DNA of 64,000 nucleotides from Acidobacteriota bacterium (GTDB taxonomy: Bacteria > Acidobacteriota > UBA6911 > RPQK01 > JAJDTT01). The notes beneath the pieces are model-generated. The model was not told the origin of the DNA. It saw only the letters and a list, made by a program, of their open reading frames with translations, and did no database searches. The position numbers and the translations under genes are program-made. Positions within the stretch are counted from its first letter, which is position 1; each line of letters starts with the position of its first letter. Positions 1 to 64,000 of the stretch are shown piece after piece. The stretch covers positions 983,890 to 1,047,889 of the forward strand of contig CBDCLS010000004.1 of the NCBI GenBank assembly GCA_965218775.1. The letters run 5' to 3'.

Positions 1-2140
1 TCGCCCGCTCCACCATGAAGGAGCTGTTCATCAGAAAGAGAAACTGCTGTGGAACGATGCTTGTGAGACGCTTGGAGACCGTCGCCGTCATCGAAGGGAA
101 ATCGAACAGACGCAAGAATTCGTCGGACTCGAACTCGTGGCCGATCCGGCTGACCTTGGCGTAAAGCGTGCGCCGCTTACTCTTGCTGATCTCCTCTACC
201 GGTGGGCCACCCCTTTCTGGTTCCAGCTCCGCAGTCACCTTCAACAGCGAGTCCCGCCACGATTCGACGTCCATTCGCCTGGGGTTCATTCGCCAGAGCA
301 GCTCGTTGTCGCCGTCGATGGCAAACGCACGACTCTGAAACCGGCTGCTCATCTGGTAGGTGGCCGAGGTCATGATCAGCCGGTGGAGAGACTTGAGTGA
401 CCACCCCGATTCGATGAAGGTTGCTGCCAACCAGTCGAGCATTTCCGGATGAGTCGGTTTCTGGCCGAGTGTCCCAAAGTTGCTGGGTGAGCGCACCAGG
501 GCTTTGCCGAAGTGGTGCATCCAAACCCGATTGACGATCACACGTGCGGTCAGAGGATTCTCCGGGTTGGCGACGGCCTCGGCCAACTCGAGTCGGCCGC
601 TTCCCTTGGTGAACGGTGGAGGATCCGCTCCAGTCACAATCCTCAGGAAGCGGCGAGGGGCCACGTCTCCTGGCTCTCTGAGGTTGCCGCGAAGCGCGAC
701 CGGCATGTCCTCGCTACCGGTGTCAGCCAGGACATGAGCAAAGTCGTACTTTGGCGGGGACGCCTTTTTCAACTCCTTGACCTGCTCCTCCCACCGTTTG
801 TGCTGCTGTTCCTCCTGGTCGGTCAGCTCGCGCCCTTCGTCCCTGGCCCCCTTCCTGAGGTCGCTTCTCTTCTGCTCGATGTCCTTGATCTTCTGCTGGT
901 GATCCTGGTAGACCTTGACCACGTCCTCGGGTGCCAGCGGCAGCTCACTCGCCTCCGTATTGTTGAAAATGCCGGCCAGTGAATAGTAGTCCCGCTGTGG
1001 AATCGGATCGAACTTATGATCATGGCAGCGGGCACAGGAAACCGTGATGGCCATCAACCCGCGGGTTAGAGTGTCTATCCGGTCGTCAAGGGTCTCTCCC
1101 TTTGCCTGGGCAACGCTATCCGGGTCGCCCCCGTCCGACCGGTAGTTGGGCCCCAGTGCGAAGAAACCGGTTGCGAATGCATCTCGTCCCCCACCGATCA
1201 GGTCACCGCTGATCTGTAGCTTGATAAACCGGTCGTACGGCAAGTCACGGTTCAAGGCTTCTACGACCCAATCCCGATATCGCCACGCCTGCGAGAGCTC
1301 CTGGTTGCGGCGGTCGAGGAATCCTCCATATCCGTCGCTGTAACGGGCAACATCGAGCCAATACCTTCCCCAACGCTCACCATAATGAGGGGAACCCAAC
1401 AATTGTCCGACAACTCGCTCAATCGCGTCCTGCCTATTCCGCTGGACGTCCTGGAGGAATTCATCAACCTGCTGAGGGGACGGCGGAAAACCAACCAGAT
1501 CGAGGTAGGCACGACGGACGATAACATTCGGCTCAGCCAAGCGGACAGGCTGGACACCAGCCGCGGCGAGCCTTGCGAGGACAAACCGGTCAATCCCATT
1601 GAAAATCCGGGATGCGCCGGGGAGATCTGTTGGAACCGGCTTCTGGATCGGGAGCCAAGCCCAATGCCCCCTCTGCAAAGCCGCCCAGTCGTAGCCTTTT
1701 TCTTTGGCCTGCGAGTCTGAAGCCACTCGCTTCTCGGGCCAGGGAGCCCCAATTTCGACCCACTTTACCAGGTCGGCGATCTCGCGCTCTTCGAGCCTGC
1801 CTCCGGGAGGCATCTTGAGTGACTGCCAGCGCACCGCTTCGACCAGAAGACTCTCTTCCGGCTTCTCGGGCACCAGGGCCGGCCCCCGGGAGCCCCCCTG
1901 CAGCAGACCTGCCAGACTGTCGAGCCTTAGTTCACCCTGTGGGGTCTTGGTTTCAGCGCTGTGGCACTCGAAGCAGCGCTCGGCAAGCAGCGGCCTCACT
2001 CGTCGCTCAAAGAACTCAATCTTGCTGCTCAGCCCGGTTTCTGAGGCCAGAGACAGACCTTCGGGAACCGAGGCCACACCCACGACACAGAGGGCTACAA
2101 AAGCCCGCCCCAAGGAACTCTTCCAACGACGCAAATACAT
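1..2140 (-). CDS. DUF1549/DUF1553 (PSCyt2/PSD1) domain protein, partial; the 3' end runs off the window start
   Basis: Minus-strand translation gives CARCHDHKFDPI (DUF1549 motif). The C-terminus has a DUF1553-like stretch (RLFDFPSMTATVSKRLTSIVPQQFLFLMNS). The start codon ATG is the complement of 2138-2140, upstream of a signal-peptide-like N-terminus (MYLRRWKSSLGRAFVALCVVGVA). Confidence 0.8.
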   Translation of the reverse strand, partial: MYLRRWKSSLGRAFVALCVVGVASVPEGLSLASETGLSSKIEFFERRVRPLLAERCFECHSAETKTPQGELRLDSLAGLLQGGSRGPALVPEKPEESLLVEAVRWQSLKMPPGGRLEEREIADLVKWVEIGAPWPEKRVASDSQAKEKGYDWAALQRGHWAWLPIQKPVPTDLPGASRIFNGIDRFVLARLAAAGVQPVRLAEPNVIVRRAYLDLVGFPPSPQQVDEFLQDVQRNRQDAIERVVGQLLGSPHYGERWGRYWLDVARYSDGYGGFLDRRNQELSQAWRYRDWVVEALNRDLPYDRFIKLQISGDLIGGGRDAFATGFFALGPNYRSDGGDPDSVAQAKGETLDDRIDTLTRGLMAITVSCARCHDHKFDPIPQRDYYSLAGIFNNTEASELPLAPEDVVKVYQDHQQKIKDIEQKRSDLRKGARDEGRELTDQEEQQHKRWEEQVKELKKASPPKYDFAHVLADTGSEDMPVALRGNLREPGDVAPRRFLRIVTGADPPPFTKGSGRLELAEAVANPENPLTARVIVNRVWMHHFGKALVRSPSNFGTLGQKPTHPEMLDWLAATFIESGWSLKSLHRLIMTSATYQMSSRFQSRAFAIDGDNELLWRMNPRRMDVESWRDSLLKVTAELEPERGGPPVEEISKSKRRTLYAKVSRIGHEFESDEFLRLFDFPSMTATVSKRLTSIVPQQFLFLMNSSFMVERA

Positions 2141-2339
2141 TTCCAGCCAGCCCGCGAGAATAACCGCTCTCTGAGCAGTCGCAGATCGTCAGCAAAGGGC
2201 CTCGGAGAATCCAGTTATCGAAAGGATACTCTCTTCGGTCCCTGACGGACGACCCATACAGATCGTGCTACCGAGAGTCCATCCTCAAGATAGTGAAGCT
2301 TGCGGGAGCCGCCTGTCAATGGTCCGGCGTAGGGATACC

Positions 2340-2615
2340 TAAGTGCTCCCTTCCATAAATACGATGATGTATGTGGCGAGCGCGACGGGTCGAGTTCGCG
2401 AAGCGACGACGAACTCGATGCTTTGTATCTTGGAGGAGGAGCGACAAAGAAATCGGCGCGTCCCGTCGCCACCCGTAGGGCAGATGGGGGTTGCGGACGA
2501 TCTCGGCGTTGGTCGTCGTCGAAGATGGCCAAGCATCGTCTTCCTCCTCCTGCCTTGATCTCGCCTCGCAAGCCCCATCTGCATACATCATCGTATTTAT
2601 GGAAGGGAGCACTTA
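2340..2615. repeat. MITE-like palindromic repeat, copy 1 (~276 bp). It has a conserved core and perfect ~34-bp terminal inverted repeats.
   Basis: The left end taagtgctcccttccataaatacgatgatgtatg is the reverse complement of the right end catacatcatcgtatttatggaagggagcactta. The core GGCGAGCGCGACGGGTCGAG...GGAGGAGGAGCGACAAAG...CTTCCTCCTCCTGCC is shared with the elements at 24624 and 48425. Confidence 0.7.
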
Positions 2616-2764
2616 GCACCCCGTCAGACTCGAGTGTTCAGGGGCAGAGGCGTTGTTTGCCCAACGTCGGACTGCTAGACTCTTATCCAGACCGGGCTCC
2701 AATCAGGGTCTCTCATGGGAATTGCCCCTCATAAACGTGTCTCCTTTGGCACCTGAGCCTAGAC

Positions 2765-3961
2765 ATGATTAGTCGACGTCAAGCCATCAGGGCCTTCGCT
2801 CAACTGCTGCTTTCTTCCCCGTTGGTGGCGGGACAAAAGCAGGCCGCTGAGACTGCGGGGGGCGCCCAAAATAGTGAAGAACAGCTTCACGATCTCATCA
2901 ATGTGTTCGACTTTGCCAAGCTGGCCCAGTCCAAGCTAGACCCTGTGGCCTGGGACTATATGGCCGAAGGATCGCAGGACGAAATATCCCTACGCGACAA
3001 TCGGAAGGCATTCGAGCGCATCATCATCAGGCCGAAGATTCTTACGGACGTCCACAAGATTGACCTCTCCACCAACCTTCTGGGCCAGAAGCTCGACTAC
3101 CCGATTTTCGTCTGCCCGGCCGGTGGTAAGAACTGTTTCTTCACCAATGGCGAAGAGCAGGTCGCAAAGGGAGCCGCCCATTCCAAAGCCCTGATGATCA
3201 CCAATGGTGGAATCGACGACTACTTGACCTCGGGCCGCGGACCGTCCAACTGGTGGCAGGTCACCACCGGGGGGCAGTTTCGTACCCGGAACACCATGCT
3301 CAACTTCGTGGAGAAGTTGGAAGACATGGGGGCGGCAGGCATCTGCTTCACAGTGGACAATATGCACGTTTCCCATCGGGAGAGGAGCATTCGCAACCGT
3401 CTGGTGCGGCGCTGGTGCGAAACCGGGGTCCCGCGGGATGCCGAGGGCAACCTGATCTACAAGAAGGAGGACCGACCCTGGCGGACGGGTCGCTATCCCG
3501 AGCGCCCCTTCCCCACCCCCACCTGGGAGACTGTACGTCAATTGCGGGACATGACCGATCTGTCAATCGTGATCAAGGGCGTTCTCACCGCTGAGGACAC
3601 TGAGAAGTGTGTAGAGTACGGCATGTCGGCCGTCGTGGTATCCAACCACGGGGCTCGGCAGCAGGACCACCTGGGGGGCACGATCGAGGCTCTACCCGAG
3701 TGTGTCCGAGCGGCAAAGGGCAGGATTCCGGTTCTGGTGGACGGCGGCTTCCGGCGGGGAACGGATGTGTTGAAGGCATTAGCCCTGGGCGCTACCGCCG
3801 TGGGAGTGGCGCGCCCCTACCTTTGGGGCCTGACCTGTTTCGGACAGGAAGGGGTTTCCCGAGTGCTGGAGCTGCTGCGGGTGGAACTGGCACTGGATAT
3901 GGGCATGGCCGGAGTTGCCAGGATTTCTGACATCGATGGGACACTGACTCGGATCCGCTAG
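2765..3961 (+). CDS. FMN-dependent alpha-hydroxy-acid dehydrogenase/oxidase family (lactate or glycolate oxidase-like), with a Tat-type signal
   Basis: Motifs VVVSNHGARQQDHLGG and IPVLVDGGFRRGTDVLKALALGA are present. The N-terminus MISRRQAIRAF has a twin-arginine pattern. Confidence 0.8.
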   Translation: MISRRQAIRAFAQLLLSSPLVAGQKQAAETAGGAQNSEEQLHDLINVFDFAKLAQSKLDPVAWDYMAEGSQDEISLRDNRKAFERIIIRPKILTDVHKIDLSTNLLGQKLDYPIFVCPAGGKNCFFTNGEEQVAKGAAHSKALMITNGGIDDYLTSGRGPSNWWQVTTGGQFRTRNTMLNFVEKLEDMGAAGICFTVDNMHVSHRERSIRNRLVRRWCETGVPRDAEGNLIYKKEDRPWRTGRYPERPFPTPTWETVRQLRDMTDLSIVIKGVLTAEDTEKCVEYGMSAVVVSNHGARQQDHLGGTIEALPECVRAAKGRIPVLVDGGFRRGTDVLKALALGATAVGVARPYLWGLTCFGQEGVSRVLELLRVELALDMGMAGVARISDIDGTLTRIR

Positions 3962-3966
3962 AACTC

Positions 3967-4734
3967 ATGTTGAATCGCAGGGAGCTGTTGGAACTGCTGC
4001 TGGCCGGTGCGCTGACCCCCAAGGATTACCTCGTTCGGAGGCCCCGAGTAGAAGCACTATGGAAATCCCCGGATTCGTACCCCAATGCCCTCGAGGCAAC
4101 GGACGCTGGCTTATGGGTCGGGGAACAGCTCACCAACATCGCCTACCTGCTCGATTGGGAAAAGGGCAAGGTACTTCGGAGAGTCCCGACCGAGTCCACC
4201 AACACCAGCGGAATGGCCTATGGGAATGGCTTCCTCTGGATGGCTGCCAACGGCCCTGCCCTGAGGCGCGAACCACGGCCTTCCGACTCCAAAACCGGAA
4301 TGGTACTCAAGGTTGATCCAGGCACGGGCAAGACGCTTGCCCGCTACCCCATCCCGGGAGGAGGAGGGGTCCACGGTCTCACCTGGGCTGAAAACTCCCT
4401 CTGGATCACGACGCTGAGACGAAAAAGCCTGACCCGGGTCGATGCCGGTTTCAAGGAACTCCACAGCATTCCAGTGACCCTGGGACGAGCCCACGGGCTA
4501 GCCTGGGACCGGGATACGATCTGGTGCATGTTCTCCAATGATCGTGTGATTCATAGACTGGATGCCAGTGACGGCCGCATTCTCGAAGCCATCCAGCTGG
4601 GTTCATCTGATCCGGATCCCCACGGCATGACTCTCCACAAAGGTACGTTCTATTACACCGACGCAGGTATCGCACCCGGAGGTGGAGACAATGGGAGTCG
4701 CAACGCGGGATACATCTGCCGACTCCATTTATGA
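3967..4734 (+). CDS. secreted beta-propeller protein, possibly glutaminyl-cyclase-like (tentative)
   Basis: It has a Tat-like N-terminus (MLNRRELLELLLAG). It also has repeated WxxxD/HGL blade-like motifs (HGLTWAENSLW, HGLAWDRDTIW). The length (~255 aa) fits a 5-bladed propeller. Confidence 0.4.
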   Translation: MLNRRELLELLLAGALTPKDYLVRRPRVEALWKSPDSYPNALEATDAGLWVGEQLTNIAYLLDWEKGKVLRRVPTESTNTSGMAYGNGFLWMAANGPALRREPRPSDSKTGMVLKVDPGTGKTLARYPIPGGGGVHGLTWAENSLWITTLRRKSLTRVDAGFKELHSIPVTLGRAHGLAWDRDTIWCMFSNDRVIHRLDASDGRILEAIQLGSSDPDPHGMTLHKGTFYYTDAGIAPGGGDNGSRNAGYICRLHL

Positions 4735-5285
4735 AGAGCCCACTCTGGGTACTGACGCTGACCCTGCTGTCATCGACCTCCGGGGACGAGGAAGGCAGGA
4801 TCCTGCGTCCTCAAGACGGCTCGGCGCTCGCCTCGGAAGAGATCAGCATCGTGGCGACCGGTACGGGGGCGAGGCTGGAGCTGGACGGTCAGCAGATCCC
4901 TGCCCAGGAGCCTTTCCCCAACGTCTTCCACGCCAAGCTGAAACCCTCTCCGGGAGAACACCGGTTGGCATTGATCTGGGAGGGGGGACGGCGTGAGATC
5001 CGATTCTTCATGGGAGAAAACGCGCCTGCGACCTTCCGTCCCTTTAAGCAGCATCCTCCCGTGGCCACGGAATGCACCCAGTGTCACAGTCTGAGCCGGC
5101 GTGGGCGATTTCGCTTCAAGGGAGGGTGCTTCGACTGTCATGACAAGGAAACGTTCGTCGGACCCCACGAACACGCTCCCCACATCTTGGAAGACTGCGG
5201 AAGCTGCCACAACGCCCACGGATCGACCTCAGCCTCCCACTTGCTTTTGCCGCGGCAGCAGGCCTGTCGACTCTGCCACAACTGA
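4731..5285 (+). CDS. small tetrahaem c-type cytochrome
   Basis: There are four CxxCH motifs (CTQCH, CFDCH, CGSCH, CRLCH). It has a signal peptide. It overlaps the upstream gene by 4 bp, which suggests an operon. Confidence 0.7.
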   Translation: MKSPLWVLTLTLLSSTSGDEEGRILRPQDGSALASEEISIVATGTGARLELDGQQIPAQEPFPNVFHAKLKPSPGEHRLALIWEGGRREIRFFMGENAPATFRPFKQHPPVATECTQCHSLSRRGRFRFKGGCFDCHDKETFVGPHEHAPHILEDCGSCHNAHGSTSASHLLLPRQQACRLCHN

Positions 5286-5298
5286 TTAGGAGCGCTAC

Positions 5299-6153
5299 AT
5301 GGCCGCAGAAAACCGAATCCCGGACAACCTGGTGACAACCGACTGGGCCTCGCTCAACACTGCCCAGCGAATCAAACATCTCGAGATTGAAGGGTACGTC
5401 CTGGTTCCGGATCTACTGTCTCGGGATCAGATAAAGATCATCAAGAAAGAGCTCGATCGACTTCCCACGACCCCAACCGACTACAGCGAGAACCAGCGAG
5501 GATACTCCCACGTCCAGTGGACCGAATCCCCGAATGCGATTGACGTGATTGCCCTTCCAGCGATGGTGGACTTCCTGTCCGCGCTGTTCGGAGACGAAAT
5601 CCTTTGTACTTCCTGCGTCTTCGCCGTTTCCAGGCCGGGGCATCCCGGCATCGCCATCCATACCGATTCCCAGCCCTACGGATCGGCGATATTGGGCTTG
5701 CAGGCGAGTGCCCCCAAGCTGCTGCGCGTCCTTTATTACCTCGACGACCTCACCCCTGAGCGATCGCCCCTGAAGATGATTCCGCACTCCCATTTGTCAC
5801 TACATGCGGACGCCAACCCCTACAACCGATTCCTCAGTCACCCCGAAGAAGTGATGGTGACCTGTAAAGCAGGGGCAGCGGCCATCATCAACCAGCAGGT
5901 CTTTCACGGCAACTACCCCAATCGCAGTCAGCAGGACCGACGCATGCTGGCCGTGGCATATCGGCCGGCCTGGGCGGGTCCGGTCTATGAAGTACCGGAT
6001 TGGGATCAAGAGAAGGTAGCCGCTCTACCTGATCACATCAGGCTCTTCTTCAAGAGCCTCAATACGCGGAAGGTCGACTTCAACGTAGGGAATCGACCTC
6101 CGGATATGGCGGAGGAGGCGCCGGGGATCAATCCCAGCCGCTGGGACGTATGA
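5299..6153 (+). CDS. phytanoyl-CoA dioxygenase (PhyH) family Fe(II)/2-oxoglutarate oxygenase
   Basis: An HTD...H-type facial triad region is present (IAIHTDSQPY ... FHGNYPNRS). The overall layout fits PhyH. Confidence 0.65.
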   Translation: MAAENRIPDNLVTTDWASLNTAQRIKHLEIEGYVLVPDLLSRDQIKIIKKELDRLPTTPTDYSENQRGYSHVQWTESPNAIDVIALPAMVDFLSALFGDEILCTSCVFAVSRPGHPGIAIHTDSQPYGSAILGLQASAPKLLRVLYYLDDLTPERSPLKMIPHSHLSLHADANPYNRFLSHPEEVMVTCKAGAAAIINQQVFHGNYPNRSQQDRRMLAVAYRPAWAGPVYEVPDWDQEKVAALPDHIRLFFKSLNTRKVDFNVGNRPPDMAEEAPGINPSRWDV

Positions 6154-6429
6154 ATAGGAGCGAGTTGTTTGGCTGGTGTGCTTTGGGATAGGTAATCGCG
6201 TGTCTTATGACTGCCTTTAGATCTTGGATGGCAACGCGTCGGCGGTTTGATTGATTTGCTAGACCTCTGCCCGGCAGCGGACTACTCCGGATTCTTTCCG
6301 AGATCGGCTTTCTCGCCATGGCGCACCAGGAAAACCAGCAGAGGGTCATTTGTCGACGCGGAAGGATTGGGTGTTGATGAACAGAGGATCGGCGTGATCG
6401 TTAAGAGTAAGGTGGCAACCGCGGACGCC

Positions 6430-7047
6430 CTATTCTTTGAGAACCATATCGATACACATTACAGCTGCAAGGATTAGCTGACGGGCTACATTGTCACGGG
6501 GCACAGATTCAGCAATCTCAAGGACATAGTTGTCTGCACTGGTAAAAAGTTCCTTGCCAATCCCTGCCCATTTCTTCGTCACATGAGCCAATTCAGTCCC
6601 ATCTGCCATGAACCGGAAATCCCACCCGGTCCACTTGCCTTTGAGTTGGCAAACAGGTCTCTCGCCTGTATCAAAGACACTAAAAGCACCACCTATCGAA
6701 AAAAACTTCTGCTTGAACCCGCCTATACGTTGATCATTTTCGTCAAGAACGTTCACTTCAGACAGAAAAACGGAGATTCCTCTCGTAATACGAACGAGCT
6801 GATGCCCCTCAGGAGTTCTGATCTGGATATCAAAAGGTGTCATCCTTTTGAAGTCCGTGAACCTGAGAATCTTGGTGAAAATCCCCAATCGTTCTTCACG
6901 ACACTCCATGGTAATGTGGCCCGTTTGCGGATCATAAATGTCGTAATTATTAGCTGCCTTGAACATTCCAACATGCTCTTTGACAAGGAACGTATTCCTA
7001 TTCAATAAGTCGTGCACTCTGTCACCCTTTCTTCCGCTTCTTCCCAA
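6430..7047 (-). CDS. LURP-one-related / scramblase-like (DUF567, tubby C-terminal-like fold) protein
   Basis: The translation is LOR-family-like. The gene sits in a ~47% GC segment within a ~62% GC background. Confidence 0.55.
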   Translation of the reverse strand: MGRSGRKGDRVHDLLNRNTFLVKEHVGMFKAANNYDIYDPQTGHITMECREERLGIFTKILRFTDFKRMTPFDIQIRTPEGHQLVRITRGISVFLSEVNVLDENDQRIGGFKQKFFSIGGAFSVFDTGERPVCQLKGKWTGWDFRFMADGTELAHVTKKWAGIGKELFTSADNYVLEIAESVPRDNVARQLILAAVMCIDMVLKE

Positions 7048-7105
7048 CGGAGAGGATTTATTGCGAATCGGGACCTTGGAGCTTCGGACTTGGCTCCCTT
7101 GGAGC

Positions 7106-8062
7106 CTACCATGGCATGGATCGCTTGCTGTAGCGGCGTCCCTTCTCCGCGGCCTCCTGATTCCCCGAGCCGATCATGACCCCCTCGTCAATCATTCGTT
7201 CGACCGTGGCCGGGGTCACTCCGTTCAGGAAGGGGATCTTGACGGCTTTGCAGGCGGAGAAGACGCGCTCACGAACCTCCTTCATGACCTTTGTGTAGTC
7301 GTCGCCCTTTCGACCCGGAAGCCCCCAGGACATGCCCATGTCGCTCGGACCCCACTCGGCGAAACCTATGCCCGGAACCCTCACGCTCGACTCGGCATTC
7401 TGGAGCGCGTGGCGATCTTCGATCTTTAAGCCCAGAAGAATCTCACCCTCGGGATTCAACGGCCAGGGATCGGCGACCTGCAGGTACTTGTCGGTGTCGA
7501 TCCCCCAGATCTGGCTGGCAAAACCTTGTCCACCGCTGCCTCTCAAACCTTCCCTGAGGCCGTTTCCCACACGGTCTTTGTGGAAGGGGTATCGAGCCGC
7601 TTCTACGAATACTCGGACCGCGTCCGGGGTACGGGCGTGGCAGAGCAAGATGCCATGAGCCCCGGCCGCCAGGACCTGCTGCACCATCCAATAGTTGGCT
7701 TTCATCGTAGCTTCGTCGATTCCACCTACCGGCAGCGTGCAGATGACCGCTGGAGTTCGATGTCCACTACGGGTGGGGCCCCCATCTACCAGACCCTGCA
7801 TGAATCTCCGGAGGAGAGTCACATCGTAGGCTCCGTGCTCCATCTCGTAATTGATGTAATCGGCCCAGGTCTGCGCCATCCGCTTGCCTTCCTCGTAGCC
7901 GCCGTGGGCACCCGTGTAGTAGATCGGCTGCCCTTGCTCCAGGAGCTCGATCGCCTTGTTGACTCTTTTCGCCTGGGCGGATCCACCAGAGGGATTGACA
8001 GTCGAAAGGCCAGCGGCGTAGGTTGAAACAATCAGAACCAATAGCAGTGTCGGCTTTTTCAT
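7106..8062 (-). CDS. HpcH/HpaI aldolase / citrate-lyase beta-like family protein, secreted
   Basis: It resembles the HpcH/HpaI family. The likely true start is MKKPTLLLVLIV (ATG is the complement of 8060-8062) with an AGGAAG ribosome-binding site. The track ORF is extended 5'. Confidence 0.65.
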   Translation of the reverse strand: MKKPTLLLVLIVSTYAAGLSTVNPSGGSAQAKRVNKAIELLEQGQPIYYTGAHGGYEEGKRMAQTWADYINYEMEHGAYDVTLLRRFMQGLVDGGPTRSGHRTPAVICTLPVGGIDEATMKANYWMVQQVLAAGAHGILLCHARTPDAVRVFVEAARYPFHKDRVGNGLREGLRGSGGQGFASQIWGIDTDKYLQVADPWPLNPEGEILLGLKIEDRHALQNAESSVRVPGIGFAEWGPSDMGMSWGLPGRKGDDYTKVMKEVRERVFSACKAVKIPFLNGVTPATVERMIDEGVMIGSGNQEAAEKGRRYSKRSMPW

Positions 8063-8247
8063 GGCTTCCTGCCTCGAGTAGTCTGAGGACAATTTCGTTG
8101 AAGGGAACATCGGAGACGAGTTCTCACGTCCCAGCAAGCTTACATCGAACGGGAGGAACCTTGAAGCATAGACAGCAAGATTGCCTGGATCGACCGTCCC
8201 TGCAGCTTGGGGTTGGATCCCCTACAAACTTAGCGAAGGAGAAAATC

Positions 8248-9294
8248 ATGAAGCATCTCCAGCAACTCAGGATCTTCATCTTGATCAACATCTTTGTCGC
8301 CACGTTGTTCCAGGGTCCCTTGACGGCCTCGGACGTGAAAGTTCTAGTTTCCGCTGGTCAGAAGAAACAGCTGGCGGAATTGGAACGCACCCTACCCAAC
8401 CTGGAACTGGTCGCCGCGAAACCGGATCAAATACTCAGCGTGATCGGCGACTGCGACGCAATCATCGGTCTCGGCTACGGCGGCGATCGTTCGCGGCAGA
8501 TCATTCAGGCAGGAAAGAAGCTGAGGTGGGTCCACAGCACTAGCGCAGGCGTGGAAAAAATTGCCTGGATACCCGAACTGAAGGACAGCGACATCCTTCT
8601 GACCAACGCCAAAATCTTCCAGGGCCCTGAGATTGCCGATCATGCCTTCGGCCTGCTGTTGACACTTACGCGTAACCTGAAACACTACAACCGGCGGATG
8701 GATGAAGGCTGGGAAAGGGTTACCCCAGAACTGCCCATCATAGAACTGCGACGTAAGACCATGCTGATCGTTGGCCTTGGGGGGATTGGTACCCAGATTG
8801 CCCAGCGGGCTTCCGCCTTCGACATGCGAGTCCTAGCCGTCGATCCCAAGGATATTCCCCTGATGCACATCGTAGAACGCGTCGTCAGGCCTGACCAGCT
8901 GCACGAGGTGCTTCCTCAGGCCGACGTCGTAGTGAGTTCGGTCCCACATACAGCTGCATCCGAGGGCATGTTTGGCAAGAAGGAATTTGCCCTGGTGAAA
9001 GATGGGGTCTATTTCGTCAACGTCTCGCGCGGCAAGGTGGTGCAGACAGAGGCGCTAGTGGAGGCCTTGAGATCGGGTAAGGTCCGGGCCGCGGGCCTGG
9101 ATGTCACCAACCCCGAGCCCTTACCCACAGGCCATCCACTCTGGAAGATGAACAACGTCATCATTACACCCCACATTGCGACGGTCTCGGTTCAATCTCG
9201 CACCCGGCTTCTAGAACTGATTCGCAGCAACATCGAGCGTTTCGTCACTGGAAAACCGATGCTGAACGTCGTCAACAAGGCGGCGGGGTTCTAA
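8248..9294 (+). CDS. D-isomer-specific 2-hydroxyacid dehydrogenase family protein (NAD-binding)
   Basis: A Rossmann motif LIVGLGGIGTQIAQRA is present. The start ATG at 8248 is preceded by AAGGAG. It has a signal-like N-terminus. Confidence 0.75.
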   Translation: MKHLQQLRIFILINIFVATLFQGPLTASDVKVLVSAGQKKQLAELERTLPNLELVAAKPDQILSVIGDCDAIIGLGYGGDRSRQIIQAGKKLRWVHSTSAGVEKIAWIPELKDSDILLTNAKIFQGPEIADHAFGLLLTLTRNLKHYNRRMDEGWERVTPELPIIELRRKTMLIVGLGGIGTQIAQRASAFDMRVLAVDPKDIPLMHIVERVVRPDQLHEVLPQADVVVSSVPHTAASEGMFGKKEFALVKDGVYFVNVSRGKVVQTEALVEALRSGKVRAAGLDVTNPEPLPTGHPLWKMNNVIITPHIATVSVQSRTRLLELIRSNIERFVTGKPMLNVVNKAAGF

Positions 9295-9401
9295 CCTGAA
9301 ACTTCATTTGCGAACGTAGCTTTGGTCTCCAGGCCGAAGTCTTATTCCTTCGAGCCTTTGGCTCGGGACGGCGGCCTGGAGACCACCGCTACGCCGGACC
9401 C
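9295..9401. repeat. REP-like dispersed repeat, family A, copy 1
   Basis: This copy is nearly identical to 43001-43105 and diverged from 36795-36899. It contains the hairpin tctccaggccg...cggcctggaga. Confidence 0.6.
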
Positions 9402-9506
9402 AAGTTTCTTTTCCTGTAGGATCCAGGCGGGGCTGAGCTGGAACTTCACCGCGCAGTGACCGGCGGACTCCCCGCTATCGATGTTCGTGCCTATCTTCCT
9501 TCTCGA

Positions 9507-11010
9507 TCACTCGCTGATCCTGAAAGAGTAGAGACTGGCGTTGGTCAGGATGAACTTCAACCGGACAACCCCGCCTTTCAAGGGCGCCAGATCCTTCTTC
9601 TCTTGCCAGATCACTTTTTGCCTGAGGCCGTCTCCCTCGAGAGGCTTGCAACTGGACGCTTCGTAGCCTGAGATTACCTGGCCTTTCTCGTCCTCGACTT
9701 CGACCCGGATGGAGCCTCGCCCCCCAGGGGCATGAGTGAACAACCCTTCCCAGGTGGGATTCGAGGTTTCGCCCGCCTCCGCCATCGAGTGGACGACCGC
9801 GTTGACAGACAAGGAGCTGCCCCGAAAACGGATGGGTTTGGTCAGGACATAGCCCTGACTGGTGGCGTCGAGAGAGCAGAATCCGTCAAGCCTCAACCGC
9901 CCCAGCCCGATCTTCCCGTGGTGGTCCAGGGCAGGTGCATTGTGAAGATTGTCGAACCCGGGATAGTAGATCCAGAGTTGGTCATCCTTGACTACCGGTG
10001 CCAAAGCCGAATTCATGCCACTGTCGAAGCTCTTTCCCCCATACTCGTTTCTCATGAAGCCCAGTGGCAGAAAGACCCGGCGCCGGGCACTTCGTTCCCA
10101 ATTGGTCCCGTCCCGGCTGGACGCAAGTTGGATGTCCATCAGCTGCGAGTGGGTATGGAAGACCCTGAGGAATCCCAGATACTGGGATCCATAGGGAAAC
10201 ACTGCCATGCTGTAGAACTCGGTGTCCGATGCATCCAACTCGTCTGGCTCCAGGACCAGCCGATCGTCCTTCCAGTGGACGAAGTCGCTGCTGACCATGC
10301 GAGAAACCTTACGAAGCGGACGGATGCGCGATTTGTTGTAAAGGTAGTAGTGTTTGGAAGCAGGATCCTGCATGACAGCGAATGTGTCTCCACTGGCAGA
10401 ACAGGGGACTACTGGATTGTTCGGATGTGGCTCCCAGTGAATCCCATCGGTCGAGAAGGCCACCCAGATTCCACAGCGGCTTCGGTCGCGGGTCTGCCAA
10501 TAGGCTAGCTTGTAGCGACGGGCGGGGTCAGGATCGCTGTCATCCCGCAGCACACAGTGATACCAGTTGGAACCCATCAAGAGAATGTTGTTCTCCCGGG
10601 ATCCCCGGAATTCCACCAGACCCAGATTGGGTTTCTTCCAGTTGACGCCATCGGCCGAAGTCGCGTAGCAGAGGGATTCCTCTACATCCGGTTTTTCGCG
10701 GGCGGGCAGGGCGTTGTACCACATCCTGAAGATTCCCTGGTCGGCCTCGTAGAGGACGGTACCAGCTTCCAGGGACAGGCCGCCTCCAGGGACGATCGGC
10801 TACAAGAACGGGGTTCTCCCTTGCCTTGACGGGCGTGTGGAGACTGCGAGCGACTCCCTTCATTTCCTGTATCAGGGAGTCGTCGACGAAGAGCTGGACC
10901 CGGGACGTCAGGTCAATGGGGTCGCGCTGTTGCCCCTCCCCTGCCTGGGCAAGACCAGCCACTCCCACAAGTCCAGCGCCAAGGGCGAATCGGAGCCACC
11001 AGTTACTCAT
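9507..11010 (-). pseudogene. glycoside-hydrolase-like beta-propeller protein with a C-terminal beta-sandwich. It is a paralog of the N-terminus of 49443..52742 and has an apparent frameshift near 10745.
   Basis: The N-terminus (signal peptide MSNWWLRFALGAG..., start codon complement of 11008-11010) lies in the frame of track ORF 10540..11238. The remainder lies in the frame of track ORF 9507..10724. Alignment to the paralog (PWEGEVAYLFGSV...RMWYH) puts a 1-nt frame change around CCTGGAAGCTGG. Confidence 0.5.
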
Positions 11011-11066
11011 CTCCTGCCTCCTGATAAGATCTGCTTCAAGTTCTCGAAGTTTTGGTCCTGAGCGGG

Positions 11067-12182
11067 TTATTGTGACAGCCAATAGACCAGCGCTGCGAAG
11101 GTAGCAGCCAGAGGAAGAGTGATCAACCAGGAAATCAAGATCGCCTGGATGGTCCGGCGCTTTCCTTGCCGCGTCGCTAGCCCGAGGCCGAACAAGCTGC
11201 CGCATGACACATGCGTAGTGGACACGGGGATTCCCCAACGCGAAGCCACTACAACCAGGAACGCAGTCACCAGGTTGGCTGTGAACCCCTGCCCGTGGTT
11301 CATTCTGGTAATGCCGGTGCTCATGGTCAGCGCCACGCGACGGGCATTGAGCAGCCCCCCAGTCGCCATGGTCACTCCTACGGCCAGGAGACTCGCGGGA
11401 AGACTCACCCCGAGCCCTGTGGCCGCGATCAGCAAGGCAACTATCTTGGGTGCGTCGTTGAGCCCTCGGGCAAAGCCAACGGCTCCGGCCGAAAGGAAAT
11501 GGAGCCGGTCCAGGATCGACTGGGCATCAATGCCAACCACCCGTCCCTGATAGCGCTCCATACAAGATTCCATCTGTCCCACACTGACGCTCAGGCCAGT
11601 TGACTGAAGGACTGCGCCCCCACTCGGCTGCAACTGGACGGGCTGTGGCTCTTCCCCCTCAACACAGAGGCACATCCGTCGCTCCACGCCCATTCTCAAT
11701 CGCACAGCTCGAAGAACGGGGTACACCCCTGCCGCCAGTACCAGACTTAGCAAAGGGCTCAACCCAAGTGGAAGAAAGAAGGTCGTCCCCAATCGGCCAA
11801 GGTGGACCGAACCGGCGGCCGCGAGTCCAGCACCCACCAAAGCTCCAATCAGCGCGTGGGTGGTAGAGATAGGCCATCCCGTCAGGGTTGCCAGCATCAC
11901 CGTGATCGCCGCCCCAAGACCGACTGAAAACAGGAACGAAGGGTCATGCGTGAGTGACTCTGACACCAATCCCTTCCCGCTAAATGCCTTTACCAGCTGA
12001 CCGGAGAGCAAGGCCGCCGCACAGGAGCCCAGCAACGTTGTCCCGGTTGCCCACCACAGGGCGCGGCGATAGTTGGTTGTACGGCTGCCGAACAGAGTTG
12101 CCACGCCTTTGAAATTGTCATTGGCTCCGTTGGCGTAAGCCAGAAGCAACATCACGCTGATGAGCCAAAACACCGTGGACAT
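11067..12182 (-). CDS. inorganic phosphate transporter, PiT family
   Basis: The PiT signature GANDNFKGVATLFGS is duplicated (GLNDAPKIVALLIAA). It is a polytopic membrane protein. Confidence 0.85.
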   Translation of the reverse strand: MSTVFWLISVMLLLAYANGANDNFKGVATLFGSRTTNYRRALWWATGTTLLGSCAAALLSGQLVKAFSGKGLVSESLTHDPSFLFSVGLGAAITVMLATLTGWPISTTHALIGALVGAGLAAAGSVHLGRLGTTFFLPLGLSPLLSLVLAAGVYPVLRAVRLRMGVERRMCLCVEGEEPQPVQLQPSGGAVLQSTGLSVSVGQMESCMERYQGRVVGIDAQSILDRLHFLSAGAVGFARGLNDAPKIVALLIAATGLGVSLPASLLAVGVTMATGGLLNARRVALTMSTGITRMNHGQGFTANLVTAFLVVVASRWGIPVSTTHVSCGSLFGLGLATRQGKRRTIQAILISWLITLPLAATFAALVYWLSQ

Positions 12183-12467
12183 TCGAGATTACTCTACCCC
12201 AAGGCTGTGCAAGCCAACAACGCTAGCGATGAAACCTGTCGGGAATCAAACCGGGTCGTCGGGCTTCGTACCAATAGCCGACACTTGCGCCAGGAGGAGC
12301 TGCTCACCTACACTTCTCCGGTTGCCCGTCCATCGCCTCATGTGCCAAGTCGGGGATGGGACCCAGTCGTCCCCGGTGGTGCTGCCTCCGAGTAACGTTG
12401 CCTTGCTTTACGTTGACGGCTACAATTCGGAATGCTCTTCAACGCCTATCGATCAGGAGACTCACTG

Positions 12468-13439
12468 ATGACTAAACTCCATCGACGAGATTTTTTGAAG
12501 ACGATCCCAGCCAGCGCTGCAGCGCTAGGACCGGCGACGCAAGTTCTCTCCAAGCACCACCGGCAGAAGTTCGCTATTGGTCTTGGCTTCAGCCTGTACA
12601 ACACCCGAAGTCTCCGAACCCCAGACGCCATGAGGCTGTGCAAACGGGTCGGATACGATGATGTGGAGCCGGCGATCTATCCCGGCTGGCAGGATGACCC
12701 CATGGTTCTTTCCAAGTCCGCCCGCAGAGAGATAGCTCACCTCTTCGCCGAGCTTGGTTTAGGACTGAGCGGCCTGGACGAGGACCTGAGGGTCAACGTC
12801 GACGACGCAACCCACCGGGAAAACCTGGAACGAATCAAACGGGCGGCACAGCTCTGGCGTGACATCTACCCCTTCTGGGCCCGCACCCCAAGCCGCCGGA
12901 ATCGTCTCCCGGTGCTGGTTCTGACCCTGGGTGGGAAGACTGCCGAATGGGAACAAGTAAAGCATCGGATGGCGGAGCGGCTGCGAGGGTGGGCCGAGGT
13001 GGGCGAATCACACCAGATCCTGCTAGCCATCAAGCCCCATGTGGGGAGCGCCCTGCACTCCCCTGACGGAGCACTCTGGCTGATGCAACAGGCCGCAAAC
13101 CCCTGGGTCAAGGTCACCTACGACTACAGCCATTTCAGGGCTATGAACTACGATATGGTGGACTCTATCCGGCTTCTAGGATCGCACGCCGTCTTTACAC
13201 ACGCCAAAGATGCGACCACCGAGAATGGAAAGACTCGCTTCCTCATGCCGGGTGACGGAGACACCGATTACGTCACTTATCTCAAGGAGCTTCAGGCTCA
13301 GGGATATCGGGGATCGGTCGTTTTGGAGGTGAGCGGTCAGATCCACAGGAAACCCGGATACGATCCGGTAGCGGCAGCCAAGCACTGCTACAAGAACCTC
13401 TCCGCTGCCTTCGAGAAGGCCGGGGTCGCCAGGGCCTGA
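12468..13439 (+). CDS. xylose isomerase-like TIM-barrel protein (sugar phosphate isomerase/epimerase family), Tat-secreted
   Basis: There is a twin-arginine signal MTKLHRRDFLKT after an AGGAG ribosome-binding site. The translation is AP-endonuclease-2/xylose-isomerase-like TIM-barrel. Confidence 0.6.
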   Translation: MTKLHRRDFLKTIPASAAALGPATQVLSKHHRQKFAIGLGFSLYNTRSLRTPDAMRLCKRVGYDDVEPAIYPGWQDDPMVLSKSARREIAHLFAELGLGLSGLDEDLRVNVDDATHRENLERIKRAAQLWRDIYPFWARTPSRRNRLPVLVLTLGGKTAEWEQVKHRMAERLRGWAEVGESHQILLAIKPHVGSALHSPDGALWLMQQAANPWVKVTYDYSHFRAMNYDMVDSIRLLGSHAVFTHAKDATTENGKTRFLMPGDGDTDYVTYLKELQAQGYRGSVVLEVSGQIHRKPGYDPVAAAKHCYKNLSAAFEKAGVARA

Positions 13440-13479
13440 ACATCCCGCTTGAATCTGACCTCAACAGACCGGGTACAGA

Positions 13480-14247
13480 CTATTTTCTGGCGCTCAGACC
13501 GTAGCGCTCCAAGAGATTGATGAAGTCCTGACTCTCGCGAAGTCGATCGAAATTTGGGTCTTCCGCCAAGCGCTTCTGGTCGGAAAACCCTTCCTCCAGA
13601 GCCTTACTCAGATATTGAAGGCAGCTGTCTAGATCCCCCAATTCCGCAAACAAGCGCGCCATGTCGTAGTTCAAGTCGGCGTCGAACGCCATTCGATCAG
13701 GAAACGTCAGGCGGATTCCAGTCTTCCTCCCGAAGACTTCTGGGTCCAGCGCGAGTGCCTCTCGGTAGGCCTGGCTAGCCAGATCGTATCGTCCCCGCAT
13801 CAGCTGACCGTAACCCAGATTGAGGTAGAAATGAGGCTTCTCGGGGTCGAGAGCGAGCGCTTTCTTGAAATGGCGTACAGCCTTCTTGCTTTGCCTGGCC
13901 GAGATAGCCACAATTCCCAGGGTGTTGTGGGCAGCAGCGTAGTTCGGTTCGAGGCCGACGGCTCGCTCGGCCGCAGTTTTTGCCTGCGGATACCGTCCGA
14001 TCCGGCAATAGGCGACAGCGAGCTTGTTGAAAATCTTCTCATGATACGGATTCAGCGTAGTCGCCTCTATGTATTTCAGGATCGCTAGATGATCCTTCCC
14101 CTCTTTGAGCATCCTGTCCGCCTCCGCCATGAGGCGGTAGGCGTTGAGCACTCTTTCCTGGGGGATCGGTAGCTTGTTGATTCGGGGAGGACCACAGGCC
14201 AGCAGTGACCCTGTCACGACAATCAGTGCCCTTTGCCAGGTCTTCAT
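13480..14247 (-). CDS. TPR-repeat lipoprotein
   Basis: There are multiple TPR-like repeats. A lipobox (LLAC) follows MKTWQRALIVVTGS. Confidence 0.6.
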   Translation of the reverse strand: MKTWQRALIVVTGSLLACGPPRINKLPIPQERVLNAYRLMAEADRMLKEGKDHLAILKYIEATTLNPYHEKIFNKLAVAYCRIGRYPQAKTAAERAVGLEPNYAAAHNTLGIVAISARQSKKAVRHFKKALALDPEKPHFYLNLGYGQLMRGRYDLASQAYREALALDPEVFGRKTGIRLTFPDRMAFDADLNYDMARLFAELGDLDSCLQYLSKALEEGFSDQKRLAEDPNFDRLRESQDFINLLERYGLSARK

Positions 14248-14403
14248 CGGATCGAGCTGGATTGATTGTAACATCTGGAGTCACGCCAGTTTCCTTCGTG
14301 GCGGTGGTCTCCAGGCCGCTGTAGGTCGACCCGCTGGGCTCGACAGAAACACTTCGACCTGAAGCCCGAAGCCACCTCAGAAAACTAGAGTCTGAAACCT
14401 CGC

Positions 14404-14865
14404 ATGAAAACCAGGTTCCAACTCTATCTCAATAGATCCGGTGCCCTGGCGGCCTCGTGGGCAGAACGGTTTCTGCCCGATCCCTGGATCTACGCGGTGC
14501 TTCTCACCGTGACGGCCTATTGCGCCGCCCTGCTATTGACCGAGAGAACCCCCTGGGAGGCTGCACGCGCCTGGCACGACGGACTCTGGAATCGCAGCAT
14601 CCTGACGCTGGTGGCACAGTTCAGTATCAACCTGTTCGTCCCCTCTGAAGGGGCTCAATGGATCGTTAGCGGACCGATACTGGTGAGGACTTCTGAGGTT
14701 TTCGGATACTCGGCCGCCCAGGCGGTTCTGATCGAAGTGATGTGGGCCCTTCCGGCTCTGTCCCTGGCTGGCCTGCAGGCTCGTCAAATCATGGGCTACA
14801 CGGCTGTTGTCATGGTCTTCGCCTTCTTCGTGATGACGGTCGGCTTGACCCTACTGCCGGCCTGA
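14404..14865 (+). pseudogene. truncated AtoE-like short-chain fatty acid transporter (N-terminal ~150 aa only)
   Basis: The N-terminus resembles the AtoE family (PDPWIYAVLLT...). The reading frame ends after 153 aa, directly at a large AT-rich inverted repeat. Confidence 0.45.
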
Positions 14866-14877
14866 GGGTGAAACCCA

Positions 14878-15068
14878 AGAGGGAAGATACAAGAGACAAG
14901 ATACAAACAAATCTCAAATTCCAAGCTCCAAACGTCGTGGCCACTGGGAAATCTTTGCGAGTGGTAGCCCCGCGGGAATCGAGAACTACATCGGATCGTT
15001 TGAAATTTGGTGCTTGTGATTTGGAATTTGTTTGTATCTTGTATCTTGTCCCTTGTATCTTCCCTCTT
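14878..15068. repeat. large imperfect inverted repeat (~50-bp arms, AT-rich) flanking ~80 bp
   Basis: The left arm is gagggaagatacaagagacaagatacaaacaaatctcaaattccaagc. Its reverse complement is gcttgtgatttggaatttgtttgtatcttgtatcttgtcccttgtatcttccctc. Confidence 0.55.
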
Positions 15069-15088
15069 GCATCTTGGCTTCGCTCCCC

Positions 15089-15385
15089 CTACTGAACTCT
15101 CTCAGATACTGGTTTCATTTGATTGAGAGTGACCGAAGCCTCTGCCGCGTACTGCTGGAGCTGCGTGTTTAGCTTTTCATTGAGCAAAACTACAGAGCGG
15201 ATGCTCTGGTAGTCCAACGGCTCTTTCTCCCCTTTGTCATTGATCACAAAGGCAGGGTTGGTCTGCACTATGAAAGCCAGCAGTTGGATCAGAAAGTTGC
15301 ACTCTCCTGCCATAAAGTCCCATCGAAACTCCCGGCCGAGGAACTCCTGGATCTTCCGATTCTGTTCTTCTTGAGCTTCATCCAT
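15089..15385 (-). CDS. hypothetical small protein (98 aa), in a low-GC cassette
   Basis: The ORF is in a segment of clearly lower GC than its flanks. I found no recognisable family. Confidence 0.4.
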   Translation of the reverse strand: MDEAQEEQNRKIQEFLGREFRWDFMAGECNFLIQLLAFIVQTNPAFVINDKGEKEPLDYQSIRSVVLLNEKLNTQLQQYAAEASVTLNQMKPVSERVQ

Positions 15386-15429
15386 GCTCTACGGGTCTCC
15401 GATTTAGGGTCAGAATAAGTCAGGACGCC

Positions 15430-16032
15430 TCACAACTCCCGGTAGGACTCGGCGTAGATTCGTTTGAGGGGGGCCAGACAATAATTCTCGATGAGATCGA
15501 ATAGAAGGCCACGTCGCTCCATCAAGCGATCCTTATGATTGGGATTGAGGGCAAAACCAAGCCTGATAATATCGGCTTTATCTTTTCGAATGTCCAAGGA
15601 TACGGAGTGGGACATACGCGGGTCGAAATCAATTAGATCTCCATATGAAAAGTGATCGAACTCCGGATCGGTCCAAGGCTTCTCGTGACGGCTTCCCCAA
15701 TAGTAGGCCTTCAGCTTCTCGACAAAGAGGTCATAGTCGAATCCTGCGGACTTGTTGTTGACGCTGGCCTCGATGATCACCAATCCATCTTTGGCGTAGG
15801 CCCCTAGGCCATAGGTAACATCGAGCTCCTTTCGCCGCGCGAACTTTACCCGATGGTTCCCTTTTCGATGGAAGCGTTTGACTTCGGGCTCGACACCGAG
15901 CTGACGGTTGTCCTCCTGGGTAACATAGTTTTCCTTCGAGCGCTCGTACCAGTCGTCAATGATCTCCTGAGCAATTTTGTCCAGCTGTTCGAGCCCGCCG
16001 TTTGGTGCATCCATGGTCTCGCGTATTGTCAC
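15430..16032 (-). CDS. hypothetical protein (200 aa), in a low-GC cassette
   Basis: The ORF has plausible codon usage and sits 44 bp upstream of the 98-aa ORF. An AT-rich promoter-like region follows at 16033-16072. I found no recognisable family. Confidence 0.45.
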   Translation of the reverse strand: MTIRETMDAPNGGLEQLDKIAQEIIDDWYERSKENYVTQEDNRQLGVEPEVKRFHRKGNHRVKFARRKELDVTYGLGAYAKDGLVIIEASVNNKSAGFDYDLFVEKLKAYYWGSRHEKPWTDPEFDHFSYGDLIDFDPRMSHSVSLDIRKDKADIIRLGFALNPNHKDRLMERRGLLFDLIENYCLAPLKRIYAESYREL

Positions 16033-16072
16033 AGAATTGTTTCGTGAATGTAAATATTGTAAATTGGGTTAG

Positions 16073-16966
16073 ATGCGTGGGTTCCGCACTCTCTTCTGCT
16101 GCGGCCTCTGGTTTCTGAGTTCCTTCCAGCAGTCTCCAATCCGGGTCGAGGTAGAAGCGGTCAATATCCTGGTGTCTGTAACAGATCGAAAGAACAGGTT
16201 TGTTACCAATCTGGCCGAGAACCGATTTCATATCTACGAGGACGGGGTACGCCAGCGCGTCACCAACTTCAAGCACGAAACCGACCTTCCTCTGCGGATC
16301 GCGCTCCTGATTGATACCAGCGCCAGCGTCCGCTTGAAGCTGGATTTCGAGAAACAGGCGGCCACCCAATTCCTGCGCATGGTCATGCGGCCGCCAGACC
16401 GTGCCCTTTTGGTTGAATTCGATACCGGCGTGTCCTTAAGACACGACTTCACTTCCAGCCCCGGAGCGATTACCAAGGAGATACGGGCACTTCGAGCTGG
16501 CGGGGGCACCGCTCTTCTGGACGCCCTCCATACCGTCTCCCGCCAAAAGATGACGGATCCCGGGGCTCGTCAAGCGATAGTGATCCTCTCTGACGGTGTC
16601 GATCGGAACAGTGAGCACACGCTGGAAGATATCGTCGAAGCGGTCCACCGCTCGGGGACAATGATCTATGCCATCGGGACCACCCGCTTCGGTGCCGACG
16701 TTCAGAAGGAAGGCGAAGAGACGCTGGAGAAGCTGGCTGAGGAGACCGGCGGCAGGGCGTTCTTCCCCTACTCCACGGAAACCCTGAACCGCTCCTTCGA
16801 AGCGCTCAACGAGGAGCTGCGTAGCCAATACAGCTTGACCTACGTTCCCAGGAGCCGGGCCAAGGATGGCACTTTCCGTAAATTCGAGGTCAAGCTGCTC
16901 AAGGGGAAGGGGCTTTCTATTCGTCACCGGAAGGGATACTACGCCGCCACCGGGGAGTCCGGCTGA
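16073..16966 (+). CDS. von Willebrand factor type A (VWA) domain protein, secreted
   Basis: A MIDAS motif DTSASV is present, with GGTALLDAL downstream. It has a signal peptide. Confidence 0.75.
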   Translation: MRGFRTLFCCGLWFLSSFQQSPIRVEVEAVNILVSVTDRKNRFVTNLAENRFHIYEDGVRQRVTNFKHETDLPLRIALLIDTSASVRLKLDFEKQAATQFLRMVMRPPDRALLVEFDTGVSLRHDFTSSPGAITKEIRALRAGGGTALLDALHTVSRQKMTDPGARQAIVILSDGVDRNSEHTLEDIVEAVHRSGTMIYAIGTTRFGADVQKEGEETLEKLAEETGGRAFFPYSTETLNRSFEALNEELRSQYSLTYVPRSRAKDGTFRKFEVKLLKGKGLSIRHRKGYYAATGESG

Positions 16967-17073
16967 ACGGAATCACCATCTGACGGCACCGCGACCGCCA
17001 TGGCAGAGCCGCCGATCGTCAGGAAGAAGACCCGTCGATGTCTCCAACCACGATGAAGTAGATTCGGCATCTT

Positions 17074-17826
17074 TCAGGACGGTGCCTCCACAAGGTCGAC
17101 CAGCTCGGGAAGACTGTGGATGATCCACCGCGGGGTTCGAAGCGGAGCCTCCGGGTTCCTTCGTTCTGAAAGCCAGGCTACCTGAAACCCAGCCTCCACC
17201 GCGCCAACCACGTCGGCGTCGGGATCATCCCCCACAAACAAGCACCGTTTCGGATCGAATCCTGTCTCTTGAATCAGAATCTCGAAGAACTCCTTGGCCG
17301 GCTTTCGCCATCCCATCTCGTCCGAGATGAAAACTGCTTCGAAGAACACCTCCATCTGGAACTCCCGCAATGCCCGGCGCAGCGTGGCTGCATGGTCGAA
17401 GTTAGAGGCCAGGATGAGGCGCCGGGCCCTCAACTTTTCCAGCACTGCCCGTCGCTCGTCCGGGAAGAACATGGCATTGAAGACTTGCTCCATGTGAACT
17501 TGGCACATCAACCCTGCAGCTTTCTGATCGAGCCCAAGGCTCTGCCCCAGGATTTCGAATCGTTGCTGACAGGAGTGCTCGCGATGCTCTCGACTTCTCA
17601 GCTCCACCACCAGCCGCTGCGACTCAAGATACTCCTGATGGAAACGATTGAAGTCACACTGGCTCGGATACTCTTCCCTGAGCCGACGGTGGATTTCGGG
17701 GCTGGTGCTATAGCTCTGTTTCCCCTCGAGCTCCAGCCGGGGAAGGCAACTGCGGTCGAAGAGAATGAGAGTGTTGAAGAGATCGAAGAAGATCGCTTGA
17801 CAGGGGAACTCGTCAATGGGACTCAC
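17074..17826 (-). CDS. HAD-superfamily hydrolase
   Basis: The DxD motif sits in FFDLFNTL. The C-terminus carries GDDPDADVVGAVEAG. Confidence 0.7.
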   Translation of the reverse strand: MSPIDEFPCQAIFFDLFNTLILFDRSCLPRLELEGKQSYSTSPEIHRRLREEYPSQCDFNRFHQEYLESQRLVVELRSREHREHSCQQRFEILGQSLGLDQKAAGLMCQVHMEQVFNAMFFPDERRAVLEKLRARRLILASNFDHAATLRRALREFQMEVFFEAVFISDEMGWRKPAKEFFEILIQETGFDPKRCLFVGDDPDADVVGAVEAGFQVAWLSERRNPEAPLRTPRWIIHSLPELVDLVEAPS

Positions 17827-18233
17827 AATAGAAGTTCCCTCAATCGCTGTGGAACCGCTTTCTTCGAGTCGGTTCGGTAGTCCCAGGCTACCTGGATCGT
17901 TTGTGCCGTTGCGATGAGACGCCCAGAATTCTGGTCCGTGATCTCGTAATCGAAGTCGAAGCTGGTTGTCCCCACCCGGGACACCCAGATCTGGACAAGG
18001 AGTCGATCGTTCCAGGTGGCCGGCGAGCGGAAATCGCAGGTAGCCTTTGCCGCAATCATTTCCAGATCTTCGATCTGAGTAGCCCCCATGAAATGCCGAT
18101 AGAAGGCTACCCGAGCCATCTCGAGGTAGGTGAAGTAGACGGCGTTGTTCACGTGCCCCATGCTGTCCATGTCCCGAAACCGAACGTCGATCGGGACTCC
18201 GAGTACCTTATGGCCGGATGCTTCGGGCTTCAT
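17823..18233 (-). CDS. acyl-CoA thioesterase, 4HBT/hotdog fold (YbgC/FadM-like)
   Basis: It has the HVNNAVYFTYLE motif. It overlaps the HAD gene by 4 bp. The likely start is MKPEASG. Confidence 0.65.
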   Translation of the reverse strand: MKPEASGHKVLGVPIDVRFRDMDSMGHVNNAVYFTYLEMARVAFYRHFMGATQIEDLEMIAAKATCDFRSPATWNDRLLVQIWVSRVGTTSFDFDYEITDQNSGRLIATAQTIQVAWDYRTDSKKAVPQRLRELLL

Positions 18234-18348
18234 CTCCCCTCCCTCGGCGGGCCAGGCCGCACACAAAGCAACCCTTCTGTCTGTCTAGGTGTAGTCCTAA
18301 CTGTGGCGCCAAGACCGGCACGACGCGCTATGCGACAAGGTCCGCAGG

Positions 18349-18906
18349 CTAGCTGGCCGCGGCCGGAGTTTCCTCCGGCTGCGGATCGAGTTCGACTTGC
18401 AGCGCCAACGCCACCCGGTTGACCAGGTTGATGAAGCCGATAAGAGTGATCAGCTCAACTACTTGATCCGAGGTGTAGTGGTTGTTCAACTGGGTCCAGA
18501 ACTCGTCCGAAATGTCGTCGGGTCGAGAGGTGATCAGTTCCGCCAGCTGCAAGGTCTCCTTCTCGTAGTAGGCAAACAGATCACTCTCAGAGTATGTCTC
18601 CAGGGCATCGAGGTGCTCTTCACTCCAACCCGCGTCCAGAGCCTTGGGAGTGTAGTGCGCAATGGTGTAGGCACATTTGTCCAACTTACACGTCTTCAAG
18701 ATGACCAGCTGGAGGATCTTCTCGCTCAAACCCGTTTCGCGGGTGACCGTCTTATAGAGATCTGTCACCGCCCCTACGAAGTTCTCGCTGTGGGCCCATG
18801 TCCCAATGAGGTTGGGAACGAAACCCACTCCACTCTCGACATCGGCATAGATCGATTTGACCTTCTCACTGGCAGCAGCTGATGGAACAGGTAGATACCT
18901 GGGCAT
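18349..18906 (-). CDS. carboxymuconolactone decarboxylase / AhpD-like family protein
   Basis: The overall pattern is CMD/AhpD-like, with a CxxxH-type core region (KLDKCAYTIAHYT). Confidence 0.6.
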   Translation of the reverse strand: MPRYLPVPSAAASEKVKSIYADVESGVGFVPNLIGTWAHSENFVGAVTDLYKTVTRETGLSEKILQLVILKTCKLDKCAYTIAHYTPKALDAGWSEEHLDALETYSESDLFAYYEKETLQLAELITSRPDDISDEFWTQLNNHYTSDQVVELITLIGFINLVNRVALALQVELDPQPEETPAAAS

Positions 18907-18972
18907 GTTTCCTTCTTCCTCCTTGCGACGACGGCGCCTTCAACCGTCCGGGGCCATTTACAGCGGGTTTTA

Positions 18973-19863
18973 CTACTTGCCGCCTTTAAACGAAGCAAAC
19001 TGCCGATCGGCCAGGTAGCTGGAGCGCACCAGGGGACCACTCTCAACATGCTCGAACCCCAAATCCTGTCCCACCTGCTTCCAGTACTCAAACTCCTGGG
19101 GATGATAGAAACGATCGACAGGCAGGTGCCAGGAAGAGGGCCGAAGGTACTGCCCCAGAGTCAGGATTCCGACCCGGCGTTCCACCAGATCCTCCATGAC
19201 ACTCCGGATTTCGTCCTCCTTCTCTCCCAGACCCAGCATCATTCCGGTCTTGGTCACAATATCTGCAGAGATCTGACGCGCTCGCTCCAAAACATTCAAT
19301 GACAGCGCATAATCGCCACCGCCACGGGCTGAGGGATAGAGCCGCGGCACGGTCTCGATATTGTGGTTGAGAATGTGGGGATGAGAGTCGAGTACGACCC
19401 GGAGTGCACGCTCAGATCCCTTGAAGTCGGGAATCAGCACTTCGACGACACAGCCAGGGTGGAGCCGCCGAATTTCCGAGACGGTTTCGGCAAAGGTCGC
19501 CGAGCCTCCATCCTCGAGGTCGTCTCGATCGACCGAGGTAATGACAGCGTGTTGAAGGCCCATCACACGCACTGCCTCGGCAACCCGCCGGGGTTCCTGA
19601 CGATCCAGGGCCAGGGGGGCCCCCTTGGAGACGGCGCAGTAGCGGCAGCCACGAGTACAAATCTTCCCTAGAATCATGAAGGTTGCGACCCCATGATCCC
19701 AGCACTCTCCCATGTTGGGACAGTGAGCCTCCTCGCACACGGTGTTCAACTTCAGGCCGGCAAGCAGCCCTTTGAGGTTGTGCACTCCCTCGCCAAACGG
19801 CGCCCGCACCTTGAGCCAGGGAGGGTGTCGTGGGGAAGCTGATTTTTGCCTTCTCTCCTCCAT
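18973..19863 (-). CDS. lipA: lipoyl synthase
   Basis: Radical-SAM motifs CTRGCRYCAV and CEEAHCPNMGECW are present, with a conserved C-terminus. The start MEERRQK is the complement of 19861-19863. The track ORF is spuriously extended 5' through a repeat. Confidence 0.9.
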   Translation of the reverse strand: MEERRQKSASPRHPPWLKVRAPFGEGVHNLKGLLAGLKLNTVCEEAHCPNMGECWDHGVATFMILGKICTRGCRYCAVSKGAPLALDRQEPRRVAEAVRVMGLQHAVITSVDRDDLEDGGSATFAETVSEIRRLHPGCVVEVLIPDFKGSERALRVVLDSHPHILNHNIETVPRLYPSARGGGDYALSLNVLERARQISADIVTKTGMMLGLGEKEDEIRSVMEDLVERRVGILTLGQYLRPSSWHLPVDRFYHPQEFEYWKQVGQDLGFEHVESGPLVRSSYLADRQFASFKGGK

Positions 19864-19927
19864 AGCAGCGTTTACATTAACAGATTTATTTTCGTCCTGC
19901 AGGGGGCTTACGAGGAACTCAACATAC

Positions 19928-20163
19928 CCGTTTACCGTCCCACCCTTGCCTTTGCCCGTGCCCGTGCCCTTGCCCTCTGATCTCATCTTCTGGTCGCATC
20001 GAGGCTTTTGACCAACCCGCTCGGTATTGACTCGATTCTCCCGATGTAAACTGCTCTCCGCAGCGGCGTTCAGAAGCCGCAGGCTGACTAGGGAGACGCG
20101 AGACGATCCTGGGAGCGGCACGGGCACGGGCACGGGCAAAGGCAAGGGTGGGACGGTAAACGG
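19928..20163. repeat. MITE-like element bounded by a perfect ~41-bp inverted repeat, in the intergenic region upstream of lipA
   Basis: The left arm ccgtttaccgtcccacccttgcctttgcccgtgcccgtgccc (19928-19970) is the reverse complement of the right arm gggcacgggcacgggcaaaggcaagggtgggacggtaaacgg (20121-20163). The arms contain (GCCCGT)n microrepeats. Confidence 0.65.
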
Positions 20164-20170
20164 ATACGAC

Positions 20171-21388
20171 TCAGCCCGAAAGCTTGATTCCGAAGACTGT
20201 GAGCAGCTGGGCAAGTACGGTATGAATCTCGAAGGCTTTTCCGGCAGCCCGATTTTCGGCCACGATCCTCTCGCGGCGAGGTCCATCTTGAAACAGATCC
20301 AGGATCGCTTCAGGCCAGGATCCAACGCCGGGCAGCGACTCACACCAGCGAAGATTCTCCTCTCCCAAGGCCTCTGCAATACCACCAGAGCGCGGGCCAG
20401 TAGTGAAGAGCACCGGAGTCCCTGTCGCGCCAAACGTAACTGTAGAGCTGCTGATGGCTTCAGTGAAAGTCGATCGCTCCTCCAAACCAGAACCCATCAC
20501 CATCAGATCGGTCCGAGTGGCCAGCGCCAGCACCTTGGGGAAGGTGAGGGGGCCCACCCAGGCGCGCCCGTCCGAGACGTGGGTGGCAAGAACCTGATCT
20601 ACCCTCGATCGCTCGGGACCCGAGCCGGCCATGACTGCGACAAACGATGAATCCAGGCCCAGAAGCTTATCAATCACGTGCGCGACGTGGAGGGCACCCT
20701 TCTCGCCCGCCATCCGGCCCGCGAAGACCACCAGCTTCTGGCCAGCGCTTTTTGATCGAGGGAAAAGCTCTTTGATCAGCTCCTCAGCGTCGGCATCGAA
20801 GGTCTCCTGGGCGAAGGGATGGAAGGTCACCGGCGCCACCACACCGGTTACGGGAACCCCGATTCCAGCTGCCAGATCGCGAAGCCAACGGGACACAGTG
20901 AAGATCCCACTACACGCGTCCAATGCTCGGCGGTAGCGTTGACCCGCAGCCGTGTCTCCCCATGACTGCGTCAAGACCAGGGTGTCGGTCCCGCGCAGCA
21001 AGCTGACTACTGGAGTTCTACTAGGCAGACACACGTTCACGACGTCGGCAAGGTAGCTCAGCGGCGAAATCGCCAGGACTCCACCAACACCCCTCGGATT
21101 CTCCTGAAGCACGGCGTCTACTGCGTCGGCGACGGCGCAGGAACTGAGGCTGTGTGGCACCTTCTCCATGGCCTGGTACTCAACCTCGATCCGCCGATAC
21201 AAAGGAGTCGCCACCGGAGGTGTTATCTCGACGCTGTGCCGGGGGCCCTCATCGGTCGTGTGGGTGATGTGCACCACCGGCACCTGGGCGCTGCCGCCCA
21301 GAAACTCGGATAACTGCCAGGCGAAGATACTGTGTCCTGAAAGATAAGAAGCGGGATTTCGGGAGATGATGATCAAGGGTCTCTTCAT
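20171..21388 (-). CDS. glycosyltransferase family 4 (GT1-type fold)
   Basis: The C-terminal half is GT4-like (VVFAGRMAGEKG...). It overlaps the upstream GT4 gene by 4 bp. Confidence 0.7.
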   Translation of the reverse strand: MKRPLIIISRNPASYLSGHSIFAWQLSEFLGGSAQVPVVHITHTTDEGPRHSVEITPPVATPLYRRIEVEYQAMEKVPHSLSSCAVADAVDAVLQENPRGVGGVLAISPLSYLADVVNVCLPSRTPVVSLLRGTDTLVLTQSWGDTAAGQRYRRALDACSGIFTVSRWLRDLAAGIGVPVTGVVAPVTFHPFAQETFDADAEELIKELFPRSKSAGQKLVVFAGRMAGEKGALHVAHVIDKLLGLDSSFVAVMAGSGPERSRVDQVLATHVSDGRAWVGPLTFPKVLALATRTDLMVMGSGLEERSTFTEAISSSTVTFGATGTPVLFTTGPRSGGIAEALGEENLRWCESLPGVGSWPEAILDLFQDGPRRERIVAENRAAGKAFEIHTVLAQLLTVFGIKLSG

Positions 21389-22611
21389 GGCGACACCCCG
21401 TCGATCAGCTTCCGGTATAAACCCACATAGTCACGGGCGTATCGATCCAAGGTTAGACGCTTCGCCGCTGCCCGGCCGGCATCTGCCAGCTTTCCTCGAA
21501 GTTCATCCGAGAGCAGTACCGATTCCAGGCCTCCCACCAGCTCCTCCATCGAGTCGGGTGAAAAGGTGATTCCGTTGACCCCATCCTGTATGTACTCCAC
21601 GAGCCCACCGTCGTTGGCTACTGCCGCGCAACAACCGAGTAACATGCCCTCGAGATGGCAGCGCCCTGCTCCTTCGTTACGAGCCGGATAGACAACGACG
21701 TCCGCAGCCGCGTAGAGCGCACGCAGGTCTGCCGGAGCGAGGTTGTCGAGAAAGGACATTCGCTCCGCCACACCCAGCCGAGACGCCATCATCTCAAGGC
21801 TTTCCTGGTAGCCAGAACGTTCCGGAAGAGTGGGACCCGGCAAGGCGAGGTGCGCGAGCAAACCTGATTGCTGAATGGGCACGCGTTGGAGCAGCCAATA
21901 CATTCCCTGGATCAGAAACGCGTGATTCTTTCTCGGGATGAATCGGGCAGGGTAGACCAGCAGCCTGTGGGTGGCGTCAGGGGCCAACTTCCGGCGCCAA
22001 GCCTGGACGTCGGCGTCGTCGGCCTGGGCAGGATTCCAGAAATCCCGGTCCACGAAGAAGCCTTGATAGTCCACCGATCCCCCAGGAAGAGCCGACGCAG
22101 AAAAACCACTGATCGCACAGGTCCGGTCCACCAGTTGGGTCGCCTCGCGGAGAATCTCCACCATCTCAGACTTGGCGGGCATCCCGTCATGATGAGTAAG
22201 GACGCTGGGAAGCCCCCGTCGGCGTGCCACACGCAGTGCCACCACCTGCACCCAGTGCCGGACGATATGAACATGCAGAAGGTCAGGTTGCTCCCGCTCG
22301 AGCAGGTTCTCCAAATGCCGTTCGAAGGACGCTAAAGCTTCCTCGGAGTCCATCTCCGTTCGTCCCGGAGTGCGCATCGGTACCACGCAGGGGAAAAGAC
22401 GAATTCCGGTTTCGGGTTGGATCCACTCCTTCCCCCTCCGTTCGACCCGTCCCGAGGCTTCCAACTCGTCCATATGCGACGCCCCCACCAGAAACGTCTG
22501 GATCACGTCGACGTCGTCCAGCTTCACCAGGGCAGCATTCAGTGCCTGAAGATGGGCCATCATGCCGCCCGTGTTGACCAGATAGTCGTGGGAAAAGCGA
22601 AGGATCTTCAC
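21385..22611 (-). CDS. glycosyltransferase family 4 (GT1-type fold)
   Basis: It has the LLVYPARFIPRKN ... EGAGRCHLEGMLLGC pattern of GT4 retaining transferases. Confidence 0.7.
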   Translation of the reverse strand: MKILRFSHDYLVNTGGMMAHLQALNAALVKLDDVDVIQTFLVGASHMDELEASGRVERRGKEWIQPETGIRLFPCVVPMRTPGRTEMDSEEALASFERHLENLLEREQPDLLHVHIVRHWVQVVALRVARRRGLPSVLTHHDGMPAKSEMVEILREATQLVDRTCAISGFSASALPGGSVDYQGFFVDRDFWNPAQADDADVQAWRRKLAPDATHRLLVYPARFIPRKNHAFLIQGMYWLLQRVPIQQSGLLAHLALPGPTLPERSGYQESLEMMASRLGVAERMSFLDNLAPADLRALYAAADVVVYPARNEGAGRCHLEGMLLGCCAAVANDGGLVEYIQDGVNGITFSPDSMEELVGGLESVLLSDELRGKLADAGRAAAKRLTLDRYARDYVGLYRKLIDGVSP

Positions 22612-22806
22612 AAGGGGACCGTCACGGCAAAGCAGACAGAGGCGGGACCCTGACAGCGCATGCCTGCAATGTAATGGCCCTACCTCCTGAAATCAAGGCC
22701 GGGCGGAGTCGCGAATGAACCTATCGTCATTTCCGACAAACCTTGCAAACGCATGCCGAGGGGTCTACGATTCCCGGCAGAGGCGGCGCATCCAGGACGG
22801 TGACCT

Positions 22807-23940
22807 ATGACCTCTCTCTCAAGTAAATTGCTACTCGCTCTGAGTGTACTGGCGATCGTGAGTCTCTCGATCGCGATCGGCGCTGCTGACACGCCCATTC
22901 CCGACCTCTCAGGAAAGATCTTGACGGTGAAGGGACCCATCGAGCCAAAGCTACTGGGACCTACCATCATGCATGAGCACGTCCTGATCGACTACCGGGG
23001 AAGACCCGAAGAACGGATCAAGAGCGCCACTGATGCGAGTTTCTACGAGGAACCTGTCTCCCTCGGCAACCTCAGCAAGATTCGGACCTGGGTTTCTGAA
23101 AACCAGGACAATCTGCTGCTAGGCGACGTCGATCTGGCCCTCCACGAAGTCCTGGATTTCAAGCGCTGGGGAGGTAGTGGGATCGTCGACTGCACCAGCA
23201 TCGGCCTGGGAAGGGACCCCTCCGGCCTGCTCCAGGTCTCCAATGCCAGCGGTCTGCACCTGATCATGGGCTCGGGATTCTACGTTGAGAGCTTTCACCC
23301 CCCGGACATGGACCAGCGAACCGTCGATGACCTGACCAAGATCATCATCCGTGACGTCACGGTCGGAGTCGCCGGGACCCCGATCCGCTCCGGGATCATC
23401 GGAGAAGTCGGGGTTGCCAGGGGATTGAAAGCAAGTGAGCTGAAGGGTGCGCGAGCAGCAGCCCGAGCCAGCCGCGCCACCGGAGCAGCCATCTCCTTTC
23501 ATCATGCGGGTGCGGGAGAGGAGAAGTTCACCACTCTCGACCTGGTCGCCTCCGAGGGAGCGGATCTGAACCGGGTCATCATCGGCCATGCCAACCACAT
23601 TGCTACCGATATTCCCTACATGAAACGGCTGCTCCAGCGGGGCGTGTATATTCAGTTCGACCTCTTCGGAGAGGTGATTCCGCGGCTGGGCCGCATCCAT
23701 GACTATGAGGTCGCGCAATCCATCGTCCAGCTGGTAAAGGACGGTCATGCCAATCGGCTCCTCCTCTCCCAGGACGTGTGCACCAAGTCCATGCTGAAGA
23801 CCTACGGAGGTATGGGTTTCTCCTACGTCATGGAATTCGTGCTGCCCGAGTTGCGGAGGTTGGGGGTGGCAGAGGACGCTCTCCGGCTGATCATGGTTGA
23901 GAACCCCAGAAGGGTCCTGACCTTTGCCAAGCCTGGTTAA
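22807..23940 (+). CDS. phosphotriesterase family protein (PTE / PLL-like metal hydrolase), secreted
   Basis: The signature GPTIMHEHVLID is present. It has a signal peptide and a TIM-barrel length. Confidence 0.7.
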   Translation: MTSLSSKLLLALSVLAIVSLSIAIGAADTPIPDLSGKILTVKGPIEPKLLGPTIMHEHVLIDYRGRPEERIKSATDASFYEEPVSLGNLSKIRTWVSENQDNLLLGDVDLALHEVLDFKRWGGSGIVDCTSIGLGRDPSGLLQVSNASGLHLIMGSGFYVESFHPPDMDQRTVDDLTKIIIRDVTVGVAGTPIRSGIIGEVGVARGLKASELKGARAAARASRATGAAISFHHAGAGEEKFTTLDLVASEGADLNRVIIGHANHIATDIPYMKRLLQRGVYIQFDLFGEVIPRLGRIHDYEVAQSIVQLVKDGHANRLLLSQDVCTKSMLKTYGGMGFSYVMEFVLPELRRLGVAEDALRLIMVENPRRVLTFAKPG

Positions 23941-24017
23941 CTCCCAAGATACAAGACGCAAAATACCCGAAATCTTGCGCTGGGAGTGCCGTGGCCGCCG
24001 TCAGGTGCAGCCACTTG

Positions 24018-24326
24018 TTAGTCAGCCTTGCGGCTTTCAAGCCACCGGCGCAGCGAGGTCTGGGTCTCACCGGAACGTCGCCCAGCCAGAAGACCCTCGA
24101 TGCTGATGTCTTCGTCCAAGTCGGGCCAGTGAATCCCTTCTCCTTCCCCAATGAGGCGCCAACGTCCGCGTTCGGCTGCGCTGCCATGTGCAAGGCGGGG
24201 GTACCAGGTCAGCGGAACAGCGATCATACGACCGTCGACAAGATCGACCACCAGCGCGTCTTCGGTCACCGACACGTGTTGAGCCCTTGCCTCGCTGGTG
24301 TCGCTCCGTGATGGTGAAATACTCAT
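24018..24326 (-). CDS. DUF2442 family protein (part of a DUF4160/DUF2442 TA-like pair)
   Basis: Motifs are DGRMIAVPLTWYPRL...ERGRWRLIGEGEGIHWPDLDEDIS. Confidence 0.6.
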   Translation of the reverse strand: MSISPSRSDTSEARAQHVSVTEDALVVDLVDGRMIAVPLTWYPRLAHGSAAERGRWRLIGEGEGIHWPDLDEDISIEGLLAGRRSGETQTSLRRWLESRKAD

Positions 24327-24329
24327 CCC

Positions 24330-24597
24330 ACATTCTCAGAAAGAGTTGCTCTTGTTCAATCACAAGCCGCTCAGGCCTCTGAAGCTCCACAGCGCCAAAA
24401 CCGCCGCTCCGAGCCAACCGTACAGGGCCAAGCCAGAACTTTGCACGGTTCGCCTCCCGTTCGACGTGAACGTGCGCGGGTTCGTTGCGGTCGGCCGAGT
24501 AAAAAAAGAACCGATAGGGACCCTCGCGATGAACCGTCGGCACGACATAAGTAGTTCGCTTGGTCGATCGTTCTCGGCGATTTGCGAGCGCCTCCAA
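24330..24597 (-). CDS. DUF4160 family protein (the 3' end is uncertain)
   Basis: The N-terminus VPTVHREGPYRFFFYSADRNEPAHVHVEREANRAKFW matches DUF4160. The track ORF has no stop until 24067, so the natural stop may be lost. Confidence 0.5.
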
Positions 24598-24623
24598 GCG
24601 ATTCCGATTCTCGATTCGGCCTG

Positions 24624-24917
24624 GCTAAACAGAGCGTCTTAAGTCTACGGTAACGTTTGTGGCGAGCGCGACGGGTCGAGGGCGCGAAGCGTCTCGACGC
24701 GAAGCGACGACGAGGCGATGCTTGGTATCGTAGAGGAGGAGCGACAAAGCCATCGGCCCGTCCCGTCGCCACCCGCGGGGCAGAGGGGGGTTGTGGACGA
24801 TCTCTGCGTGGGTCGTCGTCGAAGATGGCCAAGCATCGACTTTCTCCTCCCGCCTTGATCTCGCCTCACAAGCCCCCTCTGCAAACGTCACCGTAGACTT
24901 AAGACGCTCTGTTTAGC
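24624..24917. repeat. MITE-like palindromic repeat, copy 2
   Basis: It has the same conserved core as 2340-2615. Its own 28-bp terminal inverted repeat is gctaaacagagcgtcttaagtctacggt / accgtagacttaagacgctctgtttagc. Confidence 0.7.
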
Positions 24918-24923
24918 AGCTTG

Positions 24924-25238
24924 TTAGCGACCTCGCCCCCATTGCCGCCTCCGATTTCGACGACGCGGTGCGCGCGGGTTTGTCGGCTCCGAGTCGGAAG
25001 CGATGAGTTCGAGCGCAGCTCCGTACCTGGCAATCGTCGACACCCGAAGCTCCTCGTATTTTTCCGCAGGCACGCCGAATGCGGTGGCCGAGTACGCCCA
25101 GGCACACTGGCGAATCATGTCCCGGTCGAGCTTGGCGGAACACTCTGCGCAAAGGCAGAGATCGTCTACTGACGCGAACGCATCACACCCCTGGCAGTCG
25201 GCCTCAAAGGCTCCAAAATCAAGTTCGTCGTCGGGCAT
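24924..25238 (-). CDS. hypothetical Cys-rich small protein (zinc-ribbon-like CxxC...CxCxxC)
   Basis: This is an ORF only. It carries CQGCDAF...CLCAEC. There is no other support. Confidence 0.3.
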   Translation of the reverse strand: MPDDELDFGAFEADCQGCDAFASVDDLCLCAECSAKLDRDMIRQCAWAYSATAFGVPAEKYEELRVSTIARYGAALELIASDSEPTNPRAPRRRNRRRQWGRGR

Positions 25239-25352
25239 CGACTTCCTTCCTGTGTGCCGCTAACGTTCAGGCGATCAGCCGCGAGCGGCCCATCGCAATC
25301 GTACGAATTATACCCTTTCGCGACCGGGCCGCTCGTCGGCTGTAGCGGCTTG

Positions 25353-25688
25353 TTAGCCGGGCTCCTGACCCGCTCTAGTCAGCCAGTACAGCGGTCGCCG
25401 CTTTTGGTGCGCAACAGCGAGTACAAGCGAGGATTGGTGGTGGTGCTCAAAGGCGATGATATATGGAAATCATGCGACCGTCGCCTTGCGGATCATGGGT
25501 GAGCCCATACGAGTTCCGGTCCACCCCGAAAACGACTTCGGCATTTCGCCGATGCGCTCAAGAACCAGCTCAATAGCCGCTAGGAACTCACCGCCCAGGC
25601 CCGGGCGGCGTTCCTCGTACCACAGTGCCGCAGAACGAAACTCGGCTCGGGCTTCAGGATGAAGTTTGACCCGTGCGCCGCTGGGCAA
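25353..25688 (-). pseudogene. ParE/RelE-family toxin interrupted by an in-frame TGA
   Basis: The N-terminal segment VKLHPEARAEFRSAALWYEERRPGLGGEFLAAIELVLERI ends with ...IRKATVA, then a TGA at 25470-25472. The same frame continues FPYIIAFEHHHQSSLVLAVAHQKRRPLYW, which is the ParE C-terminal motif. Confidence 0.5.
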
Positions 25689-25902
25689 GTTCCTTCAGGA
25701 TCTCCTTCCGTACTGTCTCCCAGGCCAGCGCCTGAACGCGACCCTCAGCAACCTCTCGCGAACGCCGCTCCAACTCAGCCGCCCAAGCAGCGGAAACCTC
25801 GTCGTCGGACTCCTCGAGGCTGGAAAGGAGTTCTTCTGCTACTCGTGCACGCTCGCGGCGCGGCAACCGCAATGCTTCCACAAGAAGCTTGTCTGTGGAC
25901 AT
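25654..25902 (-). CDS. putative addiction-module antitoxin (TIGR02574-like)
   Basis: The sequence is MSTDKLLVEALRLPRRERARVAEELLSSLEE...EVSAAWAAELERRSREVAEGRVQALAWETV. It overlaps the ParE-like gene's 5' end. Confidence 0.55.
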   Translation of the reverse strand: MSTDKLLVEALRLPRRERARVAEELLSSLEESDDEVSAAWAAELERRSREVAEGRVQALAWETVRKEILKELAQRRTGQTSS

Positions 25903-26098
25903 GATGCCAGTTTGGCATACCGACCCGAGACCATCCTCTGCCAATTGGAACCCAATGCTGTCCGGCACCACCCAACGGAATGCGCTTCAGCGGCGTGCGC
26001 GCCACAAGATGTATTCGGGCCTTGCGCCAGTTTTGGGGAGCGGCCCGTCCGCTGCAAGCGCTTGTTGGGCAGCACTGCTAAGTGCTACGCTTTCCTTC

Positions 26099-26323
26099 AT
26101 GACCATCAAGGCGCGCGTCCGAGAAGGTCGACTCGTCGTCGACGAGCCGACGGAACTTCCAAATGGAACAGAAATAGACCTACTACCGCTCGACCCCGGC
26201 GACTGGCTCGATGAAGCTGACCGCGCAGCACTCCATGAGGCTCTGCGCCAGTCCGACACTGATGCCGCCGCGGGGAGACTCGTGGACGCTGAAGAGATTC
26301 TCAAGGACATCAGGTCGCGTTGA
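26099..26323 (+). CDS. antitoxin (DUF104/ParD-like) of an antitoxin-ParE pair
   Basis: The sequence is MTIKARVREGRLVVDEPTELPNGTEIDLLPLD.... It has a 4-bp overlap with the downstream toxin. Confidence 0.55.
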   Translation: MTIKARVREGRLVVDEPTELPNGTEIDLLPLDPGDWLDEADRAALHEALRQSDTDAAAGRLVDAEEILKDIRSR

Positions 26324-26625
26324 GGGACCGTCGCGTCCAGTTCACAGCGACTGCGCAACAACACGTCCGGCGAGAAAAGGCTTGGTGGCTTGAGAACAGA
26401 GTCCATACCGAGGTCTTTGCGACTGAACTCGAAACAGCCTTTCGAATCCTTACCCTCCTCCCTGGAGCTGGCACGCCTTATCCCGAAGCCGATGTGATTG
26501 GCATTCGTCGGTTGTATCTGCGAAAGATAGACTGTCATCTCTACTACACTTTCGACGAGCACGAAGTTGTCGTTCGTGCTTTGTGGGGTGCCCGTCGCCG
26601 TCGAGGACCGAAAATCACACAGTAG
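26320..26625 (+). CDS. ParE/RelE-family toxin
   Basis: A ParE-like N-terminus is present, together with the C-terminal motif GIRRLYLRKIDCHLYYTFDEHEVVVRALWGARR. Confidence 0.7.
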   Translation: MRDRRVQFTATAQQHVRREKAWWLENRVHTEVFATELETAFRILTLLPGAGTPYPEADVIGIRRLYLRKIDCHLYYTFDEHEVVVRALWGARRRRGPKITQ

Positions 26626-26749
26626 CTTTTCCTGAGTACATCTGTCCGCCCAACGGATTGGCCGCTCAGCGGCGCGACGCCTGCGGCGCGTCAACTGCCC
26701 CGCGGCTTGTTGGGCGGTCCAATCGCTCGTCTCTAAATCTGACTTGATG

Positions 26750-27645
26750 GGGCGCCTTGACGGAAACGCCACACTGAACCTAAGACTGGTCGAATCTGGT
26801 CCCGGATCGACTTTGAGAATAAACCCATCTCCGCGAAACTCTCCCTGAGAAATGAAGGCCGAGGGGGCGTAGACCGTGACCAGCGACTGCACGTATTCGT
26901 CACCCAATTTCAAAGCGGCTGGTGCTTCGAGCTTCGGTACCTCAGGGGGTTGATTTGAGTCGGGGACTGTCACTTGGCCGGGAGACGTCGTCTCCAGTTC
27001 TTCGAATGTGAACAGACCAAGGTGCTCCAGTACGTGAATGTGGCCCAGGCAGACCTTGAGTAGATGGTGTGTTGTGGTGTGAATTCGTTGAGTAGCTGCC
27101 TCCTCACACAGGGCGATGTGATCGCGGATCTGCGTCATCCGAGCACTGTCCTCCAGCCACCAGAAAGAACGACTCGAGCCAACACTTAGTTTGACGGGTA
27201 CGAATGTACCGGGGAGAGTTCGCGGATTAAGGTTGGGGTGATCGTTGATCACTCGTGTACCGATAAGGGCAATGCCACGACCCTCATAAGCTTCATCTGC
27301 ATGTGCGATCACACAGTTGCGAAGCTCCTTGAGAGCGTCGTGCATGGCGGTCTGCATTAGAGGCTTCACGTGTTTGCAGTTGGCCGCGCTTTCAAGGCCA
27401 GGGTTGTTCCTGTTGTCGCTCCAGGGCTTCCAGTACTCGATAACGATTGCCTTCGTATAGGCCATCTTGGCCTCGTAGCGAAGCTGGTCGAGGTCCTCGA
27501 CATACGCTTCTGCCATGCTGCGTGCCGCAGTCAGGCAAGTCCATAGCTGTACCGCTCCAGCCAGGTCGCGCCCGGGCCGCACCAGCTCTTGCCCAGCCTT
27601 GTCAATGTCAGCGGCTAGATCGATTTCGTTCTCGTGGCGGGTCAC
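26750..27645 (-). CDS. hypothetical protein (~300 aa credible); the 3' end is undefined
   Basis: The first ~300 aa have plausible composition. The same frame stays open to 25987, antisense through the ParE pair. Related hairpin repeats lie on both sides (26643-26712 and 27695-27775). Confidence 0.35.
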
Positions 27646-27766
27646 GTCATCGCCTTTGTACGAGGACGGTCAAGTTACTGATTTCGGATCGCCTCACTGT
27701 TAGATCCGCCCAACGGCTGGCGCATCAGCGGGGACGCGAGGCGTCGTCCCCGCCTGCATGCGCTGG

Positions 27767-27985
27767 TTAGCCATCGGATTTAGACTTTGTCGACTCTCTT
27801 TCGGCAATGAGTTGACGCACGGTGGATACGAGTTCTACAGGTACTTCCATCGTTGTATGCGTGGTCGCTTCGTAGACAGCTTCGTCTTCGGCCAACGCCT
27901 CCTCATCAGATTGGGACTCGTAGTGCTCAAGGACACGGCGGACTCGATCTTCATCCCATCCAGCTGGGTAGTTGGTTTTTTTCAT
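27767..27985 (-). CDS. putative antitoxin partnered with a BrnT-like toxin
   Basis: It has an acidic N-terminal half (WDEDRVRRVLEHYESQSDEEALAEDEAVYE). It overlaps the upstream DUF497-like gene by 4 bp. Confidence 0.45.
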   Translation of the reverse strand: MKKTNYPAGWDEDRVRRVLEHYESQSDEEALAEDEAVYEATTHTTMEVPVELVSTVRQLIAERESTKSKSDG

Positions 27986-28263
27986 GCTTTTCTCCTCAGT
28001 CTCCGCCGCAGGGCCTTCTTCGCCTTTGAACCGAGGTCGTAGGCCGTGATCACGAATGCTGAGCCCGCCTCGGGATCAGGAACATAGATCACTCGAAGGT
28101 AGCGGCCCTCGCTGGTTCGCCCAATCGCGACCCGTGATCCCTCTCGGCCATCCCGGTCTTCTAGTGGCCGCTCCAGCAACTCCTCGACCTCTTCTTCGTA
28201 TACCCCATGACGCCGCATATGCGCCATCCCGGTCGAAGAGTCGATATAGAAGCGTAACCGCAT
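27982..28263 (-). CDS. BrnT-like (DUF497/COG2929) RelE-fold toxin
   Basis: The RHGVYEEEVEELLERP...RVAIGRTSEGRYLRVIYVPD...FVITAYDLGSKAKKA pattern parallels the BrnT layout. Confidence 0.5.
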   Translation of the reverse strand: MRLRFYIDSSTGMAHMRRHGVYEEEVEELLERPLEDRDGREGSRVAIGRTSEGRYLRVIYVPDPEAGSAFVITAYDLGSKAKKALRRRLRRKA

Positions 28264-28609
28264 CCAATCATTCTAGCCCTTCCACGCAGAACGAAACGAA
28301 CTAGAAGTTCGGCTGCACGCCAACTGCTAACCGTTAAGCCGGAAGGACGATGGCCTGGGGCATCTTGTTGGAAGGATACTACCAACGGCGTATACAAGCA
28401 CAAATCGACACGCCCATCGCATGGTCAGTCCGCGCTCAATGCTTCGCCGCTGCGATTATTGCTGTGATAGCGCTTACTACTGATGCAATGGCTGCAATAA
28501 GCGCAAGCAACCAGAGGCGCAATTCTCGAATGGAACGCTCGGCTTGTGCGACCCGGCGTTGTAACTCGTGGTCAGGTGCGCGGCAAGCACGACCTGATGA
28601 ACTTTTCGC

Positions 28610-28712
28610 GATTGGATCTCCTTGGACATCCACACCTACCATCCAGTTCACAGAAACTGCGCGACAGCACGTTAAGCGAGAGGAAGCTTGGTGGCTTGAG
28701 AACCGGTATCTT
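28610..28712 (+). pseudogene. decayed duplicate of the antitoxin 3' end plus ParE 5' end (a TA-locus remnant)
   Basis: The stretch 28637-28700 (atccagttcacagaaactgcgcgacagcacgttaagcgagaggaagcttggtggcttgagaac) is ~85% identical to 26330-26395. It encodes IQFTETARQHVKREEAWWLENR and then diverges. Confidence 0.5.
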
Positions 28713-28740
28713 GGGATTTATTCCAGCTCCAACTTAGCCC

Positions 28741-30570
28741 CTACAGAGTAGAAAGAAAGGCGACTAGATCCGTGATCTCGGTCGGCGAGATCTTCTGATC
28801 CGGGTGTCGGTGGACTTCGAACACCTCTCTCAGGCTTTGGGCGCGGCCGTCATGGAAGAAAGAGGAGCGCAATCCGACCCCGCGCAGGGAGGGAGGGTTG
28901 AACTGGCGATTGCCAACTTCGTCGGCAAGACCGACGTCGGATGCACTCTTCGTCGTATAGGAGGGAGGCGCGTGGCAATGCTGACAGCCGCTGCTGACAA
29001 ACACTTCCCGGCCCTTTCGAACGGAAACTTCAGAGCTACTGGTAGGCAGCTGGGGTGGCTGCAGGGTGCGCAGAAATGTCTCCAGAGCTCGCACCTTTTC
29101 CCCTGAAGCAACCCGCGAGTGCAGCGTAGTCCGGAGCGACTTGCGGATCTGGTCTTCGAGAGCGGACATGCTGCCATTCCATGCCCAGGGGCCGCTGTCG
29201 CCCACACCGAGCAAGGACGGAACACGCTTAGGCGCACCGTAGTTCCCGTCGCCAAGCGTGTCGACGAGGAGCCCGTTGCTGTGTCCTTCCGAGTGGCAGC
29301 TGTGACAGCTCATCCAGCCGCGCAGCGAAAGCGTCGCGTCATAGAACAGCTGCTCACCCTTGTCTGCCAGAGTGAGATCGGCCTGCGCTCCAAGCGAGAC
29401 CTCCTTCACCGGCTTCCGGGAGGGGATGTCGATGACGGAAATCGAGTTCGAGAGCGTGTTGGCTACGTACAGACGCCCGTCCGAGCCAGAGGCCAGAGCC
29501 CTGGGACGGCGTCCCACCTTTACATGATCCAGGCGCGGCCAGGTGTGCTGACCGATGGCAACTCGGCCCACGCCCCCGACTGCCACGATTACCTCTCCAC
29601 TGGCTCCCACGATCACCTTCTGGGGGTCGCCGGAGGGAGTGCTGAAATCCCCCAGATCCAACGTACGCATGGCTGCCAGCATATTCCCGGTCGGCGAACG
29701 GATATCCGCTAGCCTAAGCGAAACCAGACTATTGGACATGAGTCCGCCCCACACAACGTCGTCGCGGTTGGCGCGGGCAAAAGGATCCAGGCTTTGCCGC
29801 GCCACGAGCAGATGTGAGCCGTCCGCGGTAACTGCCAGTCCACGTATGTTGTGGGCAGGCAGCTCCAAGACACGCTCTACCCGGTCCTGGGAAAGATCGA
29901 TCACTGCGAGCTTCCCACCGAAAGAGTCGGCCACCAGCAGACGGTCATCACCCGGCAAGACCACCTGCTCACGGGGTGCGAAGGGCAGCTCGAGTGAACC
30001 CAGCGAGCGAGGACCGGCAGCCGGATCCAACTCGATCAGGTCCAGGCGCCTGGACCACAGGCAGGCGACGAAACAGCGCCTTCCATCCGTGCTGATAGTC
30101 ACGCTGACGGGATAACGACCTACCGCGAGTCGATCCCGTACTTGAATGTCCCGAACATCTGGACCCGGGAGGGAAAGTAACAGGAGTTCGTGAGCTTCTT
30201 CGTCCACGGCCAACAGGCCACTTCCAATCGGGTCCCGGCTGGGCAAAAGGGCCAGGTCTCCAAGTGCTCTGCCCACCCTGGCCTCGAACTTCACCGCCAG
30301 CTCATCGGTGTCGATCACCGATAGGGTTCCGCTACGGCGGTTGGCTACGAAGAGCCGACGTCCTGGGTCGTCCAGGGCCAGTGCAACTGGATGTCGGATC
30401 AGGGCCTGGCGATGGAGAGAATCTGCATCGCTCCTATCCAGACTGGAGGCCCCTTTCGAGCCGTCGAAGGGCAAGGGAGGAGCAACGTGCTGAGCCTGGG
30501 ACCACTGGCACCAAAAAACGAGGAATGCCAGGAGGCAGGCGAGAACTCTCAATTCGCGGACCGTGGACAC
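28741..30570 (-). CDS. YVTN-type beta-propeller fused to a di-haem cytochrome c peroxidase (CCP/MauG family) domain, secreted
   Basis: There are two CxxCH motifs (CHSCH, CQHCH). CCP-like motifs are GPWAWNGS and FNPPSLRGVGL...FFHDGRA. The N-terminus has a repeated propeller. Confidence 0.7.
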   Translation of the reverse strand: MSTVRELRVLACLLAFLVFWCQWSQAQHVAPPLPFDGSKGASSLDRSDADSLHRQALIRHPVALALDDPGRRLFVANRRSGTLSVIDTDELAVKFEARVGRALGDLALLPSRDPIGSGLLAVDEEAHELLLLSLPGPDVRDIQVRDRLAVGRYPVSVTISTDGRRCFVACLWSRRLDLIELDPAAGPRSLGSLELPFAPREQVVLPGDDRLLVADSFGGKLAVIDLSQDRVERVLELPAHNIRGLAVTADGSHLLVARQSLDPFARANRDDVVWGGLMSNSLVSLRLADIRSPTGNMLAAMRTLDLGDFSTPSGDPQKVIVGASGEVIVAVGGVGRVAIGQHTWPRLDHVKVGRRPRALASGSDGRLYVANTLSNSISVIDIPSRKPVKEVSLGAQADLTLADKGEQLFYDATLSLRGWMSCHSCHSEGHSNGLLVDTLGDGNYGAPKRVPSLLGVGDSGPWAWNGSMSALEDQIRKSLRTTLHSRVASGEKVRALETFLRTLQPPQLPTSSSEVSVRKGREVFVSSGCQHCHAPPSYTTKSASDVGLADEVGNRQFNPPSLRGVGLRSSFFHDGRAQSLREVFEVHRHPDQKISPTEITDLVAFLSTL

Positions 30571-30704
30571 GTCTCCATTCTAGGATTAACGGACGCGACA
30601 GTCCAAGGGGTCTCTTCTGAATGCTTTCAAGCCAGGGGCCCGGCTTGTAGCCACCTCCCAGTCTAGGCATACTCGGGCTGCCGCAAATAACGGAGGATGG
30701 CCTG

Positions 30705-31598
30705 ATGTTCGCAGACTTCGAGAAGACCCAGATCCAAGCAAACGGTGTTTCGATCAGCTTCGTCCACGGTGGCTCTGGGCCACCTCTCTTGCTGCTGCAC
30801 GGGTATCCCCAAACCCACGTGGAGTGGCACAAGATGGCACCGCGGTTAGCCCAGGAATACAAGGTGGTTGCGCCCGACCTACGGGGTTACGGAGACAGCG
30901 AGAAGCCCCCGGCTGATCCGGGAGACCTGAGCGTCTATTGCAAACGGACGACAGCCCAGGATCAGGTGAACCTGATGACTAGCCTGGGCTTCGACTCCTT
31001 CCACGTGGTGGGTCACGATCGAGGTGTCCGCGTTGGCCATCGGATGGCTCTGGACCATCCCACCAGCGTTAGGAGCCTTACCTCGCTGGATGTGGTCCCC
31101 TCTCAGGCTGCCTTCGATAGTATGGATCAGCAACTCTCCTTTGCCTGGTTCCACTGGCACTTGATGCGCCAACCGTCCCCTTTTCCTGAAACCATGATCG
31201 GAAGCAACGCCAAATTCTATCTGGACTTCCTACTGGAGCGATGGTGTGCCATCGAGGGATCGATTACCGACGAAGCCTATGCTGAGTACCTGCGATGCTT
31301 CGACGATCCCGAAACCATCCGGGCCACCTGCCTGGACTACCGGGCAGTCGAACTCGACCTGGCGCACGACGAGAAAGACCGCGGCCGAAAACTGACGTGT
31401 CCAGTGCTGGTGCTCTGGGGCAACGACACGGTGAAACGTCCGGGTTGGCAGACGGGATCGAGCCTCAACATGCTTGAAACCTGGTCGGATCGAGCCACCG
31501 ATGTACGTGGCAAGGCTCTAGACTGCGGCCATTTCCTACCCGAGGAACGGCCGGATCAGACCGGCACTGAGCTACTCGGATTTCTATCTTCCATCTAG
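30705..31598 (+). CDS. alpha/beta-hydrolase fold protein (haloacetate dehalogenase / epoxide hydrolase-like)
   Basis: Motifs are HGYPQTHVEW...VVAPDLRGYGDS and the nucleophile elbow VVGHDRG. Confidence 0.7.
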   Translation: MFADFEKTQIQANGVSISFVHGGSGPPLLLLHGYPQTHVEWHKMAPRLAQEYKVVAPDLRGYGDSEKPPADPGDLSVYCKRTTAQDQVNLMTSLGFDSFHVVGHDRGVRVGHRMALDHPTSVRSLTSLDVVPSQAAFDSMDQQLSFAWFHWHLMRQPSPFPETMIGSNAKFYLDFLLERWCAIEGSITDEAYAEYLRCFDDPETIRATCLDYRAVELDLAHDEKDRGRKLTCPVLVLWGNDTVKRPGWQTGSSLNMLETWSDRATDVRGKALDCGHFLPEERPDQTGTELLGFLSSI

Positions 31599-31769
31599 GC
31601 GGGACAATCGGGGGTGACCCAGAATCCTCAAACTGCCGCTAGTACTCTGTCAACCTGGAGATTGTGGGTTATGGACGAGCCATGGTGGTCGAGGTCAAGG
31701 CACGCGGCCGCAGGCATAGCTTGGTCTACGTCCAGGACGCGCAACGCAGAGATCGGCCGCCAGGGCCGT

Positions 31770-32525
31770 TCAGAACCTACAATTTCCAGGTTGACAGGGT
31801 ACTAGGGTCTCCAGAAGCTTTCCGAAGCCCAGTACCGGCTGCCGAATTCCCAGAGCGCGAAAGACCGACCAGATCGTGGCCTGATTGGAGGTCACTACTG
31901 GCTTTCCCGTGATCTTCTCCAGTGCGTCGGCAGCTTCCATCGCTCTCCAGGCGGTGCAGGAGCAGAAGAGTGCATCGGCTTCGGGTCGACACACCGAGGA
32001 GGCGAAGTCGACAATAGCTTCGGGGTCTTGATCGTTGATCCCCTGTTGGCCCGCAACCGCCGCGACTGGTTCCGCTTCCAGGTTGAGCACCGAGAATCCG
32101 GCCGCCTCCAGATAGCTCTGCAGTCTCTGATTCCCCCAATCCGAATAGGGACTGGCGACCGAGATCTTCTTGGCTCCGATCGAGTTCAGCGCCTCCACTG
32201 CCGCGGGACTGGTCACCACGGCCGGGACTCCTGCCGTCTTCTCTATCAGGTCAGCCATCTCCCGGTCCCATCCGGCTCCCCTGTAGAAACTGCCGGTGGT
32301 GCAAGCATAGGCAATGACGTCGACCTTGGCGGTCGCCAGATAGCGGGCACCGCTCTCTATGTCTTCGTTCATTCGCCCCATGCCATCTTCACTTCGGGTC
32401 TCGTTGGTGAGCCAGAGACGCTGGCCATGAAGGGTCACACCTTCAGTAACGGCCATCTGGAAGTCTGCTTCGCAGGTCGTGTTGGTGGAGGGGACCAGTA
32501 GACCCACCCGCTTTCGAATACTCAT
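31770..32525 (-). CDS. Asp/Glu/hydantoin racemase family protein (maleate isomerase / arylmalonate decarboxylase-like)
   Basis: The family pattern includes conserved Cys-containing segments (IAYACTTGS, LFCSCTAWRA). Confidence 0.6.
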   Translation of the reverse strand: MSIRKRVGLLVPSTNTTCEADFQMAVTEGVTLHGQRLWLTNETRSEDGMGRMNEDIESGARYLATAKVDVIAYACTTGSFYRGAGWDREMADLIEKTAGVPAVVTSPAAVEALNSIGAKKISVASPYSDWGNQRLQSYLEAAGFSVLNLEAEPVAAVAGQQGINDQDPEAIVDFASSVCRPEADALFCSCTAWRAMEAADALEKITGKPVVTSNQATIWSVFRALGIRQPVLGFGKLLETLVPCQPGNCRF

Positions 32526-32606
32526 CTGTCGGCCTCCTGGGAAACCCGGCGAAAGTCAGGATTCAGTATAGAAGGATGGCGGCACCCGAAACAACGCATA
32601 CCTTGC

Positions 32607-34080
32607 CTGGACATTCCCCATTTTTCAGAGGCCCAGAGGAAGCAGGGACAGCTGACGGGAGCTGGGATCGGGTCGAGCCCCGCCAATCCCGCTGTGGCGG
32701 CCGAATAGGAGCTGCTTGATGCCATCGGCTATGGCATAGAAGCGGAACTCCGGGATGCCGTAGATCCGTTTGGCTGCCTGCTCGATGTGTTGGACCAGAA
32801 GGGCCAGCTTGGCCCTTTTACCCAGATAGACACAGGCGAAGAAGGCGGCGATCATGACCAAGGCGGCCATATTGCGCAGGCGCTCATACTTGAGCAAACG
32901 GATGTCTTCCAACTCGTAGCTCTGCTTGATAAATCGGATCGTTTCCTCGACACGCCAGCGGCTCAGATAGCTCTCGACCACCCGCCACTGGCTCTTGCGC
33001 GAGCGTTTGACCGTCTGGTTCGTCAGAAGCATCAGGGGACGGGGGCCAAAGCCATCCACCACCACCAGGTACAGCGATTGGTCGAAACCGGGCAAACGCA
33101 CCCCTCGGGCCCCAAACTCCAACCGGTAGACCTTCTCCCCCGCACTCGTCTCCTTGATCACGACTTCCCGGTAGCGGCGCCGACAACCACGCGCCCACTC
33201 CTCGGCGCTCTTCTTGCTGCGCCCTGAGATCAGGTGACGATCCCCCCGCTGGCACACCAGGAACGGGTGTCCCCGCTTCAGCAGGACTTCGAGGATCTCC
33301 TCCCGATCCCCTCCCCGGTCCATCACCCAGATCCCTCGCCCTTGGGTGGCTTTGGAGACTCGCCCAATCGCCTTGAGGATCTCGTCGTTTTCGCTCACAA
33401 AGTCCGGCGCTTTCTGCGAGTACAGCTCCTGGTACAACGGCAGCACCTCGGCACTCCCCCGCCTCGCTCCGACCACCTCACAGCACCAGTATCCATCTCG
33501 GATCTCCCCTCGGGAGCCGTCCCGGACCCGCGCCAGGTATTGCATCTTCCGGGCATATGGCTTACTCACATCCGTGGGGTCCACAATCAACAGCGTCTCC
33601 TTCTCCACCCGCCAGGCCGCCAACTCCAGCAGATTCTTTCCCACCGCTCCTCTCAATCCCTGACGGTTGAGTTGGCGGCTCAGCCGCTCGATGACTTTCT
33701 TCAGAGCGATCTCCTCCTCCAGTGCTCGCGCAATCTCGCTGAGCCGGACCGACGCCCGACACTGCATCCCGTAGAGCACCTCCCGGATCAAACGAGCGGC
33801 GGTCTTCGGTAATCCTTCAGAGACCTTCCCCGAAAATTCTCTCAGCTGCTCTCGAATCTTCCACGCTACTTTGGCATCATGCATCTGGGTCCCTCCGCTT
33901 AATTGGTTGTTGGGTTTGGAGTTCCGCCAACCAGTCTAAGCGCTAGGGACCCACACTTTTGGGGGTCGACAGTTCCCCCATTTTCTCCCAATTTCAACCC
34001 ATCCCACTTCCCTTATCGCCCTACTCTCTTGTTCTCAACTACTTGAGAGAATTCACCCTCAATTTTTGGGGAATGTCCTG
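32607..34080. mobile_element. IS element (DDE transposase, IS4/ISAs1-like), 1474 bp, with a 9-bp target-site duplication
   Basis: The terminal inverted repeat is ctggacattcccca (32607-32620) / tggggaatgtcctg (34067-34080), with 1 mismatch. It is flanked by the direct repeat ataccttgc at 32598-32606 and 34081-34089. Confidence 0.75.
32625..33884 (-). CDS. DDE-type transposase
   Basis: This 419-aa ORF fills the IS element. Its features are transposase-like (DDE_Tnp_1-like). Confidence 0.7.
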   Translation of the reverse strand: MHDAKVAWKIREQLREFSGKVSEGLPKTAARLIREVLYGMQCRASVRLSEIARALEEEIALKKVIERLSRQLNRQGLRGAVGKNLLELAAWRVEKETLLIVDPTDVSKPYARKMQYLARVRDGSRGEIRDGYWCCEVVGARRGSAEVLPLYQELYSQKAPDFVSENDEILKAIGRVSKATQGRGIWVMDRGGDREEILEVLLKRGHPFLVCQRGDRHLISGRSKKSAEEWARGCRRRYREVVIKETSAGEKVYRLEFGARGVRLPGFDQSLYLVVVDGFGPRPLMLLTNQTVKRSRKSQWRVVESYLSRWRVEETIRFIKQSYELEDIRLLKYERLRNMAALVMIAAFFACVYLGKRAKLALLVQHIEQAAKRIYGIPEFRFYAIADGIKQLLFGRHSGIGGARPDPSSRQLSLLPLGL

Positions 34081-34222
34081 ATACCTTGCAGGCGAGACTA
34101 TTCGTGGTCTCCCTAGCTTGCCTCTTGCCACTGGGTACGGTTGGGGCTAAGGTGGCCTATTGATCTAGAAGAGAAACAAGGACGGGTGCTGTTCAAGACG
34201 TTGCCGGGAAGGAGAGTTCCTT

Positions 34223-35263
34223 ATGAGTGATCTAAACGTAGGAATCGTCGGACTTGGATGGGTGGCAGGAGCGCATATCAATGCCTTCAAATCGGTCGAT
34301 GGTGCCAATGTAACGGCGGTCTGTTCGCGTCGGCAACTGGACGAATCGCAGTTGGCGCTCCAGTATGGGACTCCGCTCAAGGCATACCAGGACCTGGACG
34401 ACATGCTCAGGGATCCCTCCATCGATATCGTGGACATTTGTACGCCCCATCCCTTTCATCCTCAACAATCGATCGCAGCCGCAGAGGCGGGAAAACATCT
34501 CATCATCGAGAAACCGATCTCCTTGACGTTCGAAGAAGCAAAGTCAATGGGCCAGGCCATCCGCGACGCCGGTGTGGGTTCGTGTGTGTGTTTTGAGGTG
34601 CGCTATAGCCAGCACGGCAACATGATCCGCTCGGTGCTGGATCAGGGTCTTCTAGGCTCTCTCCACTACGCCGAAGTCGACTACTACCATGGGATCGGGC
34701 CCTGGTATGGCCAGTACAGCTGGAACGTGAAGCGGGATATGGGAGGAAGCAGTCTGCTAACGGCGGGCTGTCATGCCGTCGACCTACTCCTCTGGTTGAT
34801 GGACGGGGAAGTGGACGAAGTAACTAGTTACAGCAACCGATCCAGTAACAAGATTTTCGAGCCCTACGAGTACGACGGGACCTCGGTCAGCCTCCTCAAG
34901 TTCAAGGACGGAAAACTGGCGAAGGTCGCCTCCGTAATCGACTGCCTGCAGCCCTATTATTTCCACATCCACCTGGTCGGCAGTGAGGGGAGTCTGCTGG
35001 ACAACCGCTTCTATAGTCACAAACTGAAGGGGCAGACCAAGGACAGATGGAGCACCTTGGAAACCGCCCTTATCGACTCGGGCGACGTCGCCGACCATCC
35101 CTACCTACCGCAGTTCCAGGCTTTTGTTGACAGCCTTGAGAAGGGTGAGCCGATGCCGCTGACTGACTTCGCAACCGCCTTCGAGACCCACAGGGTAGTC
35201 TTCGCGGCGGATCGCTCGGCCGCCGAGGGGCGCACCGTCAAACTCGAGGAGCTGGAGGGGTGA
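34223..35263 (+). CDS. Gfo/Idh/MocA family NAD(P)-dependent oxidoreductase
   Basis: The N-terminal Rossmann motif is [17 protein letters not shown]. The family length fits. Confidence 0.75.
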
Positions 35264-35295
35264 AATGATGCCGAGTGCCTGGGGTTCCTTTTTGA

Positions 35296-35562
35296 CTATC
35301 CAAAGCGCAGGGCCGTGCGGGCACGAGCCTTCTCAGCTTCCAGTTCGCGGTTCCGGGGCGCGGCATTAGTCGAAAGCGAGTCGATCAGCGTGCGGGCGAC
35401 CTGCGAGACTTCCAAGACGGCTCGCTCGAAGGCCACCTGATTCACTCGAGAGGGTCGGGTGAATCCACTCAGCTTACGCACGAACTGAACCGAGGCCGCT
35501 CGCACTTCCTCGTCGTTTGCGGGTGGGTCGAAATTGAACAGTGTCTTGATGTTTCTACACAT
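35296..35562 (-). CDS. DUF2277 family protein
   Basis: It begins MCRNIKTLFNFDPPANDEEVRAASVQFVRKLSGFTRPS. Confidence 0.5.
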   Translation of the reverse strand: MCRNIKTLFNFDPPANDEEVRAASVQFVRKLSGFTRPSRVNQVAFERAVLEVSQVARTLIDSLSTNAAPRNRELEAEKARARTALRFG

Positions 35563-35565
35563 GGT

Positions 35566-36501
35566 TCACCGGCTTCCTGCTAGCGGCTCCGCGGACGAGT
35601 CCAGCACTTCTGACACCGAGGTGGCGTGCCAACCTTCCGCCCGCTTCGCCCAATAGAGGTCACGAAGTCTGCACGAAATCTGACCGGGAGTGCCGTCTCC
35701 GATCGCGCGATCGCCGACGCGTGCAACCGGGATAATTCCACCGCCAGTGGTGGATATGAAAGCTTCTTCTGCATTCAGAAGATCTTCCGCTTTGAGATCC
35801 GCCGTCTCTGCCTCGAGATCCAGTAGTAGGCAAAGTTCGAAGACCGTAAGGCGCGTAATCCCCTGGAGCAAGTTGTTCCCGGGGGTGAAGACCTTGCCAT
35901 CCTTGACAATCCAGAGGTTGAAACCCGGACCCTCGGTCAAGAAGCCTTCGGTGGAAGGCAATACCGGAGCATCGGCCCCTGCGTCCAGAGCCTCGAACTG
36001 TGCCCGCGTCAGGTCCATTCGATTGAAGCTCTTGGTCTTCTGGTTGATGGCCGAGTCGGGCGCCCGACAGGTCTCGGCAAGCCACAGATGGGTTCCGGTC
36101 TGAACCCGATCTCGCGGCACTACCCAATAATAGGGACACGAATAGGCTACGAACTCGTTCTCACAGCTGCGCGGATCGCCGATAGCTCCGCCGCCGGCGT
36201 AGCTGCCGCGGGTGCAAAGCATGTAGACCATCGCCTCAGTGAGACCGGCACGATCCACACACTCCGCCATGATCTGCTTCATCTTGTCTTCGGAATACGG
36301 GGACTTCATCCGCACATACTCGCGAGACTCACGGAACCGTCTCAGGTGATCGTCCACCCGGAAAAACCTTCCATCCCAGACGGACACCACGTCGAACACG
36401 ACGTCGCTCTTGGTGAAGGCCGGGTCGAGGATCGCGACCTTCGCCTGCTCGACCGCCAGGAAACGGCCCTGTTGATACGCAATTCCCTTTGAATCTGCCA
36501 A
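35566..36501 (-). CDS. class IV aminotransferase (branched-chain / D-amino-acid aminotransferase family)
   Basis: The fold-type IV PLP pattern is present (EAFISTTGGGIIPV etc.). Confidence 0.65.
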   Translation of the reverse strand: MADSKGIAYQQGRFLAVEQAKVAILDPAFTKSDVVFDVVSVWDGRFFRVDDHLRRFRESREYVRMKSPYSEDKMKQIMAECVDRAGLTEAMVYMLCTRGSYAGGGAIGDPRSCENEFVAYSCPYYWVVPRDRVQTGTHLWLAETCRAPDSAINQKTKSFNRMDLTRAQFEALDAGADAPVLPSTEGFLTEGPGFNLWIVKDGKVFTPGNNLLQGITRLTVFELCLLLDLEAETADLKAEDLLNAEEAFISTTGGGIIPVARVGDRAIGDGTPGQISCRLRDLYWAKRAEGWHATSVSEVLDSSAEPLAGSR

Positions 36502-36629
36502 ATTGAATCCCTCCGATAATCGACTACCTCAAATTATACCCTTTTGGTGTAGGGTTGTAATGGTCGAAAGCGGACAGGCTGGCATTCCAATTCCCAGTCC
36601 TTTCCTCTGCGACAGTACCGCGAACGGAT

Positions 36630-36735
36630 GAATTGCCAGTATGAGAAAGCCAGGTCCAACAGAGCCGCGAACGATTTGACTTGTCAGCAATATGAGCCCA
36701 GGTTCTGAGGAGAGAGTCGGACAACAGCAAAATCT
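36630..36735. repeat. REP-like dispersed repeat, family B, copy 1
   Basis: The core gaattgccagtatgagaaagccaggtccaacagagccgcgaacg...cagcaatatgagcccaggttctgaggagagagtcggacaacagca recurs at 45108-45212 and, in part, at 54283-54395. Confidence 0.6.
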
Positions 36736-36794
36736 CTGCTAACCCCGACCAAATTCTTATCCTGAATGATCAAGCGCGCAGCTGGGCCGGGACT

Positions 36795-36899
36795 GATTTG
36801 AAACTCGGACGTAGCTTTGATCTCCAGGCCGAAGTATTCTTCTTCTTTTGAGCCTTTGGCTCGATGCACCGCGGCCTGGAGACCGCCGCCACGACCCGG
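36795..36899. repeat. REP-like dispersed repeat, family A, copy 2 (diverged)
   Basis: It has the tagctttgatctccaggccgaagt...gagcctttggctcg...cggcctggagacc structure. Confidence 0.55.
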
Positions 36900-36949
36900 C
36901 GGGTGAGATTCACTGGTGTTGACGCTCCCGATACGGAGAGGAAGTCGTT

Positions 36950-37729
36950 ATGAGAATAGATCATGAAAGAACCGGAACTGGAAGCCTTTGGCGACACCGT
37001 GGTTGGATTGCCGCGACATTGATTGTGGGTTTCGGCAGTCTATTGATCTTTGGTTTTTCACAAGGGTCCAGCGCCCCCGAGGACGTCCTGGCTAAGCTTC
37101 GTAGCATCCCATCCGCCACCCTGTCCGACGCCGTCGACGAGGTCACTGGCCGACGCGGGTTCATGGAGCACTACATGCGTCCGATTGGGTTTCAGGAACG
37201 GATGGCGGGTCGGGCCAGAACGGTCCTGTACGGACCCTTGCGAAATCGAGAGAAAAGTAGCAATCTCGGTCCTCTGTACGGCGTTCAGATCATCGATGAG
37301 TCGGGGCCTGGGGACGTCATGGTGGCGGTTACCAACGATCTGAATATCACCGCTTTGGGAGGGCTTATGGCCACTACCGCCCAGGTTCGCGGAATGGAAG
37401 GTGTGGTGGTAGATGGAGCCGTTCGGGACATACAGCAGATCGAGGACTTGAAGCTGCCCGTTTTCGCACGCAGCATCTCTCCGGCGACCATGGTTGGCCG
37501 CGCTACCAGCGTTGCGCGCGATGTTCCCGTCGTCTGCGGCGGCGTCACCGTCGAGCCGGGCGATTACATCGTCGGAGATCGGGATGGAGTGGTGCGCATA
37601 CCGGCGGCACACGTGGGTTCGGTGGTTGCGCGGGCGTTGGAAATGGAAGAGGCCGAGGCCAAGATGATGCCCATGATTCACAAGGTCAAGTCACTCCAGA
37701 AAGTGATCGATATCTTCAAACGAATCTAG
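36950..37729 (+). CDS. RraA-family protein (ribonuclease E inhibitor / 4-hydroxy-4-methyl-2-oxoglutarate aldolase-like) with an N-terminal transmembrane segment
   Basis: Motifs include GDVMVAVTND...GGLMATTAQVRGMEGVVVDGAVRD. Confidence 0.6.
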   Translation: MRIDHERTGTGSLWRHRGWIAATLIVGFGSLLIFGFSQGSSAPEDVLAKLRSIPSATLSDAVDEVTGRRGFMEHYMRPIGFQERMAGRARTVLYGPLRNREKSSNLGPLYGVQIIDESGPGDVMVAVTNDLNITALGGLMATTAQVRGMEGVVVDGAVRDIQQIEDLKLPVFARSISPATMVGRATSVARDVPVVCGGVTVEPGDYIVGDRDGVVRIPAAHVGSVVARALEMEEAEAKMMPMIHKVKSLQKVIDIFKRI

Positions 37730-37737
37730 CAGCAAGG

Positions 37738-38727
37738 ATGAGGGCCTTGAAAAAACTTGAGAATGGGATATCGCGTCGCAACTGGGTCTCCACCCTGGCC
37801 GGCATGGGATTAGCAGGCGCCTCTTCGGGACGGAGGGCTGTCTGGGGGAGGACCGAGGGGACTTCGGGGATAGTCGACGCCCACGTTCACGTCTGGACCT
37901 CCGACACCGAGAAGTATCCCTTAGCTGCAGGGTTTCGAAAGGAGGATCTGTGGTTTCCCAGCTTTTCGATCGAGGAACTGTTTACCCTGTACCGCCCCGC
38001 CGGGATCCGTCGTGCGAACCTTATCCAGATGACTTGGTACGGCGTGGACCACAGCTACATCCTCGACGCCATCGCCTCGAGCCCGAAGCAGTTTGTGGGG
38101 ACTGGGATCGTGCCGGCCGTCACCGACGTCTCGCTGGCGAGTCCTGACCGGACCATGGTGGCCTTGGCCAAAGGCGGGATCTACGCCTTTCGCATCCGAG
38201 GTCGAAGCACTCGGCCTCCCCTTGGCGACGGCCTTCAGTGGATGGACCATCCGGGCTTCGAGAAGATGTTTAGCGCCGGAGCCGAGCATAACCTGGCCTT
38301 GAGCTTCCTCATGACTCCCGACGACCTGCCTGAACTGGACCGGATGTGCAGCCGCCATCCCGAATGTCCCGTGATCATCGACCACTTCTGCCTCATCGGT
38401 CGAAAGGGTGAGTTCATCGATTCGGAGGTTCAGGCCTTGTTAAGAATGGCCCGCCACAAACGGGTCATGATCAAGATCGGAGCCTTCTACGCGCTGGGGG
38501 CCGAAAAGCCTCCCTATCTCGACATGCTCCCACTGATCGAGCGGGTCGTCGAAGCCTTTGGTCCCGAACGCTGCATGTGGGAGAGCGACGCTCCTCTGCA
38601 GGCGAAGGCACCCCATAGCTTCGAAGCTGCCGTGAGCGTGATCCGCGACCGCTCAAGCTTCCTTTCCAAGGCTGATAGAGATCAGATCCTGGTCAAGACA
38701 GCCGAGGACTTCTTCTTTAATCGTTAA
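37738..38727 (+). CDS. amidohydrolase-2 family metal-dependent hydrolase, Tat-secreted
   Basis: It has a twin-arginine N-terminus and IVDAHVHVW near the N-terminus. Confidence 0.65.
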   Translation: MRALKKLENGISRRNWVSTLAGMGLAGASSGRRAVWGRTEGTSGIVDAHVHVWTSDTEKYPLAAGFRKEDLWFPSFSIEELFTLYRPAGIRRANLIQMTWYGVDHSYILDAIASSPKQFVGTGIVPAVTDVSLASPDRTMVALAKGGIYAFRIRGRSTRPPLGDGLQWMDHPGFEKMFSAGAEHNLALSFLMTPDDLPELDRMCSRHPECPVIIDHFCLIGRKGEFIDSEVQALLRMARHKRVMIKIGAFYALGAEKPPYLDMLPLIERVVEAFGPERCMWESDAPLQAKAPHSFEAAVSVIRDRSSFLSKADRDQILVKTAEDFFFNR

Positions 38728-38743
38728 CAGCGAGGTACGAATC

Positions 38744-39718
38744 ATGAGCGAGCCGTTGAGTCGGCGCACTTTCTTTCAGTCGATGAACGCTGTGGCGACT
38801 GCCAGTTGGGGCTCAAGCCTTGCTGGCATGGGTGGCGCCCCCACAACTTCTTCCGGTGAACTGGAGACGCTGCCTATCTCCGCCTCACCGCTGGCCAAGG
38901 CGGGAGGTTCCTTTGTCAATCCAAAGAAAGTTCTGCTTTGGGAAAACACCCGGAAGGAGATCCGCGAGTCCTTGGCGAGCGGGCGGTTGAAGGCTGCAAT
39001 TCTCCCCACCGGATCAGTCGAGCAGCACAACGAGCACATGGCCCTTATTGCCGACGTGGCCATCTCAACGCTGATCTCTCAACAGGTGGCGCTGCAGCTC
39101 TACCCGCGTGTTCTGGTAGCTCCTCCGAGCCCCTGTGGGTATGCCCCCTACCACATGGCTCGCAAAGGGACAATCACCCTCCGCAAGGAGACCTTCCAGG
39201 CCTATGTATTCGACGTCCTCGACAGCCTGAAGGCTCACGGCATCCGCAATATCCTGGTATTGAACGGACATGGAGGAAATCATCAGCCGCTCCAGGAGAT
39301 ACTGCCGGCCTGGCGTCGGAAACTGGGGATCAATCTCGACGCCGATTCCTACTGGAGCGCGATCTCCAAGGAAACCATGGATCAGATTATCGAATCCGAG
39401 AAACGAACCTCCCACGCCGGAGAGTTTGAGACCTCGATCTACCTGGCTGCGTTTCCGGACCGGGTGCGCGCCTTTACGATGGAGGAGTACGATGGGGCCG
39501 ACCTGAACTATGAGTCGCACTTCCCGCCCGGGATCCAGAAGTTTCTCGAGCGCGATTCGCGATCCCGGCAGAAGGGTCTAAGAGGGGAGAACAAACGCGA
39601 CCGTGCACGCCAGAAAGAAGCCCTGCTTGCTACCGCCGAGAAGGGCGAAGCTATCGTGGCTACGGCTACGCAGTTCTTTTCGAAAAGGCTTGGAAAGATG
39701 ATCGCCGAGGGAGGTTGA
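38744..39718 (+). CDS. creatininase (creatinine amidohydrolase) family protein, Tat-secreted
   Basis: Motifs are AILPTGSVEQHNEHMALIADV and LNGHGGN. The N-terminus is MSEPLSRRTFFQS. Confidence 0.65.
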   Translation: MSEPLSRRTFFQSMNAVATASWGSSLAGMGGAPTTSSGELETLPISASPLAKAGGSFVNPKKVLLWENTRKEIRESLASGRLKAAILPTGSVEQHNEHMALIADVAISTLISQQVALQLYPRVLVAPPSPCGYAPYHMARKGTITLRKETFQAYVFDVLDSLKAHGIRNILVLNGHGGNHQPLQEILPAWRRKLGINLDADSYWSAISKETMDQIIESEKRTSHAGEFETSIYLAAFPDRVRAFTMEEYDGADLNYESHFPPGIQKFLERDSRSRQKGLRGENKRDRARQKEALLATAEKGEAIVATATQFFSKRLGKMIAEGG

Positions 39719-39785
39719 CGCTGGGAGATTGTGCTGTTAGATTTCCAAGCACGTCGCGCCGGACCTCCGGCCTTCAGGTTAACCT

Positions 39786-41315
39786 TCAAAGCGGCTTCCT
39801 CAGCTCGGAAAGAAGCTCGATCATGGTTTCGATGTGAATGGTCTCCTGGGTGGCCGTCTTAGGTCGGGTACGGGCAATCATGTCCTCCAGAGTGGCGATG
39901 GCTGACTCTCTCCTCTTCTCCAGACTCGCCCGTAGATTGAGTCGGAGAGCTATTCGAGAAACCTCATCCAAATCCATCTGGTGCAGCCGCTTCAGCGCTC
40001 GCTCCAGCTGCTGTACCCCGTTGACGGTACAGTAGGCAGCGGCAAGGAAAAGGCTCACGGCCTTTTTTGGCTGGTCCTCATCATTGACGAGTCCGAGGCG
40101 ATAGTAGGCGTCACAGACCTCGCCGGTTCGTGTCGCGTCCTCAAAATCGGCTTCGGCATTCACAGGGGAGTGCTCCCTTAGATGGATCAGACCGGAGACA
40201 TAGCTGACCATCTCAGATCGAGGCTGGTACTTCCTGGCCTGGTCAATCTCCTCACGCGCCTCGACCAGGTTGCCGCTGAGATAGTGGTTATAGCCCTGGT
40301 AGTAGGGAACCTGGTTGCGGTAGTAGGAGGCCAGGGCTTGTCCGAAATCGTCCCATCGCTCCTCGTTCGCCAGCAGCCGATCCAGCGTCATGTTGGACTC
40401 AATGTTCCTTTCCAGGTAGTGCAGGGCTACCGCTTTTCCAAAGAGGGCCGCAGGATTTCGCGGATCGACGGACAACGCCCTCTCAAAGTTTACGATCGCC
40501 TCACCGCTGTCCAGGATTATGAAAAGCCAGAAATCCCCCAGCGCGGTGAAGGCCTTGGTGTAATCGGGCACCAGCTCAGCGACCTTGGCCAGGGATTGGA
40601 TCCCGGCCGCATATTCTCTCTTCTCCAGAAGCAGACCCCCTCGATAGAGAAAACACTCTGCGAAATGATCATCTGGTTCCGGGAGACCCTCGACCTCCGG
40701 ATTGCCCTCCTTGTGCAGGAGGTACAGGGTGAGGGGAGAGGCGGGAAAATTCTCGATGAACTGATCGCGGGCTTGCTCGTAGGCCGGAGGGTCAGTCGCA
40801 CCGATCGCCAGCAGATCAAGATAGGCCCTGAGAACCGGAGCCGCCTGGCCAGGTGAGAGAACCGACCCTGGAAACGGAAACGTCAACTTCTTCTTGACAC
40901 CGAGATAGACACCCGCCAAGTCACATAGCGTTGCTCGCGAAGCTTCCAGCGGCTCCCTACAGAGCTCGTCCAGTGCATCCAGGGCGGTTACGCTCAGGAT
41001 GTTCTCCTGCCTCTCACGAGTGATTCGAAGAACCGCGGTCAGCAGGAGTTGCTCGGTAAGTTCGGTTGTGTGCTTGATTCCCTGGGCCTTGCGGTAAAGG
41101 CTCTCCGCCTTTCGCCAACCATGAAGGTGCAGTTGGTGGAAGTATCGATCGGCGTCGGCCACATAAGCGCAAAATTCTGGGTCGCGAGGATCGTCGACTC
41201 GAATCTCGATTCGCTTTCGTGTGCAGCTCGGGAGGAGGACGCAGATTGCTAGAAGGGTCACTGCCCGAAGCCCTGCACCCGCCACCAAACTTCGCCGGGA
41301 TGAGTTCTGAGCCAT
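39786..41315 (-). CDS. TPR-repeat protein (probable lipoprotein)
   Basis: TPR repeats are present. Possible lipobox LLPSC after MAQNSSRRSLVAGAG. Confidence 0.55.
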   Translation of the reverse strand: MAQNSSRRSLVAGAGLRAVTLLAICVLLPSCTRKRIEIRVDDPRDPEFCAYVADADRYFHQLHLHGWRKAESLYRKAQGIKHTTELTEQLLLTAVLRITRERQENILSVTALDALDELCREPLEASRATLCDLAGVYLGVKKKLTFPFPGSVLSPGQAAPVLRAYLDLLAIGATDPPAYEQARDQFIENFPASPLTLYLLHKEGNPEVEGLPEPDDHFAECFLYRGGLLLEKREYAAGIQSLAKVAELVPDYTKAFTALGDFWLFIILDSGEAIVNFERALSVDPRNPAALFGKAVALHYLERNIESNMTLDRLLANEERWDDFGQALASYYRNQVPYYQGYNHYLSGNLVEAREEIDQARKYQPRSEMVSYVSGLIHLREHSPVNAEADFEDATRTGEVCDAYYRLGLVNDEDQPKKAVSLFLAAAYCTVNGVQQLERALKRLHQMDLDEVSRIALRLNLRASLEKRRESAIATLEDMIARTRPKTATQETIHIETMIELLSELRKPL

Positions 41316-41448
41316 ATCTGATTCCACGGAAGTCCGACCGAACCGCGATCAGGGGATTGGGGGTCGACAAATCAAACAGAACAAATCTATCTTCTTCAGG
41401 ATCTCATATTGTAGTCTTCAATAGACTCGTATTCCCTGGACGATTCAG

Positions 41449-42261
41449 ATGAGACAGCAGTTCAGCAGCGAAACAAGGGGTGTATTCTTCGATCTCTACG
41501 GAACCCTACTGATCTATGAAGACATGAAGTCGGCCTGGCGTGCGTGGCTCAAGGCCCTCCATGCCGACTTCTGTCCCTTCGGCCTTTCCCTCACGGAGGA
41601 GACACTCGCCCAGCAATGCGATGGGTTCTTCGGCATGGCAGAGCCATCAGACGAGGACAATCGGCTGACTGTGTTCGAGCTCCGTCTGCGCCACTTCACG
41701 AAGTTGCTGGGGCTGACAATTCCAGATGGAGACCTGCAACTTATCGCCGACCGGGCCGTTGGGGCCTGGCAACAACACCTCAGAGTCGACCCGGCTAGCC
41801 GAACCATTCTGGGAACGCTCCGAAGGGCAAAGACTCTAGCTCTGATCTCGAACTTCGAACACCCGCGGCACGTTCACGGCGTGCTAGCGGATCAGCGGCT
41901 GTCGGAGTTCTTTGAGACCATCGTCGTTTCTGGCGAAGTCGGGGTCAAGAAACCAGATCCGGAGATCTTCCTGCTGGCACTCGACGAGACGGGACTATCC
42001 CCTTCCGAAGTCATCTATATCGGGGACACGGCCGAAGACGTCGAGGGAGCTGAGTCGGCGGGGATCACGCCATTGCTGATCAAACGTCCTGGAAAGGGGA
42101 CAGACCCGAACTCCCTGGACTTCAGGAGCGTCGATTCTGGAGAGGTTTCGAGAGAGGCCGCCGATGTCCCTCAATCGGTCATGGTCATAGACGATCTGCG
42201 GGAAGTCGTTAGCCTTTTTGTCGGCTTGAGAGAGGGGCAAATCAGGCCTGGAGCTTGCTGA
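41449..42261 (+). CDS. HAD-superfamily hydrolase (a paralog of 17074..17826)
   Basis: Motifs are FFDLYGTLL and IGDTAEDVEGAESAG. Confidence 0.65.
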   Translation: MRQQFSSETRGVFFDLYGTLLIYEDMKSAWRAWLKALHADFCPFGLSLTEETLAQQCDGFFGMAEPSDEDNRLTVFELRLRHFTKLLGLTIPDGDLQLIADRAVGAWQQHLRVDPASRTILGTLRRAKTLALISNFEHPRHVHGVLADQRLSEFFETIVVSGEVGVKKPDPEIFLLALDETGLSPSEVIYIGDTAEDVEGAESAGITPLLIKRPGKGTDPNSLDFRSVDSGEVSREAADVPQSVMVIDDLREVVSLFVGLREGQIRPGAC

Positions 42262-42274
42262 CTCTTGAGTCCGT

Positions 42275-42865
42275 CTAGAAACTATACCCGACGACGCCGG
42301 TTATCATCAGAAAAGGGTTCCAGCCAACCCGAACCTCGGGCGCTACAAACACTCGCTCGCTAAGCCTTACCTTGAATCCCACCCCTCCGCCGAATGACAG
42401 GCCATTTCCCGAGAATGTCTCCTGCGGGGCAAATCGAATGCGGTTTCGATGGTGAAGGATACCTACACCGCCGATCAGGTAGGGTCTCATCCGGGAGCCC
42501 GACCGGAAATGCAAAGAACAGTTCAGGTTCAGTGCCACGTCCCGGTCGAAACCTGGACCCCGCATGTACAGGACCTCGGGTTCAATACTGAACCGGCGCG
42601 TCAAGTAGAATCGGGGTCCACCACCACCAACGAAGTGATTGATAGGGGCTTCGTCTGGAAAAGTGGAGTATCCCAACCTGGCATTCACCTCAGTACGATT
42701 TCTTTCTCCTTTGGAATCTCTTGGAGCAAGATCCCCAGGGTCTAGCTGCCTTATGAGAGGTCCGTCGGCAACCTCTCCACTTCTAGGACTGTCCTCGGCC
42801 CCCAAGGTGGATATGAACATCACCAACAAAGGGCCCACGAGTTTGGTCAAGGTTCTCTCTGACAT
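42275..42865 (-). CDS. outer-membrane beta-barrel protein (OmpW/OmpA-like porin family)
   Basis: It has a signal peptide, alternating beta-strand pattern and a C-terminal aromatic (…VVGYSF). Confidence 0.45.
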   Translation of the reverse strand: MSERTLTKLVGPLLVMFISTLGAEDSPRSGEVADGPLIRQLDPGDLAPRDSKGERNRTEVNARLGYSTFPDEAPINHFVGGGGPRFYLTRRFSIEPEVLYMRGPGFDRDVALNLNCSLHFRSGSRMRPYLIGGVGILHHRNRIRFAPQETFSGNGLSFGGGVGFKVRLSERVFVAPEVRVGWNPFLMITGVVGYSF

Positions 42866-43000
42866 GCCCTTGGTCTCCTCAAGTGATTGCACGCAATACT
42901 GTGCGAGTCGTCTGGCGCTCTACTTTCCCCTTGAGCCATGCGAATTCCTTTCTCCAATCGGCTCAATCGACTCCAGCTGATTCACAGAACTCGACCTAAG

Positions 43001-43152
43001 CTGAAACTTCATTTGCAGAAGTAGCTTTGGCCTCCAGGCCGAAGTCTTATTCTTCTGAGCCTTTGGCTCGGACGGCGGCCTAGAGGCCACCGCTACGCCG
43101 GACCCGAAGGTTCGTTCTCGAATGGGGCAGCTCCGCTGGGGGACTACTAAGC
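43001..43152. repeat. REP-like repeat, family A, copy 3, plus a partial second unit
   Basis: It is nearly identical to 9295-9401. It is followed by ttcgttctcgaatggggcagctccgctggggg, a motif also found at 44990 and 45365. Confidence 0.6.
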
Positions 43153-44330
43153 TGATCTCATAAGAACACGGCCTCCTCGTCAGGGTCGACTGCTATTGAG
43201 CAGTAGGTTGGCCCGGAGTTCAGACGAGTCTGGGGACTCATCGACGAGGAGGCCAAAATGAAAGTAATTGGATGTGATTTTCACACAAGGTTCCAAGTGA
43301 TTGCAATGCTGGATACGGAAACGGGAGAGCTGCAGGAGCGACGCTTGAAACACGAAGGAAAGGAGGTGGAGCGATTCTACGGGGCGCTGCAGGGTCCGAC
43401 GGTGGTGGGAATTGAAAGCACGGGGTATTCGATCTGGTTTGACGAGCTGATGGACGAGTTGGGGGTGAAGCTGCAAGTGGGAGATGCGGCGAAGATCCGA
43501 GCCCAGCGGGTGCGCAAGAAGAAGAATGATGAGGAGGATGCGCGACTGATTCGGAAGCTGTTAGTGGAGGATCGTTTTCCCCAGATCTGGGTGATCGACG
43601 CCGAGGGACGGGATCTGCGTCAGGTGCTGAGTCAGCGCCGGCGCTGGGTTCGGACGCGGACCCAGATCAAGAATGGGCTGCAGTCGTTGGCGCTCAATCA
43701 TCGGCTGGCGTTGGGGTCGAAGTTGTTCAGCCAGGCGGGGCAACGAGCGTTTGCCCAGTTGAAGCTGCGTCCCTACGCCCAGCAGTCGGCGGAGCAGTGG
43801 TGGGAAGGACTGGAGTGGCTCGGGCCTCGGATCGCCGTGCTGGAGCGACAGATCGAGCAAGCGGTGGCCCAGCGACCCGAAGCGGAGCGCCTGAGGACCT
43901 ATCCTGGGGTGGGACCGGTGACGGCCCTGGCCTGGGTGCTGATCGTGGGTCCGATCCAACGCTTTGGCGGTGGGGGCCAGTTGTCGAGCTACGTGGGCTT
44001 GACGCCGACGGAGCACTCCAGTGGGGGCCGGCAGCGGTTGGGTCACATCAGCAAACAGGGATCGAAGTTCCTGCGCTACCAACTGGTGGAGGCGTCGGTC
44101 TCCGTGAGGCGACTGCAACCGGAGCTGCGTCGTTTCTACCGTCGTTTGACCTCTCGTCGCGGGTTCCAAGTGGCCCAGACGGCGGTGGCCCGAAAGTTGT
44201 GTGAGCATCTGTACGTGATGCATCGAGATGAGATCGACTATGCGGAGTTCGTTCGCCGCGGTCTTCTCGCGAGGCGTGCTTGAGAAGATTCATGACTTGT
44301 CTAGAGTCGACAAGCTGATTAGGCAGCCTC
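43150..44330 (+). mobile_element. IS110-family element (ends approximate; this family lacks terminal inverted repeats)
   Basis: The transposase gene has ~100 bp of leader. It sits immediately beside a REP-like repeat, which is the usual IS110 target preference. Confidence 0.4.
43258..44283 (+). CDS. IS110-family transposase
   Basis: It has the N-terminal DEDD-type catalytic module (VVGIESTGYS) and the C-terminal YPGVGPVTALAWVL...SYVGLTPTEHSSGG motif typical of IS110/IS116/IS902. Confidence 0.8.
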   Translation: MKVIGCDFHTRFQVIAMLDTETGELQERRLKHEGKEVERFYGALQGPTVVGIESTGYSIWFDELMDELGVKLQVGDAAKIRAQRVRKKKNDEEDARLIRKLLVEDRFPQIWVIDAEGRDLRQVLSQRRRWVRTRTQIKNGLQSLALNHRLALGSKLFSQAGQRAFAQLKLRPYAQQSAEQWWEGLEWLGPRIAVLERQIEQAVAQRPEAERLRTYPGVGPVTALAWVLIVGPIQRFGGGGQLSSYVGLTPTEHSSGGRQRLGHISKQGSKFLRYQLVEASVSVRRLQPELRRFYRRLTSRRGFQVAQTAVARKLCEHLYVMHRDEIDYAEFVRRGLLARRA

Positions 44331-44394
44331 GCCTCCTTCAAGCGGAAGGAGTCCGGACTGTAGATGATGCGTTTAACGAACGGGGTGGCGAAAA

Positions 44395-44566
44395 GGTCGA
44401 GGAGCCCATTGCCTTGGGAAAACTGGAGTACAGCAGAGGCGGCAAGCCGTCAAGGGGCTACGCCCCTGCTTCTGTCGCTGCGCTCCTTACGCCCCTTCGG
44501 GTGACCGCTTCCCGCCTCTGCTGCGGGGAGGCTTTCAAGAAGGCAATGGGCTCCTCGACCTTTCCT
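44395..44566. repeat. perfect 23-bp inverted repeat pair enclosing ~125 bp
   Basis: aaggtcgaggagcccattgcctt (44395-44417) is the reverse complement of aaggcaatgggctcctcgacctt (44544-44566). Confidence 0.5.
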
Positions 44567-45046
44567 GGAGGCGGGCTTACCGCGCAGGGACGACCGAGGA
44601 GACCCCTTTCGTGCAAGAAGGCGCGAATAGATGGATGGGAGAGACCGACGTCTGAGGGCGTCCACCCGCTAGTCCTAAGCAAAAACGACAGTCCCCAGAC
44701 TCGAAACGAATTGCTATGGCCAACCGAACCAGTTCTCTTGCTGCCTCGTCCGTGACCGGACTCGGCGTTCAATCGGCTCTTCGAGCCGATCTAGGGGAAG
44801 TGTGCCTTGACAACGACCGTGTTCTTATAGATGAAACTTCATTCGAACCTCGCACGTCCCGGGTCACGGGTTGCTGCGAGAACTATGGAAGCCTGAAGCG
44901 CGAGCGAGGGGGTGGTCGAATGCTTTTTGGCAACGCATCTCGCAGATTCCCAACCCCTCGCTCGCGCTTCAGGCTTCTATGGCTCAGTCAGTTTCTTTCT
45001 CGAATGGGGCCAGCACCGCTGGGGGCAGGACTAACCTGAAACTTGA

Positions 45047-45212
45047 ACTAGTGAGCAGTGATGTAGTGATCAGTGAGCAGTAGGGGAGTGCAGTCCCACG
45101 GACGGGTGAATTGCCAGTAGGACAAAGCCAGGTCCGACAGGGCCGCGAACGCCGTGACTCGTTAGCAATATGAGGCCAAGTTCTGAGGAGAGAGCCGGAC
45201 AGCAGCACCATT
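45047..45212. repeat. REP-like repeat, family B, copy 2 (longest copy)
   Basis: agtgagcagtgatgtagtgatcagtgagcagt is followed by gaattgccagtaggacaaagccaggtccgacagggccgcgaacgccgtgactcgttagcaatatgaggccaagttctgaggagagagccggacagcagca. Confidence 0.6.
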
Positions 45213-45531
45213 CCCCGGGTCCCCATGTCCGCATCCCCTTCAGGGATAAAATCCAACGGCGGCGGGCGCCCCCAGGGTTGGGAAACCCTGGACTGGAATA
45301 CGCAATCCGGTTGGGATTGACCTCGATTGTGATTCCCTCTTGAAAGTCCTAAACAGGTACTTCGAAGTCTCTTTCTCGAATGGAGCCAGCACTTCCCGGG
45401 GGAGAACTAGGCCGAAGCTTCATTTGCGAGGAGATCATGCAAGAGGTACCAGTGGACAGAGCAGTGCCCTGTAGGATGGGCGCGGGGCCGAACTGCCGCT
45501 GCTGGAGGCTTATACTGGTGGCGGAAGGGAA

Positions 45532-46083
45532 GTGGAGGTGCCTAACATGAGCAGCGTTCTTTCCTCGATCGAGTCTGAATACCACAGGTACAAATCTCTG
45601 GGCGAAGGTGCGATTGCACAGCTTCACGAAAGTGAGTTGTCGGAACCGGGAGCAGGGGGAGCTAATTCCGTGGCCATTCTGATCTGGCACCTGGCAGGCA
45701 ATTTCAAGTCCCGCTTTACCGACTTTCTTAGTTCGGATGGAGAAAAGCCCTGGCGCAGGCGAGACTCGGAGTTTGCGTCGCGAGAAGTCACCCGTTCTGA
45801 GCTACAGGTGAAGTGGGACGACGGCTGGACCAGCCTCTTTACAGCTCTGGAAGAACTCTCAGAGGAAAACCTGGGGGATTCGGTGACAATCCGAGGCCAA
45901 CAAGTGACCGTGCACGAGGCACTCCACAGATCGCTGGCTCACGCCAGCTACCACATTGGACAAATCGTCTACATCGCGAGAACCCTTCGCGGCGACGCTT
46001 GGAACTACTTGAGTATTCCTCCGGGTGAGTCGGAGCAATACAATCTCAATCCAACCCGGGAGAAGGGGCCGAACACACTCTAG
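45532..46083 (+). CDS. DinB/YfiT-like (DUF1572) helical-bundle protein
   Basis: It has a DinB_2-like His pattern (HLAGN...H...H..GQ). Confidence 0.45.
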   Translation: MEVPNMSSVLSSIESEYHRYKSLGEGAIAQLHESELSEPGAGGANSVAILIWHLAGNFKSRFTDFLSSDGEKPWRRRDSEFASREVTRSELQVKWDDGWTSLFTALEELSEENLGDSVTIRGQQVTVHEALHRSLAHASYHIGQIVYIARTLRGDAWNYLSIPPGESEQYNLNPTREKGPNTL

Positions 46084-46150
46084 TAATCTGTGTTACAGCG
46101 TACTAGCAGCATCGGCTTACGACCCTGCGACTGCACTCGGAGAGATTCCC

Positions 46151-47512
46151 CTAGCGCCCCCGCCAGACCGGTCCCTGGACCGTCTCTTCCCACACCTTTC
46201 GAAACTGCTGGCTGCCATCGTCGTCCCAATGGTCGGTCCGAACGGGATTCCCATACCCGGGAACCGGTCCGGGCAGGTCAGAAGAGCCGGTGCGAAGGGC
46301 CTGCCTCTTCTGGCCGGGCCGAACGTAGAGGGTGGGACCGTTCTGATAGCGGACCCGGAAAAGGAATCGCCCCGGATCGGGCCTGGAGGCCGCGGCATAC
46401 TTCTCGTATTTCTGCCGGTCCAGACTCAACCCCAAACCCGGTCCTTCGGGAACCTGGACGCTTCCAGCGACGACCGGCATGGACTCGACTGTGATGTCGT
46501 CCTTCCAGAGATTGGCCAAAGGAATCCCGGGAAGTGAAGCCATCCTGTAGACGGCCGCCTGGTGGGCCAGGAAGGCCATGCTGAGATTTCCACCGGGTAG
46601 TTGGAGGATGAATGGCATACGAGTGCTCTCGGCCAGGGCCGCCAGTCTCATGTTCGTACCCACAGGGAAGCGGGAGGCGACGAAGCCGTCACAGAGTCCG
46701 TGGCGGACATAGAACTCGGTGGGATCCAGTCCGTAATGAAAAATCAACGGCAGCGAACACTTGGTCCGCAGGGCCTTCCAGGCTTCGTGGTCCTCGACAT
46801 TGATGGGGTCCTCGATCTCTCCGGCCACCGGGAACTTTTCCAGTTCCTTCAATACCGGATAGACCGCGGCCAATTCCGAGTCCGCGTTGAAGTCATAGTG
46901 GATCTTGAAGCCAGGCGGGGCGGCCTCCTGCATGGCAGCAGTCTGGTCGATGGCGTTCTGAAACACATCCACGTGGTACTTGAGCCAGCGGTAGCCACGG
47001 GCCGAGACCTGACGGACCTCCTCAGCCATGGCCTCGGGAGGCTGAGAGACAGTCCAGGCGGCAACCTGCACCCACTTGCGGACCTGTGGACCCAGCAGCT
47101 TCCAAAGGGGAATGCCCAGGATCTTGCCCATCAGATCGTACAACGCCATGCTCATGGGCATGTTATGGGTGGTTGCGAACCAATCGAAAGGGGTGGTGTC
47201 CAGATACCGCGACAGGTCTTCGCCTTGAGTCTTGAGAGCCCATTTTTCGCCGTAGCCCTTCAAGCCCGTGTCCGTGCGGACGATGTAGACGGTCCGAACC
47301 GGAATATCGGATTGGCTTCGGAAGAGGGCTCGGGCATTGTAATCGTGGAGCGGCGAGATGATCTCCTGAACCTGGATGTCGATAATCCTGGGTTGACGCG
47401 CAGGGGCCTGCTGGAAAAAGCGGGCGCGGCCCCACAGAGGCATCCCCGAGGCCAATCCAGCCGCCCCGGTGGTCAGCATTTTCAGAGCGTGGCGGCGATT
47501 TAGCGATGACAT
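46151..47512 (-). CDS. enolase-superfamily protein (mandelate racemase / sugar-acid dehydratase-like), Tat-secreted
   Basis: It has a Tat N-terminus (MSSLNRRHALKMLTTGAAGLA). The central D...E...D metal-ligand spacing is present (HYDFNAD...AGEIEDP...). Confidence 0.5.
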   Translation of the reverse strand: MSSLNRRHALKMLTTGAAGLASGMPLWGRARFFQQAPARQPRIIDIQVQEIISPLHDYNARALFRSQSDIPVRTVYIVRTDTGLKGYGEKWALKTQGEDLSRYLDTTPFDWFATTHNMPMSMALYDLMGKILGIPLWKLLGPQVRKWVQVAAWTVSQPPEAMAEEVRQVSARGYRWLKYHVDVFQNAIDQTAAMQEAAPPGFKIHYDFNADSELAAVYPVLKELEKFPVAGEIEDPINVEDHEAWKALRTKCSLPLIFHYGLDPTEFYVRHGLCDGFVASRFPVGTNMRLAALAESTRMPFILQLPGGNLSMAFLAHQAAVYRMASLPGIPLANLWKDDITVESMPVVAGSVQVPEGPGLGLSLDRQKYEKYAAASRPDPGRFLFRVRYQNGPTLYVRPGQKRQALRTGSSDLPGPVPGYGNPVRTDHWDDDGSQQFRKVWEETVQGPVWRGR

Positions 47513-47663
47513 GGCTTTTCTGGATCTATCGATTTTGATTAGTTCGTTGCGAAAAGGATCCTTCCATCCACACTGGGTGTCAAGGGTGGAACACAGCCCA
47601 GGACAGTTGGAGGCTGAGCAAACTGTTCAGTCGATTTGAGAAAACAACCCTCGAAATGCTGTA

Positions 47664-48428
47664 ATGATCATTGTGAGAAGGCGCTCTTCTTTACCGGTCT
47701 TCTTGATCCGCGTGGGTCTTGCCTTGGTCTTCGCGGCCGGTTTGTACTTTCTACACGCTCCTCTGCTGAATCGGCTGGGACAGATCCTGGTTCATCAGGA
47801 TCCTTTGCGTCCTGCCGACGCCATTACGGTCATCCCTGGCCCCGGCAGGGAGCGGATGAGGACTGGGATACGGCTCTTCAAAGAAGGATTCGCGGAGAAA
47901 CTGATACTCTGCGGGTCTTGGCCAGATTCACTGGTCAAAACGGCACTCAACGCCGGCGTTCCCTCCTCACAAATCGTGTACCGCAAATCAACTCCAGAGG
48001 ACTATCTCTGTTGGAAATGCTCGGTCCCCATCAGTGGTACGGCCGGGGATGCCCAAGTGATCGTGCAACTTCTGGAGACTTCAGGGATGGACAGCATCAT
48101 CGTGGTTACCTCGGACTACCACAGCGCCCGCACCGCTTCGGCGTTTCGACAACTTCTCAAGAACAAACCAATTGTGATGATGGTCCAACCCACCCAGGAG
48201 CAGTTCCCCGATCTCAACAGCTGGTGGGAAGACCGCTACAGCGCCCGGCTGGTAACGGGGCAACTGCAAAAGACCGTGTTTTCACTGTTCTCCGAGCAGC
48301 TGCCGGATTGTCTTCTGCATCCGATTCAGGACCCTTTGTCTAACGTGGCCGGGAAGCTCAGGTCCCTACTCCTATCCCAACCCGACTTCATGAGGCAGGG
48401 ATTACGCGGCGAACAAGGTCAGGACTAG
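47664..48428 (+). CDS. DUF218 / YdcF (SanA/ElyC-like) family protein
   Basis: The DUF218 core is ITVIPGPG...LILCGSW...VTSDYHSARTASAF. It has an N-terminal transmembrane segment. Confidence 0.55.
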   Translation: MIIVRRRSSLPVFLIRVGLALVFAAGLYFLHAPLLNRLGQILVHQDPLRPADAITVIPGPGRERMRTGIRLFKEGFAEKLILCGSWPDSLVKTALNAGVPSSQIVYRKSTPEDYLCWKCSVPISGTAGDAQVIVQLLETSGMDSIIVVTSDYHSARTASAFRQLLKNKPIVMMVQPTQEQFPDLNSWWEDRYSARLVTGQLQKTVFSLFSEQLPDCLLHPIQDPLSNVAGKLRSLLLSQPDFMRQGLRGEQGQD

Positions 48429-48701
48429 TACGCTGTAACACAGATTATGACGGATTTATGGCGAGCGCGACGGGTCGAGATCGCGAAGCGACGACGAACG
48501 CCATGCTTGGCCATAGTGGAGGAGGAGCGACAAAGATATCGGCCCGTCCCGTCGCCACCCGAAGGGCAGATGGGGGTTGTGGACGATCTCTGCGTTGGTC
48601 GTCGTCGAAGATGACCAAGCATCGTCTTCCTCCTCCTGCCTTGATCTCGCCCCACAAGCCCCATCTGCAAATCCGTCATAATCTGTGTTACAGCGTACTA
48701 G
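48425..48701. repeat. MITE-like palindromic repeat, copy 3
   Basis: It shares the conserved core. Its own terminal inverted repeat is ctagtacgctgtaacacagattatgacggatttatg / caaatccgtcataatctgtgttacagcgtactag. The left end supplies the TAG stop of the DUF218 gene. Confidence 0.7.
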
Positions 48702-49297
48702 CCTGAGAGGCGCGGAAACAGCTTGCCGGTCCGCTTCTGGTAGCCGCGGTAGTCGTCCCCGAAGCGTTTAATCAGGTTCTCTTCTTCCTTCGTCGTACGG
48801 ATGAAAATCAGAGCGAAGGCGAGCCCTCCGGTCAGGGCCAGAAACCAGTTCGCTGTCGCCAAGGAGTCAGCAACGATGATCAGCCCAAATGCGAGGTAGA
48901 AGGGATGGCGAACCCATCGATAGGGACCCCAGGTGACAAGCGTGTGCTCGAGTCGGGTGACGACCGTATCAGTCAAATTGGTGCCCAAGCTCCGGAATAC
49001 CCAGACCAGAAGGCTCGCCGCAACAACTCCGATACCAACGCCAGACCATCGCAGCCAGATCGGCAGACCAACCTTGGACCAGACCATCCATTCTGGGTTG
49101 ATCAACCAAGCGAAGAGTCCGATCATCCTGAAAAGGGCAATCGGGCGCAAAGTCGCGAGGACGAACAGGCCTTCCTGTCGTCGATCCAGCGTCTCACCCG
49201 AGGCCTGAGACTTGAGTCGATGGTAGACCCCGATAGGGAATATGGCAGCAAATCCAATGATGAGGATAAGGCGAAACGTCTGATCGGCTTCCGTCAT
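48698..49297 (-). CDS. isoprenylcysteine carboxyl methyltransferase (ICMT) / phospholipid methyltransferase family membrane protein
   Basis: The ICMT pattern is GPYRWVRHPFYLA...EE..L...FG..Y..Y. It is multi-transmembrane. Confidence 0.6.
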   Translation of the reverse strand: MTEADQTFRLILIIGFAAIFPIGVYHRLKSQASGETLDRRQEGLFVLATLRPIALFRMIGLFAWLINPEWMVWSKVGLPIWLRWSGVGIGVVAASLLVWVFRSLGTNLTDTVVTRLEHTLVTWGPYRWVRHPFYLAFGLIIVADSLATANWFLALTGGLAFALIFIRTTKEEENLIKRFGDDYRGYQKRTGKLFPRLSG

Positions 49298-49442
49298 CTC
49301 CCACTCCCGCTATTGTACTACCAAACTCATTTAGACCAACCTTCACGTGCGTCGCCACTCCACCTTTACCGACGGGAGTCCTTACCTATACCGTTACCGT
49401 GGTTAACGCTATCATTGAGGGAGTCCTCTCGTTGAGGTACTC

Positions 49443-52400
49443 ATGACGAAAAATGCTCCCGGCTTGCGAATCCTGCTAACTACCTTGCTTCTTTGCGCCT
49501 CGAATGGTCTCTTCGCCGCTGGGACCGCCGCACCCAAATCTCTCGGCGACTTGACCGGACCCTGGCAGCTTTTCCTGGACGACTACCTTATCCAGGAAAA
49601 ATCCGGAGTAGTTCGGCGCTATCACCCCTTCGAAAAGCATGCCGCCAATCCTGTCCTGAAACCGGATCAGCCCTGGGAAGGCGAGGTAGCTTACCTGTTC
49701 GGCTCCGTTCTTCCGAACGAGAGCAGGACGGGTTATCGGATGTGGTATCACACCCATCGCGGGTATCGGAATCTCTATGCCACCAGCGAAGATGGAGTTC
49801 AGTGGATCAAACCGAACCTGGGCATCGCGGAGTTCAACGGCTCCCGCGCCAACAACATCTTCATCGAGAGGCCGCGGGAAAGTCACCTTCCGATCGTGAT
49901 CCATACCCCCTGGGAAGCCGACCCGAACCGCCGTTACAAGCTGATCTACTACGATTACGGGCGCACCGACGCCAAGCATCCCGTCAGCGGCTTCTACGGA
50001 GCCTACTCGGCCGACGGGGTGCATTGGAGCGAGGAGCTGGCTGAGCCGATTCTTCCCGACCCGGGCGATATCGGGAACTTCGTGTGGGACCCCAACCGAG
50101 GTCGCTACATCGGCTACGCCAAGATCTGGGCGGCAGTCGGTGGGTTCCGCCGTCGCAGTATTGGCTTCACGTCGACCGTCGACTTCGAAAACTGGCCTCC
50201 GACGGAATTGGTCCTGACACCAGACGAGGTCGATGACCGCTGGGTTGTCACCGACCGGCAGCGCACCGATTTCTATGGATTGGCGGCATTCCCCTACGAG
50301 TCCATGTACCTGGGCTTCCTCTGGGTGTTCCAGGTCACCGAAGGTACCAACGATGGACCCATCCACCTGGAGTTGGTCAGCAGCCGCGATGGGATCCGCT
50401 GGAAAAGACAGGAGGGAGATCGTCCACCGATTCTGGCCCTGGGTCGATCCGGAAGCTGGGATGGCGGGATGCTTCACACTGCGACTCAACCGCTGATTAG
50501 CGGAGACACCATCCATCTGCTCTACGGAGCCTCGGATCAAACCCACGAAAGTCAGATAGCCGATGGCTGGGGGAACTGCGCCATCGGTCTCGCCACCTTG
50601 AGAAAGGACGGTTTCGCCTCCCTGGATGCGGGCTCCAAGATAGCGACAATTACCACTCGACCGATCGAGAATCTGCAGGGCGGACTGCGTCTCAATGCCA
50701 ACGCCAGCAAGGGTTGGATCAGGGTCGAAGTTCTGGATGAAGCCGGCGAAGTCGTACCAGGTTTTGGGCTAGATCAATGCCAGCCCCTCAAGAAAGATGA
50801 CCTGGATCAGACGGTCACTTGGGAGAATCACCGGGCGCTTCCTCCTTCGAAGGCCCCGCTGAGAGTTCGTTTCCAGTTTCAAAATGCGTCCCTTTACGCT
50901 TTTCGTGCGGATCAACCGGTCACTCTGGCCACAGCGCCGGACCCCTTGAAGATCCTTCTCGACTTCGAGAACGATGGCGACGGCCCCTCCTCTGACAAGG
51001 CGGTCGCGGACGGTCGACAGAAGATACGTCTCCATCACTCCGCCAAGGTCGTCCAAGACAAAGCCAAGGCCGCCCACGGGCTTGGGGTTCTGGAATTCGC
51101 AGGCAGCGGCGCCACCCATGACGCCCTGGAGATTCTGGACACCAGGGATCTAGGCGAACAATTCACGCTGGCGCTGAAGCTGAGGACGCAGCAGCGAAAG
51201 GGCCAGCGCCGTCCCTTCACGGCCCGCCCCATGCGCCTTTTCAGCTCCTACCGGGGCACCGGAAAACCCACTTCGGGCGAACTCATCTTCGATTTTGACC
51301 CCAGGGCTGGAAGTCTGAGGTTTATCTGGAACGGGCAGACGATCACCTCCCGCTCGAGATGGATTCAGAAGGACAGGTACTACCACGTTGCTGCCACTTA
51401 TGATCGGGGACACGTCAAGCTCTTCTTGGACGGCGAGAACGTGGGCGAGGGAGACCTACTGCCCGGCACCTCCCACCTCTACTACGACCGTACCGTCCTG
51501 AGGCACCTCTCCCCAGCCAGTACCCCGCCCAAGGTAGGCGTTCATCTGGGCTCCAATCTGCGGGTGGGCCAGGACCTGGAGGGACGATTCATCACCTACA
51601 AGGCCCTGGAGCAGAGTAGCCCCGAGCATCAGCTGTTCGGCCTCGTAGACGACGTCCTCGTGCAGGAGGGTCCTCCCGAGTTCCCACTCAGCGTAAACCT
51701 CGGCAGGAAGAAAGATTTTATCCAGGCAATTGGGGAGATACAGAAATATGGAGTCGGTGGGGCCTGGGGTAAAGGAGGTTGGGCCCGATCCTTCCAGGGG
51801 CTTGATGGAACCATCTACCTTCAGGCAGAGAAGAAGACAACCGACGGGGGTAGGACTTCGGTCGACTATGACGGGCCTTCTTTCGAAGAGATCCTAAGGA
51901 TTCCAGAGGGGGTGATCCACAACCGTCCTGGACTGTTCTATGCCGTCGATGGGCCTGTCGATCTCAAGTCGCCAGATGTCTACACGGTTAGGGCCTGGCG
52001 TTCGACCGACGGGCTCCGGACCCTCCAGCAGGAAGAATCGACCGTGAGGATACCAGGGGGGCCACGTCGGCCGAGAAAGCCGGATGAATGGTACGGTTTC
52101 TACTTCTACCGGAACATGCTGGAACTGCCGGATAGGACCCTTTTGACCACCATGGAGGGGAATCTCGAGGACGACAAACTCAAACCCAACGACCGCCGTA
52201 GCGCCAGCGAGGCCCTCTACATGCAAAGGACCATTATCGTGACCTCCCGGGACGAGGGGCGAACCTGGGACTACCTCTCGACGGTAGCGGCGCCGGTGTC
52301 GGGGGATCCGGTGGGAGAAGGATTCGACGAGCCGACCATCCTGCGTCTCACCGACGGGCGGATCCTCTGTGTCATGCGGACGGGCCACTTCTCGCCCTTG

Positions 52401-52742
52401 TATGCATGCTGGAGTAGCGATGATGGAAAAACCTGGACCGAGCCGAAATACACGGGTCTGGAGCGTGGATGTGATCCTCACCTGCTGCTGTTGGAAGACG
52501 GGAGGATCCTCCTCAGCTATGGGGAGCGTTTTCCAACCGGTTCCTATTTGAAACCGAAGAAGAGAGGCGCGCTCGTAAAGTTCGCGCTCAGTGACGACGG
52601 TGGAGAAAAATGGCGGGTTGCCACGGTCGCTGCAGGCATGGGATCCTCCTACTCGACCATCATCGAGGTGGAACCCAATCTGATCTTCTGCCAGGTGGAT
52701 GGTTGGTTCTGGAGAGTGCAACTGAAACCTCGCGGCTTCTGA
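49443..52742 (+). CDS. large secreted multidomain glycosidase-like protein: an N-terminal GH-like beta-propeller, a LamG/ConA-like domain and C-terminal BNR (Asp-box) sialidase-like repeats
   Basis: The N-terminal ~490 aa are paralogous to 9507..11010 and share the C-terminal motif NASLYAFR. The LamG pattern is ...YHVAATYDRGHVKLFLDG. Asp-boxes are SRDEGRTW, SSDDGKTW and LSDDGGEKW. Confidence 0.65.
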   Translation: MTKNAPGLRILLTTLLLCASNGLFAAGTAAPKSLGDLTGPWQLFLDDYLIQEKSGVVRRYHPFEKHAANPVLKPDQPWEGEVAYLFGSVLPNESRTGYRMWYHTHRGYRNLYATSEDGVQWIKPNLGIAEFNGSRANNIFIERPRESHLPIVIHTPWEADPNRRYKLIYYDYGRTDAKHPVSGFYGAYSADGVHWSEELAEPILPDPGDIGNFVWDPNRGRYIGYAKIWAAVGGFRRRSIGFTSTVDFENWPPTELVLTPDEVDDRWVVTDRQRTDFYGLAAFPYESMYLGFLWVFQVTEGTNDGPIHLELVSSRDGIRWKRQEGDRPPILALGRSGSWDGGMLHTATQPLISGDTIHLLYGASDQTHESQIADGWGNCAIGLATLRKDGFASLDAGSKIATITTRPIENLQGGLRLNANASKGWIRVEVLDEAGEVVPGFGLDQCQPLKKDDLDQTVTWENHRALPPSKAPLRVRFQFQNASLYAFRADQPVTLATAPDPLKILLDFENDGDGPSSDKAVADGRQKIRLHHSAKVVQDKAKAAHGLGVLEFAGSGATHDALEILDTRDLGEQFTLALKLRTQQRKGQRRPFTARPMRLFSSYRGTGKPTSGELIFDFDPRAGSLRFIWNGQTITSRSRWIQKDRYYHVAATYDRGHVKLFLDGENVGEGDLLPGTSHLYYDRTVLRHLSPASTPPKVGVHLGSNLRVGQDLEGRFITYKALEQSSPEHQLFGLVDDVLVQEGPPEFPLSVNLGRKKDFIQAIGEIQKYGVGGAWGKGGWARSFQGLDGTIYLQAEKKTTDGGRTSVDYDGPSFEEILRIPEGVIHNRPGLFYAVDGPVDLKSPDVYTVRAWRSTDGLRTLQQEESTVRIPGGPRRPRKPDEWYGFYFYRNMLELPDRTLLTTMEGNLEDDKLKPNDRRSASEALYMQRTIIVTSRDEGRTWDYLSTVAAPVSGDPVGEGFDEPTILRLTDGRILCVMRTGHFSPLYACWSSDDGKTWTEPKYTGLERGCDPHLLLLEDGRILLSYGERFPTGSYLKPKKRGALVKFALSDDGGEKWRVATVAAGMGSSYSTIIEVEPNLIFCQVDGWFWRVQLKPRGF

Positions 52743-52822
52743 CCTGTCCCCGCTGGCATTGGCTGATACCGGGCTTGACCGTGCTCTTTATGGTGGAACC
52801 ATTGGCACCAAGGAGAATCTCT

Positions 52823-54253
52823 ATGAAGCTATCGTCCCTGCTCTTGAGTGCGGTGTTTATCCTTCAATCTTCCTTGCTTCTGGGCGAGGGGATTTGGTCC
52901 CGGTTCAGAGGCCCTAACGGAAGCGGCGTGTCCCAGTCCGGCACCTTGCCCACCCGGTTTGGGCCAGACGAGAACGTCGTGTGGAAGACCGCCCTACCTC
53001 CCGGGCATTCCTCCCCCGTCTTCTCTGGCGATTCGATTTTCTTGACCGGCTTCGGCGAGGACGAGGTCGTTACGCTGGCACTGAATCGGAAGACGGGAAA
53101 GATCCGGTGGCGAAGTGAGACCGCCAGGAACCGTCGGGGCAATCTCCACGAGGTCAACTCGCCGGCCTCTCCGAGTCCAGTGACCGACGGCAAGGACGTC
53201 TATGTCTTTTTCCAGGATGTGGGTCTCATCTCCTATGACGCGCAAGGAAAGGAACGCTGGCGGGTTCAACTGGGTCCCTTCAACACACCCTTCGGCATCG
53301 CAGCCTCACCGGTTCTCGCTGGCAACCACGTCGTTCAGGTATGTGACGGGGAATCCGGCTCCTTCATGGTGGCGGTCGAAAAAAAGACGGGGCGGCTTGC
53401 CTGGCGCGATGAGCGGCCCAGCGTAAGGCGGGGTTTCTCAACCCCGGTGCTGTATCAACCTGAAGACGGCAGTGGGGTTCAGGTCCTGGTTCCCGGAACC
53501 TACCAGTTGATCGCCTACTCAGCCCAGTCAGGAGACAGAGTCTGGTGGGTCGATGGACTTACCTGGCAGCTGAAGCCTACACCCGTAATGGATGAAGACT
53601 CAATCTACGTCCTGGGCTGGGCAGGTGGGACCGACAAGGGCCGTAAGGACGCGAACTTCCGGCAAGTTCTGGCGCTACTGGACGGGGATAGGGACGGAAG
53701 GATCTCCAAGAAAGAGGCCGATAAAGGCACCGATCCCAAGATTCTGAAAGGGTGGAAAGATGCAGAGGATCTTGACGGGAGCGGCTATTTCGAAGAAAGA
53801 GACTGGGAGCTGCATCAGAGAAAGCGCACCTCGGTCAACTCTATCCAGAAGATTCGTCTGGGCGGGAAGGGCAACATGACCGAGCAGTCGGCGGGCTGGA
53901 AATACCAGAAGAGCCTACCGAACGTGCCTTCTCCACTTCTCTACCAGGACGTCATCTACATGGTGAAGGATGGAGCCATCGTGACGTCTCTGGACCCGAG
54001 CAACGGTGAGGTCCTCAAACAAGGGCGGTCCAAAGAGGCGATGAATCGCTACTTTGCCTCTCCCGTGGGTGGGGACGGCAAGGTCTATCTGCTGAGTGAA
54101 GCCGGCGAAGTATCGGTGCTCAAGGCAGCCCCAGAGTGGGAAGTGCTCCAGGTGAACCGAATGGGCGAGCCCTGCTACGCCACGCCCGCTCTGGTGGACG
54201 GCAAGATCTACCTACGAACCGAGAGCGCACTGTATTGCTTCGACCAGGGTTGA
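52823..54253 (+). CDS. PQQ-like (BamB-type) beta-propeller repeat protein with an EF-hand-like insert, secreted
   Basis: It has a signal peptide MKLSSLLLSAVFIL after an AAGGAG ribosome-binding site. It has repeated WR/WK propeller motifs and the insert DGDRDGRISKKE. Confidence 0.5.
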   Translation: MKLSSLLLSAVFILQSSLLLGEGIWSRFRGPNGSGVSQSGTLPTRFGPDENVVWKTALPPGHSSPVFSGDSIFLTGFGEDEVVTLALNRKTGKIRWRSETARNRRGNLHEVNSPASPSPVTDGKDVYVFFQDVGLISYDAQGKERWRVQLGPFNTPFGIAASPVLAGNHVVQVCDGESGSFMVAVEKKTGRLAWRDERPSVRRGFSTPVLYQPEDGSGVQVLVPGTYQLIAYSAQSGDRVWWVDGLTWQLKPTPVMDEDSIYVLGWAGGTDKGRKDANFRQVLALLDGDRDGRISKKEADKGTDPKILKGWKDAEDLDGSGYFEERDWELHQRKRTSVNSIQKIRLGGKGNMTEQSAGWKYQKSLPNVPSPLLYQDVIYMVKDGAIVTSLDPSNGEVLKQGRSKEAMNRYFASPVGGDGKVYLLSEAGEVSVLKAAPEWEVLQVNRMGEPCYATPALVDGKIYLRTESALYCFDQG

Positions 54254-54265
54254 TCTAGGCTGAAT

Positions 54266-54395
54266 AGTGAGCAGTGATGCCGTGAGTAGTGAGCAGTGCC
54301 GCGAACGACGTGACTGGCTAGCAGTATGAGGCCAGGTTCCGGCCGTCGAGGACGACGAAGGTGGGAGCGAGCCGGACAACAGCACAATCCACCGT
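54266..54395. repeat. REP-like repeat, family B, copy 3 (with an internal deletion)
   Basis: agtgagcagtgatgccgtgagtagtgagcagtgccgcgaacgacgtgactggctagcagtatgaggccaggttccgg...gagccggacaacagca. Confidence 0.55.
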
Positions 54396-54470
54396 GACCG
54401 AATCCCAATTTGGAGCCACCACCTTCGGGCAACTCCAGATTGCGCAAAACGTCAGCCCCAGAAAAAGCGC

Positions 54471-55168
54471 CTAAATCCACCTGACCTTGACGTTGCTGAT
54501 CCCATTCTGGATGTCGAATCTGATCATTTTCCCGGCGCGATCCAAATTCTCACTGTAGTAGGTGTCCCCCTTCTTCTTGAAACCGGACCGGCAGCACTTC
54601 GAAAAGAATCCATCTCCCGTTCTAATCTCGGCTCCCACATCGCTTGGAATCCGTAATTCAAGGCTGCCAATACCAACCTGGATAGCCACATCGCCATCTT
54701 GTAGCCATTCTCCCGAGAAATCCAGTTTCGCGGTCCCCACTCCACCGCTGAAGCTAAGTTCTTTGAATCCAAAGTTACCCAGACCGATCACGGTCAGAGA
54801 CCCGACGCCGCTATCGAGCGTCACCCGCTCGCAGTCGATTTTATTGGGCTTCAACATCGAAAGCGTGGTCTCACCGATCCCATTACTCAAGCTGAATGAA
54901 CGGGTCGACAGACCGGTGAGATCTATCCTGCTTTCGCCGACACCCGTCTGGGTAACCAGATCAAGTTCCACCATGGGGTTCAGTCGCAGATAGAGTCGGG
55001 TGTTCGAACTCCCATCCAACCAGTCCTGCCCCATCTTGCACTGCAACCGAGCGAGATCTCCCCTCCTTTGCACGTCCAGACGGGGCTCAACGGCCCGGCC
55101 GTCGAAGCTGACTTCAGCCTCGTAGAGACTGGATGGATCTCCCTGATCAATCATTAGATATCCCACTT
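54471..55168 (-). pseudogene. the 3' portion of a DUF4097 (toast-rack/LiaG-like) lipoprotein gene, split by an IS insertion
   Basis: The repetitive beta-strand domain reads in the same frame as the 5' fragment at 56485..56647 once the IS and one TSD copy are removed. Confidence 0.6.
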
Positions 55169-56484
55169 CAGTAGTGTCCCAGCGTTAGTCGAATAATATC
55201 AACTGTTTATGAATGTCACTATTCTGAGTAATGTAGTCCATGTCCTGAAAGGCCTGTAAAATGGGGGTTTTCTCGAAGAGCGAGACGCTCAGGACCTGGA
55301 GAATTGTGTAGAGCGGCAACTCGAGATAGAGACGCTTGCGAATGATGGCGATGAGCAGGTAGGTGCTGAGGGCGATCCAGATTTGTGTTTTCACGGCATT
55401 GGGACTGGTGCCGTAAAAGGCCTTGATGCGGAGATGCTGTTTGATCCATTTGAAGAACAGTTCGATCTGCCAGCGGAGCTTGTAGAGCTGGGCAATGGTC
55501 AGAGCGGGAGAAGCAAAGTCGTTGGTGAGGAATACGAGCCGCAGGTCGGTGGTGACGTCGAAGAACTTGATACGACGCAAAGGTTCGGGGTAGGCCTTGG
55601 CCGGATAGAAGGTGCTCAGCAGGACAGTTTGGTCGCAGACTAGTCCGGTCGTTCTGTCCACCGCATGGGAGTAGCGGCGGCGGAACTTGAAGTTGGCCTT
55701 GGCGCGGGTCACGAACAACGACCGAGCGGTATGGAGTCGGTACAGGCGCCCGAAATCCAGGTATCCGCGATCCATGATGTAGTAGGCACCGGGACAAGGC
55801 ATCAGGTGGTCCAAGGCGTTGACATCGTGCAGTTTCCCGTCCGAGATCAGAACAAATTCGGGAATGGCGCCGTGCAGGTTGAGTAAGGTATGCAGTTTGA
55901 TCGCCCCCTTGGTGCGGCGGAAGCGCGCCCAGGGGAAGACCGAGAGGCACAGGTCGATGGTCGTGGAATCCAAGGCATAGACGGTCGCGTCCAGGTCGAC
56001 TCCCAGGTCCTCGTCGGTGTAAAGGCTGCGCGCTTCGGCGATGAGCACTTCGGCAAACTCGGCATAGATGCGCCAGTCTCGCCTCTCGTTGGCATTGGAC
56101 AGATTGTTGCGGGAGACCGTGGAGCGAATGCCCATGTGGAAGAGCTTGGATCTCATGGCCCGTAGGCAGGCTTCGATATCGCGCAAGCTCTCGCGATAGG
56201 TCAACTGCGCAAATGCCATGACCCGGTAATGGTCGGCACAACGGAATGACTTGACCTTGTAGTCGCCTCGGTAGTGCTGAACAATGCGATGAAAACGATG
56301 CCAGGGAAGATGCCGCATCACCTGAGAAAAGATCGTCGTGCCCGTGTACATGCCCGCCCTCCTTATGAACTGAAGGGCGTGAGCATACACTCACTTTCAA
56401 GTCGGAAACACCTATTATCTTCTCTAACATATTGCTCATTAATACTTTACAGAGATTAGAGTCCCAAACGTTGGGACACTACTG
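55169..56484. mobile_element. IS4-family IS element, 1316 bp, with an 18-bp terminal inverted repeat and a 9-bp target-site duplication
   Basis: The terminal inverted repeat is cagtagtgtcccagcgtt (55169-55186) / aacgttgggacactactg (56467-56484), with 1 mismatch. The direct repeat atcccactt lies at 55160-55168 and 56485-56493. The element has lower GC than its flanks. Confidence 0.8.
55185..56390 (-). CDS. IS4-family DDE transposase
   Basis: Its C-terminus LYKLRWQIELFFKWIKQHLRIKAFYGTSPNAVKTQIWIALSTYLL is the classic IS4 signature. Confidence 0.8.
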   Translation of the reverse strand: MYAHALQFIRRAGMYTGTTIFSQVMRHLPWHRFHRIVQHYRGDYKVKSFRCADHYRVMAFAQLTYRESLRDIEACLRAMRSKLFHMGIRSTVSRNNLSNANERRDWRIYAEFAEVLIAEARSLYTDEDLGVDLDATVYALDSTTIDLCLSVFPWARFRRTKGAIKLHTLLNLHGAIPEFVLISDGKLHDVNALDHLMPCPGAYYIMDRGYLDFGRLYRLHTARSLFVTRAKANFKFRRRYSHAVDRTTGLVCDQTVLLSTFYPAKAYPEPLRRIKFFDVTTDLRLVFLTNDFASPALTIAQLYKLRWQIELFFKWIKQHLRIKAFYGTSPNAVKTQIWIALSTYLLIAIIRKRLYLELPLYTILQVLSVSLFEKTPILQAFQDMDYITQNSDIHKQLILFD

Positions 56485-56647
56485 ATCCCACTTCGAGATA
56501 CACTTCCGCTTCAAGCCGGCTCTCCCCTTCGAGAGGACCTACCTCGCGGATGCTTTCGCTGGCTAAGTCATTACTGTGCAGGGAGACTCCACAAGACGTC
56601 AGAAAAACCAAACACGGTAGCATCGAACTAATCTTTGGCATGCTCAC
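56485..56647 (-). pseudogene. the 5' portion (lipoprotein signal peptide plus ~35 aa) of the IS-disrupted DUF4097 gene
   Basis: It reads MSMPKISSMLPCLVFLTSCGVSLHSNDL... (lipobox LTSC). Its start overlaps the stop of the upstream gene (ATGA). Its frame joins 54471..55168 across the TSD as ...EVG|YLMIDQ.... Confidence 0.6.
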
Positions 56648-58401
56648 CCTCTCTGTCTGATCCGGATCTTTGAGTAGGTCGTTCGAAGTTGAATCTGAGG
56701 CGCGCCCTGACCGCGGACCAGATCCAGGACACCCTTGCTCTCGTCCCCCGGAGGCGGGAAATCTGAAAGAACCTGCCCTCCTTTGGAGCGCGCCGTCAGG
56801 GTAAAGTCGCTGTCGGCAGGAATCGACAAAGAAATCTCTCCGTAGCTGTTGGAAGCCGTGATCGGACCGAGTAGAGGACTGGGTACCGTTATCGAGATCT
56901 TGCCGTACTCATTCTCTACTTCGACAGGCCCGGAAACCCGTTCGACCACTACCGCTTTAAATGATGTTCCTACCTTGACGGGTCCCCCGACCTGGGCTAG
57001 AGAGACCTTCGAACCGCGTCCCACGATGGTAGCACCAGCCCCGATGTCCTCCGCCGCCAGGTCGGCGAAGGTGGCCTTGGCGTCGAGAAAACCCTTGATG
57101 TTGGAGAGACTCACCTCACTGTAGGACGTCACCAAATCCAGGCCATCCCCCAACTGCTGAGCGCTCACCCTCTTGTACGAATTCTCAATCGAAACGCTTT
57201 TCTGAACATCGGAAACGTCCACCTCAGATCCCGATCCCTGCACGGTGACCTGGCCGGTTACGTCTTCCACTCGGACCTGGCCGAAGTGATTCTTCGCCTC
57301 TAGATCGCCATCGATATTGCGAGCCGTAATCGTCTTGTAACTGCTCTCCAGGTGGGTACTTCCGACAATCTTCTGGACGGTAATGGAGCCGTGCCGGTTG
57401 TGCGCAAGAACGGTGCCGATGACATTCCGAATCTCGATGCCCTTGTACCTGTTGGTCACCTCCAGATTCCCGGTTACGGATTCCACGTAGACTCGCCCAT
57501 AGGTACTCTCCAGCCTGCACGGCCCTCCGATGCCGGAAACACGGGTATCGCCATAATCATTCCTGACGGTCAGGGTTACCGTCTTGGGAACTTTGATAGC
57601 AAGATGAGTGCGCAATCTCTGCCCCTGCCTTCCGAGTTGCTTTCGGTTGGTACCGATACGAAGGACATTTCCCTCCCGAGCTGTCGCAATCGTGAATTTT
57701 TCCGCCTGTGTCTTGGCGTCCTCCTCTGAGCGATCACGAACAACTTTCTCGAGCTCGATCTCGACGCTCTCGGACTGAGCAGAATCAACGCGAACACGTC
57801 CGTAGGCATTCGTCACTTCCACGGTGTCGATCCCCACTGCCTCGAGACGTCGCTCGACCCGAAAGCGATGTTCCTGGACCAAAACCCCTTCCAGGACCTC
57901 CGGGAACACAGTGCCTTCCCCAAGACCAATCAGAGCAAAATGGGCGCGGGAGATTTGTCCTGAGAGCAGGCCCAGACTAACGATCAGGAGAATGCCTAGG
58001 ATCTCTGCCGCCCTGACACGGATTGGCGTCTCCATCCGCAAGAAATCGATCACCTTTCCCAGGCCCAGGAGAATAAGGATGGCAGGCCAGTAGCTTGTGA
58101 AGACGTTCCAGCCGTCGACGATCCCCAATAGATCGCATAGAACAAGCGTCCCTACCGAGGTCCAGAAAATGCCGCTGAGCAGCCCCACCTTTCCGGGTCT
58201 GCTGTGGAGCTCCGACTCGCTCCAGGTGAAGTGCCGGACCAGCCGGGTGAGGCCAACCAGGATCAAGAGGCCCGGCACCGCGATCTTGAGGATCAAGGAC
58301 CACCCAACCGACTTCGGAAGGAGACTTGGGACGAAAAACAGCAACCCCAGCAATACCAGGGCGACTCCAAAGAGGAGCGTCTTAATTTGCTTCTTGGCCA
58401 T
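56644..58401 (-). CDS. membrane protein with N-terminal transmembrane helices and a C-terminal DUF4097-like repeated beta-strand domain
   Basis: Hydrophobic N-terminal segments are followed by repetitive V/T-rich beta units similar to the downstream lipoprotein. Confidence 0.55.
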   Translation of the reverse strand: MAKKQIKTLLFGVALVLLGLLFFVPSLLPKSVGWSLILKIAVPGLLILVGLTRLVRHFTWSESELHSRPGKVGLLSGIFWTSVGTLVLCDLLGIVDGWNVFTSYWPAILILLGLGKVIDFLRMETPIRVRAAEILGILLIVSLGLLSGQISRAHFALIGLGEGTVFPEVLEGVLVQEHRFRVERRLEAVGIDTVEVTNAYGRVRVDSAQSESVEIELEKVVRDRSEEDAKTQAEKFTIATAREGNVLRIGTNRKQLGRQGQRLRTHLAIKVPKTVTLTVRNDYGDTRVSGIGGPCRLESTYGRVYVESVTGNLEVTNRYKGIEIRNVIGTVLAHNRHGSITVQKIVGSTHLESSYKTITARNIDGDLEAKNHFGQVRVEDVTGQVTVQGSGSEVDVSDVQKSVSIENSYKRVSAQQLGDGLDLVTSYSEVSLSNIKGFLDAKATFADLAAEDIGAGATIVGRGSKVSLAQVGGPVKVGTSFKAVVVERVSGPVEVENEYGKISITVPSPLLGPITASNSYGEISLSIPADSDFTLTARSKGGQVLSDFPPPGDESKGVLDLVRGQGAPQIQLRTTYSKIRIRQRG

Positions 58402-58942
58402 GATGGTTCTTTTCTGGAGTTGGTGGAAGTGGAGGGGCTTGCTGTGGAGCAGAACCCTCTTTCCGCGACTTTCTCAGCCCGCGCAAGTAGTCGAAGATCA
58501 GGTAGCTCCCCAGACCTATGAAGATAAGAGGCCAGAACTTGACGATGGCGTGGACCCTGAAGACATCGAGACTATCCAGGAGGAAGACGATCCCCATCAG
58601 GATCAAGGCGCCACCCCACAGGGGAAGGTTGATCTGCTCTGGGGAATCTGCCTGGGAAGGACTGGGTGTTCTACGGGCAATGACTTCAGCAGAGCGGTAG
58701 GCGTCAATGATCGTGAATATGTAGAAGACAAAGGCTGCCATTGTGAACGGTTCGACGCTCTCACCGACAATCATCAGACCGGCGAAGACAGCGAAGTGAA
58801 CCACTGCCTTGATGTACTCCCGGTTGTAGACGGCCCCTATGCTTGGGATCAGGGCTGCCGCCGCCGCCCGGCCGGGAGAGTGACTCTGCCCTCGGACAGG
58901 CTGATGGGGCGCTGTGTGCTGTGCGTCTTGCTGGTTATTCAT
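58382..58942 (-). CDS. membrane protein of unknown function in an ECF-sigma operon
   Basis: It has 4-5 predicted transmembrane segments and overlaps both neighbours. Confidence 0.4.
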   Translation of the reverse strand: MNNQQDAQHTAPHQPVRGQSHSPGRAAAAALIPSIGAVYNREYIKAVVHFAVFAGLMIVGESVEPFTMAAFVFYIFTIIDAYRSAEVIARRTPSPSQADSPEQINLPLWGGALILMGIVFLLDSLDVFRVHAIVKFWPLIFIGLGSYLIFDYLRGLRKSRKEGSAPQQAPPLPPTPEKNHHGQEAN

Positions 58943-59549
58943 GTTTACCTACCTCGTCGCCTCCGTCCTTTTCAGCTGACTGGAGCTCCTGGAGTGAGTC
59001 AGTGTAATCCTGGAAGGGGAGGGTCAAGATGTGAGAGTCGAATCGACCCAGAAGATCCTCCTGAAAGAATCTGATTCCTTGCGTCGTTCTGGACCTCAAA
59101 TGGTGCAACCAGATCCACTGCTTGTAAGCCTCTCCGGAAAGCCGGTCCGCCTTTTCAACCAGGGCAAGAGCGGCTGGATGAGAGGGACTCAATGCCGACA
59201 GCTCGGATCCGAAAACATTCACCATGAGGGAGACGAAGGCAAACAGCACCGAGACTGCAAAGGCATGCCTGGTAGAGAACACAGAAGGAGTCAGACGACC
59301 GAGGAGAGCGGGCCAAAAAGCAGGAGGCTTGCTGCCAGAAGTCCGGTCGAGGATTCGATGCACCAGCCTGTCCGGCAGATCCAGTGCTGGCGAGGATCGC
59401 AACTCTTCCCGGATCTGTCGAACCTCCTCCAGTAGGGAGGAGCAGTTGAGACAGCCGCGCAGGTGCGCCGTCGCTCTGGATCGGGTGTCGTGATCGAGGG
59501 CGCCCTCGAGGTAGTCTGAAAGTAGCACCTCAAAACTAGAGCAGTTCAT
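58935..59549 (-). CDS. anti-sigma factor with a zinc-finger (ZAS, HxxxCxxC) motif and a transmembrane segment
   Basis: The N-terminus carries HLRGCLNC, which is the zf-HC2 pattern. It lies immediately downstream of, and overlapping, the ECF sigma gene. Confidence 0.6.
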   Translation of the reverse strand: MNCSSFEVLLSDYLEGALDHDTRSRATAHLRGCLNCSSLLEEVRQIREELRSSPALDLPDRLVHRILDRTSGSKPPAFWPALLGRLTPSVFSTRHAFAVSVLFAFVSLMVNVFGSELSALSPSHPAALALVEKADRLSGEAYKQWIWLHHLRSRTTQGIRFFQEDLLGRFDSHILTLPFQDYTDSLQELQSAEKDGGDEVGKHE

Positions 59550-60105
59550 GGAGCTGCCTCTTCCTCAGAATCCCGGCCAGTCGGACTCGGCCCCGGTTGA
59601 TGCGCGACTTGACCGTCCCCTCGGGAATGTTCACGAGCTCCGCGATCTCATGGTAGGTCAGGTCCTCGATGTCTCGGAGGATGACCGCTTCCTTCAGCTC
59701 CAGCGGTAGCTCCTGTAGGGCCGACTCGAGTAGTTTTCCTTGTTCCTTGGTGTGCATGGCCTTGAAGGGATGGATTCGGGTGGATTTCGTTTCGGGTACG
59801 CCGGGTTCGTCGAGGGGAACCTCCTCCTTTTCACGTCTGTGGGCACGCCAGTAATCAACGATGTGGTTTCGGCCAACCGACATGATCCAGCTCTGGAAGG
59901 AACCGCGGCCTGAAGCAAAGCGAGAAAGGTTCTGGTAGACCTTCAGAAAGATGTCCTGGGTGAGTTCTTCAGCTACTGCATGATTGCCAGTGTAACGATG
60001 AGCCATGTTCAGGATCTTTCGACCATGAGTTCTAATCAGTTGTTCCCACGCCAGCGGATCTTTGCTCAGGCAAAGCTGAACCAGTTTCGCGTCTGATTCT
60101 TCCAA
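59536..60105 (-). CDS. ECF-type RNA polymerase sigma-70 factor
   Basis: The region 2 sequence IVDYWRAHRRE and the region 4 HTH TYHEIAELVNIPEGTVKSRINRGR are present. Confidence 0.85.
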   Translation of the reverse strand: MEESDAKLVQLCLSKDPLAWEQLIRTHGRKILNMAHRYTGNHAVAEELTQDIFLKVYQNLSRFASGRGSFQSWIMSVGRNHIVDYWRAHRREKEEVPLDEPGVPETKSTRIHPFKAMHTKEQGKLLESALQELPLELKEAVILRDIEDLTYHEIAELVNIPEGTVKSRINRGRVRLAGILRKRQLHELL

Positions 60106-60320
60106 CTAGGTGCCTACCTCGAAATAGGAGTGCTTCCGGGGAGCTGAGTACTTCGGGTGCCGGACGATCTCCCAAGGACCTCGTTCCTGTCACCTCGTTC
60201 CCAGTCTTGCCCTTCCCCAAAGTGGAACGTTCTCGAAGGGAGCACCAAGCTCGTTTTGCATCTGAAGGTGTCAACGAGGTAAGAACCGAAAAAGTTCAAT
60301 GCTTTCTTAGTTCATTCCAA

Positions 60321-61997
60321 TCAGCCGCCATTTTGACCTCGAGCAAGCACGATGTCGCTGTCGGTGACGATGGTGTTCATCGCTCTTTGAAGATGCATCA
60401 CAGCCAGTTGATAGTCGATTTGGGCTCTCAACTCCTGAACCTGGGCTTCCGCCAGGTCCCGCTGATAGGTCAAGAGCTCGAAGTTATTGGACAGTCCCGC
60501 CTCAAAGCGACGGGTCTCCAGGTCTAGCTGCTCTCCGGAAAGCTGGAGCGCCAGGCGGGCTACTTCCAACTGCTTTTTCTGGGTGGTGATGCTTTCAAAG
60601 GCGTTGCGAACCTCCTCGACGATCAACATCTGCTGGCTCTTGAGTTGACTACGCAGCTGACGTTCGGCGATGGCGGTCCTTGCCAGATCGCCTTCATTGA
60701 CTCGATTGCGCAAGGGAATGGTCACTTCCACGCCTACGCCGTAGTCGATGAAATCGAAGCCGAGCGCCCGGGAGACAGAAGTTCCGAGATTACCTGAGAA
60801 GGGATGATCGGGATCGGGCTCGCGGGCAAGCGCCCCCAGAAAGTCGACATTCCTGAACGTCTGTCCCGAGGTTCCCACGGAGCCGATGTTAGCGCGAAGA
60901 TTGACCCGGGGCTTCCCTACGTTCTTGTAGAAGTCGTAGTCGACCTGGTTCTTCTCCAGCTGGAGACGAATCCGCTCCAGCTCGGGTCGGCTCGCGAAAG
61001 CGTTCTTAATCGCGTCCTTCAAAGTCATCTCCACATCTCGAACCTCGGGTCGGTCGGTGGGGATCAGTGTCAGGCTCCACATCGACGCATTGGGATCTGG
61101 TGCCAGCAACCGCTTGAGTGCGTTCTGGTAACGGATGATCTGGACTTCCGACTGGATAACCGTCTTCTCTCGGGTCGATACCTCGGTGCGGGAGCGGCTG
61201 ACCTCGATGGGAGCCAGGATCCCGATGTTAACCCGCTTCTTGTTGTCTCGGTGCTGCAGGATCGCCAGTTCTCGGGACTGTCTCCGAATCTCGTGGTCGT
61301 TGATGGCGGAGACCAACTCCCAGTACTGTTCCTGGACCTGCTGGATGATTCCAGTGACCCTTTCCTTAAACTGGCCATCGTCGATTCGACGATCGAGGTT
61401 GTAGAGCTTCAACTGGTGCTCGGTTTGGGTCTTTCGGAAGCCCCTCCACAAAGGCTGCGTGAAGGAGAAGTCCGAGGTCGACCAATAGTTGGGATTGATC
61501 GTGGAGAAGAGACTATTGTTTGATCTTCGACTGTTGTTGAACTGAAACTCGAAGGCACCACCACCCGGAACCTGCTGGCTGATCGAAGAGGTCAGTCCCA
61601 GGTTCTTGGAGCTGGAAGTTGTGATACCACGGCCCGCCTCCAGGATGCTGATGGCGGGGAACTCACGCGAGTCCCAACGAGCACCGAAGCTGAACTGGGG
61701 GTCGTAGAAACCCTCGGCGGAGGTGATCAGCTCTCGAGTGATCCCTTCGTTGTAATCCTCGATCGCAATCTCGAGGTTGTTGCTAAGGGCCAGTCTGACC
61801 GCATCCTTGATTCCCAGCTCGAGAAACCCTCCCTGGCGACGAACCTGATCAACCCAGGGGAAACTCTCAGCGAACTCTTCTTCGGGGTCCTCCGCAGCTG
61901 GATCGGGGTCGCGTGGGGCCTGCCCCCAGCAAAGAGGGCCAGCAAAGAAGACTGGCAATAGCAGAGCAAAGACGAGCTCGCGGATCGGCTTCTTCAT
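60321..61997 (-). CDS. TolC-like outer-membrane efflux protein
   Basis: It has two repeated halves with coiled-coil-rich periplasmic segments. It has a signal peptide MKKPIRELVFALLLPVFFAG (start is the complement of 61995-61997, with a GGAG ribosome-binding site). Confidence 0.7.
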   Translation of the reverse strand: MKKPIRELVFALLLPVFFAGPLCWGQAPRDPDPAAEDPEEEFAESFPWVDQVRRQGGFLELGIKDAVRLALSNNLEIAIEDYNEGITRELITSAEGFYDPQFSFGARWDSREFPAISILEAGRGITTSSSKNLGLTSSISQQVPGGGAFEFQFNNSRRSNNSLFSTINPNYWSTSDFSFTQPLWRGFRKTQTEHQLKLYNLDRRIDDGQFKERVTGIIQQVQEQYWELVSAINDHEIRRQSRELAILQHRDNKKRVNIGILAPIEVSRSRTEVSTREKTVIQSEVQIIRYQNALKRLLAPDPNASMWSLTLIPTDRPEVRDVEMTLKDAIKNAFASRPELERIRLQLEKNQVDYDFYKNVGKPRVNLRANIGSVGTSGQTFRNVDFLGALAREPDPDHPFSGNLGTSVSRALGFDFIDYGVGVEVTIPLRNRVNEGDLARTAIAERQLRSQLKSQQMLIVEEVRNAFESITTQKKQLEVARLALQLSGEQLDLETRRFEAGLSNNFELLTYQRDLAEAQVQELRAQIDYQLAVMHLQRAMNTIVTDSDIVLARGQNGG

Positions 61998-62529
61998 AGT
62001 GGGCTCCTTGGTTTCGGGTTTCTGGACATTTCTGGACGAAGAGGTTTCCGGAAGAAAAACGGCACACTTCAACCGATGGAAACGTAGAAAGAGTAGGCGT
62101 GCAGGTGGCTCCGACGAACCAGTCCATTGATTTCTCCCCAGGGGATTTTGGTACTTTGACAACTTCCGGCGCCTCGCTAGCCTCGATTTCCACGGCAGTA
62201 CAAATGACGCCTTTCCGCTTCGAGCCCCCCGCCAGAATCCTTGATCGGCGCGACTTGCGCCTGCTGTGTTTCCACCTACGTTAGTAAATAGAAGTACCTA
62301 TTTGGATAGAGAGGTAATCCTATACCTAAAACCTGATCAAGGGACGATCCCCACGCGAATGCTAGAAAAGTCTGGATATGAGGCAGAATAGAACCCTATC
62401 AAAGGCTGAGCATTTTCTGTCATTCATATCTAGTATAGTTATAGTTTGGAATACAGTAATCGGAATGGACTAACTAATGACACCCGACCGACCGTTCCGG
62501 AGGCCCAATTCTTCCTGGCCCCCGAATCG

Positions 62530-64000
62530 CCTCTGCAGCGCCAGTATGAGGCCTTGCGCTGCTTTTTCGTCGAAGGCTTGCCCTCGCAGCAGGTCGCCAC
62601 TCGCTTCGGCTATTCCCCAGGAGCCTTCCGCGTCCTCTGTCATCAGTTTCGCCATGATCTCAGCAAGCGCGCCCGCTTCTTTCAGGCGATTCGCCGGGGG
62701 CCTCAAGCGGCGCCCGCCCGCGATCGGGTGCGGGAACGGGCCGTCGCCCTGCGCAAGCGAAACCTCTCGGTCTACGATATCCAACGCGAGTTGGCCGCCG
62801 CCGGCCATTCCATCAGCATCAATGCGTTATCGATCCTGCTGCGAGAGGAGGGCTTCGCCCGACTGCCCCGGCGTCGGGATGAGCAACGCCCCGCCACCCT
62901 CAAGCCCGAAGCAGCAGCCATCGCCGACGTGCGGCAGATCAATCTGGCCCCGCGCAGCTTTCGCACCCGGGTCGGCGGTCTGTTTCTGTTCGTCCCGCTG
63001 ATGCGATCGATCGATCTCGGGGCGGTGCTGCAGCCCCCCCGCCTTCCCGGCTCCCAAATGATTCCCGCCGAGCAGGCCGTGCGCACCCTGCTGGCTCTGA
63101 AGCTGCTGGGCATCGAAAGAAAAAGTCATGTCATGGATCGGGTCTTTGACGAGGGCATCGCCCTTTTTGCCGGTCTCAATGTGGTGCCCAAGCGCTCCTA
63201 CCTGGCCGCCTACAGCTCCCGGGTCGACCGACGCGCCAACCTGCGCCTCATGGGAGCCTGGTTTGAGCAGGTCCAAGCCGCCGGCCTGCCCCGGGGCTCT
63301 TCCTTCGATCTGGACTTTCACACCGTCCCCGCCAATAGCCAGCAGGAACCTTTGGACAAACACTATGTCTCTTCCCGCAGCCGCAGCCAAAAAGGCATCC
63401 TCGTTTTTTTGGCTCGGGACGCCACCGAGCGTGTCTTATGCTACGCCAATGCGGGTGTCCCCCGGGCCGATCGAGCCGACGAGGTGCAACGCTTCGTCCA
63501 GTTCTGGCACCAACACAGCGGTCAGCCTCCGGCCGAACTCGTCTTCGATTCCCAGTTGACCACCTATGCTCATCTGAACCGCCTCAACCAACAGGGCATT
63601 GGCTTTATCACCCTGCGCCGCCGCTCCCAAAAAATGCTGGGCCAGATCTGGAGCCGCCCCGCCTCCGCCTGGCACCGCATCACCTTACCCGCCCTGACTC
63701 GGATCTTTCGCACCCCCAAAGTCCTGGACCAGCGGATCGTCCTGAAACATTACGAAGGTCCCCTGCGCCAGCTCACCCTCATGGAACTCGGTCACGAAGA
63801 ACCGACCGTCCTACTGACCAACCATCTGCGCCGCGCCCCCTCGACTCTGATCACCCGCTATGCCCAACGCATGCTCATCGAAAATGGCATCTCCGAAGCC
63901 ATCCAGTTCTTTCACCTGGACGCGCTCTCTTCGATGGTGGGACTCAAAGTGGATTTTGACCTCCAGATCACCCTCATGGCCAGCTCCCTATATCGACTCA
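62530..64000 (+). CDS. putative transposase (DDE-type, IS4/IS1634-like), partial. It continues past the window end and its start is unresolved.
   Basis: One long + frame has coherent composition and an HTH-like N-terminus (QYEALRCFFVEGLPSQQVATRFGYSPGAFR). It is preceded by an unusually AT-rich segment at 62280-62470. There is no in-frame ATG near the frame opening, so the start may be TTG or involve a frameshift from the ATG at 62477. Confidence 0.45.

Follow-up and report, generated by a model that had tools for sequence, protein, structure and literature searches.

The window, the whole 64-kb stretch of DNA that was analysed, carries a minus-strand reading frame that opens at a GTG codon at 27645 and stays open to 25987, which amounts to 552 codons in the ORF listing of the window. 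The frame, referred to below as the HEPN-like gene, lies at 24.0-28.7 kb in a group of genes flanked by a phosphotriesterase (PTE) gene on one side and a cytochrome c peroxidase (CCP_MauG) gene on the other. Read from right to left and numbered as cassettes 1 to 6, the group is composed of a DUF4258 toxin gene with its partner (28263 to 27767), the HEPN-like gene, a parDE pair with inverted genes, an Unstab_antitox gene with a ParE gene, a 104-aa ORF, and a DUF4160/DUF2442 pair. The first four modules are each followed by one palindromic repeat, designated attC_f, attC_e, attC_d and attC_c, respectively (Table 1). The initial annotation had described a minus-strand ORF credible over ~300 aa, with no stop before 25987 and with a ParE pair and a BrnT-like pair as neighbours, and all of this was found again. 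A truncated parDE copy was also observed at ~28470-28750. Promoter and terminator scans of the island gave nothing better than shuffles, and no Rfam family was found in the window.

Table 1. Features of the island, listed from right to left, with positions in the window. R1 and R2 are the two covariance models described in the text.
Feature	Position	Strand	Evidence or remark
DUF4258 (BrnT-like) toxin	27982-28263	-	Pfam DUF4258 E 4e-7; BrnT match weak
72-aa partner (antitoxin) of DUF4258 toxin	27767-27985	-	Stop TAA 27767-27769 (GGC-TAA-C) in attC_f R'' box
attC_f, attC of DUF4258/antitoxin cassette	27708-27772	-	R1 54.2 bits; R2 39.0 bits, E 4e-7
HEPN-like cassette, inferred extent	26654-27713	-	1060 bp; TT of preceding R' to G of own R'
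Family-conserved part of HEPN-like cassette ORF	26713-27645	-	GTG start; 311 codons up to CAA in attC R'' box
R'' box of attC of HEPN-like gene	26709-26715	-	GCC-CAA-C in ORF frame
Run-on of HEPN-like reading frame	25987-26712	-	241 codons, non-conserved; through own attC, then antisense to parDE
attC_e, attC of HEPN-like cassette	26648-26715	-	R1 51.3 bits; R2 33.7 bits, E 7e-6
ParE gene of parDE-type pair (reversed within array)	26320-26625	+	Pfam ParE_toxin E 8e-5
Antitoxin gene of parDE-type pair (reversed within array)	26099-26323	+
attC_d, attC of parDE cassette	25970-26070	-	R1 79.5 bits; R2 66.7 bits, E 8e-14
Unstab_antitox antitoxin	25654-25893	-	Pfam Unstab_antitox E 6e-15
ParE gene of cassette 4	25353-25688	-	In-frame stop 25470-25472; natural stop TAA 25353-25355 (GGC-TAA-C) in attC_c R'' box
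attC_c, attC of Unstab_antitox/ParE-like cassette	25258-25358	-	R1 61.1 bits; R2 41.6 bits, E 9e-8
104-aa ORF, distal island	24924-25238	-	Stop TAA 24924-24926 in R''-like box CGC-TAA-C
DUF4160/DUF2442 pair, distal island	24018-24597	-	DUF2442 stop TAA 24018-24020 (GAC-TAA-C)

The two repeats flanking the HEPN-like gene had been placed at 26643-26712 and 27695-27775 by the initial annotation. Both are real and were delimited at 26648-26715 and 27708-27772, with the common pattern CCCAACGG..(T)GG(C)CGC..CAGCGG; their number was corrected from two to four, one per gene module. Owing to indels between the copies, a rigid 24-nt pattern with mismatches caught just one of them, and a gapped pattern and covariance models were used instead. 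The gapped pattern CCCAACGG-N(0-30)-CAGCGG occurred three times in the window, always on the plus strand (at 25971, 26649 and 27709), compared with 0.03 occurrences predicted from shuffles. The fourth and more divergent repeat (25255-25362) was added by covariance model. The first model, R1, was built from 13 sites, window sites among them, and matched at 25255-25362, 25967-26074, 26645-26719 and 27705-27776, all on the plus strand with 51-80 bits; matches on the other strand did not exceed 23 bits. The second, R2, was rebuilt from 44 sites, all from other genomes, and again recovered just these four in the window (E 8e-14 to 7e-6). Beyond these, R2 gave in the 64 kb one weak opposite-strand echo of one of the sites (E 0.047) and no other match below E 0.9.

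Each repeat opens with RYYYAAC and closes with the complementary GTTRRRY; its interior is made up of a short spacer without pairing, another stem and a loop that varies in length. The box pairs of the four sites were GCCCAAC/GTTGGGC, ACCCAAC/GTTGGGC, GCCCAAC/GTTAGCC and CGCTAAC/GTTAGCC, in keeping with the terminal 7-mers RYYYAAC/GTTRRRY of attC sites. The sites are 65-101 nt long, differ in their loops and fold as hairpins of -23 to -35 kcal/mol (computed fold of attC_e, -25.4 kcal/mol), and the attC covariance model contains 19 conserved pairs. All four are co-oriented and lie 678-1060 bp apart.

When one genome per species was scanned with a 23-nt motif, 14 loci were obtained, from Acidobacteriota, Chloroflexota, Ignavibacteria, a gammaproteobacterium and others, 11 of which carried the whole palindrome, ending GTTRGGC. 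The related loci on Acidobacteriota, Chloroflexota and gammaproteobacterial contigs are co-oriented arrays of 3-11 sites with cassettes of 0.15-1.7 kb between them. When IntI1 was used as the query for tblastn, a homologue with 50% identity over 332 aa (E 8e-89) was found directly beside the array of locus L014, and a match with 57% identity over 127 aa, at the edge of locus L005, directly beside the array of that locus. As related arrays adjoin IntI homologues, the four repeats belong to an attC family that genuine integrons employ. By sequence and predicted fold, the palindromes are identified as integron attC sites, which agrees with the earlier suggestion that the hairpins are att-type sites. 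In the 64-kb window itself, the best IntI1 tblastn match had an E value of only 2.4, and the locus does not have the composition of a complete integron, in which an intI gene for a tyrosine recombinase with the IntI-specific insert and an attI site adjoin the array. With no IntI in the window, it is classed as a CALIN, defined as a cluster of attC sites lacking an integrase (PMC4889954). Taken as a whole, the explanation that the 24.0-28.7 kb region represents a small array of integron cassettes with no integrase in the vicinity, one of which bears a probable HEPN-type gene deprived of its stop, is judged quite probable. The initial annotation had also considered an unusual gene organisation, in place of which an ordinary integron cassette array without integrase was found.

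Since the end boxes are near-complementary, the orientation of the sites must come from asymmetries. A test matching the reconstituted R' with its own R'' did not discriminate between the orientations. On the 3' arm of the plus strand, extrahelical bases were found at positions 16 and 23, counted from the 3' end, in sites c and d and in the family consensus, and at positions 16 and 20 in site f; the register of site e is less clear. The same counting gave matching position numbers for an attCaadA7 sequence. The bottom-strand extrahelical bases have been reported as G16/T23 in attCaadA7 and G16/A20/T24 in attCoxa2 (Nivina et al., PMC5027507). In the related arrays, the model strand and the strand of the longest cassette ORF were opposite ones in 31 of 38 cassettes, and taking the model strand as the bottom strand places intI at the upstream end of the array in both L014 and L005. 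On the basis of the extrahelical-base positions, the ORF strand bias and the intI position, the window plus strand is assigned as the attC bottom (recombinogenic) strand, with the array reading on the minus strand. The HEPN-like gene is thus forward-oriented and followed by its own attC (26715 to 26648).

The extent of the HEPN-like cassette was derived by applying the canonical attC crossover, G|TT in R' (PMC5027507), to the sites located by covariance model. The R' crossover point of attC_f, at 27714|27713, is the start of this cassette, which consists of a 68-nt leader, the ORF and its own attC. The ORF is the only one in the cassette and has no adjacent small partner gene, unlike a type II toxin-antitoxin module. 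In cassette 4, the ParE gene read through its in-frame stop gave 26.6 bits against ParE_toxin, over profile positions 1-88 of 89. The attC models gave no match after the 104-aa ORF (24625-24917) or after DUF2442 (23935-24023), and the sites of these two cassettes are unconfirmed.

CALINs, toxin-antitoxin-rich cassette arrays and HEPN cassettes are all already known. The array resembles the CALINs and sedentary chromosomal integron arrays rich in toxin-antitoxin (TA) modules (Cury et al. 2016, PMC4889954; Richard et al. 2024, PMC13108822) in having two or more attC sites of one orientation, separated by less than 4 kb, and no nearby intI, in its short cassettes of one or two genes, in its several TA modules, one of them inverted, and in its decay, seen as the nonsense codon in one ParE gene and the truncated parDE copy. 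It differs from them in that its attC family comes from Acidobacteriota, Chloroflexota and other non-Vibrio contigs, and in that, in both related loci with an intI gene, the integrase runs in the same direction as the cassettes. The sites themselves also differ. The spacer between the R and L boxes is asymmetric (one arm has 5 unpaired nt, the other 2), whereas the usual form is roughly symmetric, and the extrahelical position 16 is C (T in site c) instead of the usual G. Both departures, like the lack of an integrase in the 64 kb, weigh against the explanation adopted here. This attC variant (C16, 5/2 spacer), common to several non-proteobacterial phyla, is new here.

The public record of the HEPN-like protein is 492 aa long and starts at Met61. 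Close relatives have 307 aa (P0002, 73% identical) and 309 aa (P0003, 62% identical), and a homologue of 302 aa was also found. The 60 residues upstream of Met61 are conserved in the relatives, which also begin with GTG, and the true start is therefore placed at 27645. Among 1.84 billion representatives, a profile search gave 55 members, 18 of them below 1e-30 and most of them 280-315 aa in length, and the place of the ~300-aa protein in this family is established at the level of sequence. No family of Pfam, NCBIfam, PADLOC or PHROGs reached threshold on the ~300-aa protein, in agreement with its initial description as unassigned; the family of 55 representatives, hitherto unannotated, is new here.

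The initial annotation had asked whether the hairpins flank homologues as well. The loci of the closest homologues (L001, L002) and of two distant ones (L017, L020) are not flanked by the attC family of the window, which indicates that the protein family is not cassette-specific. Conversely, no other member of the protein family was present in 44 related cassettes, and a pattern scan for the protein in species-representative genomes and JGI metagenomes gave no further loci. One distant homologue adjoins an AbiJ_NTD4 gene.

An alignment of 33 sequences shows three invariant residues, Y71, R109 and H115, and four that are almost invariant, H102, A114, P150 and F294. The core motif H..L.ELR(N)...(V)AH.D contains an Rx5H in which the residue after R is polar, mostly N. 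The HEPN fold is a four-helix up-down bundle. The Rx4-6H motif of HEPN proteins lies where helix 3 ends or the next loop begins, and its R is followed by a polar residue (Anantharaman et al., PMC3710099); in the alignment, both the spacing and the polar residue were found. The AlphaFold (AF2) model (pLDDT 81.5, pTM 0.73) predicts helices at 11-54, 57-75, 100-113 and 167-201, a beta-hairpin between the last two helices and a small beta domain at 218-293; the Rx5H is predicted at the end of the third long helix (100-113) or the start of the loop that follows. Pfam HEPN_AbiU2 matched 10 of the 33 members (best E 0.005) and was the only family matched by many members. In three members scanned individually, the match fell on the motif (profile positions 113-141) with 12-14 bits against a gathering threshold of 26.8 bits. 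The window protein itself gave no match to Pfam HEPN_AbiU2. A PDB sequence search of the protein, and Foldseek searches against PDB and BFVD, returned nothing significant.

On the strength of the motif and the predicted fold, the protein is somewhat likely to represent a distant HEPN family; it is not a member of PF18734. The rather unlikely alternative is a helical-bundle protein that is not a HEPN nuclease and whose R...H pair serves another function, for example binding. This would agree with the family-library matches, all of which are below threshold, and with the structure searches, which give generic helical bundles. It would leave unaccounted the invariant R and H at a spacing of 5 with a polar residue after R and a position at the end of helix 3, as well as the acidic residue in helix 2 (E/D70), which belongs to the published HEPN signature, and the ten family members that independently pick HEPN_AbiU2 at the motif. 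The distant HEPN family thus preferred shares with lactococcal AbiU2 and PF18734 the Rx4-6H, the polar residue after R, the stand-alone gene and the weak matches on the motif; it scores ~14 bits or less against the 26.8 bits of PF18734 and would at best be a distant sister family. HEPN proteins already known from integron cassettes are Vpc_cass2 (PDB 3jrt), the HEPN-AbiU2 protein HNPBCG_15845 of V. mimicus and 'Esos' of V. cholerae. In contrast to these, the window protein is from another phylum, has no detectable sequence similarity to them, is larger (~300 aa) and carries two additions, a beta-hairpin inserted between helices 3 and 4 and a further beta domain at the C-terminus.

The N-terminal helical bundle with its Rx5H would most likely be a HEPN RNase related to AbiU2, with the small C-terminal beta domain as a sensor or oligomerisation module. 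In Vibrio integrons, phage protection by cassettes with a single HEPN or AbiU2 gene has been reported. By analogy, the protein would be a stand-alone RNA cleaver that arrests growth or is triggered by phage, and an RNase activity and a role in defence may be proposed for it. The defence or abortive-infection role suggested in the initial annotation therefore stands as plausible, with weak support from the Rx5H HEPN-like motif and the weak AbiU2 matches. What had been an unassignable gene between hairpins can be annotated as part of a chromosomal cassette array with TA modules and a probable HEPN effector, and the family of 55 representatives joins the candidates for integron-borne single-gene anti-phage or growth-arrest systems.

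Homology to the relatives ends with ...FPSRRPI at residue ~300 (nt ~26746), ~10 codons before the attC of the gene. Homologues with a defined C-terminus do exist: in P0002, P0003 and P0004, a stop follows 7, 9 and 3 codons, respectively, past the aligned conserved end (...SRRPI / SRKP). In the window, the frame past the conserved end reads ...KSDLETSDWTA-Q-Q..., in which GCC-CAA-C corresponds to the R'' box of the attC belonging to this gene, read from 26715 to 26709. Four other forward cassette ORFs of the array, namely those of the 72-aa antitoxin, the ParE of cassette 4 (with its internal nonsense codon read through), the 104-aa ORF and DUF2442, end at an R'' TAA in the identical register, xxC-TAA-C (Table 1). 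A T in place of C at 26712 (coding strand) would yield TAA and a protein of 311 aa. Across 53 sites of the attC family, the R'' box was GCCTAAC in 19, GCCGAAC in 11 and GCCCAAC in 11, and of the 23 R'' boxes with a TAA in the related arrays, 7-8 provide the stop of a frame open for at least 60 codons.

In this array, the final ORF of each cassette normally stops at a TAA embedded in the R'' box of its attC. With GCCCAAC in place of GCCTAAC or GGCTAAC, translation, if any, would cross the attC and continue for 660 nt antisense to parDE. We infer that the stop of the HEPN-like cassette was such an R'' TAA, presumably lost by a single T-to-C change. That GCCCAAC is itself a common R'' variant (11 of the 53 sites) is an observation that counts against this stop-loss reading. 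The boundary of the cassette, at 26654|26653, lies beyond the gene's own attC and 60 nt past the expected stop, and it is consequently in the R'' box, within the cassette of the gene itself, that the stop is lacking; the neighbouring parDE cassette determines only what the run-on reads. The lesion fits the decay of a stranded array, given the nonsense codon in the ParE gene and the truncated parDE copy. A stop codon lying in a recombination site and then lost is, as a concrete case, new here.

Across ParE, the run-on is a codon-aligned antisense frame, and the ParE gene has no TTA, CTA or TCA codons. Open stretches of at least 240 codons number 50 in the window, where shadow frames of such length are common; the length of the run-on is therefore unremarkable. 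That the product of 552 aa is real and functional, with a role for the extension or for the antisense overlap with parDE, is improbable. Both the NCBI and the ENA gene callers give the 492-aa protein, and the same open frame and an identical 492-aa gene call occur in a second assembly (L021). The two assemblies are 99.98% identical, with 4 differences over 21.5 kb, none of them at the site, and hence carry no information on selection. The tail is absent from all homologues and is a Ser/Arg/Ala-rich antisense translation in a genome where such long open stretches are common. The run-on is accordingly regarded as a probable defect, not a feature. The database gene model, which starts at Met61 and runs for 492 aa through another operon, can be corrected to a likely native protein of ~311 aa with a GTG start. 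In the attC family of the window, the overlap of recombination site and stop codon is relevant to gene callers and cassette annotators.

T, C or G at position 4 of R'' are all compatible with an intact site, and single substitutions could in principle toggle between termination and downstream fusion. Little probability is attached to such a toggle. Were it true, it might silence toxic cassettes, such as one with a HEPN nuclease, or create C-terminal variants, and the missing stop would not be a plain defect.

Still less credible is a reading of the hairpins as generic repeats of REP or terminator-like type, with a gene that lost its 3' end upon insertion of the antitoxin-ParE module, an insertion that had been proposed in the initial annotation. 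The palindromes are indeed GC-rich hairpins and the open frame does run on into the parDE module. The repeats are, however, confined to the island within the window, and their family forms cassette arrays beside IntI homologues. The protein is complete relative to its relatives of 302-309 aa until ~10 codons before the attC, and the cassette junction lies a further 60 nt past the expected stop, which argues against a replaced 3' end.

The difference between CAA and TAA hinges on the single base at 26712, and correction of the sequence had been thought capable of supplying a stop; the independent ENA assembly L021 has the identical bases there, keeping CAA, with its four differences elsewhere in the 21.5 kb, so that an error confined to one assembly is unlikely and a sequencing or assembly error as the cause of the missing stop is extremely improbable.

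The window holds three copies of a repeat of ~290 nt, one of them inside the cassette array (listed below with the other features of this part). Each has an almost invariant core of ~210 nt, beginning TGGCGAGCGCGACGGGTCGAG, which is enclosed by a closing stem of 24-35 bp. The sequence of the closing stem is wholly unlike among the three window copies, and its pairing is near-perfect regardless: two copies form stems of 35 bp and 33 bp with zero mismatches, and the island copy carries a single mismatch. Kin of the repeat were present in loci L023-L075, and ~27 distinct copies were found in metagenomes. In an alignment of 25 sequences, compensatory double changes were observed at 23 of the 24 closing-stem pairs, and the whole repeat showed 28 double-change pairs vs 10.0 ± 2.0 after shuffling (equalled in 0 of 500 shuffles). 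Of the cells, 95.5% were paired, compared with 33-44% when slid. The predicted fold consists of two long hairpins and the closing stem (−102 kcal/mol), and a search of Rfam returned zero matches. One possible reading of the repeat is a structured RNA or ssDNA element that has not been described before; alternatively, it may be a palindrome whose arms are held perfect by arm-to-arm conversion. Inverted repeats recognised by a transposase are disfavored because the stems are variable. Within the cassette array, the island copy stands where one would expect an attC.

Coordinates of the features described in this part (window positions unless a locus is named)
Feature	Position	Strand	Remarks
~290-nt repeat, copy 1	2340-2616	+	
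~290-nt repeat, copy 2 (island copy)	24625-24917	+	inside cassette array
~290-nt repeat, copy 3	48425-48712	+	
attC-like palindrome, island distal end	23935-24023		GGTTAAC ... GTTAGTC
DUF4160 ORF	24067-24597	-	domain end ...WDEYF, no stop after
ParE toxin gene, Unstab_antitox cassette	25353-25688	-	in-frame stop at 25470-25472
Second parDE cassette copy, degenerate and truncated	~28470-28750	+	
IS element	32607-34080		terminal inverted repeats GGACATTCCCC.../...GGGGAATGTCC; DDE_Tnp_1 transposase, 419 aa
IntI homologue	L014 5693-6688		
IntI homologue	L005 3-383		

In the distal part of the array, the DUF4160 ORF runs on for ~86 codons past its domain and across the DUF2442 gene, out of frame, and it may be a second gene without a stop in the same island. 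The attC-like palindrome overlaps the stop codons of both DUF2442 and the flanking PTE gene, and was recognised by neither of the two attC covariance models. When its in-frame stop was ignored, the ParE gene matched ParE_toxin across the entire profile (26.6 bits), terminating at a TAA within the R'' box of attC_c, the attC of its cassette.

For the HEPN-like cassette gene, the public gene calls P0001 and P0060 take Met61 as the start, which makes the protein 492 aa long. Homologues conserve the 60 residues that precede Met61 (27463-27645, minus strand) and likewise use GTG, so the true start is 27645.

At the other end of the array, the truncated parDE copy directly adjoins the CCP/MauG gene at its end; this suggests that an originally longer array was truncated on its upstream, integrase-proximal side. 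Positions 28642-28703 of this copy share 84% identity with 26336-26397 of the other parDE cassette. In L014 and L005, the two Acidobacteriota loci with the same attC family, the array has an IntI homologue on its upstream side, co-directional with the cassettes, unlike class 1 integrons, in which intI is divergent from them. The IS element is missing from L021, a second assembly of the window locus that is otherwise 99.98% identical.

Follow-up and report, generated by a model that had tools for sequence, protein, structure and literature searches.

A probably recent IS4-family insertion splits the terminal, predicted lipoprotein gene of an Acidobacteriota ECF sigma factor operon

Organization of the locus

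The window, by which we mean the whole 64,000-nucleotide stretch of DNA that was analysed, carries a five-gene operon on the minus strand, and the last gene of this operon is split by a complete insertion sequence (Table 1). The genes run in the order ECF sigma factor, ZAS anti-sigma factor, LiaF-TM protein, TM-DUF4097 protein and lipoprotein; Pfam and NCBIfam domains, together with the operons of relatives, bear out this order, which an earlier sequence-only reading had proposed with the lipoprotein gene in the last place. The sigma and anti-sigma genes overlap by 14 nt, and the two form an ECF sigma/ZAS pair, because the sigma factor has regions 2 and 4 only and the adjoining anti-sigma factor contains the HxxxCxxC zinc motif, as HLRGCLNC. 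For gene 4 there is also a weak match to LiaI-LiaF-like_TM1 and a partial match to NCBIfam LiaG. A candidate ECF-type promoter can be read upstream of the sigma gene, and a scan of the same upstream region for a sigma-70 consensus promoter found nothing. The transposase gene of the inserted element and the operon share one reading direction.

Table 1. Features of the operon and of the inserted element (positions in the window)
Feature	Position	Strand	Evidence
Candidate ECF-type promoter GGAAC-N16-CGTC, upstream of sigma gene	60163..60187	-	Read from sequence, inferred only
Gene 1, ECF sigma factor, 189 aa	59536..60105	-	Pfam Sigma70_r2 and Sigma70_r4_2; TIGR02937 sigma70-ECF 102.9 bits (cutoff 42.9)
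Gene 2, ZAS-type zinc-binding anti-sigma factor, 204 aa	58935..59549	-	Pfam zf-HC2 32.1 bits (cutoff 22.2)
Gene 3, LiaI/LiaF-TM membrane protein, 186 aa	58382..58942	-	Pfam LiaF-TM 36.7 and LiaI-LiaF-like_TM1 32.9 bits (cutoff 27 for both)
Gene 4, membrane protein with LiaF-TM-like N-terminus and DUF4097 toast-rack domain (LiaG-like), 585 aa	56644..58401	-	Pfam DUF4097 35.8 bits (cutoff 22.9)
Gene 5, predicted lipoprotein, 5' fragment (signal peptide, lipobox LTSC, ~35 mature residues)	56485..56641	-	Lipobox conserved in orthologues
Target-site duplication copy 2, ATCCCACTT	56485..56493		9/9 identical to copy 1
IS4-family insertion sequence, complete, 1316 bp	55169..56484	-	Ends set by terminal inverted repeats and duplication
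Terminal inverted repeat, transposase-proximal end, reverse complement CAGTAGTGTCCCAACGTT	56467..56484		17/18 against CAGTAGTGTCCCAGCGTT
Transposase gene, 388 aa from ATG 56351	55185..56351	-	Pfam, NCBIfam, YREK motif
Terminal inverted repeat, transposase-distal end, CAGTAGTGTCCCAGCGTT	55169..55186		17/18 match to opposite end
Target-site duplication copy 1, ATCCCACTT	55160..55168		9/9 identical to copy 2
Gene 5, 3' fragment (toast-rack body, ~229 codons and stop)	54471..55168	-	End-to-end alignment with intact 281-aa orthologues

The inserted element

Exact recounting reproduced what had been claimed for the element, that is, its coordinates, its length, its 18-bp terminal inverted repeats and the 9-bp direct repeat ATCCCACTT. 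In a repeat search the inverted-repeat arm came out as 19 nt at 95%, and the additional position is a T/A pair that overlaps the duplication. The chance of a 9/9 direct repeat at a fixed position is ~4e-6, and on the coding strand the duplicated target reads AAGTGGGAT. Elsewhere within the window there is no further copy of the element or of its inverted repeats.

The transposase is encoded by a single uninterrupted open reading frame with no frameshift, which reaches back to an upstream GTG at 56390 (401 aa); homologues at 96–97% identity are all 388 aa long. It scored 257.7 bits against the NCBIfam model NF033592 transpos_IS4_1 (cutoff 115) and contains the Pfam domains DUF4372 (106 bits) and DDE_Tnp_1 (101.9 bits, cutoff 23), and its scores against the IS5, IS701, IS1634 and IS982 models were all far under their cutoffs. 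De Palmenaer et al. (2008; PMC2266710) described the signature of the IS4 family as a DDE transposase with Y-(2)-R-(3)-E-(6)-K in region C1, and this motif is present with the same spacing as YKLRWQIELFFKWIK at residue 303 of the 401-aa frame. A 9-bp duplication, within the ~8–13 bp of the family, flanks inverted repeats that agree at 17 of 18 positions. The element is thus a full-length member of the IS4 family, to which the sequence-only reading had also assigned it. In Table 1 of the same paper the IS4Sa row lists a length of 1150–1750 bp, ends CA------T and a duplication of 8–10 bp; the element, with 1316 bp, ends CAGTAGTGT... and 9 bp, fits an IS4Sa-like type by size, ends and duplication length, a placement made by these tabulated features.

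Seven independent full-length copies were found elsewhere, each of exactly 1316 bp and 95.7–95.9% identical to the element, and they share its end bases; CAGTAGTGTCCCAGCGTT too is present in other copies. A perfect 9-bp duplication of its own flanks four of the seven (L012, L013, L015 and L017). The occurrence of several copies, which lie at different sites and have separate duplications, implies past transposition activity. The element is apparently transposition-competent. It differs by ~4% from every other copy found, and no recent donor copy was identified among them.

The lower GC content of the element, which had been brought forward earlier, is numerically true (54.4%, against 57.9% for the window, at the 5.6th percentile of 1316-bp windows) but has almost no weight as an argument. 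The host DNA directly beside the element has 51.5–55% GC, and the other copies have ~55% in flanks of 51–62%, mostly 57–62%. A foreign origin judged by GC was rejected, since the difference is too small and the adjoining host genes are equally low.

Restoration of the split gene in silico

When 55169–56493 (1325 bp) was deleted in silico, the two fragments rejoined in frame with the junction ...EAEVYLEVG|YLMIDQGDP..., exactly as the sequence-only reading had it. The rejoined ORF has 846 nt and encodes 281 aa from ATG 56641, or 852 nt and 283 aa from GTG 56647. The start of the 5' fragment lies two bases past the stop of the upstream gene, in agreement with the gene call in the relative L001. 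The element interrupts the gene 1 nt beyond codon 52 if codons are counted from the ATG, or 1 nt beyond codon 54 if they are counted from the GTG, and the frame of the 5' fragment continues into the element to a stop at 56456. At the N-terminus of the rejoined protein, MPKISSMLPCLVFLTSC, a lipobox L-T-S-C with Cys17 can be read by eye, where the criterion is a signal peptide that ends in [LVI][ASTVI][GAS]C, and close orthologues keep it as (L/M)TSCG. The split gene is accordingly a predicted lipoprotein gene on the basis of its N-terminal sequence.

These junctions also bear on the chance that the disruption arose during assembly, when a repeat caused a misjoin in a metagenome-assembled genome (MAG), and that the organism itself has an intact gene. 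The window is probably from a MAG, all relatives being MAGs, and the mismatched flanks of three short-read copies of the element (L019–L021) suggest that chimeric joins can form around it. However, a perfect 9-bp duplication, of the same length as at other sites, together with a perfect in-frame rejoining is the outcome of true transposition and not of a misjoin, and we regard an artefact as very improbable.

The split protein has a predicted toast-rack fold

The split gene had been described as encoding a lipoprotein with a DUF4097 domain. The lipoprotein signal holds, but membership of the Pfam family DUF4097 does not: at E<=0.01, DUF4097 (PF13349) matched neither the reconstructed 281-aa protein nor any of 10 homologues. 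The reconstructed protein scored 23.7 bits against LiaF-like_C, under the cutoff of 29. Across the 11 members, LiaF-like_C was found in six, below or near its cutoff, and Toast_rack_N (PF17115) in two, with a best E value of 6e-20. A profile built from the reconstructed protein and its orthologues matched PDB entry 4QRK (4qrk_A) with E=1e-30 and 110 bits. The AlphaFold2 model of the orthologue P0001 is all-beta (pLDDT 84, pTM 0.82), and in Foldseek its best match was again 4QRK (E=2.9e-14), with 3PET, 3LYC and 4OPW next in rank, at moderate TM-scores of 0.50/0.63. The last three entries are toast-rack structures described as 'putative adhesin'. With a single-stranded beta-helix taken as the criterion for the fold, profile and model place the split protein in the toast-rack superfamily, like DUF4097, but in its predicted DUF2154/LiaF-C branch. 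Ravi et al. (2024; PMC11237479) united DUF2154/LiaF-like_C and Toast_rack_N in one group with DUF4097 and DUF2807. In the P0001 model, the insertion point (residue 52/53) falls inside a predicted strand of residues 42–58.

Intact orthologues and an empty site in relatives

The sequence-only reading had named beforehand a search for intact homologues of the reconstructed ORF as its test, and such homologues of 281 aa were found in the same five-gene operon of related Acidobacteriota MAGs: P0001, P0004 and P0003, each of 281 aa, are 86, 78 and 72% identical to the reconstructed protein. The fifth gene is present without an insertion sequence in the operons of L002–L006 and L011, and all five genes are intact in L003–L006. 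In the closest relative, L011, the site is empty; its flanking genes are 97.3% (OEP), 98.8% (PQQ) and 98.3% (BNR protein) identical to those of the window. Given that the site is empty in a relative whose flanking genes show ~97–99% identity, the insertion is polymorphic between close relatives, not fixed among them, and probably recent on an evolutionary scale; together with the intact homologues this upholds the earlier view of a recent event. Alleles from the same population were also sought: a scan of JGI metagenomes returned only relatives at <=42% identity, a scan of GTDB representative genomes returned relatives at <=86% identity, and there is no exact match on record to the 585-aa gene 4 protein.

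The comparison with L011 is a mosaic. By BLAST, the window is 85.6% identical to L011 upstream of the element and 96.9% downstream. In 200-bp sliding comparisons, identity was 76–89% from 60400 to 57600, 99–100% from 57600 to 56800, and 84–93% from 56800 to 54676, which spans the insertion site; the rest was mostly 97–100% identical, with two short dips at 54475–54276 and 52875–52676. The idea that the element marks the edge of a recombination patch was rejected, as the sliding mosaic has no break at the element. Two gene calls in relatives were likewise set aside. The 154-aa protein P0007 was rejected as a second disrupted allele because it is a frameshift split in a 6x assembly and holds no insertion sequence: gene 5 of L011, a 6x long-read assembly, is frameshifted into 154 + 127 aa. 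A 156-aa sigma factor call in L011 was rejected as a truncation because an open frame of the full 189 aa can be read from a TTG start, so that the gene is intact.

The orthologous operon of the relative L001/L002 also contains an IS4-family element, but a different one, of 1344 bp and within the sigma gene. The transposases of this and the window element are 60.6% identical. The L001/L002 element is flanked by a 9-bp duplication GCAGTAGCT, and its removal in silico restores a 189-aa sigma factor. This second insertion, the frameshift in gene 5 of L011 and the unusual divergence of the regulatory half of the operon (76–87% identity between close relatives vs 97–99% for flanking genes) could suggest recurrent hits, either because selection favours inactivation of the module or because the operon is a preferred target. 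We consider this unlikely. Only two insertions are present in a set of seven operons, to which the window was admitted for having one of them; in IS-rich genomes, it would be no great surprise for a non-essential operon of 4.4 kb to receive a second insertion. Moreover, the targets AAGTGGGAT and GCAGTAGCT are unrelated, as are the positions, the duplications of the window element at its other sites have no motif in common with the window target, four relatives retain five intact genes, and the L011 frameshift may be a sequencing error. A related reading, to which we likewise give little credence, would have the ECF-sigma/toast-rack operon repeatedly disabled or remodelled under fluctuating or diversifying selection, with insertion and rare precise excision acting as an on/off switch; the driver could, for example, be pressure from phage or antimicrobials on a sensor exposed at the surface. 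Such a scheme draws on two independent insertions, that in the sigma gene of L002 and that in the lipoprotein gene of the window, the possible L011 frameshift and allele replacement in the divergent regulatory half.

Consequences of the insertion

Taken as a whole, a recent IS4-family insertion that disrupts the terminal lipoprotein gene is an explanation in which we have high confidence. Gene 5, at the end of this conserved Acidobacteriota operon, received the element through ordinary cut-and-paste DDE transposition, in the course of which 9 bp of the target were duplicated. The signal peptide, the lipobox and approximately the first 35 mature residues are thereby cut off from the toast-rack body, so that no exported full-length lipoprotein can form and the function of the lipoprotein would be lost. 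Because no gene of the operon lies beyond the split one, genes 1 to 4 should remain unaffected, without a polar effect.

Rather than only disrupting gene 5, the insertion might have altered the function of the locus. Sigma-dependent read-through may drive the transposase, and transcription leaving the element may express a signal-less fragment of 231 aa from GTG 55166. The transposase gene shares the minus strand with the operon, a search for terminator-like sites found none from gene 4 to the element or at the end of the element, and the ORF 54471..55166 with its GTG start begins within the duplication. However, this GTG is without a recognisable ribosome-binding site, and the structural model suggests that, deprived of its first strands and export signal, the toast-rack body would probably neither fold nor arrive in its compartment. 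We consider an altered function improbable. The disruption of gene 5 is the preferred reading, and the locus is a real and probably recent knock-out, an event of an ordinary kind.

For annotation, 54471–55168 and 56485–56641 should be treated as one IS-disrupted pseudogene rather than as two genes, and the element merits description as a new insertion sequence of the IS4 family that is common in this group of environmental genomes. In an uncharacterised ECF sigma module, the locus provides a knock-out, made by nature, of the toast-rack lipoprotein at its end; given isolates or transcriptomes, comparison of this lipoprotein knock-out with the natural sigma-gene knock-out of the relative could show what the module senses.

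Comparison with known systems

Among insertion sequences, the element resembles the IS4Sa-like subgroup in its single DDE transposase ORF, its YREK motif, its 5'-CA ends and the T at position 9. The named relatives are more distant: the transposases of ISPosp4 and ISGme2, both annotated as IS4-like, are 59% and 54% identical to that of the window element, whereas its closest copies (~96%) are unnamed metagenomic sequences.

As for toast-rack proteins, the operon of the split gene combines LiaI-LiaF-TM and DUF4097 proteins with a sigma factor, a type of context noted by Ravi et al. (PMC11237479); our literature search for a link between ECF sigma factors and DUF4097 found no paper in which all of its terms occur together. 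The split protein differs from described members in staying under the Pfam thresholds given above. Moreover, Toastrack domains were argued in the same paper to be generally intracellular, whereas the split protein carries a lipoprotein signal, from which a location outside the cytoplasm is predicted. Among Lia/PSP-type envelope stress modules, the operon resembles liaIHGFSR of Bacillus subtilis, which encodes LiaF and LiaG, in that LiaI/LiaF-TM membrane domains and toast-rack domains are encoded beside their own regulator, and it may be an envelope-stress-type module. However, regulation in B. subtilis is by the two-component system LiaRS instead of an ECF sigma factor and ZAS anti-sigma factor, the PspA/LiaH gene is absent from the window operon, and the host of the window operon is a diderm member of the Acidobacteriota.

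Structure and family of the inserted element

The sequence-only reading had proposed that an IS4-family element splits a lipoprotein gene, and its coordinates for the element and the target duplication agreed exactly with our recount (see table). The two ends are identical at 17 of 18 positions, the duplication is perfect, and the window holds a single copy of the element. When 55169-56493 (1325 bp) was deleted in silico and the remainder translated, the two minus-strand fragments rejoined in frame, as had been claimed, giving an open frame of 846 nt (281 aa) from ATG 56641, or 852 nt from GTG 56647, with the junction ...EAEVYLEVG/YLMIDQGDP...; counted from the ATG, the point of entry is codon 52 plus one base.

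Features of the insertion and the upstream operon (window coordinates)
Feature	Position	Strand	Remarks
IS element	55169-56484		1316 bp; region read directly and recounted
IS end, left	55169-55186		CAGTAGTGTCCCAGCGTT
IS end, right	56467-56484		reverse complement CAGTAGTGTCCCAACGTT
Target duplication	55160-55168 and 56485-56493		ATCCCACTT
Transposase frame	55185-56390	minus	sole long frame of the IS
LiaF-TM-like + DUF4097 protein	56644-58401	minus	585 aa
LiaI/LiaF-TM protein	58382-58942	minus	186 aa
zf-HC2 anti-sigma factor	58935-59549	minus	motif HLRGCLNC
ECF sigma factor	59536-60105	minus	
GGAAC-N16-CGTC	60187-60163	minus	candidate ECF promoter, predicted only

Assignment to the IS4 family was borne out by the transposase frame, which matched Pfam DUF4372 and DDE_Tnp_1, scored 257.7 bits on NCBIfam NF033592 'IS4 family transposase' (cutoff 115) and carries the Y-(2)-R-(3)-E-(6)-K motif (YKLRWQIELFFKWIK) that defines this family (PMC2266710). 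Its scores on the IS5, IS701, IS1634 and IS982 models were far under their cutoffs. Because the nearest database proteins (96-97% identity) are all 388 aa long, the true start is probably ATG 56351. Element size, CA......T ends and 9-bp duplication match the IS4Sa row in Table 1 of PMC2266710, and the plasmid-borne named relatives found, ISPosp4 (59%) and ISGme2 (54%), are both annotated as IS4-like.

On other contigs there are seven full-length copies, each exactly 1316 bp, 95.7-95.9% identical and with the same terminal bases; four (L012, L013, L015 and L017) are each flanked by a perfect 9-bp duplication, unrelated in sequence, and the ends of the element and its duplication length are thus fixed independently. 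The near-identical copies in long-read contigs L012-L018 (ENA ERZ2506xxxx-ERZ2507xxxx) adjoin IS240 and IS66 transposases, resolvases, a group II intron RT and a RepA_C plasmid replication gene, and this neighbourhood of other mobile genes suggests that plasmids or mobile islands carry the element type. In three short-read copies (L019-L021) the flanks do not match; recombination mediated by the IS or chimeric assembly may be the cause. The GC content had been described as lower than that of the host, which holds (54.4% vs 57.9%), but the deficit is small; it recurs at most other copies, with the exception of L021.

The interrupted lipoprotein gene

The reconstructed protein begins with MPKISSMLPCLVFLTSC..., a signal peptide ending in an L-T-S-C lipobox. 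A search of 5.8 billion proteins found intact homologues of exactly 281 aa (P0001, P0004 and P0003, with 86%, 78% and 72% identity), which align without gaps over the junction and keep the lipobox, so the reconstruction was not refuted. The label DUF4097 was wrong at the level of the Pfam family, which matched neither the reconstructed protein nor its ten homologues, but is right at the superfamily level, because 'Toastrack' unites DUF2154, DUF4097 and DUF2807 (Ravi et al., PMC11237479). The protein scored 23.7 bits on LiaF-like_C (cutoff 29), two of the ten homologues carry Toast_rack_N (PF17115), and the family profile matched PDB 4QRK with E=1e-30. The AlphaFold2 model of P0001 is all-beta (pLDDT 84, pTM 0.82), and its best fold match was again 4QRK (E=2.9e-14), with further toast-rack structures ranking next. 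The insertion point falls within predicted strand 42-58, in the N-terminal intertwined part of the modelled fold.

Operon context

Four genes precede the lipoprotein gene on the same strand, with frames that overlap or nearly abut. This gene order, with the lipoprotein last, had been read from the window, and it recurs unchanged in L002-L006, which are Acidobacteriota MAGs, and in L011; none of these carries an IS in its fifth gene, which in L011 is frameshifted. The candidate promoter lies ~60-80 nt 5' of the sigma gene start, directly downstream of a tandem GGAACGAGGT repeat, and would be a candidate for autoregulation; its equivalent in L001 is weaker (GGAAA-N16-CGTT). In L001/L002 the lipoprotein gene is separated from the convergent PQQ beta-propeller gene by a HAD-family hydrolase gene and a 102-aa ORF (L001 8870-10116); both are absent from the window, L011 and L004, which have only a spacer of ~0.2-0.5 kb at this place (window 54254-54470).

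The orthologous ECF sigma gene of an Acidobacteriota MAG (CBDCMS010000003; L001 3319-4662 = L002 5319-6662) is interrupted by another, distinct IS4-family element. It is 1344 bp long, with a transposase 60.6% identical to the window's, a terminal inverted repeat starting CACTAGTGTCCAA and the 9-bp duplication GCAGTAGCT, and its removal restores a 189-aa sigma factor. Judged from these sequences, the orthologous operon has been struck independently in two relatives. Two hits among seven operons are suggestive but not significant, because the window was chosen for its IS and the genomes are IS-rich.

Age of the insertion and operon mosaic

The insertion had been taken as recent, and comparison with the closest relative supports this. 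L011 has an empty site while its flanking genes are 97.3% (OEP), 98.8% (PQQ) and 98.3% (BNR-protein) identical to the window's. In the window, the two copies of the duplication do not differ, the transposase has its full length, and both gene fragments are free of acquired stop codons and frameshifts. Taken together, these points indicate an insertion that is recent in evolutionary terms and has not become fixed among close relatives. The orthologous gene of L011 (8001-8845) is broken by a single frameshift into 154 + 127 aa; as this contig was assembled from long reads at 6x, the break could be a sequencing artefact rather than true gene decay.

Against flanking genes at 97-99%, the regulatory half of the operon differs much more from L011 (sigma 83.5%, anti-sigma 78.4%, LiaF-TM 76.4%). 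The low-identity stretch (window 57600-60400 vs L011 4329-7000, about 76-87%) covers these three genes and extends over the 5' half of the DUF4097 gene. Because this divergence exceeds background, and the window's anti-sigma and LiaF-TM are nearer to L002 (87.6% and 90.3%) than to L011, the regulatory half appears to have been exchanged for another allele, giving a recombination mosaic. The IS was ruled out as an edge of the mosaic, whose boundaries do not lie at it.

Mechanism and comparison with known toast-rack proteins

A cut-and-paste-type element, entering through a 9-bp staggered target cut, has detached the toast-rack body from the export signal and ~35 residues of the mature protein, and the lipoprotein would be lost. 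Because the last gene was hit, the four upstream genes should be unaffected, and operon transcription may run into the co-oriented transposase gene. By context, the lipoprotein most likely acts in the periplasm, as a partner of the membrane toast-rack/LiaF-TM proteins in a sigma/anti-sigma sensing complex. Nearly every detail of the sequence-only reading was correct; the event is a routine, unsurprising IS4-family insertion creating a pseudogene, and is of use for annotation. Toastrack domains have been argued to be generally intracellular (PMC11237479). From its lipoprotein export signal, the reconstructed protein (window 54471-56641) is predicted to be extracytoplasmic and would be a small counter-example to that view, comparable to the Bacteroides 'putative adhesin' structures.
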